This document shows positions 1 to 64,000 of a stretch of 64,000 nucleotides of DNA, piece after piece; the stretch's first letter is position 1; each line of letters opens with the position of its first letter. The stretch is from Candidatus Bathyarchaeota archaeon. Lineage in GTDB: Archaea > Thermoproteota > Bathyarchaeia > Bathyarchaeales > Bathycorpusculaceae. The stretch covers positions 224,001-288,000 of the forward strand of contig CAVYXJ010000010.1 of the NCBI GenBank assembly GCA_963772455.1. The letters are read 5' to 3'. Below the pieces are notes generated by a model that made no database searches, was not told where the DNA came from, and saw only the letters and a list, made by a program, of their open reading frames with translations. The position numbers and the translations under genes are program-made.

Positions 1-365
1 TTAGCGCCTACAACGTCGACACAAACGACCTTAAGCAGGTAGTAGTTGGCGGCGTTATGATGGGAAACGCAATCCAAACAATCGAAGCTCCAATAACGAA
101 ACGAACATCAAGCATAATCGTGTTCACTAAAAGTAAAAGCAAAAAAGACCAAAAGCAAACTGCATGTATACACTGCTCAAATTGCATTAGCTCTTGCCCA
201 GTAAAATTGCATCCAATAATGATCTACGACGCTATCATGAAAGGCAATTTTGAAAAAGCGGAAAAACTATGGATGAAAGACTGCATAGCGTGTGGAACAT
301 GTTCATTCGTTTGTCCAGCGAGACTGCCACTTTCAGGGATAATTTGCGGTTCGAAAAGCACTTGA
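1..365 (+). CDS. rnfC: RnfC/RsxC-like electron transport subunit, C-terminal part (5' end outside window)
   Basis: Frame is open from the window start (…KQVVVGGVMMG, the RnfC GGPMMG-like motif), followed by two ferredoxin motifs CIHCSNCISSCP and CIACGTCSFVCP. Confidence 0.75.
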   Translation, partial: SAYNVDTNDLKQVVVGGVMMGNAIQTIEAPITKRTSSIIVFTKSKSKKDQKQTACIHCSNCISSCPVKLHPIMIYDAIMKGNFEKAEKLWMKDCIACGTCSFVCPARLPLSGIICGSKST

Positions 366-372
366 AATAAAT

Positions 373-420
373 AACCGTAAAAAATTACGGTTCCACAATT
401 CTTTCTTTTATTATTTTTAA
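373..420 (+). terminator. Hairpin plus T-rich tract after rnfC
   Basis: AACCGTAA-aaaa-TTACGGTT perfect 8-bp stem followed by T-rich sequence. Confidence 0.5.
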
Positions 421-532
421 TTGCAAAAATTAAAGAATTATTTTTAGATGACTTTTTTTGCTTTATGAATAACATAGTAAGCATTAAGCTTATATTCACG
501 CCACAACGTAAAATAATTAAAAGGGATAAAAA

Positions 533-1237
533 TTGGAAACACCAAAATTTAAACTAGCAGACATACTCTACGGCATAATCATACCATTGATACTAGTGCT
601 CTTGATCTATATTCTCGCAATCTACGTTAACCCTGGCGGACAATATCACGTACTCGGTACAGAAGGTTTCGTCGCCACACTCGGAGTCATCTTTTCTCAA
701 GGCTTTGCCCAAATGATTGTTCTCGGCATACCATTAGTTCTTGGTTTGCTTTGGAACAAATGGGCTGGTGGAGCAGCAGGCTTCATCATGGGCGGCATGT
801 ACTATGTAGCAGCTGCAGGTCTCTACAATGGATACTACGCAGGTGTAGCCGCAACAAATCCAGGCTATTCTGTTAATTTCTATGGCGACATCAGTATGCT
901 CTTCTGGCTCGTCAACGGAGTCATCATTGGCTACGTCGCAGGATCACTAAACAACGGATCATCAAACTTCAAACGTATGCTAGGCGCAGGCTTAACCGCA
1001 TCAATCATGGTGGCAGTCCTCCAGTCATACTTGAACTACACAATTTCGCTTGACTTCAAACCCGCAGGCGGCGTGATGGGTCAATATTCTCCAAGAGGCA
1101 TGGCTCAAGGAGCTTGGGTAGCAGACCCTGTTAACGCCATCGTTATCAACTTCTTGCCAGGAATTCTCTTAGGCGTAATCGTACCAATACTAGCTAAAGT
1201 AATGACATGGTATGGTATGCAGCCACAGAGGCACTAA
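533..1237 (+). CDS. Multi-pass membrane protein of unknown function (possibly ECF S-component-like)
   Basis: 234 aa with about 6 hydrophobic helices and a GLLWNKWAGGAAGFIMG small-residue motif; oligo-T terminator at about 1248-1270. Confidence 0.6.
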   Translation: METPKFKLADILYGIIIPLILVLLIYILAIYVNPGGQYHVLGTEGFVATLGVIFSQGFAQMIVLGIPLVLGLLWNKWAGGAAGFIMGGMYYVAAAGLYNGYYAGVAATNPGYSVNFYGDISMLFWLVNGVIIGYVAGSLNNGSSNFKRMLGAGLTASIMVAVLQSYLNYTISLDFKPAGGVMGQYSPRGMAQGAWVADPVNAIVINFLPGILLGVIVPILAKVMTWYGMQPQRH

Positions 1238-1354
1238 AACAATCCATTTCCTTTTCTTTTTTATTTTTTAAACCAATAAACTTGTTATTTTTAGCCAACT
1301 TTTGCTAATATAATATAGAATTTAAACAAAAATAGTTTATACAAAAAGGAAAAA

Positions 1355-2639
1355 TTATTTTGTTTGGTTAGGCGCGAATTCCCAAGCAATATTTCCCTTC
1401 CAAATTTCGCCCAGCTTGGTAATTCTGACTTCCTTATCGTCAATTTCAATTAGGCCCTTTTCTTTTAATTTTTCCAGCTGTTTTGGAAATACCTTTCTCT
1501 GGTGTTGTTCCAAATTTTTCCAGAAACTCTTTTTTGCTCACAGGCAATCGTAGGTAAAGCCGCGTCATTGTTCGTCGCATCATATCTTCATTTGTAGATT
1601 CCGAAAGTCTGCAGATAGGTAATTTTCCAGATTTTACCGTTTCCATATAATTATTTATATTTTCAATGTTAGAATATGAAAACTTTTGAAGATAACCCAT
1701 AAAGCAGCCCGCGCCTGTGGTCAATATTCCTCCCCATGGCCAACCATTAAGACAATTCTCACGCATATGCCACTCTACACGGCTGTAGCGATCATGACCC
1801 ACTGCCTTGTAGCCAGCATCCGTAAGCATCTTGTATGCAGCTAAAAACATTTCTTTTTCATACTCGGCATTGCCTTGGGGCGGAGAAGTACCGTCTTTAA
1901 TCATTTTTTCAAGAATCGTTCCAGGATCCACATGTAGAGAGTAAGCATCAACTTCAGCATCCAATTCAATGGTTTTCTTAAGGGTGCTAATCCAACTTTC
2001 CATAGTTTGACCTGGCAAATTATACATAAGGTCAACACAAACGACTAAACCAAGTTTTCTTGCATATTTAATTGCTTTTTCAACGTCGGCAGCACTATCT
2101 GGCAAGCACAAAGCTTTTCGCAATTTATCGTCAAATGTTTGGGCACCCATGTCCATTTGATAGACGCCGTATTTGGCTAGTTTCTCAATTTTTGGAAGTG
2201 CCAGAGTTTTTGATGACCCTGTGACTTTTATAAAATATTCTTTGCTAGTGTTAAAGTTAGCTTTGCAGAAATCGATTAAATCAATTATTTGCTCTGCGCT
2301 AAGTACACTGGGGGTTCCGCCTCCCAAGACGATTTCGTCAAAGACGCTTGTTTTTACATATTTTGTTTTAGCGTACATAGCTAATTCTTTTTTAAGTAAG
2401 TCAAGATACGGTTCAAGCTGTACTTTGCTTGAAGCTGTAGTTGGAAAATAGCAGAAAGCACATTTTGAGTCACAAACTGAAACCCATGGTTGCAACTCCA
2501 TTAACCTGCCTGAAGTGTTCTCAGTGCTTAAGAACTTCATGAAGGCTTCATACGCCTCAGGCTTTATACCCGGATAATCTCGGTACGTATACGGCGGCCA
2601 GTTTTCTCTTGTACCGTAAGCTTCAGAGGTTTTTGTCAT
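1355..2639 (-). CDS. HemN/coproporphyrinogen-III-oxidase-like (class C) radical SAM protein, frameshifted near 1495
   Basis: CDSKCAFC, GGGTPS, DLMYNLPGQT motifs. Removing one A near 1495 restores the HemN_C-like tail EKVFPKQLEKLKEKGLIEIDDKEVRITKLGEIWKGNIAWEF, stop at 1355. Confidence 0.85.
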
Positions 2640-2862
2640 CTAAAGGATCCTCTTGATGTAGTTTTAGAAACCGTTCGAATATGTTATAAAGTTTCCGCAA
2701 AAATATCTGGTAAGGAGATAAGTAAATTTTTGGAATGCTTTAATTTTTAGAACTTTTTTAGATGATAAAGTTGTTGGTGTTTTTGAGGGATTTATGAAAT
2801 ATGCATAGTTTTATAAACAAATCGTAAGATAAACATCGCATACAATTAAGGAGTAAGAAAAA

Positions 2863-5600
2863 ATGCAGAAAAATAAAATAGCAACTATTGCAATTTGCAT
2901 AATACTATTGGTTTCAATGTTAGGAGCTTTATCAACCTTAACAAGCGCGCACACACCTTCTTGGACTATTCCAACGTTTCCCCACATCTATGTTGCAACC
3001 GATCCGATAGGCGTTGGTCAAAAGGCATCAATTTACATGTTTGTGACACCAACATATGCCGATACACAAATACTTAACGACTACAGATTCCGTAACTACA
3101 AACTCATCATCACAGCGCCCAGCGGGGCAGTGACAGAACAGAATTTCCCCTATATTGTGGACACGACATCTAACCAGGGTACATCATTTGTTCCCAATGA
3201 AGTCGGCACATACAACTTGACTTTCATATTCCCTGAACAAAAGGTCAACGACTACTCACATTTGCCGGGCTCTGCGTTCGAAAACGATACTTATATGGGC
3301 GGTACTGCATCAGCAACTCTCACGGTCACGCAGGAACCAGTGCTGGAAATTTCTTATCCTCCACTCCCAACGGAATACTGGACACGACCGATCTTTGGTG
3401 AAAATACAATGTGGAACGTAATTTCATCAAACTGGTTAGGTGGCGGCATGCCAGGTTATGGCGGGTCAACTGGGCCAAACCAACGAGTCTTCTCAGGTGA
3501 TTCCATAGGTTCTTTAACGTCGCACATCATGTGGACTAAGACTCTTGATCAACCTGGAGGAGTAGCCGGCGGAAACAACTTTGATATCCCAGGAAGCACG
3601 TGGTTCGAAGGTACAGCTTATTCACAAAGATACGTCAACCCGATAATTGTAGCTGGAAGACTATACTACCAAGAACCCCTATTCTCAACTGGCACCGGCA
3701 CTGAGCCGGATCAGGTCCAGCAGGTCCCACAGTATGCGTTGACTTGTTCACAGGTAAAGAAGTCTGGCGACGAGCCGATGTACCCGCATTATCATTTGCA
3801 TACGTACAAGACATGCAAAACCCCGACTACCACGGAGTTCGCCCAGCAATGCTCGCGACAACCAACTTTGCCCAAGTATACGATGCAGCCACAGGGACAA
3901 ACGTATTCAACGTAAGCAATGTTCCCAGCGGCACAAACGTCGTCGGTCCAAACGGAGAAGTCATAAAATACATGTTCGTCAACAACGGCACAAATGCAAG
4001 CCCCGCTTACTATCTATGTCAATGGAACTCAAGCAGGTTCTGGGGACAAGGTAGCATGCAGCAACTAAACCTGCAGACTGTCACTCAAAGCACAACAGTA
4101 AACGTTTCGCAGACAACCTACGTTAACGGAGTTTCAACGACCACAATCACACCAGTAACATCAACATCCACATTTGTGAATGCCAGCAGAGCCATAATGT
4201 ATGATACCATAAATTCAGTAACCCCCGCAGACCAGAACGTATCAATATCTTGGCGCAACAACCAACCTGGAAACCCAAGTATAGTAGGAGCAATCTATGG
4301 TGACATTTTGCTTTGCATGAACGGTTCACGCCCAACCTCACTAGCACCGACCGGCAATAATCCATACAACTACTTTGCAGTTAATCTCAACGCCTCCGTT
4401 GGACCAATCGGCCAAGTTCTGTGGAGAAACACTGTACAACCCCAGGTAGATCCGAAAGATGGCAACATTACAAACGTCTCATTCGCAGGACTTGACAAAG
4501 CTGGTTACTTCTGTGAATCCTACAGGCAAACCTCTCAATTCGCATTCTTTAACCTACGAACAGGCGAATTCATCAAATTGAGCGACCCACAACCAGCCCT
4601 TGACTACTATGGCAGCACTGGATCCGGCTCGCTGCACAACGTCGTTGCTTTTGGTCGAGTCTACTCAGGCGCATACTCTGGTATATTGTACTGCTATGAT
4701 ATGGCAACTGGCAATGTACTTTGGACATACGGTAACGGCGGCGTTCCTGGCAACAACACAGACAGTGGCTTGGAAGTTCCAGGTCATTACCCAATCTTCG
4801 TCAAAGCTATTGGCGGTAGAAACCTTAACGACGGAGTCATCTACACTATTGTCACAGAGCACACTTTTGCAACACCAATCTACAAGAATGCATTAACACG
4901 AGCAATTAACGCATCTGACGGAAGCGAAATTTATACATTCACTGCAGTCACAGGCGAATTTGGCGCTGGCAGCTTTGCCATAGCCGACAGCTACACCAAC
5001 TTCTTCAACAGCTATGACTCAAGAATCTACACCCTCGGCAAAGGACCCAGCGAAACTACAGTCACAGTTGGTCCTAAGAGTTCAACAATCGGCGGTAACG
5101 TAGTAATTGAAGGTTCAGTCACAGATGTTTCCGTAGGTTTACAGACCACTGAGATACAAGGACGCTTTCCAGCAGGTGTTCCAGTTTGCTCTGACAGCAG
5201 CATGAAAGACTGGATGGCTTATATCCACCAGCAACAGCCGAAACCAGCCAGCTTCACAGGTGTTAACGTGAACATTGTCCTTATAGACTCAAACGGCAAC
5301 TACCAAGGTCCATTCACAACAACCACTGACAGCGAAGGGTACTACAGCCTAACATATACACCAAACATTTCAGGCGACTTCAAGGTTTACGCATACTTCG
5401 ACGGTACTAACGGTTACTGGCCATCCAATACAGAAACCACATTCAATATGGTGGAATCACCAGCAACACCTACTCCAGCCGCAACCGCAGCTCCATCAAT
5501 GGCTGATCAATACTTCCTACCTATGTCAGCAGCCATAATTGTCGCAATAGTTGTAATCGGTGCATTACTAGCTCTATTGATGCTAAGAAAACGACCCTAA
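2863..5600 (+). CDS. Large secreted PQQ-like beta-propeller surface protein with C-terminal TM anchor (RKRP), frameshift near 3703
   Basis: Signal peptide …AHTP, PTEYWTRPI motif, propeller repeats YCYDMATGNVLWTY, Ig-like C-domain, Pro/Thr linker, TM plus RKRP. ORFs 2863-3915 and 3744-5600 join via GPAGPTVCVDLFTG. Paralog of 17609-20374. Confidence 0.85.
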
Positions 5601-5698
5601 TAAGGTCAAATCAACCTTTTTCTTTTTTTGTTTTTTAAAAATTAGAAACCAGATATTTTAAATTCAATCAATAAAAGAATTATCTTTATAAGAAATTT

Positions 5699-7105
5699 TT
5701 AAAGTAGGTTTTTCGCTCGCCAAAGCATATAATTAGCAGCGGTTCGAGTCATTATTTTACTGTACAAATTACCCTTCAAATAGCCTTTCACTGCTTGTCG
5801 CATGACATATTTTGGTGAATAGAACTTGTTATAGAAGTTCTTGCGCATCGCTGCTATTTCTTTGGCAGGTAGTGCGGGGTCTTCAAAAATTGGGTTCATT
5901 GTATTGTAGAGTTCCCACTTTTCAGACATTTTCCATCCATTCTTCTCAACTATCTCGCGAAGGCATGTTCCAGGATAAGGAGTTGCATGGCAAAGCCACA
6001 CGTCATCTGGTTCTACTTTGCGAACAAAATCTAATGTTTCCTGCAGTGTTTCTTTGGTTTCGCCAGGATAACCCAAGATAACTGAGACGGTGACGAATAT
6101 GCCTGCTTCTTTGGTCCATTTAATTGCATTCTCAATTTGTTCAGTTGAAACTCTTTTCTTTAATATGTCGCGCATCCGTTGGCAACCCGCTTCTACACCA
6201 AACATGGTTTCGCTGCAGTGAGCTTTGCTCATTTTGGCTAAAACTTCTTTAGTGACAACATCAGCCCGTGTTCCACAACCCCATGGCAAATTGATTTTTC
6301 TTTCAATTATTCCATCGCATATGTCCATTGTACGTTTCTTATCAAAAGTTAAGGTGTCATCTTGGAAGGCTATCCCTTCAGCTCCATATTCATCTCTGAG
6401 CCATTCTAACTCGTCAAGAACGTTTTTTGGACTTCTTGCTCTGAATTGTGAGCCGAACATTTGGGTAGCAACGCAGAAGGGACACTGGAAAGGGCAGCCT
6501 CTGCTGCTGATTATTGGCAGGAGGTTTTTTCCTGTGATGTTGTATTTTTCCATTGGAAGATACTTGTAGGCTGGTCGTGGTAGGGAATCGAGGTCTTGGA
6601 TGAATTGTCGTTGATCAGTTTTTATTATTTGGTTGTCTTTTCGAAAGGTTATTCCTTTTATTTCGCCAAGTGGAATTTGCTTGGCTATTTCAACTATTGT
6701 TTCTTCTCCCTCTCCCCTCACGATTAAATCAACAGCTTTTTCAGTGCTGAGAATTTCTGCGTCCGCAAAAGTTGCATGCGGTCCACCCATCACAACTTTA
6801 GAGTCTGGGCAGGTCTCTTTTGCTATTCGAGCACATTTGAGTGCTGATTCAATGGTGGGAGTCATGGAGCCAACGCCTACTATTGTAGGTTGGAAATTTT
6901 CCAGTTCGGTTTTGATTTTTTGGTGATCAAAATCAAGGACGGGGGAATCAATGATTTTTACTTCAAAACCGTTTTGCTCAAGTACTGCTGCCATATAGGC
7001 TAAGCCTAAAGGAGGAAAAAGCGGATGATGCGCAACCTTCTCTAACAGTGGCGGAGTTACCAACGCTACTTTAGTTTTAGTTGCATTCATCACAATACCA
7101 GTCAA
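5699..7105 (-). CDS. B12-binding (class B) radical SAM protein
   Basis: N-terminal PPLGLAYMAAVLE and GGPHAT cobalamin-binding domain, SRGCPFQCPFC, GVEAG, GYPGET, TPYPGT. Confidence 0.92.
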   Translation of the reverse strand: MTGIVMNATKTKVALVTPPLLEKVAHHPLFPPLGLAYMAAVLEQNGFEVKIIDSPVLDFDHQKIKTELENFQPTIVGVGSMTPTIESALKCARIAKETCPDSKVVMGGPHATFADAEILSTEKAVDLIVRGEGEETIVEIAKQIPLGEIKGITFRKDNQIIKTDQRQFIQDLDSLPRPAYKYLPMEKYNITGKNLLPIISSRGCPFQCPFCVATQMFGSQFRARSPKNVLDELEWLRDEYGAEGIAFQDDTLTFDKKRTMDICDGIIERKINLPWGCGTRADVVTKEVLAKMSKAHCSETMFGVEAGCQRMRDILKKRVSTEQIENAIKWTKEAGIFVTVSVILGYPGETKETLQETLDFVRKVEPDDVWLCHATPYPGTCLREIVEKNGWKMSEKWELYNTMNPIFEDPALPAKEIAAMRKNFYNKFYSPKYVMRQAVKGYLKGNLYSKIMTRTAANYMLWRAKNLL

Positions 7106-7107
7106 TG

Positions 7108-8202
7108 CTATTTTTTACGTAAGCTCTCAGGTATATAGGCGCATGCTGGATCAGATTCAGTGATGTCGCCTGTGTAAGCGTACGCTCGATTTCTGCATCC
7201 GCCGCAAATTTCACGATATTCGCAGACGCCGCATTTGCCTTTCAATACGTTTCGATCTTGGAATTTATTATAGTACTTGGAAGCTTTGATTTCATCCCAT
7301 GCCGTGGATAAACTTTTGCTTCGTATGTTTCCTAGCATCATAGGTTCGGACGGTTGTAGGTCAGTGTAAAAGCACGGAATCAAATCGCCATTTTCGGTTA
7401 CGCTAAGGTATCCTCCAAAGGCGAAGTAGGTGCATTTGCCATGAAATTCTTTTTCGTACCATTCGTCGAACTCTTTTTCGGGGATTCTCTGTTTTACTAC
7501 CCTAGAAAAGTGTGGGCAGTGAACATGAACTTCAAATTTGCCTCTGTATTTGGTTGTTATATCCCAGATGTGGTTGAGTACCCATTCGTATTGTTCTGGA
7601 GTGGGCGTTAGGTCCATTGTGGCTTTTGCCCGTCCACTGGGCACAAGATGATTGTACCAAACAAAGTTTGCATGATATTTATCAGCTAATTCGGCAACGT
7701 GGTCAAGGTGCTTGTAATTTATAGTTGTGATAGCGCAAGCTAAACCGTTGAGAATTTTGCCCTTAGACAATTTTTCGATTGCAGCAAGAGCTTTCTTGTA
7801 TGAGCCTTCTCCGCGTAGTTGATCATTAATTTCTTCAGGTCCATCGATGCTTACTGAAGTCCAAACTTGATTTTTTACCAAGTTATCATATATTTTTCCA
7901 TCAACAAAGACCCCGTTGGTTAATAGACAGACGTTTAAGCCTTTATTTTTGGCATAAGTCACAATTTCAAAAATATCAGGGCGTGTTAAGGGTTCGCCGC
8001 CTTTTATGCCAAACCATCTTACTCCAAAGCTTTTAACTTCATCAACTAAGTGAAAGGCTTCTTGGGTTGTCATTTCTCTTAGAGAATGCGAGCCTGTCGC
8101 GTCGACGTTGCAGTATTTGCAGCGAGCATTGCAAGCGCCTGTTGCTCTCCAAGAAGTCATAAGTAAAGGACCCTTCTTCTCTGTCAAGTAAAATCCCCTC
8201 AA
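7108..8202 (-). CDS. Radical SAM/SPASM domain protein
   Basis: CNARCKYC, GGEPL, C-terminal SPASM motif CT…GDLIPC…CGVCEYREICGGCR…DPAC. Confidence 0.9.
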   Translation of the reverse strand: MRGFYLTEKKGPLLMTSWRATGACNARCKYCNVDATGSHSLREMTTQEAFHLVDEVKSFGVRWFGIKGGEPLTRPDIFEIVTYAKNKGLNVCLLTNGVFVDGKIYDNLVKNQVWTSVSIDGPEEINDQLRGEGSYKKALAAIEKLSKGKILNGLACAITTINYKHLDHVAELADKYHANFVWYNHLVPSGRAKATMDLTPTPEQYEWVLNHIWDITTKYRGKFEVHVHCPHFSRVVKQRIPEKEFDEWYEKEFHGKCTYFAFGGYLSVTENGDLIPCFYTDLQPSEPMMLGNIRSKSLSTAWDEIKASKYYNKFQDRNVLKGKCGVCEYREICGGCRNRAYAYTGDITESDPACAYIPESLRKK

Positions 8203-8434
8203 GTTCCCTTCAATAATTCATTGTTTACTTTAAGGGTTCTTTTCGTGTTAAAAAAGATTGTGCGATTATTGTTTTATTCGGTTTTTTAATCTTTTTTTCA
8301 ATCTTTCTTGATAATTAAGATTTTTATACTTGATTTGTTGTTTTCCGCAAAGTTTATAGTGAAACAAACATCCTAATCATTCATTCTCGGGGGCTAGGAT
8401 TTCAACGCAAGTTAAAATCAAAGTTGCATTTATC

Positions 8435-10970
8435 TTGGCATTGTTGCTTATTTCATCAATTTTTGCAGTTTTCTCTTTACAATCAAATTCAAACCTCGTA
8501 AATGCACAAACAAGCGTTAGTGCAACTTCCACAAATCCTAATCTACTCCAATATGAGTGGCCACAATTCATGGGTGATTCTTCTTTCTCTCGTTTTTCAG
8601 CTGGACCCGCCCCAAATACCCCTGACATACTTTGGAAAGCCAACGTCTCAGGCATACAAACCTACCTTTCGGCTTTTAATGGTATGATCTACATAGGAAC
8701 CAACACATCAGTAGTTGCACTCAACCAACAAACCGGCAGCCAAATATGGAAGACAGATATTCCAATGCCGAAACCTTGGCCAATAGCCTATAAAATTGAT
8801 GATTCACACATGATTGTGGAAAGCACATGTCTTGACCCGAAAACAGGCAGAATACTTTGGACTAGCCCCGATTTCTGTGAGGATACGGGCATTTTCAGTG
8901 CCAACGTTTACAGTCCAGAAGAAAAAATGTTCTACATAAAAGTTGACTCGTATACTGAAGGCTGGAGTTTTGCGAATCCCTCAAACCCGCCAACGATGGT
9001 TTGGAGAACTTATGTGCCAGGCGGAGGCAGAACTGGAATCGGGACAACCTATGGAGAAGGGTTGGTTTTCCCTGGGTCTTTTGAGAACCAACAGATGGCA
9101 CTTGACGCAAAAACAGGTGCAGTTGTTTGGACGACTCTCACCAAGGGACCCATGATTTTTGACGGCGCTTATTCAGATGGAATGTTTCTACGTGGAGGCA
9201 CAGACGACAATACAATGTATTGTTTTAACGCTGCAGACGGCAAGATTCTATGGACATATACTCCAAATACAGATGGATATTTTACCACAGGTCCCGCAAT
9301 CGCTTATGGCAATGTTTATGAACTTAACAAAGACGGCAACCTCTATGCTATTGACTTGGCAACTGGGCAAACTTGCATGGAAATATCAAGGACCAGGCAC
9401 ACTTCTTTGGCCAGGATATCCTACAGTTGCCGACGGCAAGGTTTATGCCACAACTGGGCAAGCCGCGCAGTATGGTGGTGCCGTTGGTACTTCCGAGTTT
9501 GTCTGCTTAAACGCTTACAATGGACAACTTATCTGGAAGCTTCCTATCGAAGCGTTAGCTCCAAGAGAATCAGTTGCAGTGGCTTATGGACATCTATATC
9601 TGATTCCAGGAACTGTAACCGATGCTGTTGACGCCACTTCAGGAAGCGAATACAACAGTTTCAACCAAGTATGGGCAATAGGAACTCCTGATATCCCGAC
9701 TAGTGACTGGCCAATGTGGCGCGCTGACGCATCTCATTCTTCGACGGCTCAAACTGGACCTTCAAACCTGTCTTTAGCTTGGCAATTCACGACAAACGGT
9801 TCAGTTATCTCTTCTCCCAGTGTTGTAAATGGAATAGTCTACGTTGGGTCCCAAGACAAAAGCATTTATGCTTTGGGTGCATGGAGCGGGAATTTAATTT
9901 GGAAATATACTACCCAAGATGCTCAAGTGTCTTCACCAGCAATTGCAAATGGTAAAGTTTACACGGGCGGTGATGATGGCTATGTTTACTGTCTTGACGC
10001 TTACAATGGAGCATTGAATTGGAAGACTTTTGTCAATGGCGACTTACCTTACACTTATGGGTCGTTTGTTTACAAATCGTCACCAGCGGTATCCGACGGC
10101 AGAGTCTTTGTTGGGTCTTTGGATGGTTTTATGTATGCACTTGACGCAAACAGTGGTAGCGTTATTTGGAAGTTCAAGACTGAAGGACCAATTCTTTCTT
10201 CGCCAGCGATTAATAGTGGCGCAGTTTACTTTACCTCAGAAGAACCCAATATTGCGTCTTTGTACAAAGTAGATGCCGCAAGCGGTTCTTTGGTATGGAA
10301 ATATCCAATTCCCTATGAATACCAATTTACGGGAGGCACTGAAATGATTGGTTCACCTTCAGTTGCAGATGGTATGGTATTTGCATCCTCGGACCTTAGA
10401 ACTTACTATGCTGTAAATACAAATACAGGCGAAACCATATGGACTTTCCGCGATCCAGACGCAATGGAATTCATAGCTTCCTCACCAATTTACGTAAACG
10501 GACAACTCTATATCATTGACAAGTTTAGCATGACATCCCTAAACGCAACCAACGGACACACAAACTGGAGCTTCTTCACAGGTGACGAACTATACGCTTC
10601 ACCATCTTACGCTGACGGCAAGATCTACATGATGACCAGCCAACGCCATATTTACGTTCTTGACGCAAACAATAACGGGGCAAAGCTCGCAAGCTACACT
10701 ACACCATCAGGAAGCTGGTCCTCCCCAACCTTAGCTAACGAAAGATTGTACATAGGAAACCACGATTGGAACGTATACTGCTTCGCAAACACAATAACTG
10801 CTACAGTCAACTCGCCTGCAGAAAATAATTTAACTCCACCTTCTCCTGCAATAATAATTGCGCTCATAGCAGCAATCGTAGCTTTGTCTATTGTGACGGT
10901 TTTTTATTTTAGTAGAAAAATTCGAAAACTAGCAAACCAAAAGGAACCACTTAAACTGTCTTCTCAATAA
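8435..10970 (+). CDS. Secreted double PQQ-like (BamB-like) beta-propeller protein with C-terminal TM, frameshift near 9366
   Basis: Signal peptide, WPQFMGD and WPMWRAD propeller starts, many SSP…vyxlDAxxGxxxW repeats. ORFs 8435-9631 and 9159-10970 join at DLATG/KLAWKY. Confidence 0.85.
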
Positions 10971-11652
10971 AGGCAATAATTGTTGGAGTCTGAGCAGAAC
11001 CCGTTGCAGCCAATCGTTCCACCTTCTTTACCGAAAATTTAGGTGCTAAGATTTTTTCTAATTTTTCAACAGTATAAAAGTTTTTGTGGGAATCATAATT
11101 TAAACCCGCCATTCCTTCAGGAGTCTCGATGATTAAGAACCCGCGAGGTTTGAGAGTTCTATAGGCTTCATCTATGAAGTTTTCAGGCGCCCAGAGATGC
11201 TCAAGAACTTCTGAGGCAATAACTAGATCAAACGTTGCATCTGCAAAAGCCAATGTTTCGGCGTCACCTGCCATTATAGAGGAAACATTGCATTTATGAG
11301 CTGAAGTAGCTACAGTTGGCAAATCTACCGCTGCAACAAAGTGGCCTTTTTTAATTAATGGCTCACTTATGACGCCATCGCCGCAGCCTACATCCAAAAT
11401 CTTAAGGTCATCGCCGATGCTGCTGACCATTTCGTTGAAAATTTTGATTCTGTCAACATTTAATGTATTAACGCTTAAGAGTTCAGCATGCTCTTGCATC
11501 ATCATAATATGCATGTTAGCATCGTACTTTTGCCACTCAACCCATTTGCGTTTGCTTTTTTTGCGTTGTCCAAAGTTGATTTCCCTTGTGATGACCCATC
11601 TGAGTTGGTGTGGGTGCGTGAGCAGGTACTTGATGCCTGCAAGGGAAAACAC
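10951..11652 (-). CDS. Class I SAM-dependent methyltransferase
   Basis: ILDVGCGDG, FDLVIASEVLEHL, LKPRG motifs. Likely GTG start at 11652 behind AAGGAG, coupled to the upstream radical SAM gene. Confidence 0.85.
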   Translation of the reverse strand: MFSLAGIKYLLTHPHQLRWVITREINFGQRKKSKRKWVEWQKYDANMHIMMMQEHAELLSVNTLNVDRIKIFNEMVSSIGDDLKILDVGCGDGVISEPLIKKGHFVAAVDLPTVATSAHKCNVSSIMAGDAETLAFADATFDLVIASEVLEHLWAPENFIDEAYRTLKPRGFLIIETPEGMAGLNYDSHKNFYTVEKLEKILAPKFSVKKVERLAATGSAQTPTIIAFIEKTV

Positions 11653-11656
11653 AGCG

Positions 11657-13144
11657 CTAGGCTCCTTGCTGTTTACTCGGGGTGCTGTGTCCGCCGGGGC
11701 TCTTTTTGGGGTGATAAAGCCTTCTGAGAACCCATCGTGCGAAGCTGTTATTTGCGACAATATGGTTTAAGGCGCTTCGTGCCATGATTTGGCTGTAGAA
11801 GTCTCCCTTCAGCTTCTTTCGCAAGTAAAAGGTTGGAGACAAGTAATGGTCGTAGAAGTCTTTTTTTGTCTGATTCAACTTTTCCAGCGGCAAGAGAGTG
11901 TTTTGGAAGACTTGAGTTTGTTCGTGGTATAAGCTCCAGTCTTTTGCTAATTCTAAGCCTAAGCTTTTGGCAAAATCATAAAGCTCCGTGCCTGGGTAAG
12001 GAACTGCTTCACACATGTAGACGTAGTCTGGTTTTGTTTTGTAGATGAAATCAATTGTTTGCTGTAATTGCTCAGGTGTTTCAGTTGGATAGCCAATGAC
12101 AAGTGAAATGGCGACGGAAATTCCCGCTTCTTTTGCCCACTTTATGGCTTGAGCGTTCTGCTCAACAGTAGTGCCTTTACGCATCAAATTCAACATTTGT
12201 TGACTGCCCGATTCAACGCCGAAGTGAACAAGTTGGCAACCTGAACTTCTCAGTTTGGTTAACAGTTCTTTGGAGACTTTGTCGACTCTTGTTCTGCAAT
12301 CCCACGGCAAATCAAATTTGCGGTTTTTCATTTCATCGCAGATGGCAATTGCTCTGTTCACGTCAAATGTGAAAGTGTCATCATAAAAGGCAAACGCTCC
12401 TCCTCCAAATTCGTCTCTTAACCATTCTAGTTCGTCAACGACTTTCTTTGGGCTTCTACCTCGGAAGCCTCTGCCGCACATTTTGTATCCTGCACAAAAG
12501 GCACAGCTAAATGGACAACCTCGACTAGTAATTATAGGTAAGTAAGTTTTGTCAAGAATTTTGTATTTGCCTACATCAAAGTGTTTGTGTGCTGGATAAG
12601 GAAGAGAATCAATATCCTCCATGAATGGACGGTCGGGATTGCGGATAACTTTGCCATCACTTTGAAAAGTTATTCCTGAAACTTGATTGAGGTTTTTAAG
12701 GTTACCCTCGGAAACTAAGTTTGCAAGTTCAAGCATAGTTTGCTCACCTTCACTGCGTACCACAATGTCGACATTTTGGCTCTCGGTGAAAACTTGCTCA
12801 TCCATAACGGTTACGTGTGGTCCACCAATCATGGTGACGGCTTTGGGTAAGGCTGCTTTTGCCGCTTTTAAAATGTCGAGTGCTGGATTGTACGTAAGTG
12901 TGGCGGATGTGACGCCGATTATATCGGGGTTTAGGCTCCTAAATTTGTCTTCGAGCTCCTTTTGTGTAGGGTGGGTAGTTTGGCAATCAACCACGTCCAC
13001 TTTGTACCCCTTTTCTTCAAGAACCGCTGTCAAATAACTAATGCCAAGTGGCAGGAAAATAGCTTGAGGCGCTTCGATTGGGTATGGTGGATTTACAAGT
13101 GCTACGTGGGCTTTCACGTTGGTTCCCCGATTTAGTATTCCCAA
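11657..13144 (-). CDS. B12-binding (class B) radical SAM protein
   Basis: LPLGISYLTAVLE, GGPHVT, SRGCPFSCAFC, GVESG, VPYPGT. Confidence 0.92.
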   Translation of the reverse strand: MGILNRGTNVKAHVALVNPPYPIEAPQAIFLPLGISYLTAVLEEKGYKVDVVDCQTTHPTQKELEDKFRSLNPDIIGVTSATLTYNPALDILKAAKAALPKAVTMIGGPHVTVMDEQVFTESQNVDIVVRSEGEQTMLELANLVSEGNLKNLNQVSGITFQSDGKVIRNPDRPFMEDIDSLPYPAHKHFDVGKYKILDKTYLPIITSRGCPFSCAFCAGYKMCGRGFRGRSPKKVVDELEWLRDEFGGGAFAFYDDTFTFDVNRAIAICDEMKNRKFDLPWDCRTRVDKVSKELLTKLRSSGCQLVHFGVESGSQQMLNLMRKGTTVEQNAQAIKWAKEAGISVAISLVIGYPTETPEQLQQTIDFIYKTKPDYVYMCEAVPYPGTELYDFAKSLGLELAKDWSLYHEQTQVFQNTLLPLEKLNQTKKDFYDHYLSPTFYLRKKLKGDFYSQIMARSALNHIVANNSFARWVLRRLYHPKKSPGGHSTPSKQQGA

Positions 13145-13283
13145 ACGGCTGATGGAACTATTATGTGTTTTGCAGATAAGCCTAAAAGTGGTTTTTCTTC
13201 GAGTTTGACGTAGAGCACAAGGCTTTTTACTTCAAGCATCAACTATCCAATTAATGTCGGCAATAACTGGAGAAATTTGGCAT

Positions 13284-14835
13284 TTGTCAGCGGATTTGGC
13301 AATAATTAACGCTAATATTCTAACAATGAACCCAAACCGGCCCACAGCCCAAGCCCTTGCCATTAACAAAAACAAAATCATCAAAGTTGGCACTAACAAA
13401 GAAATAGGCCAATTAATCAACGAAAAAACCAAAGTCCTGAACTTTGAAGGCAAAACGGTCGTTCCGGGTTTGATCGATACCCACATCCATGTTGCAGACT
13501 ATGGACGATGCCTAATGTGGCTTGACTTAACTACGGCACAATCCATCAGTGAGCTGCAAAGTTTGCTTAAAGAAAAAGCTAGACAAACATCTGCTGGCAG
13601 GTGGATTGTCGGTCGTGGATGGAATCAGGATCAATTCAAAGAAAAACGCATGCCAACAGCCGCAGATTTGGATGCAGTTTCACCAAACAACCCAGTAATC
13701 CTCTATCATGGAACCGCAATGATTTGTGCAGTAAACACCAAAGCACTCCAAAAGGCAGGAGTAACTAAGCAAACCTCGTTGCCTAGCGGCGGCGTTATCG
13801 AAAAAAACTCTGCGACAGGTGAACTGACGGGCATTTTCCGGGACCGCGCTACTAACCTAATTTGGCAAGCTGTTCCCGAACCCACGGCATCTGAGCTTTT
13901 AGAGGCAACGGATTTGGCTTGCCAAAAAATCTCCGCCGCTGGCTTAACCAGTGTTCATTGGATGGTGTTGTCGGAAGTTGAGCTAGAGATTATTCAAAAT
14001 TTGCATGCAATGGGAAGGTTGCCATTAAGGGTTAATGTGGTTGTTCCGCAAGAACTCTTAGAGAAAACAATTGGATTCATGACCAACAATGTTTCAGTTT
14101 TGCGAATAGGCGGCGTTACGATTGCTGCGGACGGATACTTGGATTCAAAGGAAGCTGCACTTCTTGAGCCTTACATTGATGAGCCAAAGAACAGTGGCAA
14201 ACTGCTTTGTACCGAGGAAGAGTTGGCTGCTTCAGTTGCCAAAGCGTTAGCTGCTGGAGTTCAGCCTATAATACTTGCAATGGGCGACAAAGCAATCGAT
14301 ATGACCCTAAAAATTATTGAGCAAAGACACAAAAGCAACGTTCGCTTTCGCATCGAGCAGGCAGCTGTCCTAAATAATGACTTAATTCACCGTTTAAAGA
14401 AACAGGAAATTGTGGTTTCGGTTCAGCCCAAAGTTATCTCAACGGAATTTTCGGTTTGGTCAGCCATACAACGACTCGGCTTGGAACGCGCAAGGTGGCT
14501 TGCATCCGCTAAAAACGCTTCTTGACGAGGGCGTGAAAGTAGCGGGTGGTTCTGATTGCCCCATGGAACCTTTAAGTCCTCTGCTTGGAATCCAAGAGGT
14601 TGTGTTGCGACCAGAGTTTCCTGAGCAGCGATTAAGCGTTGAAGAAGCATTGAGAATGTACACTTTGGATGCTGCTTATTCTTCGTGTGAAGAGAATGTT
14701 AAAGGGTCAATCGAAGAGGGAAAACTAGCAGATTTGACAGTTCTATCAGATGATCCGGTGACTGTTGAACCCGAGAAAATCAAGGATATAAAGGTTGAAT
14801 TTGTCATAATAGATGGAAAAATATTGATCGTTTGA
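13284..14835 (+). CDS. Amidohydrolase 3 (YtcJ-like) family protein, frameshift near 14499
   Basis: PGLIDTHIH, GRGWNQ, GGSDCP, GSIEEGKLADLTVL. ORFs 13254-14525 and 14410-14835 join at ARW/LHPLKTLL. Confidence 0.85.
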
Positions 14836-14863
14836 CTTCTATTTTTTTAGAAATGTAACGATA

Positions 14864-16312
14864 TCATTTCTTCTTCAGGAGCATTTTCGTTGTCTTCAGC
14901 GGATGCCTCATCGCTCGCAAAATTTTTTCCTGAGTAAACCTCGGATTAACCAAATTCGCTTTCATGCATAACTCCTGCAAATCTCTCGCAGACCATTGGG
15001 GTGTTTCAACCTGTGGTTCTGTTGCCGCTAAAGCAAAGTCGCAAAAACCCTCTCGGAGAAACCCTCCATCTTTTGCCTGTTCATAAAATGCTGTTCCATA
15101 GAGTGGCATGGCTATGCTGAAGATGAATGTTTCAGCTCCCAGCGTACGAAGTTTGTGCGCGAATTCTATGGTTTTTTCAATGTCTCCTTTGGTTTCACCA
15201 ATTAAACCCATTACGAAGAAACATCCAACTTTAATGCCAACTTTCTTGCAAAGGACAACTGCTTGTTCGACGGCTTTTAGGTCCTGGTTCTTTTTGATAA
15301 CATCATTTACGATGTGTTGAACTCCTGATTCAGGTGCGATGCGAATTTTTTTACACCCTGCTGATTTCATCTTGCGAAGTAGTGCCTCATCGAGAGAATC
15401 TGCTCTGATTCCGTTGGGGGTAAACCACTCAAACTTCAAATTTCTCTTAACTATTAATTCGCAGATTTCAACCATCCGTTGCCTATCAAAGGTCATGTTG
15501 TCGTCAGAAAAATCAACCTGTTCAATACCGAATGTTTTGATTAATTGCTCTAATTCGTCAACAACATTTTTTGGGCTTCGAGGTCGCCACTGTTTACCCC
15601 ATACTATACAGTTTGAGCAGAAAACACAGTTGTATGGGCAGCCTCTGCTGGTGATTACGATAGTGTAGGGTTTGTAGATTTCGCCTCTAAGTGGATTCTG
15701 TTTAACAGCCTGAGTGTATACCTCCATGGGCAGTAAATGTCTTGCTGGAAAGGGCAATGAATCTAAATTCACAATTAATTGACGTTTGGCATTCAGAATC
15801 ACTTTGCCATTTTCGCTAAAGCCCACTCCAGTGATGTCCTTGAATTCATTTTTTCCAGTTTCCAGTGCCTCAACTAACTCAGAAATAGTATTCTCAGGTT
15901 CTCCAATTGCCACAAAATCCACATCAATGTTTTCTAAGCAAGCCTGCGGACGTGAAGAAGGATGCAGTCCAAACAATATAACAACAATCTCTCTGTTGAC
16001 ATTTTTAACAATTGATACAACTTCAAATGCAGTTTTGGACCAGCCAGAAAATGGGATCTCAATCGCAACCACGTCAGGTTTAAAATCTGAAATTCGCTTT
16101 GCAATTGATTCTGCACTCAAACCCACTCGATACTTGGATTCATCCAACTCCTCAAGGTTCTCCCAACCTTCAGTTGGAGCATCGATAATGCTAACCGCGT
16201 GTTTCTTTTCTAGAACGGCTGCCACCGTTGCCATTACGATGGGTGGAAAAACGTTAGGCTTCCCCCAGACTTTAGGCTGAATCCTTGGCGGGTTAATGAG
16301 GCAAACACGCAT
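14864..16312 (-). CDS. B12-binding (class B) radical SAM protein
   Basis: VCLINPP N-domain, FGLHPS, TSRGCPYNCVFC, APESG, PLYGT. Confidence 0.9.
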   Translation of the reverse strand: MRVCLINPPRIQPKVWGKPNVFPPIVMATVAAVLEKKHAVSIIDAPTEGWENLEELDESKYRVGLSAESIAKRISDFKPDVVAIEIPFSGWSKTAFEVVSIVKNVNREIVVILFGLHPSSRPQACLENIDVDFVAIGEPENTISELVEALETGKNEFKDITGVGFSENGKVILNAKRQLIVNLDSLPFPARHLLPMEVYTQAVKQNPLRGEIYKPYTIVITSRGCPYNCVFCSNCIVWGKQWRPRSPKNVVDELEQLIKTFGIEQVDFSDDNMTFDRQRMVEICELIVKRNLKFEWFTPNGIRADSLDEALLRKMKSAGCKKIRIAPESGVQHIVNDVIKKNQDLKAVEQAVVLCKKVGIKVGCFFVMGLIGETKGDIEKTIEFAHKLRTLGAETFIFSIAMPLYGTAFYEQAKDGGFLREGFCDFALAATEPQVETPQWSARDLQELCMKANLVNPRFTQEKILRAMRHPLKTTKMLLKKK

Positions 16313-16365
16313 GCAAGAGGCACTTCTGTCTCAAAATACCCTTATGCTTTGATTAAAACTTTGCA

Positions 16366-17385
16366 CTAAATTGGGATGAACCAGAATAACCTCACCAATA
16401 CGAGTACGGCGACACAAAGTAACCCCCAGAGAATAATTGTCACATCGCGAATTCGCAAAGCTCCTAAAATCTTCTCGCCGGTCAAAGGCTCCTGTGCATC
16501 TCCAAGGATGTATTGTCCGGGTTTTTGAAGTTGTATCCTGAGAGCTCCAGCCACGGCGCCCATTGGCCAACCGTGGTTACGACTGGGAGTTTTTTTGTGA
16601 TCTCGCAAGGCGATTCTCCAGGCGTTAGCTGCATCCATGCGAAGGATTGCCGCAGCAACTATCATGAACAATGCCGTTAGCCTAGTGGGAATGAAGTTGA
16701 CGAAATTGTCAAGATTTGCGCTAAACCATCCAGTGTTAATGTGCTCTTTAGTTTTGAAGCCGACCATACCATCAAGCGTGTTTATTGCACGAAAAGCAAT
16801 AGCTCCAGTAACACCAAAGAGGGCAAAAGACATCATAGGTGAGAGTTTAAAGTCAATTAGATTTTCCGACATGGATTCGATTACTGCACTTCCCATTTGA
16901 GTCCCGTTTAAGTCCTTTGATTCTCTCCTTGAGAAATGACTGTACTTTTTTGCTTCAATCAAATTATTTTCATCAATGGCTTTGGCTGCGGCTTTTGCCC
17001 AATCTGTTTCTAATTTAATGCAAATTGTCATTTTTACTAAAATTACGGCGATGAAACTGTATACCAAGACGTTAATATAAAATGGAATGAATGTGAAAAT
17101 TGCCCATAAGCCAAAAAAAACTGGCAATGTAAACGAGGCAATTACTGTTAAACCCAACAAGACTCCCAAAAACTTTTCTATTTTTGCATCAGGATTTTTA
17201 AAATAAGGTTCAATTTTCTTTGTAAATTTACCCATCAACACTGTCGGGTGCAACTTGAATATCCATTTCTCTGGGTAGTTGGGTGACGGGTCGCCAAGAA
17301 CTAAATCTAACAGGATGGCTAAAACCAAAATACTAATTGCGACTAATGCATTTATAATATTTAACTCCATGAGTTGCCATCCCAT
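16366..17385 (-). CDS. cbiB: Adenosylcobinamide-phosphate synthase CbiB (CobD/CbiB family)
   Basis: DLVLGDP…LHP, ESMSEN, RAINTLDGMVG, ANLDNFVNFIPTRL, PSRNHGWPMGAVAGAL motifs. Confidence 0.85.
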   Translation of the reverse strand: MGWQLMELNIINALVAISILVLAILLDLVLGDPSPNYPEKWIFKLHPTVLMGKFTKKIEPYFKNPDAKIEKFLGVLLGLTVIASFTLPVFFGLWAIFTFIPFYINVLVYSFIAVILVKMTICIKLETDWAKAAAKAIDENNLIEAKKYSHFSRRESKDLNGTQMGSAVIESMSENLIDFKLSPMMSFALFGVTGAIAFRAINTLDGMVGFKTKEHINTGWFSANLDNFVNFIPTRLTALFMIVAAAILRMDAANAWRIALRDHKKTPSRNHGWPMGAVAGALRIQLQKPGQYILGDAQEPLTGEKILGALRIRDVTIILWGLLCVAVLVLVRLFWFIPI

Positions 17386-17608
17386 TTCGAATACTTCAAG
17401 TAAACAGTTAATATTAATTACGGTGAACAGTCTTAAACACGGAATTAATGGTGCACAATATTTTTCTAAACTATTTTGACTGATTACTATGCATTTTTAA
17501 CGTTTTATTTTTGAAATTAATTATTTTACAATTATTTTTTTACACTAGTCTTATTAATCAATCAAGCGTTGTTATTGCAGCATAAAACTTAAAGGAGAAT
17601 AAAAAAAA

Positions 17609-20374
17609 ATGCAATTTGTCAAAAATAAAACAGCAGCTATTTCGATTGCACTCGTATTAATTATTTCAATGGGAGCATCAATGCTACTAATACCAGCAAC
17701 CGATGCACACACACCTGCATATCAGATTAAATCTTACGCTCTTGTAGAGGCCCTACCTCATACAACAGGGCTAGGTCAAACAGTCGTTGTATACGCCTTC
17801 CTAGGAAATGCACCTCCACCAGGATCAGCAGAAACAAACAGCTACAGATTCCACAACTACACAGTTACTTTCGTAGCACCTTCCGGCAAAACCGACGTAA
17901 AGCACTATGATACTATCTTTGACACAACTGGTGCCCAAACTATTCAATTTACCCCTGATGAAGTCGGCACATACAACATCACATTCGTTTACGGTGGACA
18001 AACACTATCAGTCGGCGGAGTTGACCAACCAGTTGGCTCAGCAAACCTTGGCGACATTTATCTACCAAGCACTGCAACTACAACACTTATTGTTCAGCAA
18101 GACCCAATAACTGAATACCCTGCAAGCTACCCTATTCCAACTGAATATTGGACACGCCCAATTTACGGAGAGAACCCCTACTGGTGGAAAATTTCATCCA
18201 ACTGGTTAGGTACAGGTTCACCAGTTAATTCAGCCGTAAGCGCTGGCACCATTACAGGCATAGGCATGTCATCACTTGTCCAAAGATTCCCCGGTGACGC
18301 CGTAGGTTCTCTAACAAGCCACATTATGTGGACCAAGTCAATTCAATCAGGCGGAGTCGTCGGAGGAGGCAACTTTGAAATTCAAGGCGACACCTACTTT
18401 GAAGGTTCTGCTTACAGCCAACGATACACCAACCCAATAATCGTCAACGGTCATCTCTACTACAATCCACCCCTATCATTCAGAGGCTCCAATGCCGGAC
18501 CAACCACATGCGTTGATCTACGCACAGGGCAAGTCATCTGGCAACGCAGCGACGTACCAGTCATAAACTTTGCAATGATCTGGGATCTTCAAAACGGCAA
18601 CCAACATGGTGTTTACCCAGCACTCTTATGTACCAACAACTTTGCTCGAGTCTTTGATGCAGACACCGGCGATCAGCTATTCAACGTAACAGGCGTTCCC
18701 ACAGGCACCACAGTACAAGGTCCAAACGGAGAACAACTAAGATATATAATATCAAACCAAGGCACTCCGCCACTAATCCAAACTACAACTTGGCCTTATG
18801 GAACTCAACTCTACTATGGTCAGGAACTTTCTTCCGCCCAGGAACAACACAATCAGGCAACTCACCCGACTTAATCAATGCAACCAGCCCAACAGGTACC
18901 GCTCCAGGTAGCGCCATTTCAACACCACCAAGCACAACATCACAATCAGTAGTCAACGGAAGCATCTTTGATTCTTCGAACTTGCAAAACCGTTTCAGCT
19001 GGAACGTTTCAATTGCATCCTGGCGCAACACCATGACCTCCGCACCAACCGTACTTAATGCAATATACGATGACTACATGATTTGCAGAAACGGTTCGTA
19101 TCCATCATTGACAGGACAAACAAACGCAGACGGCTCACTGGTTAACGCAAACTACACATACTTCAAAGTAGACATCAACCCGAAATCCTGCAACATTCGG
19201 TCAAGTACTATGGTGGAGAACAATTAACGTGCCGATGGACAGAAGCATTACCTACGGTGGATTAGATCCTACAGTCGGTATCTTCGCTGAAGGAATAAAA
19301 GAAACTAGAAACTTCATCGCATACAAGGTATCTGATGGCTCTACAGCATGGGGTCCATCACCATCACAAACAGCTCTTGACTACTTCGGTAACCCAATAT
19401 ACCCATACATCGCAAGCCAACTTGCATTCGGCAAACTCTACAGCTACGCTTACGGTGGAATACTCTACTGTTATGATCTGAAAACTGGTAATCTTGACTG
19501 GACTTATGGTAACGGAGGCGTTGCAGGCAACAACACTGACAGTGGCTACCAAGCCCCAGGCTACTATCCTGGCTTCATACAAGCAGTCGGTGGTCATAGT
19601 CTTGATGATGGAGTACTATACATTGCTGTCACAGAACACACAATAGAAACACCAATCTTCAAAGGCTCATTCACACGCGCAATCAACGCGAGCAACGGAG
19701 CAGAACTCTGGACTATCAACGATTATACAGGAGAATTCGGAGCAGTAAGCTACGCTATTGCAGACGGATACACCAACTTCTTCAACGGTATTGACAACCA
19801 AATCTACACCTTAGGCAGAGGACCAACCGCAATGACAGTATCAGCACCAAATATTGCAGCAGCATCAGGCCAACCAGTAGTCATCGCAGGTACACTTTCA
19901 GACGTCTCATCAGGCACAAAGCAAGATCAGTTAGCATCACGCTTCGCCAACGGTGTTCCACTCGCTAATGATATGATCATGGGCGACTGGATGGGATACC
20001 TCTACCAGCAAAAACCATTGCCAACCAACTTCTTAGGCGTAACAGTTGACATAAGCGTACTTGACTCAAACGGCAACTATAGAAGCATAGGCACAACCAC
20101 AACCGACGCAACAGGCAAATACAACATAGTTTGGACTCCAGACATTTCAGGAACATACCAAGTTGTCGCAACCTTTGCAGGCACTAACGGCTATTGGCCA
20201 GCATCTGCAACAACAGCATTCAACGTAATGGCAGAACATCCAACCGCTACACCAGCACCAACACAAGCACCATCAAACGCTGACCTATACTTCGTTCCCG
20301 CAATCGCAGGGCTGTTTGTCTTCGTAGCCATCATCGGCATCGTCATTATCCTGGTTCTCAGGAAACGACCATAA
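17609..20374 (+). CDS. Large secreted PQQ-like beta-propeller surface protein with TM-RKRP anchor, frameshifts near 18767 and 19187
   Basis: Three ORF pieces (17609-18874, 18790-19227, 19229-20374) colinear with the paralog at 2863-5600. AAGGAG RBS upstream and oligo-T terminator downstream. Confidence 0.85.
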
Positions 20375-20566
20375 AAACCCAAAGTGGATAAAACCACTTC
20401 CTCTTTTATTTTTTTGTTTTTGATTTAGCAATAAATAAGCCTATTATTCTATTTCTTAAAGAAAAAAAAATTTTCCGACTTATTATTTGTAGAAACATTT
20501 GCGATTTAGTAAAAGAAAGCTTGGTTTTTTAAGGGGAAACGACGATAATGGAGGAGTGGTGTCTGC

Positions 20567-21001
20567 TTGGAGCATGAGGAAGAATTAAACGCAACAACCT
20601 TCCAAAGTTACCTCTATTTAGTTAAAGTGGGCAAACCCGTTGGACCGCGAGATTTGATGCGTGGAGCTAACCTCAGTAGCCCAAGCGTTGCCTATAGAAA
20701 TCTCCAAAAACTCATAGATTTAGGTCTAGTGGTTAAAGACACATACGGAAATTATGTTGTTAAGGAAAAATTAGGCATGAAAGGATATGTATGGTTGGGA
20801 AAAACCCTTATCCCAAACTTTGCCATCTTTGGATTTATTTTTGTAGGTGTTCTAATTGCTGAAATTGCAGTTTTAGCTCCCCACTTAATTGTAGGTGCAC
20901 CCGTTGAAGAGTCATTTTGGCTTTTGACGATAGTAACCATTGTTGCTGCAGTAGTTTTTTTGGTTCAAGCTTTGCAATTTAGAAAGAAAACTAAAAGTTA
21001 A
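20567..21001 (+). CDS. Winged-HTH protein with two C-terminal TM helices (membrane-anchored regulator)
   Basis: VGPRDLMRGANLSSPSVAYRNLQKLIDLGLV wHTH followed by two hydrophobic helices. Confidence 0.7.
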   Translation: MEHEEELNATTFQSYLYLVKVGKPVGPRDLMRGANLSSPSVAYRNLQKLIDLGLVVKDTYGNYVVKEKLGMKGYVWLGKTLIPNFAIFGFIFVGVLIAEIAVLAPHLIVGAPVEESFWLLTIVTIVAAVVFLVQALQFRKKTKS

Positions 21002-21103
21002 GCCATCGACAATGGATGCTGAAAGTGGCTTTTAGGTTATTCTGTTGAATGCTTTGCAACTGAGAAAACGATATATTTGTAGTTAAGAAGGAAGAAAAAG
21101 AGT

Positions 21104-22486
21104 TCATCTTCTTAGTTTAAGTTTAATATTCGCTGCAAAATGCACACCAACAATAAGTGCCGTAGAAAGTCTAAATCTTCTCTTTTTGTCAAAGAAGAAG
21201 GCTCTACGTAGATAGTAATGATGAAACGCGCCTTCCCTAAGCTTGCCTAGTACCTTCATGCTTAGCTGTGGTGTCTCAAAAATCGGTTTTGTAGTATCGT
21301 ACAAATCAAAGTCTGTTATTCTAAGCCATCCCTTCTCCTTCACCAAATCGTACATGGGTGTTCCTGGAAAAGGTGTTGCAACATTGTAGAATCCCACTGC
21401 GTCTGGTGCAACTTTTTCTACGAACTTGATGGTTTTCCATGCACTCTCTTTAGTTTCTCCTGGGAAACCAAGGATAACGTTTGGAACAGGAATCAAACCT
21501 GCTTCGCGAACCCAACTTAAGACTTTCATGGTTAATTCTGGAGAAATGCCTTTTTTCATGGCGTCCAAAACTTGTTGAGTACCCGACTCAACGCCAAACC
21601 ATACCGAAACGCAACCAGATGTTTTCATCTTGGCAAGCAGCTCTTGGGTTAACATGTCAACGCGCGTTCCGCAGTTCCATTCAATCTTCAAACCACGCGT
21701 GAGAATTTCATTGCAGAGTGCTTCTGTTCTTGACTGATCTACTGTGAAAGCGTCGTCGCAGAACGTAAATTTTTTCACACCATACGTTTTGTGTAGCAGC
21801 TCTAATTCGTCAACCACATTTTTGGGGCTTCGCATACGGTACTTTCTTCCATGCATCCTCACTGTTGTACAGAATTCACACCAGTAAACACAGCCTCGGC
21901 TAGTTGCCAAATATAGGATGTCTTCTAATTCGCGAAACTTCTCCATTGGCCAAAGGTGACGCGCTGGAAAAGGTAGACTATCTAAATCCTCGATATATGG
22001 TCTATCGGGGTTCCTCACAATTTTTCCGTTATTTCGACAAGTCGTGCCTAAAACGTCGCTGTAACTTTTCCCTGATTCAATCCGCTGAACCAATTCAAGC
22101 ACAGTGTTTTCGCCTTCACGTCTAACTACGATATCTAGTTCTGGGCATTCTTCTAGGGCATGGTCATCCCAAAAAGTGACGTGAGAACCACCAGCAATTG
22201 TTATGCAGTTAGGACAAACTTCTTTGGCTATTTTAACAAGCTTCAAAGCCGCACGATAAGTTAGCGTTGATGAAGTTACCCCCACAATATCTGGTTGGCG
22301 TTTGCTAATTTCGTTCTTGAAATCTTCAGGTGAAAGTTTCAACAACTGACAATCAATGACGTCAACTTTGTACTGGTTTTTCTCTAAAACTGCAGCCAAA
22401 TATCCCAAACCCAATAGTGCGAAAGGCATATGCATAGCTGCACCAACAGGGGCTGCAGGGTTAACCAAGGTTACGTGAGGATTCAT
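21104..22486 (-). CDS. B12-binding (class B) radical SAM protein
   Basis: LLGLGYLAAVLE, GGSHVT, TSRGCVYWCEFC, GVESG, TPFPGT. Confidence 0.92.
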   Translation of the reverse strand: MNPHVTLVNPAAPVGAAMHMPFALLGLGYLAAVLEKNQYKVDVIDCQLLKLSPEDFKNEISKRQPDIVGVTSSTLTYRAALKLVKIAKEVCPNCITIAGGSHVTFWDDHALEECPELDIVVRREGENTVLELVQRIESGKSYSDVLGTTCRNNGKIVRNPDRPYIEDLDSLPFPARHLWPMEKFRELEDILYLATSRGCVYWCEFCTTVRMHGRKYRMRSPKNVVDELELLHKTYGVKKFTFCDDAFTVDQSRTEALCNEILTRGLKIEWNCGTRVDMLTQELLAKMKTSGCVSVWFGVESGTQQVLDAMKKGISPELTMKVLSWVREAGLIPVPNVILGFPGETKESAWKTIKFVEKVAPDAVGFYNVATPFPGTPMYDLVKEKGWLRITDFDLYDTTKPIFETPQLSMKVLGKLREGAFHHYYLRRAFFFDKKRRFRLSTALIVGVHFAANIKLKLRR

Positions 22487-22625
22487 TCGACTTCACATTT
22501 ATTCTTCAAAAGAAGATGATTAATGCTTAAACTTTTCGCCTAAACAGAGAAAAAGACTTTGATATTAAAAAAACCAAATAATTAAGCTATTCATTTATGA
22601 AAACCATATTGGTTATCCTTTTTTC

Positions 22626-23663
22626 TTAGGACTCGATAGAAGAATCAAACCAGTGTTTAGGCGTAAGTTCGTTTTCTAACAATGAAGGGAATAGGTTGAG
22701 AGGCCATCCTGGGAGCATCGGTGTTAAGAAAATATCGGTTTTTTCTAGACCAAAAATTTTCCTGATTTTTTTCTTTGCCTCAAACATTTTATCAAAATCC
22801 TCAACCACAATTGCAACGTACAAGTCGTAAGTGCCGATGAGTCTTATGATTACGATAACGTTTGGTATCTGGAGTAAATGGCCGTAAATCTCTGCCATCT
22901 TACTTCTGTTCGAGACTTTTATGTAAAAGTTAGCGATCGCATTGTATCCGAGCTTACTCAGGTTAAGTGTAACTGCGGAAAGTGTAATCAAATTCTGTCT
23001 TAGTTTTTTGTATCTTTGAATTACTGTTTTAGTTGATACGCCGAGCTGTTGGGCAATTTTCCTAAATGGTGTTCTGGCTTTTTGGCAAAGTACCAATGCG
23101 ATTTTTCTATCAATTTCATCAATTTCTAAAGGTGCTTGGTCTAGATTGACCAAAGCAGGTCTTTGAATGCTCTTGATTTCGTTTTGAAGTTTAAGCGGAT
23201 TAATGATTAGGTTTTGAGGAAATTCAATATTTATTGCTTCAGCCCAAATTAAAGCATCAACGTGCTCGATTTTATGGTTTGATTCTAAATCCTCAATGAT
23301 TCCTGATAACTTGTTTAGATCTCTCAAAGCTACTTTTCCAAAGAAATTATATTTTCCAAAATGGCTAACCACTTGAGAAATGTATGGCTTACTGTCAAGG
23401 TATTTTATAACTTCATTTTCGTTTTCAGTATCAGTTATAATTCCTAGATCTATAATATGCCTATAACCAAGGCAATGGGGATTAACAAGCATTACCTCCC
23501 CCGTTATTACGCCTTCTCTGGATAAGCGTTTATATCGCATTCGAACTGCTCCAACAGTGATTTTGCATTCGGCAGCTATGTCTGTAAAACTTGTTCGGGC
23601 TTCAAGTAGGAGCATCTTTAATATTTTAGCATCTATTTCATCGATTTTTGTTGAGTTGCGCAA
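22626..23663 (-). CDS. Tandem double-domain Lrp/AsnC family transcriptional regulator
   Basis: Two IDEID(A/R)KI…AR(T/S)F..IA HTH units, each followed by a RAM-like domain. Confidence 0.88.
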   Translation of the reverse strand: MRNSTKIDEIDAKILKMLLLEARTSFTDIAAECKITVGAVRMRYKRLSREGVITGEVMLVNPHCLGYRHIIDLGIITDTENENEVIKYLDSKPYISQVVSHFGKYNFFGKVALRDLNKLSGIIEDLESNHKIEHVDALIWAEAINIEFPQNLIINPLKLQNEIKSIQRPALVNLDQAPLEIDEIDRKIALVLCQKARTPFRKIAQQLGVSTKTVIQRYKKLRQNLITLSAVTLNLSKLGYNAIANFYIKVSNRSKMAEIYGHLLQIPNVIVIIRLIGTYDLYVAIVVEDFDKMFEAKKKIRKIFGLEKTDIFLTPMLPGWPLNLFPSLLENELTPKHWFDSSIES

Positions 23664-23838
23664 AGTTATTCACTTGAAAACGCTAAACATCCATATGGAC
23701 CATAAGGATTAGTAATTAAAGTTTTCTGGTACACATTCTATATTACATAAGATATTCAATATGTGTTTTGTGGAGTTTATAGCGAAAAAAAGATAAAAGC
23801 ATGTTAGCTATAGCTCGGTTATAAAATATTTATTGAAT

Positions 23839-24085
23839 AAGGAGAATAATTGTGCAAACTTTTAAACGATACCAGTTGTAGCGATTGCGATATTCTTAAT
23901 CTCTTCCATAAGCGCATCCAAACTACTCATTCCAACCACTTACACACACTCCAAGTTGGAATATTGCCTTGTAAGCCTTCTTCAATGTTGCAACTAATTT
24001 GACCTACTTGCAATTCTGTTACCAAGAAAACGACCATAAAAATCTAAAGTGAATAAAACCGTTGCCTCTTTTATTTTTTTATTTT
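23839..24085 (+). pseudogene. Collapsed remnant of a beta-propeller surface-protein gene (RBS and signal peptide joined to RKRP tail and terminator)
   Basis: AAGGAGAATAA RBS, then IPVVAIAIFLISSISASKLLIPTTYTH (cf. TAAISIALVLIISMGASMLLIPATDAH at 17609), then LLAILLPRKRP* and a 3' UTR matching 20362-20420. Confidence 0.75.
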
Positions 24086-24174
24086 AAGATCTCAAACTGA
24101 ATTTTCATACTATATATTAATTTGAAAATGCCATAACTCACACTAGAACTCTCTCTAAATGAGGCGCCAAATAT

Positions 24175-24987
24175 TTGCGAACAGATTCAGCTCTTAATGA
24201 ACAAATTCACCAAGCAAACATTGCAGTCCACCGAGTCGAAGCTCAATATTATGAATTATTGCATCCAGAAGTCTACAGTTTTCAAGAACAAAAAAGAATT
24301 ACTGCTAAATTGAAAAAAATCGATAAGCAAATTGCAACCAACCAAAGAAATGCCCTGGATGTGGGGGCTGGTACTGGCAACTTAACAGGCAAACTATTGC
24401 AAATGAATTACAACGTAATAGCGACGGATATTTCGCCAGAAATGTGTTTGATACTGAAGAAAAAATATGCTGCCTACTTGCCAGACAAGTTAACTGTAAT
24501 TAATTCGCCAATAGAAGATCTAAGTTTTAGCAAAGACCAATTTGATCTTATAACATTCTATTCTGTTCTACATCACTTGCCAAATTACCTTGAAGCTCTC
24601 AAAGGTCTCTCGATTTTCTTAAAGCAGGGAGGAATAATGTACATAGATCATGAAGCTTCGCCTTTCTACTGGAAAAACGAACCGAGCAATCTTGCGAGCA
24701 TTGTAAAAGACCTTTACTTTCATTCAAATCCAATTATCAATAGTTTATATTTCGGTCTAATCGGCTTAAAAATCCCAACAATCGATTACACTTTGTCGGA
24801 TTATTGGCATAAAAAAGAACATGCCCTAAACCAACACGCCATAATCCAGGTTTTCAAGACTGAGGGTTTTGAATTTTATAAACGAACAGATTACTACCAA
24901 CAAGCTACTTGGATTCCAAACCCACTGTATCCTATTTATCGGCTTTTGTGTAGCCCCGAAATGAGTTATTGGGTTGCAAAAAAATAA
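24175..24987 (+). CDS. Class I SAM-dependent methyltransferase
   Basis: ALDVGAGTG, TDISPEM, FDLITFYSVLHHL, LKQGG. Confidence 0.85.
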   Translation: MRTDSALNEQIHQANIAVHRVEAQYYELLHPEVYSFQEQKRITAKLKKIDKQIATNQRNALDVGAGTGNLTGKLLQMNYNVIATDISPEMCLILKKKYAAYLPDKLTVINSPIEDLSFSKDQFDLITFYSVLHHLPNYLEALKGLSIFLKQGGIMYIDHEASPFYWKNEPSNLASIVKDLYFHSNPIINSLYFGLIGLKIPTIDYTLSDYWHKKEHALNQHAIIQVFKTEGFEFYKRTDYYQQATWIPNPLYPIYRLLCSPEMSYWVAKK

Positions 24988-25133
24988 TTCGCCTTTCGGC
25001 TCGTATTATAAATAACCAATTCTTATTTTTCGCTTTCAATCATTATTTGTTAAATCAATTTTTGGCATTTAGAACAAGCTCCGAACGTGAGCGAATTTAA
25101 ATATGCAAGTATTCTTGTGCATTTCAATAGAAG

Positions 25134-26408
25134 GTGGAGTCGTTGGCGTTAGACCCTGTACTTAGAGCAATAGTGACGATTTGCATCTTGGTTTTCTCAG
25201 CAAAAGTGCTCGGAGAAATTTTCTCTTGGAGAAAAATCCCATCCGTTTTAGGAGAATTAACCGCTGGAATCATTCTGGGTCCTTTCGCTTTAGGTTCCAT
25301 AATAGCGATAAATGGAACATCGATAATTCAAATCAATGAAATTGTTTTGGCATTCGGGGAAATAGGCGGCATCCTTATCCTTTTTATTGCTGGCTTGGAG
25401 ATGACTTTTAGAGATTTTCGAAAGGTCGGCACAGCCGGGTTTGTTATCGGGACAGTAGGCGTAATTATTCCCTTCATTATGGGTTATGGGCTTTCATTTG
25501 CTCTTGGGTTAGGAACAATAACTGGTTTAGTGGTTGGAGCCGCACTTGTAGCTACGAGCATTTCTATTACGGCTCTGGTATTACAGGAACTTAACCGAAG
25601 TCGAAACATCGAATCAAGAATGATGATTAGTGCTGGTGTTATCGATGACGTGTTGGGGTTGGCAATTTTAGGCGTAATTATCTCATTTCTTTCCACCTCA
25701 ACCGCAATTACTCCATTAAACGTCATTGTGGTAATTTTTACGTCACTTGGATTATGGCTTACATTGACAGTTTTCGCAGCATTTGCTCTTCCCAAAATAA
25801 TTAATTTTTTCTCAAAAGGTTCAGAAGCAACCACAGAGGCAGCAGCTACAGCATCATGTTTCGGAGCTTCTGCGCTAGCAGCTGTTTTGGGGTTATCACC
25901 AATTGTGGGTGCTTTTGCTGCTGGCATGGCTGTTGCGAGTTCTCATACAATTGAGAAGATCCGGGATTACACCAAGAAGATAAGCGTTATTTTTTCACCT
26001 GTTTTCTTCGGTTTGGCTGGAGCACAGCTTGACCTTAGGAGCTTTGTTACTTCCGACTGGTTCTTCTATGTCTTTTTTGTATCCCTCGTAATTGTAGCGG
26101 TCGTTAGCAAATTGGTCGGATGCGGTTTGCCTGCTGTCTTCTTTTTGAAAAGCCGTTCTAAAGGTCTCAAAGTAGGCTATGGAATGATTTCACGAGGAGA
26201 AGTAGGGTTAATTGTGGCTGGAGTTGCCATCTCTGCAGGAGCTATCACACAAAGTACTTACGCGGCAATTTTGGGAATGATTATGATAACGACTATTTTG
26301 GCTCCACTTCTTCTAAAAAGAGCCTATGATAAAGACGAATTTGAAGAACTACCGCCAGCTGGTGAAGATGACAACGCTCCTGATTATATACCGACCTATC
26401 CCCTTTAA
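25134..26408 (+). CDS. Cation:proton antiporter (CPA2, NapA/KefB-like)
   Basis: PSVLGELTAGIILGP, LFIAGLE, ATSISIT, VIDDVLG, GMISRGEVGL; about 12 TM helices. Confidence 0.9.
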   Translation: MESLALDPVLRAIVTICILVFSAKVLGEIFSWRKIPSVLGELTAGIILGPFALGSIIAINGTSIIQINEIVLAFGEIGGILILFIAGLEMTFRDFRKVGTAGFVIGTVGVIIPFIMGYGLSFALGLGTITGLVVGAALVATSISITALVLQELNRSRNIESRMMISAGVIDDVLGLAILGVIISFLSTSTAITPLNVIVVIFTSLGLWLTLTVFAAFALPKIINFFSKGSEATTEAAATASCFGASALAAVLGLSPIVGAFAAGMAVASSHTIEKIRDYTKKISVIFSPVFFGLAGAQLDLRSFVTSDWFFYVFFVSLVIVAVVSKLVGCGLPAVFFLKSRSKGLKVGYGMISRGEVGLIVAGVAISAGAITQSTYAAILGMIMITTILAPLLLKRAYDKDEFEELPPAGEDDNAPDYIPTYPL

Positions 26409-26618
26409 CAATGCTATGTCAAAGAGATAATTCAGGATAAAATACAATTTTAGAAGAAAAAATAACCAGCGAAACTATAAAATCAACAAGTCCTTGTCTC
26501 TTTAGAGAGGGTTTTTTCGTCATCTATTCCGTAAAACTGAATAATATCCAAATTATCGGTTTTGAGTGGAGCGATTTTTTTTATCATTGAAATAGTTTTC
26601 GTCGAAGAACAATTCCTC

Positions 26619-28046
26619 TTAAGCAACTCCTGTTCTCTTCCTCGTTCCGCCCATGATCCTGCGTTTTGCGAAGTTCACTGCGCCTTCACGGCGGATTCTT
26701 TTTAGTATCTGTTTGGGAGTCATGTGGAATTCTTTGAAGAATCGACGTTGTACCATCATGAGTGAGTCATAGTCGAACTCGTCGGTTTTTACGCTTAGCA
26801 AGAACTCATCCAACTTCACATAATTGCCCTTTTCTAGCAATTCGTTGTAGAGTCTACTGTCGGGGTAAGCGATGAAGGTATTGAATTGGCACCAGTCAGG
26901 GTTAAGTTTCTTGGCAAATTTGAGCGAGTCTTCCATGTCTTTTAGCGTCTCGTCGGGTAAGCCTATCATGAAGGAGCATGCTGTTTTTATCCCATTTTTT
27001 CTGCAGAGTTTAAACGCGTTTTCTACTTCTTGAGGTGTAGTATTTCTGCCGATTCGTTGGAGAATTTTTTGTGACGCAGATTCGACGCCAAACCAAATGG
27101 TCTTGCAACCTGCCTTACTCATCAACGATAAAAGATCGTTGTTAACAAGGTCCACGCGGGTATCGCAAACCCATTCTAAATCCAACTTGTTCTCAAGCAT
27201 CAAATTACAGAGTTCAGCAGTTTCTTTTTTTCGCAAAGTAAAGTTGTCGTTAATAAAATAGATTCCTTTCGTTCCATATTTGCTCTGTAGGTCTTGGATT
27301 TCTCCAATAACTCTTTGCGGACTGAAACATCTGCACATATTCCCCCATAACTTACGGGTTTCACAGAATCCACAATTATAGACGCATCCCCTTGAAATGC
27401 TCATTACATCGGCGGGTTTAGCATCCAAATACTCGATTGTTCGATCGTAGAGCTCAAGCGGCAATAGGTGCCTCGCTGGATACGGGATTTCATCCATATT
27501 CTCGATGAACTTGGGCGGGTTCTTGATGTTTTCACCATTACGCTTGACTGCAACGCCCGAGATAGCTGCGGAGGCTTTTTCGTTGCCACTCATTATTGTG
27601 GTTGCTAGTTCGGTAATTGCACGTTCACCCTCACCCATGACGACATAGTCAATTTCGGGGTTACTCAGCAAGCTATCAGGCATGTAAGAGGCGTGCCATC
27701 CCCCCACAACAATCTTGCAGTCAGCTTTTGCCTGTTTGATAGCCTTGGATGTTTCTACGCATCTTGGATAAGTAGCTGAACCGCAGGTTATTCCCACGAT
27801 TCCAGGGTTAATCTGCGTAATTAACTGCTTGATCTCTTCGGTTGATTTTTTCATAAGGTAGTTGTCGAGCATCTGCACTTTGAAGCCTGCTTTTTCTAGT
27901 GCTGCGGCCACGTACATTAATCCGATTGGAGGCAACCGTTTGCCAAGGTACCATGCACCGTTTTCAGGCGGAGCAGTGGTCATGAGCAGGACAGTGTTGT
28001 TTTCGGGTTTGGGTTTAGAATCTTTGGTTATTGGCTTGACGGGCAC
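26619..28046 (-). CDS. B12-binding (class B) radical SAM protein
   Basis: PPIGLMYVAAALE, GGWHAS, SRGCVYNCGFC, GVESAS. Confidence 0.92.
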   Translation of the reverse strand: MPVKPITKDSKPKPENNTVLLMTTAPPENGAWYLGKRLPPIGLMYVAAALEKAGFKVQMLDNYLMKKSTEEIKQLITQINPGIVGITCGSATYPRCVETSKAIKQAKADCKIVVGGWHASYMPDSLLSNPEIDYVVMGEGERAITELATTIMSGNEKASAAISGVAVKRNGENIKNPPKFIENMDEIPYPARHLLPLELYDRTIEYLDAKPADVMSISRGCVYNCGFCETRKLWGNMCRCFSPQRVIGEIQDLQSKYGTKGIYFINDNFTLRKKETAELCNLMLENKLDLEWVCDTRVDLVNNDLLSLMSKAGCKTIWFGVESASQKILQRIGRNTTPQEVENAFKLCRKNGIKTACSFMIGLPDETLKDMEDSLKFAKKLNPDWCQFNTFIAYPDSRLYNELLEKGNYVKLDEFLLSVKTDEFDYDSLMMVQRRFFKEFHMTPKQILKRIRREGAVNFAKRRIMGGTRKRTGVA

Positions 28047-28383
28047 GGTTTTGCCTCTGTGGACGGGTGTGTTGTTCCTTTTGATGATTTGCGCTGTTTA
28101 TAGCTTTAACGGAACACTGCTATGCAGCTAGGTTTTATTGTGGTTTGCAAGTTTTGGGTCTGAAATAATCAATTCAACTTCAACATGCTAATGCCCAAAC
28201 AATCTCCAATGCTGACCTACCCCTAAATAGTTGGAATATAGTTTTTATTGCAAAAGCCAGAGGGTAATTCACTTAGAAACATTGTTGTTATCTATCCGTG
28301 CCTTATCCAAAGTCAAGTAAAATGCTTTTTCTAATTTTGTTTTAATTTATGTTTGTACATCATGTCTGTTAGAGTCGTATAAA

Positions 28384-28602
28384 ATGGTTAAAACTATCGC
28401 TATTAGTGATGAAGTTTACCAAAAGTTAATCATAATGAAAAGAGAGGACGAAAGCTTCAGTGAACTTTTTGACCGACTTGCTAAATGCCCGAATTCGCAT
28501 CAAGTTTTAACCAAGCTACGACTTTCAGTCGTATTAGAAAAAGAACAAAAAGATAAGATTCTAACTGAAATATCAAAGAAACGGTCTGAACGCAGAAGAT
28601 AA
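28384..28602 (+). CDS. VapB-type antitoxin (archaeal DUF217-like)
   Basis: MVKTIAISDEVYQKL…ESFSELFDRL signature. Confidence 0.75.
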   Translation: MVKTIAISDEVYQKLIIMKREDESFSELFDRLAKCPNSHQVLTKLRLSVVLEKEQKDKILTEISKKRSERRR

Positions 28603-28787
28603 TTACTAGAAACGATGCAATCTGTTCAAGTAAGCTTAAGTTGGAGGCGGAAAAAACTGGCATCTCCATCGGTAGAATCGATACTATGGTCGCAGCAATT
28701 GCAATAAATAACAATGCTTCCCTGTACATGTTCAACCTGAAACATTTTGAGTCTCTAAAAACGCAATGGCTCAAACTCTTCAAGTAA
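28602..28787 (+). pseudogene. C-terminal fragment of VapC PIN toxin (N-terminus deleted)
   Basis: Frame reads ITRNDAICSSKLKLEAEKTGISIGRIDTMVAAIAINNNASLYMFNLKHFE…*; the N-terminal catalytic Asp strand and start codon are missing. Confidence 0.7.
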
Positions 28788-28802
28788 TCAGTCATTTCGT
28801 CT

Positions 28803-29924
28803 TTACTGTTTGTTAGCGGTTAAGATGGTTCTTATTTTTTCTACAAGCTGCTGGTTGTCTTTGGCTGAGCGGACTGTAACACGGAAGTAATGGTCGTCTA
28901 ATCCCATGAAGGTACAGCAGTCGCGTATTAGGATGCGCTCCTGAGCAAGTAATTCTTTGAGCATGGTGGATGTGATTTGGGAGTTTGTGATTTTTACTAA
29001 CAGAAAATTGGTTACGGATGGGTAAACGTGTAAGCCTTCGATTTCGCTCAATGCTTTGGCGAGGGTTTCGCGGTTTTTGGCGATTGTTTCTTTTGTGTTC
29101 TGTATGAATTGTTTGTCATTTATGGCTGCCATCGTCACTAGACAGGCTAAGCCGTTGATGCTCCAGGGCAACCGCATCGTCTGCAACTTGTCGATAAGGT
29201 TTCCCGAGGCAACTGCATAACCAAATCTGATTCCCGCCATCCCGTAAAACTTTGTGACAGAACGAATAACAAAGAGGTTCTCGTAATCCTTCACCATCCC
29301 AGCCAATGTATTGTCCAAGCTTTTATCGGCAAATTCGATATAATTCTCGTCTATACTGAAGATAATGTCTTTCTTGTTGCAGAATTTAACCAGATCCAAA
29401 AGTTTCTCTTTGCTGTAGAGAATACCTGACGGGCTGTGAGGGTTGCATATGCAAATGATTTTGGTGTCGTCGGTTACTGCTTTTTTGATCTTGTCTGTTT
29501 CCATCTCAAAGTTTTCTGGTAACTGAACAAACACTGGTTCCCCGCCAACCCGAAGCGTTGCCTTCTCATATTCCGAAAAGGAAGGTACAGGAATCAATGC
29601 TTTGAAGCCTCTTGGCAGAATCTCTGTAATCATGTAGATGAGTTCAATTGAGCCATTGCCCAAAAGCAGGTTTTCTTCTTCAACTCCATGACCCACGTAT
29701 TTTGCGATTTCTTCTTTGAACTCTACAGGGTTTGGGTCTGGATAATAACGAATTAATTTTGCATTCTGCTTTACGGCTTCTATAGCTTTGGGTGATGGTC
29801 CTAGAAAGTTTATGGGTCCGCTGAATTCGAGCACGTCTTCGAGGGGTATGTTATATTTTCTGCTGAAACCCCAAATGTCGCCGCCGTGGCTGACGAATCT
29901 ACGTTTTTTACATGTGCTCGACAC
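28803..29924 (-). CDS. cobD: L-threonine-O-3-phosphate decarboxylase CobD-like (HisC-like class I/II PLP enzyme)
   Basis: HGGD, FSGPINFLGP, CNPHSPSG, DENY, RSVTKFYGMAGIRFGY, IRDCCTFMGL; cobamide gene context. Confidence 0.75.
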   Translation of the reverse strand: MSSTCKKRRFVSHGGDIWGFSRKYNIPLEDVLEFSGPINFLGPSPKAIEAVKQNAKLIRYYPDPNPVEFKEEIAKYVGHGVEEENLLLGNGSIELIYMITEILPRGFKALIPVPSFSEYEKATLRVGGEPVFVQLPENFEMETDKIKKAVTDDTKIICICNPHSPSGILYSKEKLLDLVKFCNKKDIIFSIDENYIEFADKSLDNTLAGMVKDYENLFVIRSVTKFYGMAGIRFGYAVASGNLIDKLQTMRLPWSINGLACLVTMAAINDKQFIQNTKETIAKNRETLAKALSEIEGLHVYPSVTNFLLVKITNSQITSTMLKELLAQERILIRDCCTFMGLDDHYFRVTVRSAKDNQQLVEKIRTILTANKQ

Positions 29925-30462
29925 GTTTCTCTTCCTCCATTAGTCTACCCATTTCTTTTTCGACTTGTAAGTGTGCTTTATAGTGAGCGTTATACAAGTT
30001 TACGACTTTGTACAGCCAGTACACTGACCCTACGCCCAGCGTAACTAAAGTTATTATTGCATAAGTTTTTATCGGTATTGTCTGTGGCATAAATACTCGC
30101 TCTGGTAGAGCAGAGGCGAGGAAGTCGTCTTGCTTTTGTTCATGAACCGCTAAATCTCTTGACAATAAATAAAGGATTACAAAAACTGGGATAACAAGAA
30201 TAATGCTTGCGGTCCACACCTTCGTATTCATCTCGGAAAAACGTTCACTTTCAACTGGTGGCTCCTTTCCTTTACTTTTCAGATAAGCAGATACTCGATT
30301 TTCAAACTCCGGTTCCCTTCGGAAATGTCTGTTTCTTCCATCAACCAAACGGTAAAACATCGGAAAAAAAGCTATTCCGAAAGTAACAATTGCCCCCAGA
30401 AACCACATGGAAAACCAAACCTTTCGGTCACCCACAACTTTAGAGTCCATAATGTTTTCCAT
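29908..30462 (-). CDS. Membrane protein (DUF4234-like), translationally coupled to cobD
   Basis: IVTFGIAFF and ITLVTLGVGSVYWLYK repeated helices; overlaps the cobD start. Confidence 0.55.
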   Translation of the reverse strand: MENIMDSKVVGDRKVWFSMWFLGAIVTFGIAFFPMFYRLVDGRNRHFRREPEFENRVSAYLKSKGKEPPVESERFSEMNTKVWTASIILVIPVFVILYLLSRDLAVHEQKQDDFLASALPERVFMPQTIPIKTYAIITLVTLGVGSVYWLYKVVNLYNAHYKAHLQVEKEMGRLMEEEKRVEHM

Positions 30463-30546
30463 TTAGGCATCAATTACCCATTCAATTGCTAACAAGGTTG
30501 GCGTAGCCAAACTTTATAAGTTCTTCCATTGGCTTCTTAAAATCAA

Positions 30547-31245
30547 ATGCGCCTAAGCAATTTGCAGCTCTCTGTAGTTATTCCTGTTTATAATGAGGAG
30601 CAAACAGTCGGCAACATCATTGAGCGCACGAAAATAGCTCTGCAGCAACAAGGCTTAGATTTTGAAATAATTGTTGTTGATGATCGGTCACATGATAGAT
30701 CCTTTGAGGTGGCAAAAAGACATAGCGTTAGGCTCTTTTCTCTGAAACAGCATTTAGGCAAAGGCTATGTTCTTCGCGCTGGGTTCGCAAAAGCAAAAGG
30801 CGACATCATAGTCACCATTGACTCAGATGGGTCCCACCGACCGGAAGAATTAGCTGAAGTTTTGGCCCCTGTTCTCCAAGATAAAGCAGATATGGTGATA
30901 GGTTCCAGATACCTAAATCATAAACGAGTTGCTGCAAGAAAACTCAACCGATTTGGTGTACGGGTCTTCAATTTCCTAATTCAACTATTTACTGGAACAG
31001 CCTGCACCGATTCCCAGTCTGGCTTCCGCGCCATGAAACGGGAAGTTGTCGACAAGCTAAAGCTCTACGCTCGCGAATATGAAATAGAATCGGAAATGCT
31101 AGTTAAGACGGCCAAAGCAGGCTTTAGGGTAGCTGAAGTGCCGATTAGCTTTGAGCAGCGCACATATGGCCGCTCAGGTGTTGATCCTTTATGGGATGGT
31201 TCAAAAATTTTATACTCAATTTGGCTTGCTCGTTTTAGGGGATAA
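30547..31245 (+). CDS. Glycosyltransferase family 2 (dolichol-phosphate mannose synthase-like)
   Basis: VVIPVYNE, VDDRSHD, IDSDGSH, GSR, DSQSGFRA. Confidence 0.9.
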   Translation: MRLSNLQLSVVIPVYNEEQTVGNIIERTKIALQQQGLDFEIIVVDDRSHDRSFEVAKRHSVRLFSLKQHLGKGYVLRAGFAKAKGDIIVTIDSDGSHRPEELAEVLAPVLQDKADMVIGSRYLNHKRVAARKLNRFGVRVFNFLIQLFTGTACTDSQSGFRAMKREVVDKLKLYAREYEIESEMLVKTAKAGFRVAEVPISFEQRTYGRSGVDPLWDGSKILYSIWLARFRG

Positions 31246-31248
31246 CAA

Positions 31249-32238
31249 ATGGCTGAAGACGGAACTGTGAAAGTTTCAATCGTTGTTGCATCTTACAACA
31301 GCCAAGACACAATAGAAGAATGCCTCAAATCCATCCTATCTTTGAATTATTCCGAGGGTTTTTTTGAGATTATCGTGATGGACGGTGGTTCCAAAGATGC
31401 CACAGTCAAAATTGCAGAGAAATATCCAATCAAAGTAGTTTCTATTCGTCTCAATGCTCCAGCAGCATATAATTATGCAATGAAAATTGCTTCACATCCG
31501 ATTCTGGGCTTCATAGATGCCGACGCCAAAGTCGAAGTTGAGTGGCTAAAAAAACTTGTGCCACATCTAAGCGACCCTGATGTAGCAGGAGTCAGCGGGA
31601 GTATCGAAACCTGGAATAGCGAGAATCCTTGGGCAAGAAGTATAGGGTACGAATTGAAAAACCGTTACAAACGTATAGGAAAGTATACCGGTCGTATAGC
31701 TACAATGAACTTGCTTCTCAAAAAAGCTGTCATTGAGGAAGCGGGCGGATGGGATGAGAAACTGCCAAGCCAATATGACACTGACCTTGGATTTCGTATC
31801 AGCGCTAAAGGCTACAAAATCGCCTATGAACCCAGCGCTGTGTGCTATCATTTTAACCGCCCAACACTTAAGACCTATTATAGGCAGCAGTTGCAGTACG
31901 GAAAAAACACCCTTAAACTCTACTTCAAACATGGGCATTTAGCGAAGGGTGATGAAATCACCGATGTTGGCATGAACATCCAGCCACTTCTGTTTTTGGT
32001 GGTTACGGCGTCTTTTCTTTTGGGAATAATTCCGTTGCTAAGAATATTGTGGATTGTTTCAGGATTAACTCTTCTGGGAATGTTTGTTTACTTTGTTTAT
32101 TCAGCGGTGAAAATATCTGTTAAATTTCACGATTGGACTTCAATGCGGTTAATTGTGCTTTATTTTGTGCGGTCGGTAGCGTGGTTTGTTGGTGCAGTTA
32201 TAACCACGGCAAGATATCTGACGGGGAAGGACAGGTAA
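31249..32238 (+). CDS. Glycosyltransferase family 2 with C-terminal TM helices
   Basis: SIVVASYN, DGGSKD, FIDAD, GGWDE, YDTDL, QQLQYG. Confidence 0.88.
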   Translation: MAEDGTVKVSIVVASYNSQDTIEECLKSILSLNYSEGFFEIIVMDGGSKDATVKIAEKYPIKVVSIRLNAPAAYNYAMKIASHPILGFIDADAKVEVEWLKKLVPHLSDPDVAGVSGSIETWNSENPWARSIGYELKNRYKRIGKYTGRIATMNLLLKKAVIEEAGGWDEKLPSQYDTDLGFRISAKGYKIAYEPSAVCYHFNRPTLKTYYRQQLQYGKNTLKLYFKHGHLAKGDEITDVGMNIQPLLFLVVTASFLLGIIPLLRILWIVSGLTLLGMFVYFVYSAVKISVKFHDWTSMRLIVLYFVRSVAWFVGAVITTARYLTGKDR

Positions 32239-33435
32239 ATGACGCATAAAGTCTGCTTCATCACGCCTGAGTACTGGCCGCTCTCTGGCGGAACAGGTGC
32301 GTACGTTTACTACCTCTCAAACGAACTCATGAAGAACGGCTACAGAATCCAAATCGTCACGGGGTCAAATCAAACCCAAGACATCCAAGTCAATCCACAG
32401 CTCGACGTTTCTTTCCTGAAAATCCCCAAGATCCCAGTCGTTAAATCTTTTATGCTTGCAGCCGCCAGCAGTCGCAAACTAAGCAGTATTCGCAGCACGG
32501 CCAATGTGGACATTACTCATCCACAGTTGCCCTTAACGCCCAACTTTGCAGTTCCGCCCAGCTTCGGCAAAGCCCTCATCTGCACTGTTCACTCCACATG
32601 GAAAGGCGAAGCTGAAGCCATCCGCGGCGAACCCTACAGCCGCCTCAACGCGAACGAAAAGTTCCTTGTAAGTTTTAATTGGTTTTTGCGGTTCTTCGAA
32701 GAAGGTATGCTTTCAAGGGCACGCAAGATTATTGCTGTTAGCAACTTCACGAAATGGGAGCTCACAAACTACTACAAGATTCCGGCCCACAAAATTCAAG
32801 TTATCCACAACGGCGTGGACATTAAAAAGTTCCAGCCAGCCGTCGACAAAAGAAAAGTCAAGGTGGCGATGGGGCTTAACCCCGATGACTTAGCCATTGT
32901 CTCGGTTGGGCGTCTTTATGCCCGTAAAGGGCTCTTTACCCTAATCGAATCCATGCCCGATGTCATCAAGAAGTTTCCTAAAGCCAAATTCATCGTCAGC
33001 GGCAAAGGACAAAGCGATGAAATGCACAAACTCAACGCTTACGCTGAGCGTTTAGGAGTCAGAGGCAACATTGTCTTCACAGGTTACACTCCCGATCGAG
33101 AATTGCCAAAACTCTACCAAGCTGCAGACGTTTTCGCTTTTAGCACCTTCTATGAGCATCACCCGTTTGCCGTGTTGGAAGCATTGGCAACAGGCTTGCC
33201 TGTGGTCACCACCACCGTGGGGGGTATTCCCGAAACTATCGACAGCGGTAAAAACGGTTATCTGGTTGAGCCTTTTAACCCGCGGCAATTTAGTGAAAAA
33301 ATCCTGCGCTTACTCGAGAATCCCGCTGAGGCACAAGAGATGGGTAAAAAAGCGCGGCAGACCGTGGAGCAGCAGTTGGATTGGCGTATTGTAGTTAAAG
33401 AAGCCATGAAGGTTTATGATAAAGTGCTAGAATAA
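32239..33435 (+). CDS. Glycosyltransferase family 4
   Basis: PEYWPLSGG, IHNGVD, VGRLYARKG, EHHPFAVLEALATGLPVV. Confidence 0.9.
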   Translation: MTHKVCFITPEYWPLSGGTGAYVYYLSNELMKNGYRIQIVTGSNQTQDIQVNPQLDVSFLKIPKIPVVKSFMLAAASSRKLSSIRSTANVDITHPQLPLTPNFAVPPSFGKALICTVHSTWKGEAEAIRGEPYSRLNANEKFLVSFNWFLRFFEEGMLSRARKIIAVSNFTKWELTNYYKIPAHKIQVIHNGVDIKKFQPAVDKRKVKVAMGLNPDDLAIVSVGRLYARKGLFTLIESMPDVIKKFPKAKFIVSGKGQSDEMHKLNAYAERLGVRGNIVFTGYTPDRELPKLYQAADVFAFSTFYEHHPFAVLEALATGLPVVTTTVGGIPETIDSGKNGYLVEPFNPRQFSEKILRLLENPAEAQEMGKKARQTVEQQLDWRIVVKEAMKVYDKVLE

Positions 33436-33536
33436 TCCTAAGTTCCGGCAGACCAGACACTGACAGAATTGACAAAAGCATGTTAATAATGTTTAAGGGC
33501 ATTCTTCCTGCTTTGATAGCCGGTTGGTTATTTCGT

Positions 33537-34115
33537 TTGAGGGGTAAGTTATGGTCAATCGAGCAAGAGCGGCAACTTCGAAAGCTCGTCGCAGAGGGAG
33601 TTGGTATTGCCGAGATTTCTAATGTTATGGGTAAGACGCGTGTTTCTGTGAGGTCTAAAATGTACCATTTAGGTTTGACTGTAGTTGATGCAGCAGCAGT
33701 TTCCCCGACTGTTGCTGTATCAGTTGCATCAATTGCATCAGTTGCATCAACTCCTGAACCCATTATCGACCATGCACCCCTTGATCATGTCCCCTCTCAG
33801 GTTCCAATTATAGACCATCAACCCACTGTTAGCTCTGCATCTGCGCCTTGTCATAGTGAGGTTGACGCCGTTGCAGCTCAAGTCAAGGAGAATGCACCTT
33901 TGCCTACCATTGAGGAGCAGCTTCATGTTTTGAACGCTGCGATACTAGAATTGCGAAGGCCAGGTATTAGCCGGGCTGAAGTTGCAAGGAACTCAAAGAT
34001 TATTGATGGCGTAAAAGTCTACAATGAACTTTTCGCTAAATTTGTCGATTACCGAGGGCTCGAAACTAAAGTCTTGGAGTTAGAAAAACGGCTTGCCAAC
34101 GAAAAAAACCCGTAA
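33537..34115 (+). CDS. HTH-containing protein with low-complexity linker and C-terminal coiled coil; candidate terminase small subunit
   Basis: TTG start, RGKLWSIEQERQLRKLV…EISNVMGKTRVSVRSKMYHLGL HTH; 9-bp repeats (VAS/IAS) at about 33711-33749; overlaps the terminase gene. Confidence 0.55.
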   Translation: MRGKLWSIEQERQLRKLVAEGVGIAEISNVMGKTRVSVRSKMYHLGLTVVDAAAVSPTVAVSVASIASVASTPEPIIDHAPLDHVPSQVPIIDHQPTVSSASAPCHSEVDAVAAQVKENAPLPTIEEQLHVLNAAILELRRPGISRAEVARNSKIIDGVKVYNELFAKFVDYRGLETKVLELEKRLANEKNP

Positions 34116-35553
34116 TGTGCAGAGTCGTCGCAGATTCAACGCCAAAGAGATCCAAGCGCACTGGCAAAACCTGGACGAAGCATACAGAATTCGCCAGCAA
34201 GCCACACACGCAAAAATCGAAGCAGTTAAGGGTGACACGGCAGCGTTCTTCCAGCAAATCTGCCGCCTAAAATCCTTCAGCTACCAGTTGGAACTCGCAA
34301 AACTGTACCGTGAAAACCAGTTTTTGGCAGTTAGGTGGCCAAGGCAGACAGGCAAGAGCACTTCAATCGGTGGGTTGCTTTTGCAGGATGCCTACGAGAA
34401 CCCTGATCTAAACATTGGTTTTATTGGTCCAAGTTGGCGCCAAACTAAACGGAATCTTCGGCTGGTAGCGGGTTTTTGCCGCAACCTTCCCCAAGGAAGC
34501 TGCCATATCCAGAAAACCAGAATTAGCTTCAAAAATGGCTCAGTCATCGAAGCCTTCCCTAATAATTCTGATACAATCAGGGGCAACACATTTCATCGAC
34601 TTTGGTGGGATGAAACCAATTTTACAGCAGGAGATGAAGACCTCTACGACGCCATCCTATTTACTTTGACCACTACAAACGGCAAGTTAATAGCGAGTAG
34701 CACACCGTTTAATCGTGATTCACTATTCTGGAAAATGTGTAACCACAAGAACTATGCAGATTTTGTTAAGCAACATTTCAGCTGGGAGAAAGCTCTGGAT
34801 CCTTTGGGACCTTTGTATCCTGAGATGGTTGAACGCATCCGTAGGCAGTTTGGGGATGACCCTGCCAGGTGGCGCCGGGAGATGGAGGCTGAGTGGTCAG
34901 AGGACGAAGATGTCTGGTTGCACCAGAGCCTGATTGTTTCTTGTATTGGCACTTCCCAAAACTGTGGAGTTGACCTTGAAGCATTCGATCCGGAAAAAAA
35001 TTATCGTGGCAATTTTTTTGGAGGCTTAGATCTGGCTCAGACACGTGACTTTTGCGTATTTAGCGTAATAGAAAACCTCAACGGCAAACTGTATCTGCGG
35101 TTTTTGAAGATTTTTCATCAACCTACCACATATGCGCATGTTTTGGGATTTATCAAGCAGATTCAAGATCGCTTTGGCGGTTTTGACAAAATCCGTGTTG
35201 ATTATACGCGTGAAGGACCAAGCATCATCGCTGATATGGTAAATTCTGGCATAGATAACGCTGAAGGTGTAACCTTTAGTGTGCCACGAAAAAGCGAGAT
35301 GGCAAGTTTGCTAAAGCAGCGAATGTCAAACAACAAGTTTTTCTATCCACTTCTAAATTGGGAAAAACCCTATCGAGGAGACATCTGCACCGAGTTAAAC
35401 ATTGAACGCTTCGACTTACGCAAAGACGGCACCATAGGCTACTCACACCCCAATGGCACCCACGACGATGTCTTTTGGAGCATAGCATTAGCCGTATACG
35501 CAACAACCGACATGGCACCAGAACAATTCTTAACAGTAATTCCCCGAAGCTGA
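34093..35553 (+). CDS. Terminase large subunit (ATPase plus RNase H-like nuclease)
   Basis: Walker A RWPRQTGKST, IRG…Walker B LWWDE, coupling motif SSTP, REMEAEW, nuclease GGLDLA, DYT and HDD. Confidence 0.88.
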   Translation: MPTKKTRNVQSRRRFNAKEIQAHWQNLDEAYRIRQQATHAKIEAVKGDTAAFFQQICRLKSFSYQLELAKLYRENQFLAVRWPRQTGKSTSIGGLLLQDAYENPDLNIGFIGPSWRQTKRNLRLVAGFCRNLPQGSCHIQKTRISFKNGSVIEAFPNNSDTIRGNTFHRLWWDETNFTAGDEDLYDAILFTLTTTNGKLIASSTPFNRDSLFWKMCNHKNYADFVKQHFSWEKALDPLGPLYPEMVERIRRQFGDDPARWRREMEAEWSEDEDVWLHQSLIVSCIGTSQNCGVDLEAFDPEKNYRGNFFGGLDLAQTRDFCVFSVIENLNGKLYLRFLKIFHQPTTYAHVLGFIKQIQDRFGGFDKIRVDYTREGPSIIADMVNSGIDNAEGVTFSVPRKSEMASLLKQRMSNNKFFYPLLNWEKPYRGDICTELNIERFDLRKDGTIGYSHPNGTHDDVFWSIALAVYATTDMAPEQFLTVIPRS

Positions 35554-35575
35554 GGACTAAGTTAAGGCTAATTAT
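35288..35575 (+). repeat. Direct repeat copy 1 (terminase 3' end plus downstream bases)
   Basis: Matches 36548-36835, including ccccaa(t/c)ggcacccacgacga…ggagcatagcattagccgtatacgcaacaac and gactaagt(t/c)a(a/g)ggctaatta. Confidence 0.9.
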
Positions 35576-35732
35576 TTGGGGTTGGGGCGCCCGTGATACT
35601 AAAAAGTCTTGATAGCTAAATTCTTGCTTACTGATGACCTCTGATACTCTCTTGCATTAAATGAACTCAAATTTCTAACTAGCGATAAAGAATTTGAGAG
35701 GGCTAGTCAGTGTTGAATATTAAGAGACGGTT

Positions 35733-36179
35733 TCATGCTTTCATTTTTCTTGAAGTATCTTTAGGTATCGGATTTTCTAGTATGAGATCGCGCTCTTTGC
35801 AAAGTCTTTCAATATGATGGTCGTTGCTTATGATTACTGATATTTCGTTGATTTCTGCTGTCGCAATCAGGTTTGCATCAAAAGACCTGACCTTGTGAAC
35901 TTTGGCTATCTCCAAGGCTTTTCGGGCGATATCCACAGTTAATGGTAAGAACCTTATTTTTGCGCTTCTTGTTAACCCATCAAGCTTGTATGCGGCTTCC
36001 TCTCTTTCCACCTGATAATCTCCTACGAGGGCATGAAAAGTCTCCAGTAAACTAGTAGTGGCGATTGCTACTCTTGTTTTTCCATGTACGGCACTCTGCA
36101 GAAGCGGCCAACAATATGGGTGAGCATCGTGTTTCTCGAAGAGAGCGTAGGTAAGTATGTCTGCGTCGAGTATTCTCAT
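35733..36179 (-). CDS. VapC-like PIN domain toxin
   Basis: MRILDADILTY…LLE…SFDANLIATA…SNDHH. Confidence 0.88.
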   Translation of the reverse strand: MRILDADILTYALFEKHDAHPYCWPLLQSAVHGKTRVAIATTSLLETFHALVGDYQVEREEAAYKLDGLTRSAKIRFLPLTVDIARKALEIAKVHKVRSFDANLIATAEINEISVIISNDHHIERLCKERDLILENPIPKDTSRKMKA

Positions 36180-36412
36180 CGTTTCCATGCCTTCTCCCTT
36201 GAGAAAGCCTTCTTTCCTGATTCAGGATTTCCTGTTTTGCAGGGCTCTCTTAGAGAACGGATTGCCGAGTCGTCTTCATCGGTCAATGGAATTAGTTCAA
36301 TAGTATTTTCTCGAGCTACTAATTCCAGTTTGCAATCATCTGAAAGGCCATACTTTTCTCTGACTTCTTTTGGTATAACTATTCGTCCTTGTTTGTCAAT
36401 TGCAACTTCCAA
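36176..36412 (-). CDS. AbrB/MazE/SpoVT-family antitoxin
   Basis: IDKQGRIVIPKEVREKYGL; ATGA overlap with the PIN gene. Confidence 0.9.
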   Translation of the reverse strand: MEVAIDKQGRIVIPKEVREKYGLSDDCKLELVARENTIELIPLTDEDDSAIRSLREPCKTGNPESGKKAFSREKAWKR

Positions 36413-36547
36413 GTGGAATCACCATTTACCATTACCACTATTCTTGGATATAGCTTTTAACCTTTACTGTAGACGGAAATCGCGCCCTTCGCAAAGTCGT
36501 AGGAAATGGTGATCGTTGCTTGGAGTTATGGCTTCATTGTATCTCTA

Positions 36548-36813
36548 GCAAAAGCGAAATGGCAAGCCTACTAAAACAACGCATGCAAAACCAACAATTC
36601 CGCTTTCCCCTGCTCACTTGGGAGAAGCCCTACCGAAGCGACATATGCAGTGAACTCAACGTTGAAAAATACCAACTTCGCAAAGATGGCAACATAGGAT
36701 ACAGCCACCCCAACGGCACCCACGACGACGTCTTCTGGAGCATAGCATTAGCCGTATACGCAACAACAGACATGGCGCCTGAACCTTTCTTAACAGTAGT
36801 TCCCCGAAGCTAA
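36548..36813 (+). pseudogene. Second, 5'-truncated terminase large subunit C-terminus (direct repeat copy 2)
   Basis: KSEMASLLKQRM…HPNGTHDDVFWSIALAVYATTDMAPE..LTV.PRS, nearly identical in protein to the end of 34093-35553 but with many synonymous changes. Confidence 0.88.
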
Positions 36814-36840
36814 GACTAAGTCAGGGCTAATTACCTGCGT

Positions 36841-36871
36841 TAGTTGGGCTGCTGGGATTTGAACCTAGGAC
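36841..36871 (-). mobile_element. Degenerate tRNA 3'-end fragment (T-arm plus acceptor), att-like junction
   Basis: Minus strand reads GTCCTAGGTTCAAATCCCAGCAGCCCAACTA: GGTTCAAATCC T-loop, near-paired T-stem and CCA-like end. No 5' half is present. Confidence 0.6.
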
Positions 36872-38705
36872 AATTGAGGCTGACTCTCTGTCAACATCGG
36901 TTCCACGTCCGCCCATGGCAATTCATATATTTGCGGATTTTAAGGCTGGTGCATCATTGACTCCATCACCTGTCATTGCAACAACTTCGCCACTGGCTTT
37001 GAATGCATTGACTATTCGTAACTTTTGTTCTAGGACAACACGTGCAAAGATGTTTACTGTTTTGCATTTTGATTTTAACTCTTCATCGCTCATTAATTCA
37101 AGCTGAGGTCCAGTGATGCAATTCTCGGGAGATCTTAACCCTATTTGACGACCAATATTCTGCGTAGTTAATGGGTAATCTCCAGTAATCATAACTACTC
37201 GAATACCTGCGGCATAACATTCTTTCACTGCGCTGTCTACATTGGGTCGTACAGGATCAGCAAAACCTATGAGTCCTAGAAAGCTAAATTCAAAACCATG
37301 TTGTTCAATGGGTAATTCTGATTTTTTAAATGTGGCTTTTGCTACACCAAGTACCCTGAGGCCGTCTCCTGCTAATGTCTGAACGTTTTCGGACATTTGG
37401 TTAAGTTTTTTCTTGTCAAAGTGACAAAGATCCGCTATTGCTTCTCGAGCACCTTTTGAGGCAATTATGTAGTCTTGTCCATTGGGTGAAACCCAAACGT
37501 TAGACATCGCAAGTAGTTTGTGGGAGAGGGGTACTCCTGTAGTAGTTTCCAATCATCATGGATATGTTCAGATGTTGCGAATTCGCCTTCTGTGAAGGTT
37601 CGGATAGCTTTTTCCATTGAGTCAAACGGATCTTCTTTACATGCTAGAACACTAAATTCCACTAATTCGTTGCAGAGATCAGGTGGTGATTTGGTGTCAA
37701 CCGGTATATTGTATATTTTATCCTCAGCTACAAACTTGCTTACTGACATTTTGTTTTGCGTTAAAGTTCCTGTTTTGTCAACGCACAAAACGGTTGCTCC
37801 GCCAAGATTCTCGATTGCATGTACTTGTCTAGTTAACACATTTTTCTTAGACATACGCCAGGCGCCTAAAGCTAGAAAAATTGTTAGAACAACAGGAAAC
37901 TCTTCCGGCAGAATTGCCATAGCTAACGTGATTCCAGCTAAGATGCCTTCAATCCAGTCAAAACGGGTCAATCCGTAAACAATTATAATTATTGTGCATA
38001 AAGTAAGACCGACCAAGGCACTGTTTCTAACAATATGGCTTATTTCCTTCTTTAGTCTGGTTTCATCTCTCTCAACTTTTTGGAGAACAGTTCCGATTTT
38101 TCCCATCTCAGTTCTTGGACCAGTGCTTTTGACTTCTGCAATAGCTTGACCTTGAATCACTACGGTGCCAGAATAAGCAAAGGGCAAATCGTCGCCCCCT
38201 GATCGATAAGTTTGTTGTTCACCCTTTCAGGCGACTTTTCTGACTGGAATTGATTCTCCCGTTAGAAGTGATTCATCGACCATTAAATTGTTGGATGAAA
38301 GCAAAAGACAGTCTGCTGGGACGCGATCCCCTTCTGATAGAACAATGGTATCTCCGAAAACCACGTCACGCCCGGGTATTCTTTTTTGTTCACCATCCCG
38401 GATTACTACCAATGCTCTTGGACTAGAAATATTTTTTAATGCATCGAGTGCTTTTTCGGTTTTTTGTTCTTGATAGACCGTTATGCCGATTATGACGAAT
38501 ACAAAGCTTAGGAGAACTGCGCCTTCTGTTACATCTCCTAATAGGAAATAAAAGCTACCGCTAGCGATTAGTAATATGAAAATTGGTTCTTTAAGGATAC
38601 TTAAGCCTATTCGGAAAATACTCCGTTTTCCCGAGGCAGGCAATTCATTATAACCTGTTTCTTTCAACCTGGTGGAAGCTTCGTTACTTGAAAGCCCAGT
38701 TATGG
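36866..38705 (-). pseudogene. Cation-transporting P-type ATPase (type II) pseudogene, truncated before the C-terminal membrane helices
   Basis: TGES, PEEFP, DKTGTLT, KGARE, DPVRP, TGD and GDGVNDAP motifs. No start codon, in-frame TGA at 38227 and 36923, frameshift near 37525, ends at …SASIVL at the tRNA-like fragment. Confidence 0.9.
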
Positions 38706-38872
38706 AATTATTTGTTTAGATGTTAATAAGTTGGTAAATGGGACTGATCGTGTTTGTATTTCATGTTGTTTGCCGCTTGTTTTTTTCTTGAGTATGATTG
38801 GTTTTTAGTATCCAATGACAGTTTTGTTGTTATCTCACTGTCTAAGGCGCTGAACTCAACCATAGTTGTTGA

Positions 38873-39403
38873 TTACCCTGCCATCCCACATTTGGGACAT
38901 TTAATTAGTGCTTCATCAAAGACTTCGCGGCAAGATACGCATCTAATTTTTACTATGACCTCTTTTTTCAATTGTTCATGATAATTTCTTTGAGATGAAA
39001 ATATTTCATGCGCATCCATTTTTTGTTTTATTTCTTCAATAAGTTGATCATGATTCAATGAGGATTTTCTTTTAGAGATTACGTTTGAAAGTATCGACAT
39101 AACAATTTCTGCTCCTTCTCCGAAGTCACCTTCTTCGTTGGAGTTTTGTTCTTCGTCGTTTGATGGGTATTTCCATTCAATTGAAAATTCAGTTTTAGCT
39201 TGTAAGGCTACGAAGTAGAATTCGATTTCTCCTTTTTGCATAAAACTTTCTTTGTATTCTACAAGTAAATATGATGATTCAACTGATTTTTTGGTTTTTA
39301 GCTTCTTAAGTCCAATACTTGTCAATACGGTCTGAAGTTTTGAAAATGTTTCTTCAGTATTCTTGGAGGTAATGAACTTTTTTCGTATAGTGGATTGTGA
39401 CAT
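38873..39403 (-). CDS. Hypothetical protein with C-terminal zinc ribbon (paralog of 40686-41147)
   Basis: CVSC…CPKCG tail; shares SYLLVEYKESFMQKGEIEFYFVALQAKTEFSI with the paralog. Confidence 0.7.
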   Translation of the reverse strand: MSQSTIRKKFITSKNTEETFSKLQTVLTSIGLKKLKTKKSVESSYLLVEYKESFMQKGEIEFYFVALQAKTEFSIEWKYPSNDEEQNSNEEGDFGEGAEIVMSILSNVISKRKSSLNHDQLIEEIKQKMDAHEIFSSQRNYHEQLKKEVIVKIRCVSCREVFDEALIKCPKCGMAG

Positions 39404-39645
39404 TTCAATTCACCAATGTACTTTTTTCTTCTTATCCTTGGTTGAGGGTATATGTAATAATTGCTCACTCGGAAGGAGTCTTGCTTAAATCCATTCGAAG
39501 AACCTAATTTGATCAATTGGTAGGTGTCATTGTGTGTCATCTCGAAATAATCAAAATTAAGAGGCGAAATTTGTTCTAAGGTTACTTAATTCAATTCGGA
39601 ACCCATTCAAAGTAGAAGTGCGGCATTTTCACGGAGAAAATTGAT

Positions 39646-40584
39646 TTGACTGAAAATCAGAAAGAGTGGCGTTCACGCTCTAAAGAACAATCGTTAGCTT
39701 ATGGTGGACAAGCACTAATCGAAGGTGTAATGATACGATCCAAAACGCATTTGGTTTCCTGTGTAAGAAATCCTAAAAAAGAAATAGTGACCGATATAAA
39801 ACAAATAAATCCTATTTCGGATAAATATAGGATTTTAGGGTGGCCATTTTTTAGAGGTATGGTAAATATGGTTGAAAGCTTCTTCCTTGGCGTGAAAAGT
39901 TTGATGTTTTCAGCAAGCGCTGCCTTTGAAATTGAAGCCAAAGAAGGAAAAGAACCCGAAAAGATTCAGTTTGGCTGGATGGAAACTACTTTGCTTGTTT
40001 CCGGCGTTTTAGGCATAACAGCTATTTTCTTTTTGGTTCCCTTCCTTTTGTCTACTTGGCTAAAGCTATCTGGTATTGTTTTCAATTTAGTTGAAGCGAT
40101 CATACGTCTGGCTATGTTTGTAGCATACTTATCAGTTATTTCCTTGTGGGGGCAATACAAGCGAGTGTTGATGTATCATGGTGCAGAACATAAAGCAATA
40201 CATGCCCACGAAGCAGGGGCTACTATGGATGTTGAACATGTAAAGAAATACTCGCGACTTCATCCTAGATGCGGCACAAGTTTTCTCTTTATAGTATTAA
40301 TGATTAGCATCATCTTGTTCACTATATTGCCAAACCTCGGCTTTACAACCAATTTTGCGTATCGTCTGTTGCTAATCCCAGTTATCGCCGGAATTTCCTA
40401 TGAGTTGCTGCGATTAAGCGGGAAATATAAAGACTCACCCATTACAAAAATTTTAATCTCCCCTGGTTTAGCATTCCAAAGATTAACTACAAAAGAACCT
40501 TCCGACGATATGATAGAAGTGTCTATCAAAGCAGTTGTTGAAGTAAACAAACTGATTTGTTTGAGTTTGAAGGATAAAAAATAG
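39646..40584 (+). CDS. DUF1385 (YqhQ-like) membrane protein
   Basis: YGGQALIEGVMIR, YHGAEHK, HPRCGTSF, TTKEPSDDMIEV. Confidence 0.88.
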   Translation: MTENQKEWRSRSKEQSLAYGGQALIEGVMIRSKTHLVSCVRNPKKEIVTDIKQINPISDKYRILGWPFFRGMVNMVESFFLGVKSLMFSASAAFEIEAKEGKEPEKIQFGWMETTLLVSGVLGITAIFFLVPFLLSTWLKLSGIVFNLVEAIIRLAMFVAYLSVISLWGQYKRVLMYHGAEHKAIHAHEAGATMDVEHVKKYSRLHPRCGTSFLFIVLMISIILFTILPNLGFTTNFAYRLLLIPVIAGISYELLRLSGKYKDSPITKILISPGLAFQRLTTKEPSDDMIEVSIKAVVEVNKLICLSLKDKK

Positions 40585-40685
40585 AAATAAGTGTAGTCGT
40601 ATGTGTGTTAAAACTTCAGAAGGGTGGAAATGTCTTCAGAACTCACGAGATTTTTCCTTTCCATAAATTCTTGTCTTTAACTATA

Positions 40686-41147
40686 TTAGATTCCACTAAA
40701 CCCGCACTTTGGGCATGTACCTAAGGTTTCCTCATAAGCTTCAAGGCAAGCTCGGCATTTAATTTTCACTGATTCATCTTTTTCGAATTGGTTATCTTCT
40801 AGATTTCTTGAAGAAAACAGCTCTGTGGAATTCATTTTAAGCCTAATTTCTTCTATTTCTTTACAACGAGTTTCTTCATCCTGAGAGGATTGCTTTTTTT
40901 TTGATGGGTAGCTCCAATCAATTGAAAATTCAGTTTTAGCTTGTAAGGCTACGAAGTAGAATTCGATTTCTCCTTTTTGCATAAAACTTTCTTTGTATTC
41001 TACAAGTAAATAGGATGGTTCAACGGATTTTTTGGTTTTAAGATTTTTCAGCCCAATGGTGGTTAGTACTTTCTTTGCTAGAAAAAAGGTTTCTTCAAGA
41101 TTCTTGGAAGTCAAGAAATTTTTTCTTATAGTAACTTGTGAAGACAA
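40686..41147 (-). CDS. Hypothetical protein with C-terminal zinc ribbon (paralog of 38873-39403)
   Basis: CRAC…CPKCG tail; near-identical DNA block at 40915-41040 vs 39174-39300. Confidence 0.7.
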   Translation of the reverse strand: MSSQVTIRKNFLTSKNLEETFFLAKKVLTTIGLKNLKTKKSVEPSYLLVEYKESFMQKGEIEFYFVALQAKTEFSIDWSYPSKKKQSSQDEETRCKEIEEIRLKMNSTELFSSRNLEDNQFEKDESVKIKCRACLEAYEETLGTCPKCGFSGI

Positions 41148-41323
41148 GGGAAATTCACCTATGTGGCCTCTTTTAATGCATTTGTATCAGCTATATGTAA
41201 TGATTGCTCACTCGGAAGGAGGTTGTCTTATATTCAATCAGGACTTATTTTTTGGTTTAAATACGGCTTAAGCTTCAACATTTGTTGGATTTGGAGATTT
41301 AGTCTAGTGAATCGTGAAAACTT

Positions 41324-41995
41324 ATGATGACAGAGGAGAAGGTAGCTTCAAAAATTGCAGAATTAATGGAGACCTTAGACCAAATCAAGAAATACAAAGC
41401 TGTCACAAAATCCTTGAAGAAATTCGGGGTTATAGTCGGAGGCTCGGTAACGGTCTTCTTTGCGATTTTGACATTGTTTGAGGTATTAGAATTTGAGCAT
41501 GTTCTAAATACAACTTCGTTTTTTGTTGTAGCTTTCTTGTCGCTGTTAATTCCGATTACTGGACTGTTCGGTGGGATGTTTTTTATGCGCAAACAAATCA
41601 ATTCAGTAAAAGAAGGGGAATGGAGGCAGGATGTTTCTAAGGGATTTTCCTCTAACCTAAAATTGTTAGTTGATATGAATTGGGATAGAACACTCCAAGA
41701 CATATCTAACGGACGACTTGGATATTCTATCTATGGGCTAATTAAGGTAGGAACGTACATAATTGTTACAGTTTCGGCATTTGAGCTTTTTTGGAACGGG
41801 CTTACCCTTGTTTTGTTTCAAAGTATAGTGTCTGCGGGTGCCATATTTTGGGGTTTGTTTGGGGTTTTGCTTGTGATTGTATTGTTAGCTAATGATCTTG
41901 TGAAGCGTTATAGAGAGTTGCGTGCATTAGATACGCTTGTTTGGGAATTGCGGTGGTTTAGCTTTGAGTTTGGGAGAGCAGAATTCCAAACCTGA
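41324..41995 (+). CDS. Four-TM hypothetical membrane protein
   Basis: 223-aa ORF with four hydrophobic segments; overlaps the downstream wHTH gene. Confidence 0.65.
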   Translation: MMTEEKVASKIAELMETLDQIKKYKAVTKSLKKFGVIVGGSVTVFFAILTLFEVLEFEHVLNTTSFFVVAFLSLLIPITGLFGGMFFMRKQINSVKEGEWRQDVSKGFSSNLKLLVDMNWDRTLQDISNGRLGYSIYGLIKVGTYIIVTVSAFELFWNGLTLVLFQSIVSAGAIFWGLFGVLLVIVLLANDLVKRYRELRALDTLVWELRWFSFEFGRAEFQT

Positions 41996-42260
41996 CCTCT
42001 ATGTCGTCGCTAGAATTATAGAGGCGATTAAGGAGAAAAATAAGCTAAACAGGACCGCTCTGGCTACCTCCACTGGATTAGCTTATGATAGGCTTGTGCG
42101 GTATCTTTCTTGGATGTCTGATAAGGGTTTTGTTAAGATAGATAATGAAGGATTGGTTCACTTAACAAAAGAAGGCGTTCAGGCGTACGATGAGTTGGTT
42201 CGTTGGATTCTAATGCATGTTGGTCAGCTAAAGTTTGGAAGACTTGGACCTAGAACATAG
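41970..42260 (+). CDS. Small winged-HTH protein (archaeal HTH_45-like)
   Basis: KPDLYVVARII…NRTALATSTGLAYDRLVRYLSWM…VHLTKEG; start uncertain (TTG 41964 or 41970). Confidence 0.75.
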   Translation: MGEQNSKPDLYVVARIIEAIKEKNKLNRTALATSTGLAYDRLVRYLSWMSDKGFVKIDNEGLVHLTKEGVQAYDELVRWILMHVGQLKFGRLGPRT

Positions 42261-42322
42261 AACTTGGAAAGAAATGTTTTTGGTGGTTAACTCCTTCGGA
42301 GTGAGTTCGCCTTTTATTCGAT

Positions 42323-44239
42323 GTGCCGATGGATTTAGAAGGCGTCTTAAAAGTGCAATTGACAAACAGTTGGGAATTCATTAGAAATAGCCGTGCACAA
42401 TTGATCATATGTTCAACTTTTTTGTTTTCTTTTTTGGCTATTTTTATTATTTTTTTTCCACCAAATTTGTGGATTGCTAACATAGTTGGTTTTTTCAGCT
42501 ACTTCACTAATACCTTGGCTTTATTGTTAGCCATTGGATATGTTGGTCTTTTTGTTATTGTCTTTGCTGAAACAGGGTTGTTTTTTGGGTTCTTTTTGCC
42601 TGGTGATAGCTTGCTTTTGGCAGCAGGTATACTTTCGAGTCAAAATCTTTTCAATGTTTTTGGAATTATGGTAGTTGTAATTTTGGCTGCCATAATTGGA
42701 GATAATTTTGGTTATTGGTTTGGGAGAAGGGTTGGTCCAGTGTTTATTAAAAGAGAATCTCGCTTTTTGAATGCACAAAGGGTTGAATCTGTCAGGGTTC
42801 TCTTTGAGAAGCATGGTTCAAAGGCCATTGTTTTTGCGCGTTTTGTACCTATTGCACGAACATTTGCACCTATTCTTGCAGGGGCAAGTAAAATGAAAGT
42901 CTCAAGTTTCTTTTATTATAATGTAGTTGGAGCGTTGCTGTGGGGCATAACTATGCCAATGCTTGGCTACACTTTGGGAAGGGTTATTCCAGATATCCAA
43001 CAATACATTTACCCTATTATCGCTTTAATTATTGTTTTTTCGGTTCTTCCTTGGGTGATCAAACCCATTTCTAGAATTGGAAAGTCTTTTCTTTCTGGGA
43101 GAAAGAAACCCTCAAATGTTTCGTTTGCGTCTGCAGCTAACTCTTCAAGAATTATAAGTAGTGCCGAGGTACGACAAGAGCTAAAAACTCAAAGCAGATC
43201 AAAACGAACCCTGAAGATCGCTATTCAAATCATTGCTATGGCGGCAATTTTTGGGGTACTATTATGGTATGTAGGTGTAGGTTCTCTCTATGACGCCTTG
43301 TTAAACATCAAAGTAGAATACTTGTTTTTGGCGTTCTTGATGTATTTTGGAATTAACGTTTTGTTTACAGTGCGGCTTAGACGTGTTTTAGCTAAAGATG
43401 GCGTCAAAACATCTTTTGGAAAAACACTCTTGGCCCAGTATGCAGGTATGTTAACTAGCGACGTTACTCCCGGACGCTCAGGATATATTCTAACACCGGT
43501 TTATCTTCGAGATCAAAATGTGCCCACATCAAAGGGGCTTTCAAGCATTTTGGGTATTCAAACAATTGAGTTTCTGTTCAAAGTGTTAGGCGGATTGGGT
43601 GCAGTAATTTTCCTAGTAAAAACGGTGCCTACGCAAACATGGAATATGCTATTTCCTCAAACGGTTGCAGGAATCAATATTGGTATATTAATTGCGGGAT
43701 TAGGCATAATTTTGATGCTTGTTGGAGCTATTGTGTTGGCTGCTTTTACCTGGTCTAAAAGGGCTATTACCCTGTTTGATCGGGTTGCAAATTCAAAATA
43801 TCTTAAAAGGTTTACGGGGGGTTTAATGGGTAAACTTGAAGAATACAAAGAAAGCTCCCACAGTACCCGCCGAGCAATCCCGGAAATTATTGGGTTAACA
43901 GTGATATGTTGGATTCTCAAGGGGTTTGAATGGTACTTTTTGGGTTTAGCCTTGGGAATTACAAATGTGCCGTTGATTGCCTATTTTCTTATACATCCGT
44001 TGGTAACGGCGTTAGCGTTTGTTCCTATAACTCCTGCTGGAGCTGGCGTACAAGAATTCGGAATCATCGGAGTTCTTGGTCTTCTAGGCGTTGGGGTTGG
44101 TCCGGCTGGGGTTTTCGCTTTACTTGCTCGCGGTTTACTCATAATTGAAGATCTTATAGGAATACCACAGATCGTTAAATCAACAAGCAATATTTTTTCA
44201 AGCAAACCTGTTTTGGATAATCAGTTGAAAAACGGGTAG
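42323..44239 (+). CDS. DedA/VTT domain fused to lysylphosphatidylglycerol-synthase-TM (flippase-like) domain
   Basis: N-half AETGLFFGFFLPGDSLL, GDNFGYWFGR, ARFVPIART (DedA); C-half DVTPGRSG, PITPAGAGVQE (LPG_synthase_TM/UPF0104). Confidence 0.85.
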   Translation: MPMDLEGVLKVQLTNSWEFIRNSRAQLIICSTFLFSFLAIFIIFFPPNLWIANIVGFFSYFTNTLALLLAIGYVGLFVIVFAETGLFFGFFLPGDSLLLAAGILSSQNLFNVFGIMVVVILAAIIGDNFGYWFGRRVGPVFIKRESRFLNAQRVESVRVLFEKHGSKAIVFARFVPIARTFAPILAGASKMKVSSFFYYNVVGALLWGITMPMLGYTLGRVIPDIQQYIYPIIALIIVFSVLPWVIKPISRIGKSFLSGRKKPSNVSFASAANSSRIISSAEVRQELKTQSRSKRTLKIAIQIIAMAAIFGVLLWYVGVGSLYDALLNIKVEYLFLAFLMYFGINVLFTVRLRRVLAKDGVKTSFGKTLLAQYAGMLTSDVTPGRSGYILTPVYLRDQNVPTSKGLSSILGIQTIEFLFKVLGGLGAVIFLVKTVPTQTWNMLFPQTVAGINIGILIAGLGIILMLVGAIVLAAFTWSKRAITLFDRVANSKYLKRFTGGLMGKLEEYKESSHSTRRAIPEIIGLTVICWILKGFEWYFLGLALGITNVPLIAYFLIHPLVTALAFVPITPAGAGVQEFGIIGVLGLLGVGVGPAGVFALLARGLLIIEDLIGIPQIVKSTSNIFSSKPVLDNQLKNG

Positions 44240-44970
44240 CTGAATCGATTAATAGAACTGCTTTTTTAAACTGCTTAGGGAAAAGGAACAAGCATTTTTG
44301 AAGGGCTTGTAACCTTAACTTGCTGTTAGTGTATAACAAGATTATGGTCAATTTCCCATCCGAAACTAATAGGTAACTTATTCCCTGCAAAACTGCAGAT
44401 TTTAGGCTTGTAAAGAAATATTTTATTTCAGAGAAAGCATTGAGCTGCAAACATGCTGTTATTTGTTGTTTAATTCTGGTATCGCTGCAATCGCAATTCG
44501 ATGCAATACTAGCATTGCTAGTATAAAGAAAGCGACTATAAATCAACAAATCAAAAACTATCTTTCCCCTTTTTTAGTCTTAAAATATGCATTGGAGAAG
44601 AATGGGGCTGAGTAGGCTCTGGTTAAAATTTACAATAGTAGCTATAGAGAGTTTGCATTTTCTCTCTTTTCTCCTAATTTGGTGCCGGAGCCTCAGCAAA
44701 CCTCACTTTTTTCGATTGCAAATTTAACAATATATGTAACTATGTTATTCGATGGCATTGAGAAAAAGGCATTAAGTGAACTCCAGCGACAAACCTAAAA
44801 AGCGTAATCACCGTAATGACAACAGCAAAGAGGTCTAGCAGATTCCAAAACAACCCAAAATCGCATCCATTACTGAACAGGAATATCTTGACTTACTCAA
44901 GAAAAACCAAAAACTAACCATTATCAAAACAACTCTTGAACAAACACTCAACAACAAAAATCATGGAAAA

Positions 44971-45660
44971 ATGTTCAGCATTGTTACAGCGACATGGAAT
45001 CCAATTTCAGGTTGTCTTTACAACTGCAACTACTGCTGGGCGAAAAACTTGGCGCTAACAAAACTCAAAACTAGCAAAAGATACATTAATGGATTTAAGC
45101 CGAGTTTGAATGACTCAGAATTTAAAGCTAAATTCCACAAAGGCGACCTTATTTTTGTGGCTGACATGGGAGACATGTTCGCCGATTTTACTCCTGAAAA
45201 ATGGATTAAACAAGTATTAGACCATATTAGACAATTTCCCGAAGCAGACTTTCTATTCATGACAAAAAACCCTCAGAGATACCTTGAACTTTTACCTTTT
45301 ATTCCAGATAACGCAATTCTAGGCGCAACTATTGAAACAAACATTGACTCAATTATTACTCAAGACAAAGTGTCGAATGCCCCCCTTCCCAGTGAACGCG
45401 CTAAAGCAATGAAGGCTTTAGATTGGAAAAGAAAAATTGTTTCAGTAGAACCTATCCTTCAGTTTGACCTTGAAATATTTTCTAAATGGATTGAAGATAT
45501 CGACCCATTTATTGTGTATGTAGGTTACGACAATTATTGTCATAAACTGCGTGAGCCTACATTGAAGCAAACAACAGATTTACTCAATACACTGTCAGAC
45601 AATTCACTGGTAATTAGGAAAACCATTCGTCCTTCATGGTCTGAAATGTGCTCTTCATAA
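44971..45660 (+). CDS. DUF5131 (phage Gp37/Gp68-like, three-Cys radical-SAM-like) protein
   Basis: TWNPISGCLYNCNYCWA, FVADMGDMF, FLFMTKNP, VSVEPIL. Confidence 0.85.
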   Translation: MFSIVTATWNPISGCLYNCNYCWAKNLALTKLKTSKRYINGFKPSLNDSEFKAKFHKGDLIFVADMGDMFADFTPEKWIKQVLDHIRQFPEADFLFMTKNPQRYLELLPFIPDNAILGATIETNIDSIITQDKVSNAPLPSERAKAMKALDWKRKIVSVEPILQFDLEIFSKWIEDIDPFIVYVGYDNYCHKLREPTLKQTTDLLNTLSDNSLVIRKTIRPSWSEMCSS

Positions 45661-45681
45661 TAATCTGATTGAGGAATAAAC

Positions 45682-46632
45682 ATGCCAGCTAAAATTCCAA
45701 CCTCAGAATGGCTAAAAGATAAACTGAATAGACTGGAAGAAATGACAGAAGTTGTTAAAAAAATTAGCCCTGAATTCTATTCAGAAGTTGACCCAGATTA
45801 TGGCTTTTGGTCTATAAAGAAAGAAATTGCGTTAATGTACTGGTCTTATCCCTTTCAACATATAGCAAAAAACCACTTTGAATCATTCTATTACATTGAC
45901 CTGTTCGCTGGGTCAGGATTAATGAAGGCTGAAAACAGTTTTTTTGTTGGTTCACCTGTTGTCGCTGTAAGCTCAACAATTAAAGATAAAGGATTTAGCA
46001 AATACATCTGCATTGAACAAGCTGAAGATCGAAAAGTAGTCCTTGAAAAACGCCTCAATAAAGCCTGTGAACAACATCAGACATGCGATCCAACGGTGAT
46101 TCAAGGCGACTGTAACAAGGAAATTCTTAACGTGTTAAGGGAACATGCACCTAAAGGAAACACGTGTTTTTTGGCTTTTGTTGATCCACAGAGTTATTCT
46201 CAGTTAAATTGGAGTACTTTAGAGACTTTAATGAGTTATGGAAAAGGCGACATAATCCTAAATTTCCCAACCATGGGACTTACGCGGAATTTGAATAATG
46301 CAGAGTGTAGGCGTTCAATCTCAGCTTTTGTTGGTGATGATTTATGGCCAGAAGAGATTGGGCAACTTAAAATCGATGATTTTTTGGATTATTTCATGAG
46401 CAAGATGAAACGGTTCAGAAGTGAAGTTCATAGTTTAAAGGTTAAAGATGAAAAAAATCACCGATTGTTCGATTTGGTTTTTGCTACAGGTTCGACTGGA
46501 ATGAATAATGCATTAGCTGATTTAACTGAGAAGTTGGATGCATTTAACACTAAAACTATCAAGGGATTGTATTCTGTAGTTGCCAAAGGACAAACTCAAA
46601 TGCAGGATTTTTACAGCCAACAGTTACTTTAA
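45682..46632 (+). CDS. tcmP: Three-Cys-motif partner protein TcmP (methyltransferase fold)
   Basis: WSIKKE, YIDLFAGSG, GSP, GDCN, AFVDP, LVFATGS; directly downstream of DUF5131. Confidence 0.8.
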   Translation: MPAKIPTSEWLKDKLNRLEEMTEVVKKISPEFYSEVDPDYGFWSIKKEIALMYWSYPFQHIAKNHFESFYYIDLFAGSGLMKAENSFFVGSPVVAVSSTIKDKGFSKYICIEQAEDRKVVLEKRLNKACEQHQTCDPTVIQGDCNKEILNVLREHAPKGNTCFLAFVDPQSYSQLNWSTLETLMSYGKGDIILNFPTMGLTRNLNNAECRRSISAFVGDDLWPEEIGQLKIDDFLDYFMSKMKRFRSEVHSLKVKDEKNHRLFDLVFATGSTGMNNALADLTEKLDAFNTKTIKGLYSVVAKGQTQMQDFYSQQLL

Positions 46633-47291
46633 AAATTAATGTCTCAAAATTGTAAGAAGTTAACTAGAAATTTTCCAGGGTCCTTTGAGTGCGTCCATAT
46701 GACCCAGTCAAAGACATGAAAATCCATAGCCCAAAAATTGTTCGAAGATTTGAGCAGCTCAACTGGGTTAAGGCTCAAAGTTGGTTTCGACCATGCTTTA
46801 GGTTTGCAGCGCTTTTACACTACGTTACAATTGATTAGTGAGGATGGGAAAAAACAACTATGCCATCTTGTTTTCAGTAATATTACAATTTTGTCTGTTT
46901 ACTATTCGTAACTCAACCCACAAGCCGAGGATTTGATTCCTGAGTGCAAATATAGCTTAGGTGGCTTGCAGCATGCTAGCGCGCGTACCCCAACACCATG
47001 TTGGCTTCTAGTAGCAGAGGCCGCAAGCGGATCCTCAAAGCCTAAGCAATAACACTAATACGTAAACTATCCCAAAAGCCCTTCTCGATGAATACCCATA
47101 ACCTAGAATTCTAGGAATTTCTAGTGATTTCAAAGAACAAGTAATTTATAGAATTGATTAAATTCATTGTGTAATTATTTAATTTTTATTTATTGCAAAA
47201 TCACTAATCAAATTACAGATTACTTCAGATTACTTTGTTACTAGATAAAATTACTTATTAATTTCTAGAAGTATGGTTATTAATAATAAGA

Positions 47292-48317
47292 ATGCTGAAT
47301 AATATGACTATTGAACACCTAAAAACGTGTCCCTGCGAATTTGGCTGCAGAGAAAAGCGATCTACTGTTGTAAATTTAGTTTTAGAAAAGGGAACTTGTT
47401 CAGTCAGAGAATTGCACGATTTTCTCGATGGCAAAATTGGTGTATACGCTTTCAGAAGCAGCATTGAATACTTGTGTACAGGACAATGCAAACTAGTTGG
47501 AGTATATGGTTTATGTGCCGGTCAAAAGCCTCCTCAAATTGGGAGACGCGGAAGGCTGCTCTATCGAAGAACAATGGCCTCTGAAACCCTCCAAGAAGTT
47601 ATAGTTGGGCTTCTATCACCGCTTCAAAAAAGAATATTGGACAAGTTTACTTTGCTAAATCGACGTATTTTTTATTTCACAGCATATGATCTACGTCGGC
47701 TAATTCCATCTTCCGGAAATGAGGTTGAATATGCTGTAAAAAGGCTAATCACGTTGGGCTTATTGAATAAATTAACTTTTAACGGAATAGTTTTTTATGT
47801 TAAACCTTCGAACGTATCGCGCCTAGTGCTTCAAGAAAGACAAGCAATACTTGACGACAAAACAGAATATGCAGTTATAAAAATAGTACACGAATTAATT
47901 ATGAATCTTTACCCAGCAAATACTATAACTGGTTATACTGATAGAATTCGCCCTCACACCCAAGACATATTAACTGTCACCGGCGGGATGGCTTTTGACA
48001 TTTTCTATCAGTTCCGCGACCCAATAGCAGAGCGAAATTACCTAGCAATTGACGTTTACACTAGAATCCCTGTTACAGGTTTTATGGTTCATTCTTTTAC
48101 TAAAAAAATCGAATGGGCAAAGACAGTAACACGGAAAAAAACAACCAACTACCTCAAAGACAAGACTTATGGAATAATAGTTTATAGAAATGCTACGAGA
48201 AATGCAATAATAATAGCAAATAGAGTTGGCCTAAAGTTTCTCAGGTTACGAGACATCAAAGTTGATTATAAACAACTTCGTAATGAAATTGAAAATCAGA
48301 TTTCAACGAATCCTTAG
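47292..48317 (+). CDS. Hypothetical protein: wHTH domains plus putative PD-(D/E)XK-like nuclease C-terminus
   Basis: Cys-rich N-terminus, wHTH-like YAVKRLITLGLL; C-terminal FDIFY…LAIDVYT…GIIV…AIIIANRVGLKFL resembles an Mrr/REase fold (inference). Confidence 0.5.
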   Translation: MLNNMTIEHLKTCPCEFGCREKRSTVVNLVLEKGTCSVRELHDFLDGKIGVYAFRSSIEYLCTGQCKLVGVYGLCAGQKPPQIGRRGRLLYRRTMASETLQEVIVGLLSPLQKRILDKFTLLNRRIFYFTAYDLRRLIPSSGNEVEYAVKRLITLGLLNKLTFNGIVFYVKPSNVSRLVLQERQAILDDKTEYAVIKIVHELIMNLYPANTITGYTDRIRPHTQDILTVTGGMAFDIFYQFRDPIAERNYLAIDVYTRIPVTGFMVHSFTKKIEWAKTVTRKKTTNYLKDKTYGIIVYRNATRNAIIIANRVGLKFLRLRDIKVDYKQLRNEIENQISTNP

Positions 48318-48717
48318 CATTTATGTTGAAGCTAACTACCCTAATTTGAACACTCTTGTTGGACTACCCAATTTGGTCCCAAAGTTTCATGGATGTATAT
48401 GCCAATATGATTAAACGGAGTTTCAAAGGTGCTTTAATGCCAACTAGGACAAAGCAATAACCGCACATACACGCGACTATACTTAGGCAAAGCTCAGAAA
48501 ATAAATGGTTGGTACATGAGATCCCCATTATTGTTTTACCCTACGCCATAGACTGAGACAATTAAAACCCCTAAAGGTGAATTGGGCTTTGCACTGATGC
48601 ACTATCGAAAGACCAAGCATGGTCGAATTCACTAAAAAAGATAGTAATAGTTGACCCACGCTGTTTCTCGAGACAAATTTTTGTCTAGGGTTTTTTATGT
48701 CAATACCCAAACGGACA

Positions 48718-48855
48718 TTGTTCTATCACGAATCGAGAGTATAAGGAAGCAAGGGTAAACTAACAATAAGCTAGTAGGATACCTATACCAAAAAATAGAG
48801 TGTTAAGCCTTTTCTTGCTTGTCTCTATCTTGCTCAGTTCGTGATAGACATTTGG
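48718..48855. repeat. Long imperfect inverted repeat
   Basis: TCTATCACGAA (48722-32) pairs with TTCGTGATAGA (48838-48); AAGCAAG (48747-53) pairs with CTTGCTT (48814-20). Confidence 0.55.
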
Positions 48856-48887
48856 ATGCGCGACTCAAGGTTTTTCTATATCATTAG

Positions 48888-49844
48888 TTACCCAATTTCG
48901 ACAGGTGTACCTCGATAAGCCATTGTGACCTTTTGAAAGAGCTTTACTATGTCTAGTGAGCAGAAAAGCGCTTTTGTTAGGTATTCATGTTGGTAAATCA
49001 TCATCTGTGCCTTCACGGGCAAATCGATTCTGGGTGGCTCAAATTTGCGTGCAACCTCCGCCACCTGCAAGCCATCGATGCCGATGTCTTCCTCGCGCAT
49101 GCCAGTCTTGTTGGCGATGTAGCCAAGGTAGGTTTTTTTCCAGTCCAACATCATTACTTTTGCGGCGACTATGTCCACCGCTAAAGCGTCGTCACCGGTA
49201 AGCATCAAATCCATCTTGACGGGTTTGCCTTTGGTGGGTCCGTTGCCTTCGATGCCGATTCGTGCATCCATTATGGTTAGTTGCGGCTTGAAAAGCGAGT
49301 AGAGTCGGTACATGACTTCAGGCAGGTAGGGGTGAAGGTAGATGCGTTTGTTGCTGGGTACGCAGCCGAAGAGGTTTTTGATGGCGCCGCTGTAAGCCAT
49401 AAACTCATGCGTCTTCATCAAGGGCAAATCCACCACCGCATCGGCGTCCAGCACAGTTTTTGGTAGAAACAGCCGTTTGAGGGGGCAGCCGTCTGGGAAT
49501 TTGACTTCGACGACTTTGTCTTCGGAGAGGTTGATGGCTTTGCCGCCTGCGGATTCCACGGCTTTCTGCATGCCTGTTTTGTCAAACGCGGTCCAGCAAG
49601 GATAGTTAAAGCCGTTGGATTCGCCTACGACAACTTCGCTGTTGCCGTCCCTTAATAGCCCGACGAGTTGATGCATAACCTGTGGGCTTGTTACTACGCC
49701 TGGCAAGTATTCGGGGTGGCTAAGGTTTGGCTTTATGAAAATCTTTCTTTTGCCATGTAACCCTGAGTCGGCGACGGCTTGGGCGACGATGCTGCTTACG
49801 TCGTCTCCTGCACGGTAAATCGTGACTTTGTGTGGGTTAGGCAT
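48888..49844 (-). CDS. DUF362 domain protein
   Basis: IFIKPNL, VTSP, VGES, LPLMKTH, SGAIKNLFG, EGNGP, DALAVD. Confidence 0.88.
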   Translation of the reverse strand: MPNPHKVTIYRAGDDVSSIVAQAVADSGLHGKRKIFIKPNLSHPEYLPGVVTSPQVMHQLVGLLRDGNSEVVVGESNGFNYPCWTAFDKTGMQKAVESAGGKAINLSEDKVVEVKFPDGCPLKRLFLPKTVLDADAVVDLPLMKTHEFMAYSGAIKNLFGCVPSNKRIYLHPYLPEVMYRLYSLFKPQLTIMDARIGIEGNGPTKGKPVKMDLMLTGDDALAVDIVAAKVMMLDWKKTYLGYIANKTGMREEDIGIDGLQVAEVARKFEPPRIDLPVKAQMMIYQHEYLTKALFCSLDIVKLFQKVTMAYRGTPVEIG

Positions 49845-51263
49845 GTTTTGACTTCACTCCTTGGAGGCATCCGGGGTCGCCGTTTAACATGTCTCCACTG
49901 TGGTATGCTGCGGAACGTGCTCGGCAGCCGCCGCAGATGAATTTGTAGGTGCATTTGCCGCAGGTACCCTTAAGGTTTGCTCGGTTGCGGAAGGCGTTGA
50001 ACAGCGGCGCGTTTAGCCAGATGTCCTGGAACTTTTCTGTCCTCAGGTTCCCGACGTTCACGGGCAAAAATACACACGGGTGGACATCGCCCTTTGGTGA
50101 GATTGAGCAGTAGAGTCTTCCTGCGCCGCATCCGCCGATGAATTCGCCAAGGGGGACGGCTTTTTTTGTGACTTTGACGGTTTGCATGTGAGCCATTGAC
50201 ATGGTGACTTCGTCTGTTCCCGCTGGACCCTGACATTGCAAGGCGACGCGAGCTAATTGGGGCGCCGTGGCTAGGATGGTTGTTTTGCAGCCCGCTGACA
50301 TCCGATTCAGCAGATAACGCATAACGTCCTCGCGTTCCTGCGGTGAGAGGTCTTGGTCGAAGTGGGCTTTGCCGCGTCCAGTCGGGATAAAATTGAAGTA
50401 GGTGAAGCGTTCCGCATGGATTTTCTCGGCTAAATCGATAATGGCAGGCAGCTCAGCCATGTTGTTCTTACCAACAGTAGTCGCGATGCAGACGCAAAGA
50501 TCCGCTTCAACGCAGTTTTTGAGTCCTGCAATAGCTTTGTCAAAGGTGCCTGGAACCCCGCGGAAGTCATCGTGGGTTTTAGCACAGGCGCCGTCGATGC
50601 TGACGTCGATGTAGTTGACTTTGGCTTCTTTAATTTTAGCTACGTTTTCTTTGGTGAGGAGCGTGCCGTTGGAAGCCAGCGAAACGTAGAGTCCGCGGTC
50701 GGAGGCATGTCGCGCAACTTGGAAGAAGTCTTTGCGCGTGAGAGGTTCTCCTCCCGAGAAAGCCAGAGCCGTCACGTGTGCATCGGCTAATTGATCGACA
50801 ACCGCCAAAGCCTGCTTAGTGGACAACTCCTCTTCCTCCACAGCGCCGCTGTTACTGTAGCAGTGTTTGCACTGTAAGTTGCATTTGTGAGTGAAATCCC
50901 AAACCACCAGAAACGGCGCAGTCAGCGAAATGGGTTTTTTGATGCCAAAATAATCAAATGATTGAACCAAATTTATAACCGCTGCTCGTGCATATCGGTC
51001 AGTTAAGAGTTTCTCGGCTTTCTCACGCTTAAATCCGAGGCCTTTTCGGAGGAACTCTATCCAGAAACCGATAATCTGAGAGTACAAACCGCTGCATTTG
51101 TCGCATTTGCGAGTCGATTTTGCCGCCGTAATCATCCAAAGCTGCTTCAAGGACTGTTCTGCCACATTTGCCGCATTTTTTTAGCGAGAGTTGGAGCATC
51201 TTCTTAGTCATTGGCAGGGAGATGACTGCGTTCCAGAAATGTGTCGTGGCTAAGGATGCTCAT
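49837..51263 (-). CDS. Radical SAM/SPASM protein with N-terminal paired CxxC domain, frameshifts near 51254 and 51118
   Basis: CNLQCKHC, GGEPL, GCGAGRLYC…PC…CGKCTYKFICGGCRAR…DPGC. N-terminus reconstructs as MSILATTHFWNAVISLPMTKKML…KCGKC…KCDKC. Confidence 0.85.
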
Positions 51264-51460
51264 TTAGTTTCTCCAATTGTGGCTTTGGTAGTTAATTGGA
51301 TTGTTGGGATGTTAAATATTTCTCTAATCGAGATTCAGATTCAAAAAGCTGCAAAAAGGCAAGTTACTAGAGACGAATGCTTTGCCGAGTGTTTTTGATG
51401 CGTTTTTAGTGCTTTAAAGAGTTCGAGCTTGATAATAGGGGCTATAGGGAAAAAGGAGGT

Positions 51461-52084
51461 TTAGAGCTTCTTTGTTTTCAGCATAATGTTTTGGGCTATT
51501 TCCAGGTCTTTGGTTGTATTGATGTTTAGCAGAACCTCGATTTCTTCTGTGATTATGGCGCTTGTTTCGATTTTGCCTTCGCCGAGGATTTTAGTGCCAT
51601 TTATAATGTTGACTCCTGAAACAGCGTACCAAACTCCCTTGTATTCGTCGGTGGAGGAGATAGATAAGCCCAAATCTTGCCTTGCTTTGATGGGGACAAA
51701 GACCGCCAAGAAATCTTTTCCGCAGACCTCAAAGGCATCGATGATTTTGTCAAGCTCCTGTCCTGTTATGGCTGGAACATCGGAAGGCATAGTGAGTATT
51801 GGGCCAGTCAAATTTGCCTTCGAAACGGCTTGTTTTAGGTCGTTGTGATAACCTTTGGCGTCTGTATGCAGGATCTTCCAGCCTTTTTTTTGGCAGTATT
51901 GTTCGGTTTGCGGGGTGTTCGTGCTTGTTATGACGTAGAACTCGGAAACCTTCTTTGCCTCCAAGATTGCTTCTGCTACCCAATCAATCAGCGGTTTACC
52001 CAGAAACGGCAACAACGGCTTCTCCGTTGACAAACCCATCCTTGAACCTTTTCCGCCAGCCATCACAAGTACAGGAACCTTCAT
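51461..52084 (-). CDS. cobY: NTP transferase, CobY-like (adenosylcobinamide-phosphate guanylyltransferase)
   Basis: VMAGGKGSRMG..EKPL, GYHNDL, MPSDVP, SGVNII, NINTTKDL; coupled to the cobS-like gene. Confidence 0.75.
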   Translation of the reverse strand: MKVPVLVMAGGKGSRMGLSTEKPLLPFLGKPLIDWVAEAILEAKKVSEFYVITSTNTPQTEQYCQKKGWKILHTDAKGYHNDLKQAVSKANLTGPILTMPSDVPAITGQELDKIIDAFEVCGKDFLAVFVPIKARQDLGLSISSTDEYKGVWYAVSGVNIINGTKILGEGKIETSAIITEEIEVLLNINTTKDLEIAQNIMLKTKKL

Positions 52085-52941
52085 AGTAGAATCAGCACCA
52101 CCACAACAAACAAAACCAGTACAACTGCCCTTCCAACTTCGTTGGTTGCTCCAATCATGTCGCCCGAAACGCCGCCAAAGACGCTGTTCGAAACTATGTT
52201 CATCACGTACGCCACTGGAATGCTAGCAAACACCAAGGCAATTGCGGCTAGACCAGCTATTGGGTAACCTGAAAAGTAGAAAACTGGGTAAACAATCAAG
52301 GGAGACATTAAGTAGGCTGCGAAGTTGAGTTTCCTTTTGGCTTTCGCAAGAAAAATCGAGCCTAATCCTTTATGGGAGGGTTTGCCGACCCAAACGATTG
52401 TCACCATTGAAAGCTTAGCTGAAACCTCAGCCAAAAATATTACTGAAAAAACAAGAAACAAATTCGTCGTTATGTTCAGTGTTAGCCAGTTAGTTAAGAA
52501 TAAACCTGCAAAAGCTAAAAACTCAACGACTAACGCCAGTACTGCGCCAGCACTTGTGACTGTCCAAGCATGCGCCTTCATTTTTCGATCCTGAACATTT
52601 CTTAAGCCAACAGCGTTTCCTAAATCGATTAAGCCGTCGAAATGCTGTAGTCCAGTTATTACGCTAAGGAAAGCTATGGTCATTGCTGCGGGAATAATGG
52701 CTCCAAAAAGCCCAACGGGCAAAGCTACAAAGCTGTTAGCTAAACCCAAAAGAAAACCAACGATAACGCTTGAGCCGACAAAGTAAGCTGCGCCAAGCAA
52801 ACCGATGAAGCCACCTATGAATGGAAAAAGCCACATGTTTTCTGCCGTCGTGAAAATGAAATCTTCTTTCCTCCCAACCGGAATTATGGTGAGGAAAGAC
52901 AGCAAATCCCTAAAAGTTTTTATAGTTTTCACAGGCGACAT
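52081..52941 (-). CDS. cobS: Divergent CobS-like (adenosylcobinamide-GDP ribazoletransferase family) membrane protein
   Basis: LSFLTIIP, TGLQHFDGLIDLGNA, GLGSIF, FGGVSGDMIGATNE; likely ATG start at 52941. Confidence 0.7.
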   Translation of the reverse strand: MSPVKTIKTFRDLLSFLTIIPVGRKEDFIFTTAENMWLFPFIGGFIGLLGAAYFVGSSVIVGFLLGLANSFVALPVGLFGAIIPAAMTIAFLSVITGLQHFDGLIDLGNAVGLRNVQDRKMKAHAWTVTSAGAVLALVVEFLAFAGLFLTNWLTLNITTNLFLVFSVIFLAEVSAKLSMVTIVWVGKPSHKGLGSIFLAKAKRKLNFAAYLMSPLIVYPVFYFSGYPIAGLAAIALVFASIPVAYVMNIVSNSVFGGVSGDMIGATNEVGRAVVLVLFVVVVLILL

Positions 52942-52989
52942 ATACCTACAACCTTCCCAATAGGGAATATAGACTTTGTCGTGACTTGG

Positions 52990-53919
52990 ATGGCTGACTT
53001 GAAAGGGAAAAAAGTGTTCGTTACTGGTGGAGCAGGTTTTATAGGCTACCACCTTTGCAATAAACTGTCAACTCTCACTGATGATTTGACGATTTACGAT
53101 AACTTATCAAGCGGTAAAATGGAAAATGTCAAAGACAATCCTAAAGCCAAATTCGTTGAAGGCGATATTTTAGACGTTAAAAAACTCTGCAGTCAACCAA
53201 AGTCAGACTTGATTTACCATTTAGCTGCACAAGTAGTTGTTCCTTACTCGATGGAGAATCCGTTGATAGATTTTGAAATTAACGCCAAAGGAACCCTTTG
53301 TGTTCTTGAGAAAGCGCGAAAAGACGATGCGAAACTGGTTTTTGCCTCAAGCGCCGCAATCTACGGCAACCCAACACAGTTGCCAACCTCCGAAGATTAC
53401 GGTTTCCATCCATTCTCATGCTACGGATTATCAAAGGTTGTGGGCGAAGAATACTGCCAAATGTACCGTGAACAATACGGTTTAGACATTGTAATCACAA
53501 GGTTCGCCAACGTTTATGGACTAAGATGCCACGGCGTTATCCATGACTTTCTCGAGAAACTCGCTAAAAACCCAAACAAACTCGAAATCATAGGCACCGG
53601 GCAACAATCACGCGATTTGGTGCACGTCTCCGATGTTGTGGATTTGCTGGCTAAAGTTGGCTCACTTGAATCTGCCAACGGACAAACATACAACGTAGGT
53701 CTTGGCAAAACAACAAAGATAATCGATTTAGCTAAACTGATGCTTCAGATTCTCAACCTTCAAGATAAAACCGTCGTAACAACCACCGGTGTGTCTTGGC
53801 AGGGCGACATCGTCACCATATGGTTTAACAATCAAAAAGCCAGAAAAGAATTGAATTGGAATCCAAAGGTCACTTTAGAAGAAAGCATAAAAGAAGTCAT
53901 CGCCGCGAGGAAACTCTAG
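52990..53919 (+). CDS. NAD-dependent nucleotide-sugar epimerase/dehydratase
   Basis: VTGGAGFIG, HLAAQ, SSAAIYG, YGLSK, RFANVYG. Confidence 0.9.
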   Translation: MADLKGKKVFVTGGAGFIGYHLCNKLSTLTDDLTIYDNLSSGKMENVKDNPKAKFVEGDILDVKKLCSQPKSDLIYHLAAQVVVPYSMENPLIDFEINAKGTLCVLEKARKDDAKLVFASSAAIYGNPTQLPTSEDYGFHPFSCYGLSKVVGEEYCQMYREQYGLDIVITRFANVYGLRCHGVIHDFLEKLAKNPNKLEIIGTGQQSRDLVHVSDVVDLLAKVGSLESANGQTYNVGLGKTTKIIDLAKLMLQILNLQDKTVVTTTGVSWQGDIVTIWFNNQKARKELNWNPKVTLEESIKEVIAARKL

Positions 53920-53921
53920 AA

Positions 53922-54797
53922 ATGACCGCTGCCGCGCCAGCGAAAGGATTAATCGCTCTTCTGCGGCTTCCCTACTGGCTCATGACTGGCGGGTTATCAG
54001 TTTTAACAGCTTTTGCAATCACAAAAACCATGATTGCTCCCCAAACAATCCTGCTTATTTTCTTCTCTATGGCGTTCATAACCTCTGCTGGCTTTGCCAT
54101 AAACGATTATTTCGACCGAGAAAGTGATGCGGTAATCAAGCCAAAACGCCCTATTCCTTCAGGAGCATTATCGCTTAAACAAGTAGTGGCTGTTTCAAGC
54201 ATACTCTTCGCTTTAGGATTAGTTATGGCAGCTTTGATTAATTGGCTTAGTTTCGCGATCATCGCCGTTGATTCGCTGTTGCTGCTGGTTTATTCTTACA
54301 TGGTGAAGCGCAAGTCTGGTTTTGTTGCTAACATTTTGGTCGGCATTCTAACAGGAACGGCGTTCATGTATGGGCAAGCCACAATAACCAATCCTGCAAT
54401 TGTGAATTTGGTTTCGTTAAGCTTGTACCCAATAGCTTTTGGCACCATCGGCGGTAACGTGCTTCGGGACATCTTGAGCGTGGAAGGCGACTCCAAAGTT
54501 GGATACCCAACCCTGCCCCAGAAAATCGGCAACATAAGCGCAGCCAAAGTCGGCGCTCTATTTTTCCTCTTGACAGGTATACTTGCACCCCTTCCATATT
54601 TCATAGGAAATTTTACTTTCTACTATCTGCCGCTAATTCTGCTCTGGAGTGTCCTGTTAATCTACGCTTCAATTCGACTAGTAACATCATGTTCAACCGT
54701 TCAGAACGTCCGCAAGTATGAACGCATAGTTACAATGTCGATGATTCTGCTGCCTCTGGCTTTGATAGTTGAAGCTGTGCTTGGATGGTTGATATGA
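53922..54797 (+). CDS. UbiA-family prenyltransferase, digeranylgeranylglyceryl-phosphate (DGGGP) synthase-like
   Basis: AINDYFDRESDAVIKPKRPIPSG, YS..KR.G..AN, RDILSVEGDSKVGYPTLP. Confidence 0.82.
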   Translation: MTAAAPAKGLIALLRLPYWLMTGGLSVLTAFAITKTMIAPQTILLIFFSMAFITSAGFAINDYFDRESDAVIKPKRPIPSGALSLKQVVAVSSILFALGLVMAALINWLSFAIIAVDSLLLLVYSYMVKRKSGFVANILVGILTGTAFMYGQATITNPAIVNLVSLSLYPIAFGTIGGNVLRDILSVEGDSKVGYPTLPQKIGNISAAKVGALFFLLTGILAPLPYFIGNFTFYYLPLILLWSVLLIYASIRLVTSCSTVQNVRKYERIVTMSMILLPLALIVEAVLGWLI

Positions 54798-56261
54798 GCG
54801 AAACCAAAAGTATCTGCCCTGACTGCCAAAAGAAAATAGATGCTCAACTCTCTCAAACCAATGGCAAAATCCAAATCACAAAACAATGCCCTGAACATGG
54901 CGAATTCAAAGCAACCCATTGGCAAAGCGTGCCAATATACAATCACATGCAAAAATACGATCAGTACCAGTACCTTGGCGACTTGAACGCGCCAAAAAAC
55001 CCTGATGGGTGCCCTTACAAATGCGAAACTTGTACTGAACATGCTTCTGGAACAGTGATTGGCGTCATTGACGTAACCAAACGTTGCAACTTTAAATGTG
55101 CAGTATGTTTTTCAACTTTTCCAGATCAAGAAGGGGATTATGAACCCACCAAAGAAGCACTCGTAAACATGCTCAAGTTCGCAAGCAAAGCTAACCCTAA
55201 ACCCCCAGCAATTCTATTCTCAGGCGGTGAACCCCTTGAACGCGAAGACATGCCTGAAATCATAGCCGCTGCGCATAAACTGAAATTCATGACTATCTTG
55301 GCGACAAACGGGACACATTTGGTGGATACGCCGGGATTAGCCAAGAGGCTCAAAGACAGCGGCTTAAACATAGTTTATTTATCGTTTGACAGTTTTCATG
55401 AAGAGTTCAACAGAAAGGTTAGAGGACGAGAGCTTCTTAGACATGAAACTTAAGGCTATAGACGTTTGCCGCAAATACGACATGGAAATAATCCTCGTTA
55501 ACACCTTGATGAAGAGTCTTAACGACAAAGAAGTAGGCGACATGATCCGATTCGCCGCCAAAAACACTGACATAGTCCGAGGTTTAATTTTTCAACCTAT
55601 CGCCTTTACAGGCAGAGCAACAGAGAATCCATTCCGCGAGAACTTTCGTGAATGGTCTTTTGCTGAGGATGTGGAAAGCCAAACTCAAGGCGAAATAAAA
55701 TCCACTGATTTGTATCCTATGTCCGTTATGACTTCGCCGATTAAAATAATGCGTAAGTTCATGCAGAAACCTTGGCCATTGTTCTCATGCAGCCCGCAGT
55801 GCGGAATTGTCAATTGGGTTTACGTTTCTAAAAGCGGCAAAATGTTTCCAATCAACCGCTTCGTAAACTTTGACCGCTTTTTCAATAGTATTCGCAAAAC
55901 TGCTGAAAACGCAGAGTCAAAAGGTAAAATTTCCTTGCTATCCTCACTTTTCATGGCTTCTATGTTGTCAATGGATATGTTCTTAGTTACCAAAGAAGTC
56001 GGTATGCCAACTCTGATGAAGTCAATTATGAAAATGCATCTTTCGCCATCTTATCAGTCGCTGGGTAAAATCCGTCGCAGAATATTCCTGTTGGGCTGCA
56101 TGGCGTTCATGGATTCTTACAACTTTGACGTTAATCGTGTCCGACGATGCGTAGTGCACTACATCACGCCAGATCTTAAAATAATTCCATTCTGCGCCTA
56201 CAACAACGTCCATCGAGTCGCCATCGAGAAAGCATATGCCCAAAGACACAAGAAAGCTTAA
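54794..56261 (+). CDS. tes: Tetraether lipid synthase (Tes/GDGT-MAS, MJ0619-family) like radical SAM enzyme, frameshift near 55439
   Basis: N-terminal CPDC…CPEHG, CPYKCETCTEH, IDVTKRCNFKCAVCF, FQPIAFTGR, CSPQCG, RRCVVHYITPD..IIPFCAYN; ATGA-coupled to the UbiA gene. Confidence 0.75.
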
Positions 56262-56308
56262 CTTTGCAACATACGCTTTTGAGTTATTCTGAATTTGAAC
56301 AACGAAAT

Positions 56309-56818
56309 TTAGCTTATCACACTAATTTTTAGAACGCAGGAATTTGGAGTTAAAACCAAGACGCCGTTTTTCATTTGCCAAAGTTCAAATTCAACTGAGT
56401 AGTCGCCAACCTGATTAAGAGTGATTGATGCTGAGTCTTGCCAAGTTTCCCCATCCTTCAAACTTAAATCATAAGTCTTGGTCGGCTGTGTACCTGGAAA
56501 ATTTGGAGAAATTTTTGATTGAACTTGATACGTTTGGGTGTCTGTGCCTCCCATGTGATTTACAACATTAACGTATACGATGAAGGTGTTATTCTGGTTA
56601 ACAACAAGAGTAGAAGGAAAGTCAACGGCTTTTTTCTGGGCATCAAGCAAATAAATTGTGTTATAGGGCTCTGCTTGTGGTCTGAATACTACATAATAAC
56701 CTATGACTGTGGCGGAAACAATGATTAAAGCAAGAAAAATAGCAACAGCGAAGCCTTTCTCTTCATCTAAACCGATTTTTCTTCCAATTCTCTTGACACT
56801 TTCGAATTGTATCCGCAT
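56309..56818 (-). CDS. DUF1616-like membrane-anchored protein
   Basis: Single TM followed by EPYNTIYLLD…FPSTL…VVNHMG…VEFELW. Confidence 0.65.
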   Translation of the reverse strand: MRIQFESVKRIGRKIGLDEEKGFAVAIFLALIIVSATVIGYYVVFRPQAEPYNTIYLLDAQKKAVDFPSTLVVNQNNTFIVYVNVVNHMGGTDTQTYQVQSKISPNFPGTQPTKTYDLSLKDGETWQDSASITLNQVGDYSVEFELWQMKNGVLVLTPNSCVLKISVIS

Positions 56819-57509
56819 CCAAAAGCCCCTTAAAGATAGTGCTAAATATCTGAATCCCAGACTTAAATGGTTTAAGCTTGGTTTTCCCATATTCTCGGTG
56901 CTTATAAGTTGTTGGAACTTCCACCATTGTGTAACCTTCTTTAGCGAATTGAATCAGCATTTCGGTGGCAAATGCCATGTCATCCTCTTTTAGTTTTACT
57001 TTGTCTATAGCTTCATGGGATATTGCCCGGAAGCCAGATTGTGAATCACTTAAGAATTGGCTGTAGCAGAAGTCAAAGCAGAAAGTGATTACTTTGTTGC
57101 CTAAAAAGTTGAAGAAACCCATGGCTTTTTTCGGATCATACATGCGTGTGCCCAAAACCATGTCTACATCTTTCGTAATCATATGGTCTATTAAGCGGTT
57201 TATGTGTTTGAACTCGTAAGTGCCGTCTGCGTCAACCATGATAATGATGTTGCCTTTCGCGTTCTTCATTCCAGTTCGCAATGCAACTCCGTAGCCGCGT
57301 CTGGGTTCAATAATTAATCTGCAAAAATCAGTATCCTTTACAATTTCAATAGTTCCATCAGTTGAATTGCTATCTACTACAATTATTTCTTTGGGGTAAT
57401 GTACATTGTTATTGATAGTGGTAACAGCTTCCAATATGGTGCCAGCTTCGTTTAGTGTTGGAATGATGACTGAAACTAGATCAACTTTAGATGTCATGGT
57501 AAACCCCAT
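56763..57509 (-). CDS. Glycosyltransferase family 2 (DPM synthase-like)
   Basis: VIIPTLNE, DSNSTDGT, RRGYG, VDADGTY, DSQSGFRA. Confidence 0.9.
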   Translation of the reverse strand: MGFTMTSKVDLVSVIIPTLNEAGTILEAVTTINNNVHYPKEIIVVDSNSTDGTIEIVKDTDFCRLIIEPRRGYGVALRTGMKNAKGNIIIMVDADGTYEFKHINRLIDHMITKDVDMVLGTRMYDPKKAMGFFNFLGNKVITFCFDFCYSQFLSDSQSGFRAISHEAIDKVKLKEDDMAFATEMLIQFAKEGYTMVEVPTTYKHREYGKTKLKPFKSGIQIFSTIFKGLLDADTIRKCQENWKKNRFR

Positions 57510-57539
57510 TTGCTAAGGCTAATAGATGCGCTAGTCTGG

Positions 57540-58697
57540 TTAAATAAGCTCTTCGTATATTTTGACAAGTGAATCAACATTCCTATCCCAGCTATGTTTC
57601 TCTTCCATCATCGCTCGAATCTTGGGTGTGCGTGAAGACAAATCCATCTTTGAGTAATCTACAATTGCCTCTGCCAGTTGCTCTGGCATGTTAGGAGGAA
57701 CCAATTTTCCATACTCCTCAGTTAATATTTCCCCGATTCCACCCACATCCGTTGCTACTACAGGCAATCCACAGGCCATGGCTTCTTCGGCAACCAAAGG
57801 TAAGCCTTCACCAGATTTCGATGGCACCACAAAAAAGTCTGCAGTATTATAGTAAAAGGGTAAATCGTTACTTGAGACAAAACCAGCAAAAATAACATTT
57901 TTCTCTATTCCCAGCTGTTTTATCCTTTCTTGGGCGTTGTCTTTGTTTGGACCTATTCCAACAATTAGAAAAGTGATGTTTGGGTTCTTTTTAACTGCAA
58001 TGTTCGCAGCTTCAATTAGAGTATCGATGCCGTTTTTGTAAACAATTCTTCTGACTGTTAAAACAACAATTGCGTTTTGGGAAATTCCCAATTTCTTCCT
58101 CATTTCTTCTCGCTTGCCAGCGATGGGGCGAAAATGCTCCAAGTCTACGCCGTTATGCATTACGATGACTTTCTTTGGATCCGCGCCCAAACTTAAAACA
58201 TAATTTTTGGTTGCATTGCTTACGGTGATTATTTTGTCTGCTAGTTTAAGCGTTTGCCTTCCAACTGCAAGGTCATTTAGACGTTCTACGGTTTCAAACA
58301 TGTTGTCATATTCGATGAATGTGTTATGTTGGGTTAGGACAAAGGGTTTCGAGTACCGTTTAGCCAGTTTTCCCATTATAAGCGAAGTAAGATATGGGTG
58401 GCCATGTGCATGCACTATATCACATGATTGTACAGCGTTGAGGAAAGTTTCAAGACTTGCCACGGAAGGAATAGTGTAAGGTATCCCAAGTCGATATCCT
58501 GTGTTCAACGATTCATAACAATCAACTTTTACTCCTTTTATGACGTAGCTTTTGGGAGTATTCATCCTGTTTGTAACTACAAATGGATCATAGTTTCTGT
58601 TGAGTAGACGTCTGCTTTGTTCATAAACAACGGTTTGTATTCCGCCCACCTGCGGCAGGTAGATGTTTGTGACAATACACAGACGTGTTTTAGCCAT
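57540..58697 (-). CDS. Glycosyltransferase family 4
   Basis: YLPQVGG, MHNGVD, RRIVYKNG, EGLPLVAEEAMACGLPVV. Confidence 0.9.
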   Translation of the reverse strand: MAKTRLCIVTNIYLPQVGGIQTVVYEQSRRLLNRNYDPFVVTNRMNTPKSYVIKGVKVDCYESLNTGYRLGIPYTIPSVASLETFLNAVQSCDIVHAHGHPYLTSLIMGKLAKRYSKPFVLTQHNTFIEYDNMFETVERLNDLAVGRQTLKLADKIITVSNATKNYVLSLGADPKKVIVMHNGVDLEHFRPIAGKREEMRKKLGISQNAIVVLTVRRIVYKNGIDTLIEAANIAVKKNPNITFLIVGIGPNKDNAQERIKQLGIEKNVIFAGFVSSNDLPFYYNTADFFVVPSKSGEGLPLVAEEAMACGLPVVATDVGGIGEILTEEYGKLVPPNMPEQLAEAIVDYSKMDLSSRTPKIRAMMEEKHSWDRNVDSLVKIYEELI

Positions 58698-58757
58698 GCT
58701 TGAATTCCTCGCTCAACATAGTATTATAATGTTATGGAACCCTCAGGCACCCTTTAA

Positions 58758-59738
58758 TTATTGAACTAAACCTTGAGTTGCGTATGGTACCGCATTAGTA
58801 AACGGTGTCCAGGCGTTAAAACATGTATTATCCACATTCAAATTTTTGACAGCGGAAATTAATTCAAAAATTCCTTCATCTAAAGACACTTTAGCACGGT
58901 AACCCAAAGTCTCTATTTTAAGTGTTGAAAGAATGTAATTTCGCTTATCCCAATGATAATCCGATTCTGCTACATGCAAATCGTAATCAACTTGTTTTTT
59001 TATTCGTTGAGCAATTTGTTCTTTTGTAAACGTTAACCTTGATGAACCAACATTGAAAATTTCACCCTCCATCGATTTTCTGTTGTTAATCGCAAACAAT
59101 ATGCTCCTTGAAATATCGCGAACGTGAATCACGGACCTAATTGATCTTTCGCCGTAAACCATCAGGGCTTTGTGTTTGACGGCTTCATACACAAACTGAT
59201 TAACCAACAGATCCAGCCGCATCCGATACGAAACTCCAAATGCAGTGGCAAACCTAAGAGTAACAACGTTTTTTCTTTCAGAAAATATTTTTTCAGCTTC
59301 AAATTTGGTTCTTGCATAGTGTGATTGCGGAGTGGGTACCCTTTTCTCTGTACAATCTAACCCATTAAGTACGCCATATACGCTTCCTGTGGAAGCAAAA
59401 ATTAGAAGTTGATCATCGGACAAATACCTGTTTATTTTTCTGGAGGCATTAACATTTACGTCAGTTGCCTGTTCCCTGTTGCCTTCACACAAAGGTTCAC
59501 CAACAATCGCCGCCAGATGCACCACGACATCTTTATTTTCGATAAGAGTTTTGATTAATTTATCATCCCTAACATCTCCTTTAACGAACTCAAACCCACG
59601 TTTGCCCACATTAACACAAATCCCTTGCATCCCCCAGGTTAAATTGTCCAGAACAGTTACTTCATGTCCTTCTTTGAGTAGCTCAGGGACAAGCGTAGAA
59701 CCAATGAAGCCTGCACCTCCAGTAACAAGAATTCTCAT
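58758..59738 (-). CDS. NAD-dependent epimerase/dehydratase
   Basis: VTGGAGFIGS, HLAAIVG, ASTGSVYG, YARTK, RMRLDLLVN. Confidence 0.9.
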   Translation of the reverse strand: MRILVTGGAGFIGSTLVPELLKEGHEVTVLDNLTWGMQGICVNVGKRGFEFVKGDVRDDKLIKTLIENKDVVVHLAAIVGEPLCEGNREQATDVNVNASRKINRYLSDDQLLIFASTGSVYGVLNGLDCTEKRVPTPQSHYARTKFEAEKIFSERKNVVTLRFATAFGVSYRMRLDLLVNQFVYEAVKHKALMVYGERSIRSVIHVRDISRSILFAINNRKSMEGEIFNVGSSRLTFTKEQIAQRIKKQVDYDLHVAESDYHWDKRNYILSTLKIETLGYRAKVSLDEGIFELISAVKNLNVDNTCFNAWTPFTNAVPYATQGLVQ

Positions 59739-59899
59739 CTCAACACCTGGTCAATTTATAGCAAGGTTAAGGTTTTAATGACTTTTCGTACACAACTCTT
59801 GACTAAACTTAGTCCATTTTTCTTGACTGACAAAATCATATTTGCAAACAATAAAACAAGGTGAACCTTGAAGTTGAAATTCCAAGAAAAATTGTTTTT

Positions 59900-61012
59900 T
59901 TACCAACCAGCTTTAACTGTTCCAATTATGTATTTCAAATCTTCTAAAGTTAAATCCTCATGAATGGGCAAGCAGATAAAATCTCTATCAATTCTATCTG
60001 TATTAGGCAAATCTGTTCTTTGTTGACCAAAAATTGAGAACACATCATTTCTGTAACTCTGCACGTTCAACTCTATGCCTTTAATGCGCATGGTTTCTAA
60101 GAATTTTTGTCTCCGCTCAACATGAATTGGATAGAGGAAATAGGCACTTTTGCTGTCCGCCCTATATTCCATAAGCTTAACCCCCCTTATCCCTTGCAGT
60201 TCCTCATCATAGATTTTGGCTTTTTCACTTCGTTGAGCCAAGATTCTATCGACATAGCTGAGCTGCTCTCTGCCAATGGCGGCAAGAAAACTATTCATCC
60301 TCATCTTATAACCGACCTCAATGATGTCTTGCGTATATGCTCCGGTTAATGCATCTCTTTTTTGACGATCCATCCCAAACCAGGATCTCCTATTAGCCGC
60401 TTGAAAAATACTCTCGCTATTGGTAGCCAACATGCCTCCATCTCCAGTTGTTATGTGTTTAACCGCGGCAAAAGAGTAACAAGCAAACGAAGAGTTGCAG
60501 CCTATGAAGTTGTCTTGGTAAGTTGCGCCGATTGCGTGGGCACAATCTTCAATTAACGCTAAATTATGCGTTTGGGCTATTTCTCTGAGTTCGGTTAGGT
60601 CACATGGATATCCTAAGTTATGTACACAAATGATTGCTTTGGTTTTTTTTGTGATTCTTTTTTCAATATCTGAAACGTCGATATTTGCGGTTTCATAGTT
60701 AACATCCACAAAGATTGGCGAAGCGAACTGTTCAAGAATTGAAGTGTTGGTGGCAACCATAGTGAAGGCTGGAGATATTACCTCGTCGCCTGGTCCCACG
60801 CCTGCAATAGCAAGGGATAATCTTAGCGCTGAAGTGCAGGAATTCAGTGCTACAGCAAATTTAACGTTGAATTTTTCCGCGAAAGCTTTCTCAAATAAGG
60901 TTGTTTCTATTCCAACATTGAGCCATTTGCCTTGTAAGGTTTTTGACGCTACATCAATTACGCTCTGTGGCATATGTGAACTGAAAATGTTGATTTTTCT
61001 TTGCGGTGCCAT
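59900..61012 (-). CDS. DegT/DnrJ/EryC1/StrS PLP-dependent sugar aminotransferase
   Basis: NSCTSAL, GPGDEVI, IEDCAHAIG, SFAAVKHITTGDGG, CLPIH. Confidence 0.9.
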   Translation of the reverse strand: MAPQRKINIFSSHMPQSVIDVASKTLQGKWLNVGIETTLFEKAFAEKFNVKFAVALNSCTSALRLSLAIAGVGPGDEVISPAFTMVATNTSILEQFASPIFVDVNYETANIDVSDIEKRITKKTKAIICVHNLGYPCDLTELREIAQTHNLALIEDCAHAIGATYQDNFIGCNSSFACYSFAAVKHITTGDGGMLATNSESIFQAANRRSWFGMDRQKRDALTGAYTQDIIEVGYKMRMNSFLAAIGREQLSYVDRILAQRSEKAKIYDEELQGIRGVKLMEYRADSKSAYFLYPIHVERRQKFLETMRIKGIELNVQSYRNDVFSIFGQQRTDLPNTDRIDRDFICLPIHEDLTLEDLKYIIGTVKAGW

Positions 61013-61097
61013 GATTCTTGTTAAGATGAATTCTTATTAAATTCTTGCTAACAAGCGGTTAATTGCTATTCTAAGAAATAGGGTAGGCAAAAATCAT

Positions 61098-61580
61098 TTA
61101 CGGTTTAGCTTGCTTACCTTTCAGTGCATTTGTATAAACATTCGAAGATGCTCCAGCCACCAATGCGCCAATTGCATCATTTGTCAGGGGAGGCAACTTC
61201 TTAAGGATGCCAGGTTTAGCCTGATCAAATCGAACGAACTCAAACATAGCTCTTGATCCTCCAATGTATGTGGCGATGGCTATGCCAATAAGTTCATCTG
61301 CGACAAGACCGGGTCTGCCCAAAAATCTCTCTTTTGATAACCCTGGGATTCGCCCGTTTTCAGCTTCTTCTTGGGCAAGGAAAGCGGCAACAATGAGGGT
61401 TGAAACGTTTACATCTGTTAAGATGTCAAGGAATTCATCTTTAAGCAATTCGATGGCCTTTTCTTGTGTTTCTACACCTGGGTGGGGAACGTACATTTCA
61501 AGTGCGCTCTCGATTAGGCTTTGCAATGTGATGCCTTTGCCTTCTAAGTAAGTTAACAATGGCGGGTTTTGCTTATTCAT
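61098..61580 (-). CDS. cobZ: Archaeal alpha-ribazole phosphatase CobZ (PgpA-like)
   Basis: DVNVSTL, LVADELIG..IATYIGG..A.FEF.RFD..KPGIL..LPP…DAIGAL. Confidence 0.8.
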   Translation of the reverse strand: MNKQNPPLLTYLEGKGITLQSLIESALEMYVPHPGVETQEKAIELLKDEFLDILTDVNVSTLIVAAFLAQEEAENGRIPGLSKERFLGRPGLVADELIGIAIATYIGGSRAMFEFVRFDQAKPGILKKLPPLTNDAIGALVAGASSNVYTNALKGKQAKP

Positions 61581-61884
61581 GCGTTAAACCTCAAGTTTTA
61601 GAGGTACAGACTGTTTTAAGTGTTGTGTGGCTTTATTTACAATAACGCATAAATGAAAAGTTGGATAAACCAATAAATTTAAAATATTTTAATTAGCTGA
61701 AAATCGAAAATATTTATCTTGCTATAACCAAACTTTTATCAAAAAAGAATTTGAATAACTATTTGAATAGTAAATAAGCAGTTTTTTATACAAGCGTCCA
61801 CAATTAAAAATCAATATCAAAATCACCTAAAAACCATTAATTAAACAATTGGTTAAGAGTGAAAAATAGAGGAGATAAAACTGA

Positions 61885-62556
61885 ATGAAAGTTGTTGCTT
61901 CATGGAGCGGCGGAAAAGACAGTGCTTATGCATATTATTTGGCAACCCAGCAAGGCCATCAAGTAATCAACACTTTTACTATGATGATGAGTGAATCTAA
62001 ATCAAACTTCCACATGATACCATCAGGAATCTTGGATTTGCAAGCCGAATCCATCGGGATTCCATTAATCAAAAAAACCACTTCTCCGCAGAATTATGAG
62101 AAAGACTTCAAAGAGGTCCTAATGCAGTGCAAAGCAAAAGGTGCAGAAGGCTTAGTCACAGGCGACATTTACGAAGTCGCTGGACACGAAGAAGGCTGGC
62201 TTGGACGAGTCTGCAAAGAAATCGGTTTAACACCCGTAAAACCATTATGGATGGGCGATACAAAACAAATTTACCTTGAATACCTCAAAACAGGATTCAA
62301 AGCAACAGTTGTACGCACAAAATTGGATAAGCTTGGAATAGATTGGCTTGGAAAAGTGCTGGACCGAAAATTCTACGATGACATCTTAAAACTCGGCAAC
62401 GTTGACCCCTGCGGCGAAGGCGGCGAATACCACACCGTAATCACCGACGGACCCACCTTTAAGAAAAAGATTGAAATTGAGGAAACACAGAAACATAAGC
62501 TTGAAGGCGGCTTTGGATACTTGGAAATAAAAAAATTCAAAGCAGTGCCCAAGTAA
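61885..62556 (+). CDS. Diphthamide-synthase-like (Dph6/MJ0570 family) ATP pyrophosphatase
   Basis: SWSGGKDS PP-loop, TGDI, PLW, DPCGEGGEYHT. Confidence 0.85.
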   Translation: MKVVASWSGGKDSAYAYYLATQQGHQVINTFTMMMSESKSNFHMIPSGILDLQAESIGIPLIKKTTSPQNYEKDFKEVLMQCKAKGAEGLVTGDIYEVAGHEEGWLGRVCKEIGLTPVKPLWMGDTKQIYLEYLKTGFKATVVRTKLDKLGIDWLGKVLDRKFYDDILKLGNVDPCGEGGEYHTVITDGPTFKKKIEIEETQKHKLEGGFGYLEIKKFKAVPK

Positions 62557-62567
62557 AGGGAAACCCC

Positions 62568-63656
62568 ATGGATATACTAATTGCGAATAATGAACTCAAA
62601 GCAAAAGCCTTCTTAGACGAAATTGAAGGCAAAAAACCCCTCTTCATCTGTACCATCGCGACCACCGAAACAGGGAAAATACCCGGTTTATCGGCGGCTG
62701 GAATGAACCCAGATTTTACTGATTTTACTCCGCCAGCAGACGCAGAACTGCTGCTTTTAGGAAAATGCAAATCGATTGCCGGGGTGCCGATAACGCCTGA
62801 CGGAATTCCGACACCAGGATTGATAACGATGTCGGCTTTACGTTTAGCAGACATACCTGTAATGGTTGTTAATGGTGGTGTGAAAGTTAAACCCCAGATT
62901 CCCTACATTGACTTGGGAGGTAGCAGTGGCAGAGATATCCGAACGGGCAATTCCGTCGATAACGTGGAAGAAGTTATTGAACGAGCAAAGATTTTAGGGG
63001 AACAAATGGCTAAAGTGTCGGATTACTTAGTTATTGGCGAGAGCATTCCTGGAGGAACAACAACTGCACTGGGTGTTCTGTCTGCTTTGGGAGTAAATGC
63101 ACAGGGAAAAGTAAGTAGCACCTTACCGGAAAACCCACACAATCTAAAAGCTGAAGTTGTTGCCGCTGGCTTAAAAGCTGCAAAAGAAAAATTCGGCAGT
63201 CTAAAAAATAACCCCATACAAGCGGTTTCCTGCGTAGGCGACCCAATGATGGCGGCTATGGCTGGCTTAGTTATTGGTGGAGCAAAACAGTCGCCTGTAT
63301 TGATGGCTGGTGGAACCCAAATGACTGCTGTTTTAGCAATAATTAACGCTTTAAACCCAGAAGCGCTGTGCAATGTGGCTGTGGGCACGACACGTTGGGT
63401 GGCAAAAGACAAACACTCCGACATCTGCGGCATAGTAAAACAATTCTGCGACGTACCCATTCTGGCGGCTGACCTAGATTTTGGTCCCTCAAAGTATCCA
63501 GGCTTGAGAATTTACGAAACAGGGCTCGTCAAAGAAGGCGTAGGCGCAGGCGGCGCATCAATTGCAGCCATGTCCAAACTTGGTGGCGCCGTCACGAAGG
63601 ATATACTTCTTAAGGAAATAGAGCGTAATTATGCTCTATTGATGAGCATAAAGTGA
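62568..63656 (+). CDS. cobT: Archaeal nicotinate-nucleotide:lower-base phosphoribosyltransferase CobT
   Basis: IPGLSAAG, TPPADAE, PTPGLIT, GESIPGGTTTA, GDPM, AGGTQM, VKEGVGAGG. Confidence 0.9.
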   Translation: MDILIANNELKAKAFLDEIEGKKPLFICTIATTETGKIPGLSAAGMNPDFTDFTPPADAELLLLGKCKSIAGVPITPDGIPTPGLITMSALRLADIPVMVVNGGVKVKPQIPYIDLGGSSGRDIRTGNSVDNVEEVIERAKILGEQMAKVSDYLVIGESIPGGTTTALGVLSALGVNAQGKVSSTLPENPHNLKAEVVAAGLKAAKEKFGSLKNNPIQAVSCVGDPMMAAMAGLVIGGAKQSPVLMAGGTQMTAVLAIINALNPEALCNVAVGTTRWVAKDKHSDICGIVKQFCDVPILAADLDFGPSKYPGLRIYETGLVKEGVGAGGASIAAMSKLGGAVTKDILLKEIERNYALLMSIK

Positions 63657-63663
63657 CTCGGGT

Positions 63664-64000
63664 TTGGTTGTTAAAGAGCTAAAGAATCTTTTTTCTTTCT
63701 TAACCGTTTTCCCAGTTGCCATGGACAAAGACTTACTTACGGACTGCGCACGAAACATGTGGGCTTTCCCATTAATCGGTGCTTTTCTTGGGTTACTAGC
63801 TGGCTTGTTCGGGTGGGTGGCATACCAGTTCTTGCCTGGTCTTGTTGTCGGCGCTTTGACGTTGGCTCTACTTCTATGGATGACTGGATTGCATCATACG
63901 GATGGGCTGTTGGACTTTGGCGACGGCATAATGGTGCATGGTTCCGCTGAACGTAAAATTGAAGTTATGCATGACCAGTTGACAGGTGCAGGCGCCATTG
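63664..64000 (+). CDS. cobS: Canonical cobalamin synthase CobS, 5' part (runs off window; not in the ORF track)
   Basis: TTG start; reads MVVKELKNLFSFLTVFP…TGLHHTDGLLDFGDG…MHDQLTGAGA. Confidence 0.85.
   Translation, partial: MVVKELKNLFSFLTVFPVAMDKDLLTDCARNMWAFPLIGAFLGLLAGLFGWVAYQFLPGLVVGALTLALLLWMTGLHHTDGLLDFGDGIMVHGSAERKIEVMHDQLTGAGAI

Follow-up and report, generated by a model that had tools for sequence, protein, structure and literature searches.

The window analysed here, a stretch of 64,000 nt from a Candidatus Bathyarchaeota archaeon genome, contains at positions 33537-35553 a pair of overlapping genes on the (+) strand: a small gene encoding an HTH and coiled-coil protein, followed by an intact gene for a large terminase (TerL). 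The two ORFs share 23 nt, and the TTG start of the small protein agrees with the starts of its orthologs, an alternative ATG being located at position 33480. A toxin-antitoxin cassette, a second piece of TerL coding sequence, a tRNA-like fragment and a broken P-type ATPase gene lie downstream (Table 1).

Table 1. Features of the HTH-TerL locus and the evidence on which each was called (window positions).
Feature	Position	Strand	Evidence
Small HTH and coiled-coil protein, TerS-like partner	33537..34115	+	ORF, weak GcrA/phrog_323 matches, structure model, position upstream of TerL
Terminase large subunit (TerL), intact, 486 aa, mosaic of two alleles	34093..35553	+	Family matches, motifs, sliding identity vs G002
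20-nt spacer past the TerL stop, with a conserved copy (36814-36833) past the tail	35555..35574	+	Direct repeat D5, alignment
VapC-like PIN-domain toxin gene, between TerL and tail	35733..36188	-	Pfam PIN 3.7e-12
VapB / AbrB-MazE-like antitoxin gene	36176..36412	-	Pfam MazE_antitoxin 1.8e-07
46-nt relic, similar to the 3' portion of VapC, immediately 5' of the tail	36476..36521	.	Repeat D2, 78% identical to 35784-35829
Displaced original TerL 3' end ("tail", last ~87 codons; ORF called from 36520 to 36813)	36550..36813	+	DNA identity, dN/dS
Fragment like a tRNA 3' end (T-arm), oriented convergently to TerL	36844..36865	-	Unique in window, 0/100 shuffles matched
P-type ATPase pseudogene, three ORF pieces, without C-terminal half, abuts the att remnant	36923..38667	-	Pfam E1-E2_ATPase, Hydrolase on separate ORFs

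In a profile search TerL matched Pfam Terminase_6N (2.9e-10); among the PHROGs it matched phrog_2, "terminase large subunit" (1.8e-34, residues 13-470), and phrog_5909 over residues 201-470; NCBIfam had no match for either protein of the pair. On the ATPase side the window copy carries RQTGKST at residue 84, LWWDE at 170 and SSTP at 202, and on the nuclease side GGLDLA at 310, RVDYT at 368 and THDDV at 456; the motif names follow the TerL literature. Judged by these residues, the protein would possess an ATPase in its N-terminal half, as Walker A, Walker B and the coupling motif are all present, and a C-terminal RNase-H-like nuclease with its three acidic motifs. Relatives of this TerL carry the label "FluMu gp28-like" in the sources. 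The ORFs, family matches, motifs and structure model bear out the original prediction that an intact TerL, with its ATPase and nuclease motifs, is coupled here to an HTH/coiled-coil gene.

In the structure model of the small protein, residues 8-45 at the N-terminus form a bundle of three helices and residues 51-105 a disordered linker, whose coding sequence holds 9-nt tandem repeats at 33716-33750; the C-terminal part has helices at 107-116, 125-140 and 146-190, the last being 45 residues long. Its sole Pfam match was GcrA (1.2e-4, under the GcrA cut-off) and its sole PHROG match, a weak one, was phrog_323, "transcriptional regulator"; no curated TerS profile of Pfam, PHROGs or NCBIfam matched it. 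A Foldseek search of the model against the PDB returned nothing at E<=0.001; the N-domain showed similarity to the DNA-binding domain of GcrA (5yiu, TM 0.81 by target length) and to the Tc3 HTH, all with E-values of at least 0.47, and 44RR gp16 ranked 33rd in the list, with a probability of 0.20. A predicted complex of TerL residues 1-300 with residues 100-192 of the HTH protein scored 0.01, which counts neither for nor against binding. The gene is located immediately 5' of terL and is coupled to it, an arrangement found for its homologs in 30/35 genomic rows of our TerL tree and in 78/80 viral loci. From its position and its predicted architecture, we regard the product as TerS-like.

The surroundings of this pair in viruses reveal its source. 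In 80 IMG/VR loci the gene order is ...TAIL-c3-HTH-TERL-ABC/GNAT, with c3 present in 71/80, ABC/GNAT in 69/80 and HTH in all but two, and both viral contigs and proviruses of sister genomes hold a fixed head-tail block, MCP...tube-neck-tail-c3-HTH-TerL-ABC/GNAT. Also present in the sister-genome proviruses are genes for scaffold (phrog_673, 5.6e-16), major head (phrog_267, 2.9e-14), tube (PF18906) and neck proteins, and an integrase adjoining tRNA-Leu; the model of another virion protein, c11, had a mean pLDDT of 43. Since HTH-TerL lies inside this fixed block in viruses and proviruses, the pair is of viral origin, a remnant of tRNA-integrated proviruses.

Over 20 nt, the T-arm fragment downstream has 95% identity to the T-arm of a tRNA-Arg of the genome, and it recurs past the TerL stop in the related genomes G002 and G011; it is the remnant of a tRNA-type attachment site. 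In the case of the C9 copy, an insert of 2.8 kb is placed exactly at the 3' end of a tRNA-Lys and terminates in a 19/22 direct repeat, and a matching empty site is present in G010. No intact tRNA was found in the window, nor a second copy of the fragment that could represent the left attachment site at up to 3 mismatches. The stretch directly after the spacer (35575-35640) was also considered as a tRNA fragment and was discarded, as it matches none of the 39 genomic tRNAs. The P-type ATPase pseudogene has DNA matches of ~70% identity on contigs C11 and C14.

Comparison of the window ORFs with 1,419 proteins encoded by 93 loci of viruses or proviruses gave matches by 47, 85 and 85 viral queries for HTH, TerL and the tail ORF, respectively, and by at most two for every other ORF. 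Genome-wide, the virus-like matches cluster at four TerL/HTH places alone, apart from one dispersed family of ~150 aa outside the window. The genome is 92% complete, and the Pfam profiles Phage_capsid, Phage_portal, SPP1_portal and Phage_tube_2, like the PHROG major head family phrog_267, matched nowhere in it; its three Phage_integrase matches are all on contigs other than that of the window. No integrase or replication gene was recognized in the window by the Phage_integrase profile and the comparison with the 93 loci, a search directed at virus families rather than at every ORF against Pfam, which replication genes of unrelated elements could escape. The portal and capsid genes that accompany TerL in the viral contigs and sister proviruses were found neither in the window nor elsewhere in the genome. 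The locus holds an orphan packaging module: the predicted lack of recognizable virion genes holds for the window and extends to the 92%-complete genome, in which the capsid and portal search that had been proposed came out empty.

The 3' end of TerL occurs twice at the locus. The tail (36550-36814) starts ~1 kb past the TerL stop and shares 78% DNA identity with 35290-35554, the corresponding part of the current gene; its identity to the TerL 3' end is 95% in G002 and 92% in G011, and relative to the G002 ortholog it shows no amino-acid change (dN 0.000, dS 0.21, or 0.213 to three decimals). The original prediction took it for a second, diverged terminase tail and a sign that related modules had arrived or been duplicated more than once; the tail does exist at the distance described, but it is the original 3' end of this locus and not a second arrival. 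Sliding identity against G002 shows that TerL is a mosaic, with the "a" allele proper to this locus up to ~34330 and from there to the end the allele of a paralogous "b" locus. Codons 81 to the end are 91.8% identical to the b-locus copy of G125 (dN 0.017, dS 0.28, or 0.281 to three decimals, dN/dS 0.062). In the genome under study the b locus lies ~63 kb from the window TerL and survives as a deletion derivative that carries a TAG stop. The tail was displaced when the TerL body from codon 81 onwards was overwritten by the paralogous-locus allele, in one paralog-to-paralog recombination event that also left the VapBC cassette downstream. A cassette next to a TerL tail of G022 matches the VapC cassette at 82% DNA identity. 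Many 5'-truncated TerL tails exist, the 3' flank of TerL being a hot spot for them and for TA cassettes, and a second case of allele replacement is given by L029 vs L031. Site-specific integration of cassettes into the TerL 3' end was rejected, as the start points of the tails vary (query residues ~371-461) and paralog recombination explains the one in the window. Gene 3' ends are duplicated at attachment sites in Escherichia coli, where icd carries e14 or phage 21; the likeness consists in a full gene, inserted DNA and then a diverged copy of the gene's own 3' end, whereas the variable tail starts, the lack of an integrase-bearing insert and the allele replacement from a paralog distinguish the present case.

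TerL (E<=1e-120) was found in 66/120 genomes of the genus, with as many as 6 large matches in one genome; the tube profile matched in 34/120. By manual cross-tabulation, the tube profile fails to match in 39 of the 66 genomes with TerL, and 20 of these tube-negative genomes are at least 90% complete. In a TerL tree of 35 rows, obtained by a quick IQ-TREE search and with solo or provirus labels assigned from ~+/-9 kb of context, solo pairs outnumber provirus copies (23/35), and they occupy at least 12 different chromosomal contexts, with the viral neighbours c3 and ABC/GNAT both absent. These data bear on the idea, raised in the original prediction, that the pair is a dispersed component of a gene-transfer agent (GTA), its structural genes lying elsewhere and both serving a host-controlled particle. 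The sister genome G014 would fit such a division, as it has two c29-to-TAIL structural blocks devoid of HTH-TerL, and no virion genes adjoin its three HTH-TerL loci, one of which is broken. GTAs such as RcGTA need a host-encoded head-tail gene cluster, and what the pair shares with them is the maintenance by the host of virus-derived packaging functions under purifying selection; however, neither family structural genes nor generic capsid, portal or tube matches, let alone such a cluster, were found in this 92%-complete genome, and the tube gene is missing from most TerL-positive genomes of the genus. For this genome we hold the GTA reading to be the least probable of those considered.

The proviral origin of the pair is clear, and it might be a plain relic of a decaying prophage, neutral leftover DNA awaiting deletion or mutation; the adjacent ATPase pseudogene, the broken b-locus copy, the numerous truncated tails and the 13/141 large genus matches that carry stops agree with this. 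The pattern of substitution does not. TerL shows dN/dS values of 0.06-0.14 at dS 0.3-2 (0.06-0.11 in solo-solo comparisons), and the HTH domains 0.06-0.37. The dN of syntenic copies is no higher than that of adjacent host genes: the solo copy C9 has dN 0.049 and dS 0.78 relative to G002, with flanking host genes at dN 0.05-0.29, and four syntenic solos have dN 0.09-0.15, with 0.09-0.13 for a neighbour gene. Walker A is kept in 22/23 solo rows, Walker B and STP in 23/23 each, the first two Asp motifs of the nuclease in 23/23 each and the canonical HDD third motif in 21/23; by hand count, 128/141 large matches have no internal stop. Some copies do decay, as seen in the b locus of this genome and the stop-bearing matches, and since alleles get replaced, part of the apparent constraint could stem from residence in viruses. 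The original prediction had named as its refutation that homologs occur only inside complete proviruses and that this copy evolves under relaxed selection, and neither is the case, the copies being mostly outside proviruses and constrained. Together with the recurrence of the same two genes, stripped of c3 and ABC/GNAT, in so many contexts, these results make the relic reading decidedly improbable. The pair is, to judge from the substitution patterns, under purifying selection and inherited vertically like host genes; it would then combine a proviral origin with purifying selection that outlasted the other provirus genes, as expected of a domesticated defective prophage.

Vertical inheritance also bears on a second alternative, a selfish helper-dependent element, similar to a minimal satellite or transposon, that is copied or packaged by helper viruses with no benefit to the host. 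Its multiple copies, the replacement of alleles between loci, the accumulation of TA cassettes and TerL tails in the 3' flank and the tRNA-type attachment sites are what such an element might show. Nevertheless, the pair lacks terminal inverted repeats, the only inverted repeat in 33000-37200 being a 16-nt, 81% pair inside TerL, and there is no target-site duplication, the 20-nt repeat D5 belonging to the tail duplication; a transposon was discarded on these grounds, the only direct repeats at the ends being the tail duplication D1 and the spacer D5. Moreover, the window holds no integrase or replication gene, intragenomic copies are only 66-80% identical in protein sequence, and copies in synteny have diverged in parallel with the host genes, at dS ~0.8-2, which implies that horizontal spread is rare. 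Some phage satellites bring their own packaging genes, namely terS in PICIs and terS/terL in capsid-forming PICIs. The likeness would lie in host-resident packaging-specificity genes acting on virion parts of a helper; unlike those satellites, the pair has no integrase, replication, regulation or capsid genes and no defined excisable unit, and a single tRNA-like fragment stands in the window in place of two att sites. A self-sufficient form of the satellite proposed in the original prediction is accordingly disfavoured, and the helper-dependent form is unlikely.

A third alternative would sever the pair from viruses and make it a sequence-directed, ATP-dependent nuclease of the host, acting in repair, recombination or chromosome processing. 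Conservation like that of a host gene and the recombination-rich surroundings, in which outward-facing inverted TerL copies bound segments of 62-85 kb in four species, are compatible with such a role. However, the distribution is patchy, with a variable number of paralogs and no large match in 54/120 genomes, which shows the module to be dispensable; in the tree, solo and viral sequences interleave, forcing at least 4 state changes, which argues for a continued coupling to viruses. We deem a virus-independent role very improbable.

The explanation to which we give slightly better than an even chance is that the pair is the packaging module of tRNA-integrating head-tailed viruses, retained by selection and acting with capsids in trans. 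The ancestral provirus has lost both sides, the tail genes and c3 upstream, and the ABC/GNAT gene and the stretch up to the integrase downstream, while the two remaining genes would have stayed functional through purifying selection and vertical inheritance, with occasional allele replacement between paralogous loci. The HTH protein would bind a specific DNA site; TerL would cut there and, once docked on a portal, translocate DNA. As the genome has no capsid genes, this cycle could be completed solely on procapsids or DNA that a related virus brings in by infection. The pair may then divert or break the packaging of that virus, as a defence, may package host DNA outward from its own locus, as in transduction, or may do both; enzymatic activity, action in trans and a benefit of the pair are presumed here, as are antiviral interference and transduction. 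PADLOC defence profiles assigned none of four proteins (HTH, TerL, VapC and VapB) to a family. Among the three functional options of the original prediction, a domesticated DNA-cutting or packaging module appears to fit best. A wider version is a tentative proposal and rather doubtful: in it, Bathyarchaeia keep several diversified paralogs of a full viral terminase holoenzyme, TerS-like HTH and TerL, in capsid-free chromosomes, and the enzyme acts in trans on infecting relatives of the ancestral virus. It would either abort virus assembly, as a nuclease aimed at the packaging site of the virus or a thief of its capsids, or, as a "capsid-less GTA", begin packaging at its own locus and export adjacent host DNA in the particles of the invader.

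With the TerL of tailed viruses (Pfam Terminase_6 / phrog_2) the window protein shares the two-domain ATPase and nuclease motifs and an overlapping small DNA-binding partner upstream; it differs in that, here and in most genus copies, portal, capsid and tail genes are missing and conservation resembles that of a chromosomal gene. Domesticated defective prophage genes in bacteria were reportedly described by Bobay et al. in 2014. According to PMC7744054, incomplete bacterial prophages preferentially lose terminase and portal genes, and defective ones retain tail-fibre, integrase and transposase genes. Domesticated or "grounded" bacterial prophage genes (PMC7744054; see also PMC6379469) likewise are remnants locked in after integrase loss and under purifying selection, whereas the archaeal case repeatedly keeps exactly the terminase pair. 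Enrichment cultures of Bathyarchaeia are available (PMC11697101). The accessible portions of PMC11697101, bioRxiv 2023.08.24.554615, PMC11529989 and PMC13573593, on Bathyarchaeia or Asgard proviruses, mention no solo terminase pairs, nor does the available text of the literature on orphan or domesticated terminases for archaea; supplements could list such remnants.

In summary, the bacterial pattern is reversed across this genus, as the terminase pair survives, often as several paralogs and frequently without cognate virion genes. Terminases serve as a hallmark for calling proviruses, and a lone TerL match in genomes of this Bathyarchaeia genus is not to be taken as a provirus. The conservation of the pair suggests that the host, or the pair itself, may still use a viral packaging motor despite a capsid-free genome. 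If active, the pair would represent a new virus-host interface in one of the most abundant groups of sediment archaea, through sabotage of packaging or virus-assisted gene transfer, and if it acts in trans as a defence or a capsid-less GTA, a packaging motor would here serve a purpose not described before.

The HTH and TerL (terminase large subunit) genes overlap by 23 nt and follow a GT4 glycosyltransferase gene by 45 nt. TerL matched Pfam Terminase_6N (2.9e-10) and PHROG phrog_2 (1.8e-34 over residues 13-470), and inspection of its sequence found the full set of ATPase and nuclease motifs. The small protein gave only weak profile matches (phrog_323, and GcrA at 1.2e-4, below the GcrA cut-off) and matched no TerS profile. 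Its AlphaFold model (24 homologs in the alignment, mean pLDDT 69.6) comprises an N-terminal three-helix domain, a low-complexity disordered linker, and a C-terminal part of two short helices followed by one 45-residue helix. Foldseek returned no hits for this model at E<=0.001; the GcrA DNA-binding domain and the Tc3 HTH were found for the N-terminal domain, both weaker than that threshold. A 47-residue linker insert distinguishes the window clade from other clades, and the linker contains tandem 9-nt units; these could represent expansion of the protein linker or a repeated DNA site.

Coordinates of the gene pair, its surroundings and related loci (window positions unless a contig or extracted locus is named)
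Feature	Location	Strand	Remarks
Small HTH-type protein, 192-211 aa	33480/33537-34115	+	ORF with alternative starts
Three 9-nt tandem units, TGCATCAGT-like	33716-33750		within low-complexity stretch of the small-protein linker
TerL, 486 aa	34093-35553	+	ORF and profile matches
VapC(PIN)/VapB pair	downstream of TerL	-	profile matches
46-nt relic	36476-36521		directly before TerL tail; 78% identical to VapC gene 3' part
TerL tail (TerL 3' end)	36550-36813		downstream of VapBC; DNA 78% identical to 35290-35554
tRNA T-arm-like fragment	36844-36865		beyond tail
P-type cation ATPase pseudogene	36923-38667	-	three overlapping ORFs
High-GC stretch	49001-51000		GC up to 0.53; surroundings about 0.37-0.45
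GT4 3'-end duplications	L036 5862-5918 (G002); L088 ~7423-7500 (G114)		versus window 33362-33437
Bracketing HTH-TerL loci	G000:C10:194425-195217 and window 33480-35553		likewise in G011, G002, G125
~150-aa family	source genome contigs C12, C18, C3, C19, C6, C23, C20, C1		e.g. C12:167100-167564
Structural blocks of G014	L083 (G014:C1:1676001-1696000); L084 (G014:C1:2510001-2530000)		
Gene after TerL in viral loci	e.g. L024:9474-10913		phrog_293, 1.5e-35

Elsewhere in the genus and order the pair is often part of a conserved block: scaffold, major head, c29, c16, c11, tail tube, c12, neck (HK97 gp10-like), c13, tail protein, c3, HTH, TerL and an ABC-ATPase/GNAT fusion (c numbers denote protein families of this head-tail block). 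One provirus extends beyond the block to a tyrosine integrase adjoining tRNA-Leu. The same gene order was found in 80 IMG/VR contigs with TerL 48-72% identical (HTH in 78, c3 in 71), and close homologs carry the source names Bathyarchaeota or Bathyarchaeia. The gene after TerL in 69 of the 80 viral loci encodes a fusion of an ABC-type ATPase with a GNAT acetyltransferase-like region. Since the block order is common to viral contigs and proviruses, comparison of gene order establishes that the pair comes from one family of head-tailed Bathyarchaeia viruses, whose packaging module it is; proviruses of the head-tailed kind have already been published for Bathyarchaeia (PMC11697101; bioRxiv 2023.08.24.554615).

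The source genome holds four TerL places: the window copy, its tail, an intact second pair on contig C9 (66% identity), and the b locus, a deletion derivative with a TAG stop, in opposite orientation about 63 kb upstream. The C9 copy, 2.8 kb long, is inserted exactly at the tRNA-Lys 3' end, and a 19/22 direct repeat of this end closes the insert; the corresponding site is empty in the related genome G010. Past the TerL stop, the window locus and its orthologs carry a 20-nt spacer and then a tRNA 3' fragment in convergent orientation; where the fragment lies, the b locus has an intact tRNA-Gly. These attachment-site traces fit a proviral origin. Such insertion also brings to mind a selfish element dependent on a helper virus, which we regard as unlikely.

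Every window ORF of at least 50 aa was compared with a set of 1,419 proteins, drawn from 80 viral contigs and from 13 provirus regions in related genomes (93 loci in all); only HTH (47 queries), TerL (85) and the tail (85) were widely matched, and each remaining ORF was matched by at most two queries. Across all 24 contigs of the genome (2.45 Mb, 92% complete), virus-like matches concentrated at the four TerL/HTH places, and Phage_capsid, Phage_portal, SPP1_portal, Phage_tube_2 and the PHROG major head phrog_267 had no match. The pair thus stands without recognisable virion genes, as originally predicted for the window. Three weak integrase matches all lie on contigs other than the window's. 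The exception to this concentration is a dispersed family of about 150 aa outside the window, without a Pfam match, which in some viral contigs lies between the tube and neck genes; it occupies at least 10 places in the genome, each matched by 10-19 viral queries, and by these matches is a second virus-shared family scattered through the host.

A tree of 35 TerL rows of at least 380 aa (quick IQ-TREE search) contained 23 solos, 10 provirus-embedded copies and 2 in another provirus type; a solo lacks tail, c3 and ABC/GNAT genes within about 9 kb, and the labels rest on that context and simple ORF calling. In this quick search the solo state requires at least four changes on well-supported branches. 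HTH lies directly upstream in 30/30 ingroup rows, the five rows without it being distant TerLs. Solos have lost both upstream c3 and downstream ABC/GNAT across at least 12 different chromosomal contexts. That the pair is a scattered part of a gene-transfer agent is highly improbable, no capsid or portal gene having been matched in the source genome. Large TerL matches (E<=1e-120) occur in 66 of 120 genus genomes, 141 in total, 13 with internal stops by hand count. The cognate tube gene was found in 34/120 genomes and had no match in 39 of the 66 TerL-positive ones, 20 of these 39 being at least 90% complete. For incomplete bacterial prophages, one study describes preferential loss of terminase and portal genes (PMC7744054). 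The related genome G014 carries two c29-c16-c11-tube-c12-neck-c13-tail blocks without c3, HTH, TerL or ABC/GNAT behind them, and its three HTH-TerL loci, of which one is broken, have no virion genes beside them; by gene content, terminases and structural blocks are uncoupled there.

By pairwise Nei-Gojobori estimates, TerL dN/dS was 0.06-0.11 among solos and 0.035-0.094 among proviruses, and the small protein was constrained in both domains (0.06-0.37). The syntenic C9 copies of the source genome and its relative G002 differ by dN 0.049 and dS 0.78, and the flanking host genes by dN 0.05-0.29 and dS of at least 1.07. In four syntenic solos beside a UbiD-like gene, TerL dN was 0.09-0.15 versus 0.09-0.13 for that gene. 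Catalytic motifs are retained in 21-23 of the 23 solos. These substitution patterns demonstrate host-gene-like constraint on a pair with intact motifs; some of this constraint may have been earned inside viruses ahead of allele replacement. A neutral relic, with homologs confined to proviruses and selection relaxed, is accordingly very unlikely: 23 of the 35 rows are solo, and a plain relic does not describe the pair.

The original prediction also read the tail as evidence that related modules arrived or duplicated more than once; the alleles do not support a second arrival. Loci orthologous to the window flanks are present in G002, G011, G114 and G125. DNA identity to G002 stays at 95-100% between 33540 and about 34330 and drops to 60-80% beyond, and the tail shares 95% identity with the G002 TerL 3' end (dN 0.000, dS 0.21 over 86 codons), that is, the locus's own 3' end. 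From codon 81 to its end the present TerL is closest to the allele at the other locus of G125 (91.8% DNA identity; dN 0.017, dS 0.28, dN/dS 0.062). Therefore the gene body was overwritten by a paralogous b-type allele; the original 3' end was displaced downstream, with the VapBC cassette now in between. Alignment of the alleles thus documents recombination between paralogs; on the scale of the species split, the overwriting is recent. Allele replacement likewise accounts for TerL dS values above those of the flanks between the window copy and G002/G011 and between G010 and G023. Layouts of full copy, cargo and tail recur in G010, G022 and G023 with different tail start points, and 5'-truncated TerL fragments are far commoner than 3'-truncated ones. 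In four species two outward-facing HTH-TerL loci per genome bracket a 62-85 kb chromosomal segment, a tRNA or tRNA fragment adjoining each TerL end; as the window TerL is a recombinant of both bracketing loci, the segment may be invertible.

The relic before the tail may be what is left of an older VapC copy that was cut short at the tail junction. In two sister genomes, inserts of 0.7-2.3 kb between GT4 and HTH have the final 57-75 nt of the GT4 gene duplicated on both sides, one more sign of an insertion hot spot. The P-type ATPase pseudogene lacks the C-terminal membrane half, its end meets the tRNA-like fragment, and DNA matches about 70% identical lie on contigs C11 and C14; in G002 (locus L046) tRNA-Lys and the HTH-TerL pair are separated by a gene of this family.

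The HTH protein would act as a small-terminase-like specificity subunit, and TerL would cut and translocate DNA. Because the motor requires a procapsid with a portal, which the genome does not supply, full activity would make sense only during infection by a related virus. A DNA enzyme working independently of viruses is highly improbable. During infection, packaging of the related virus might be sabotaged, or host DNA might be packaged outward from the locus. On these comparisons we somewhat favor a selectively retained, trans-acting packaging module, against which stand the decay of some copies and the 54 of 120 genus genomes without a large TerL match. Within that reading a bona fide role in defence or transduction is possible but doubtful; defence-family profiles gave no match. 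The article text that we searched nowhere describes solo terminase pairs. The pair belongs to the known kind of domesticated prophage genes, among which it is unusual for the class of gene that survives and for how widely it has been retained.
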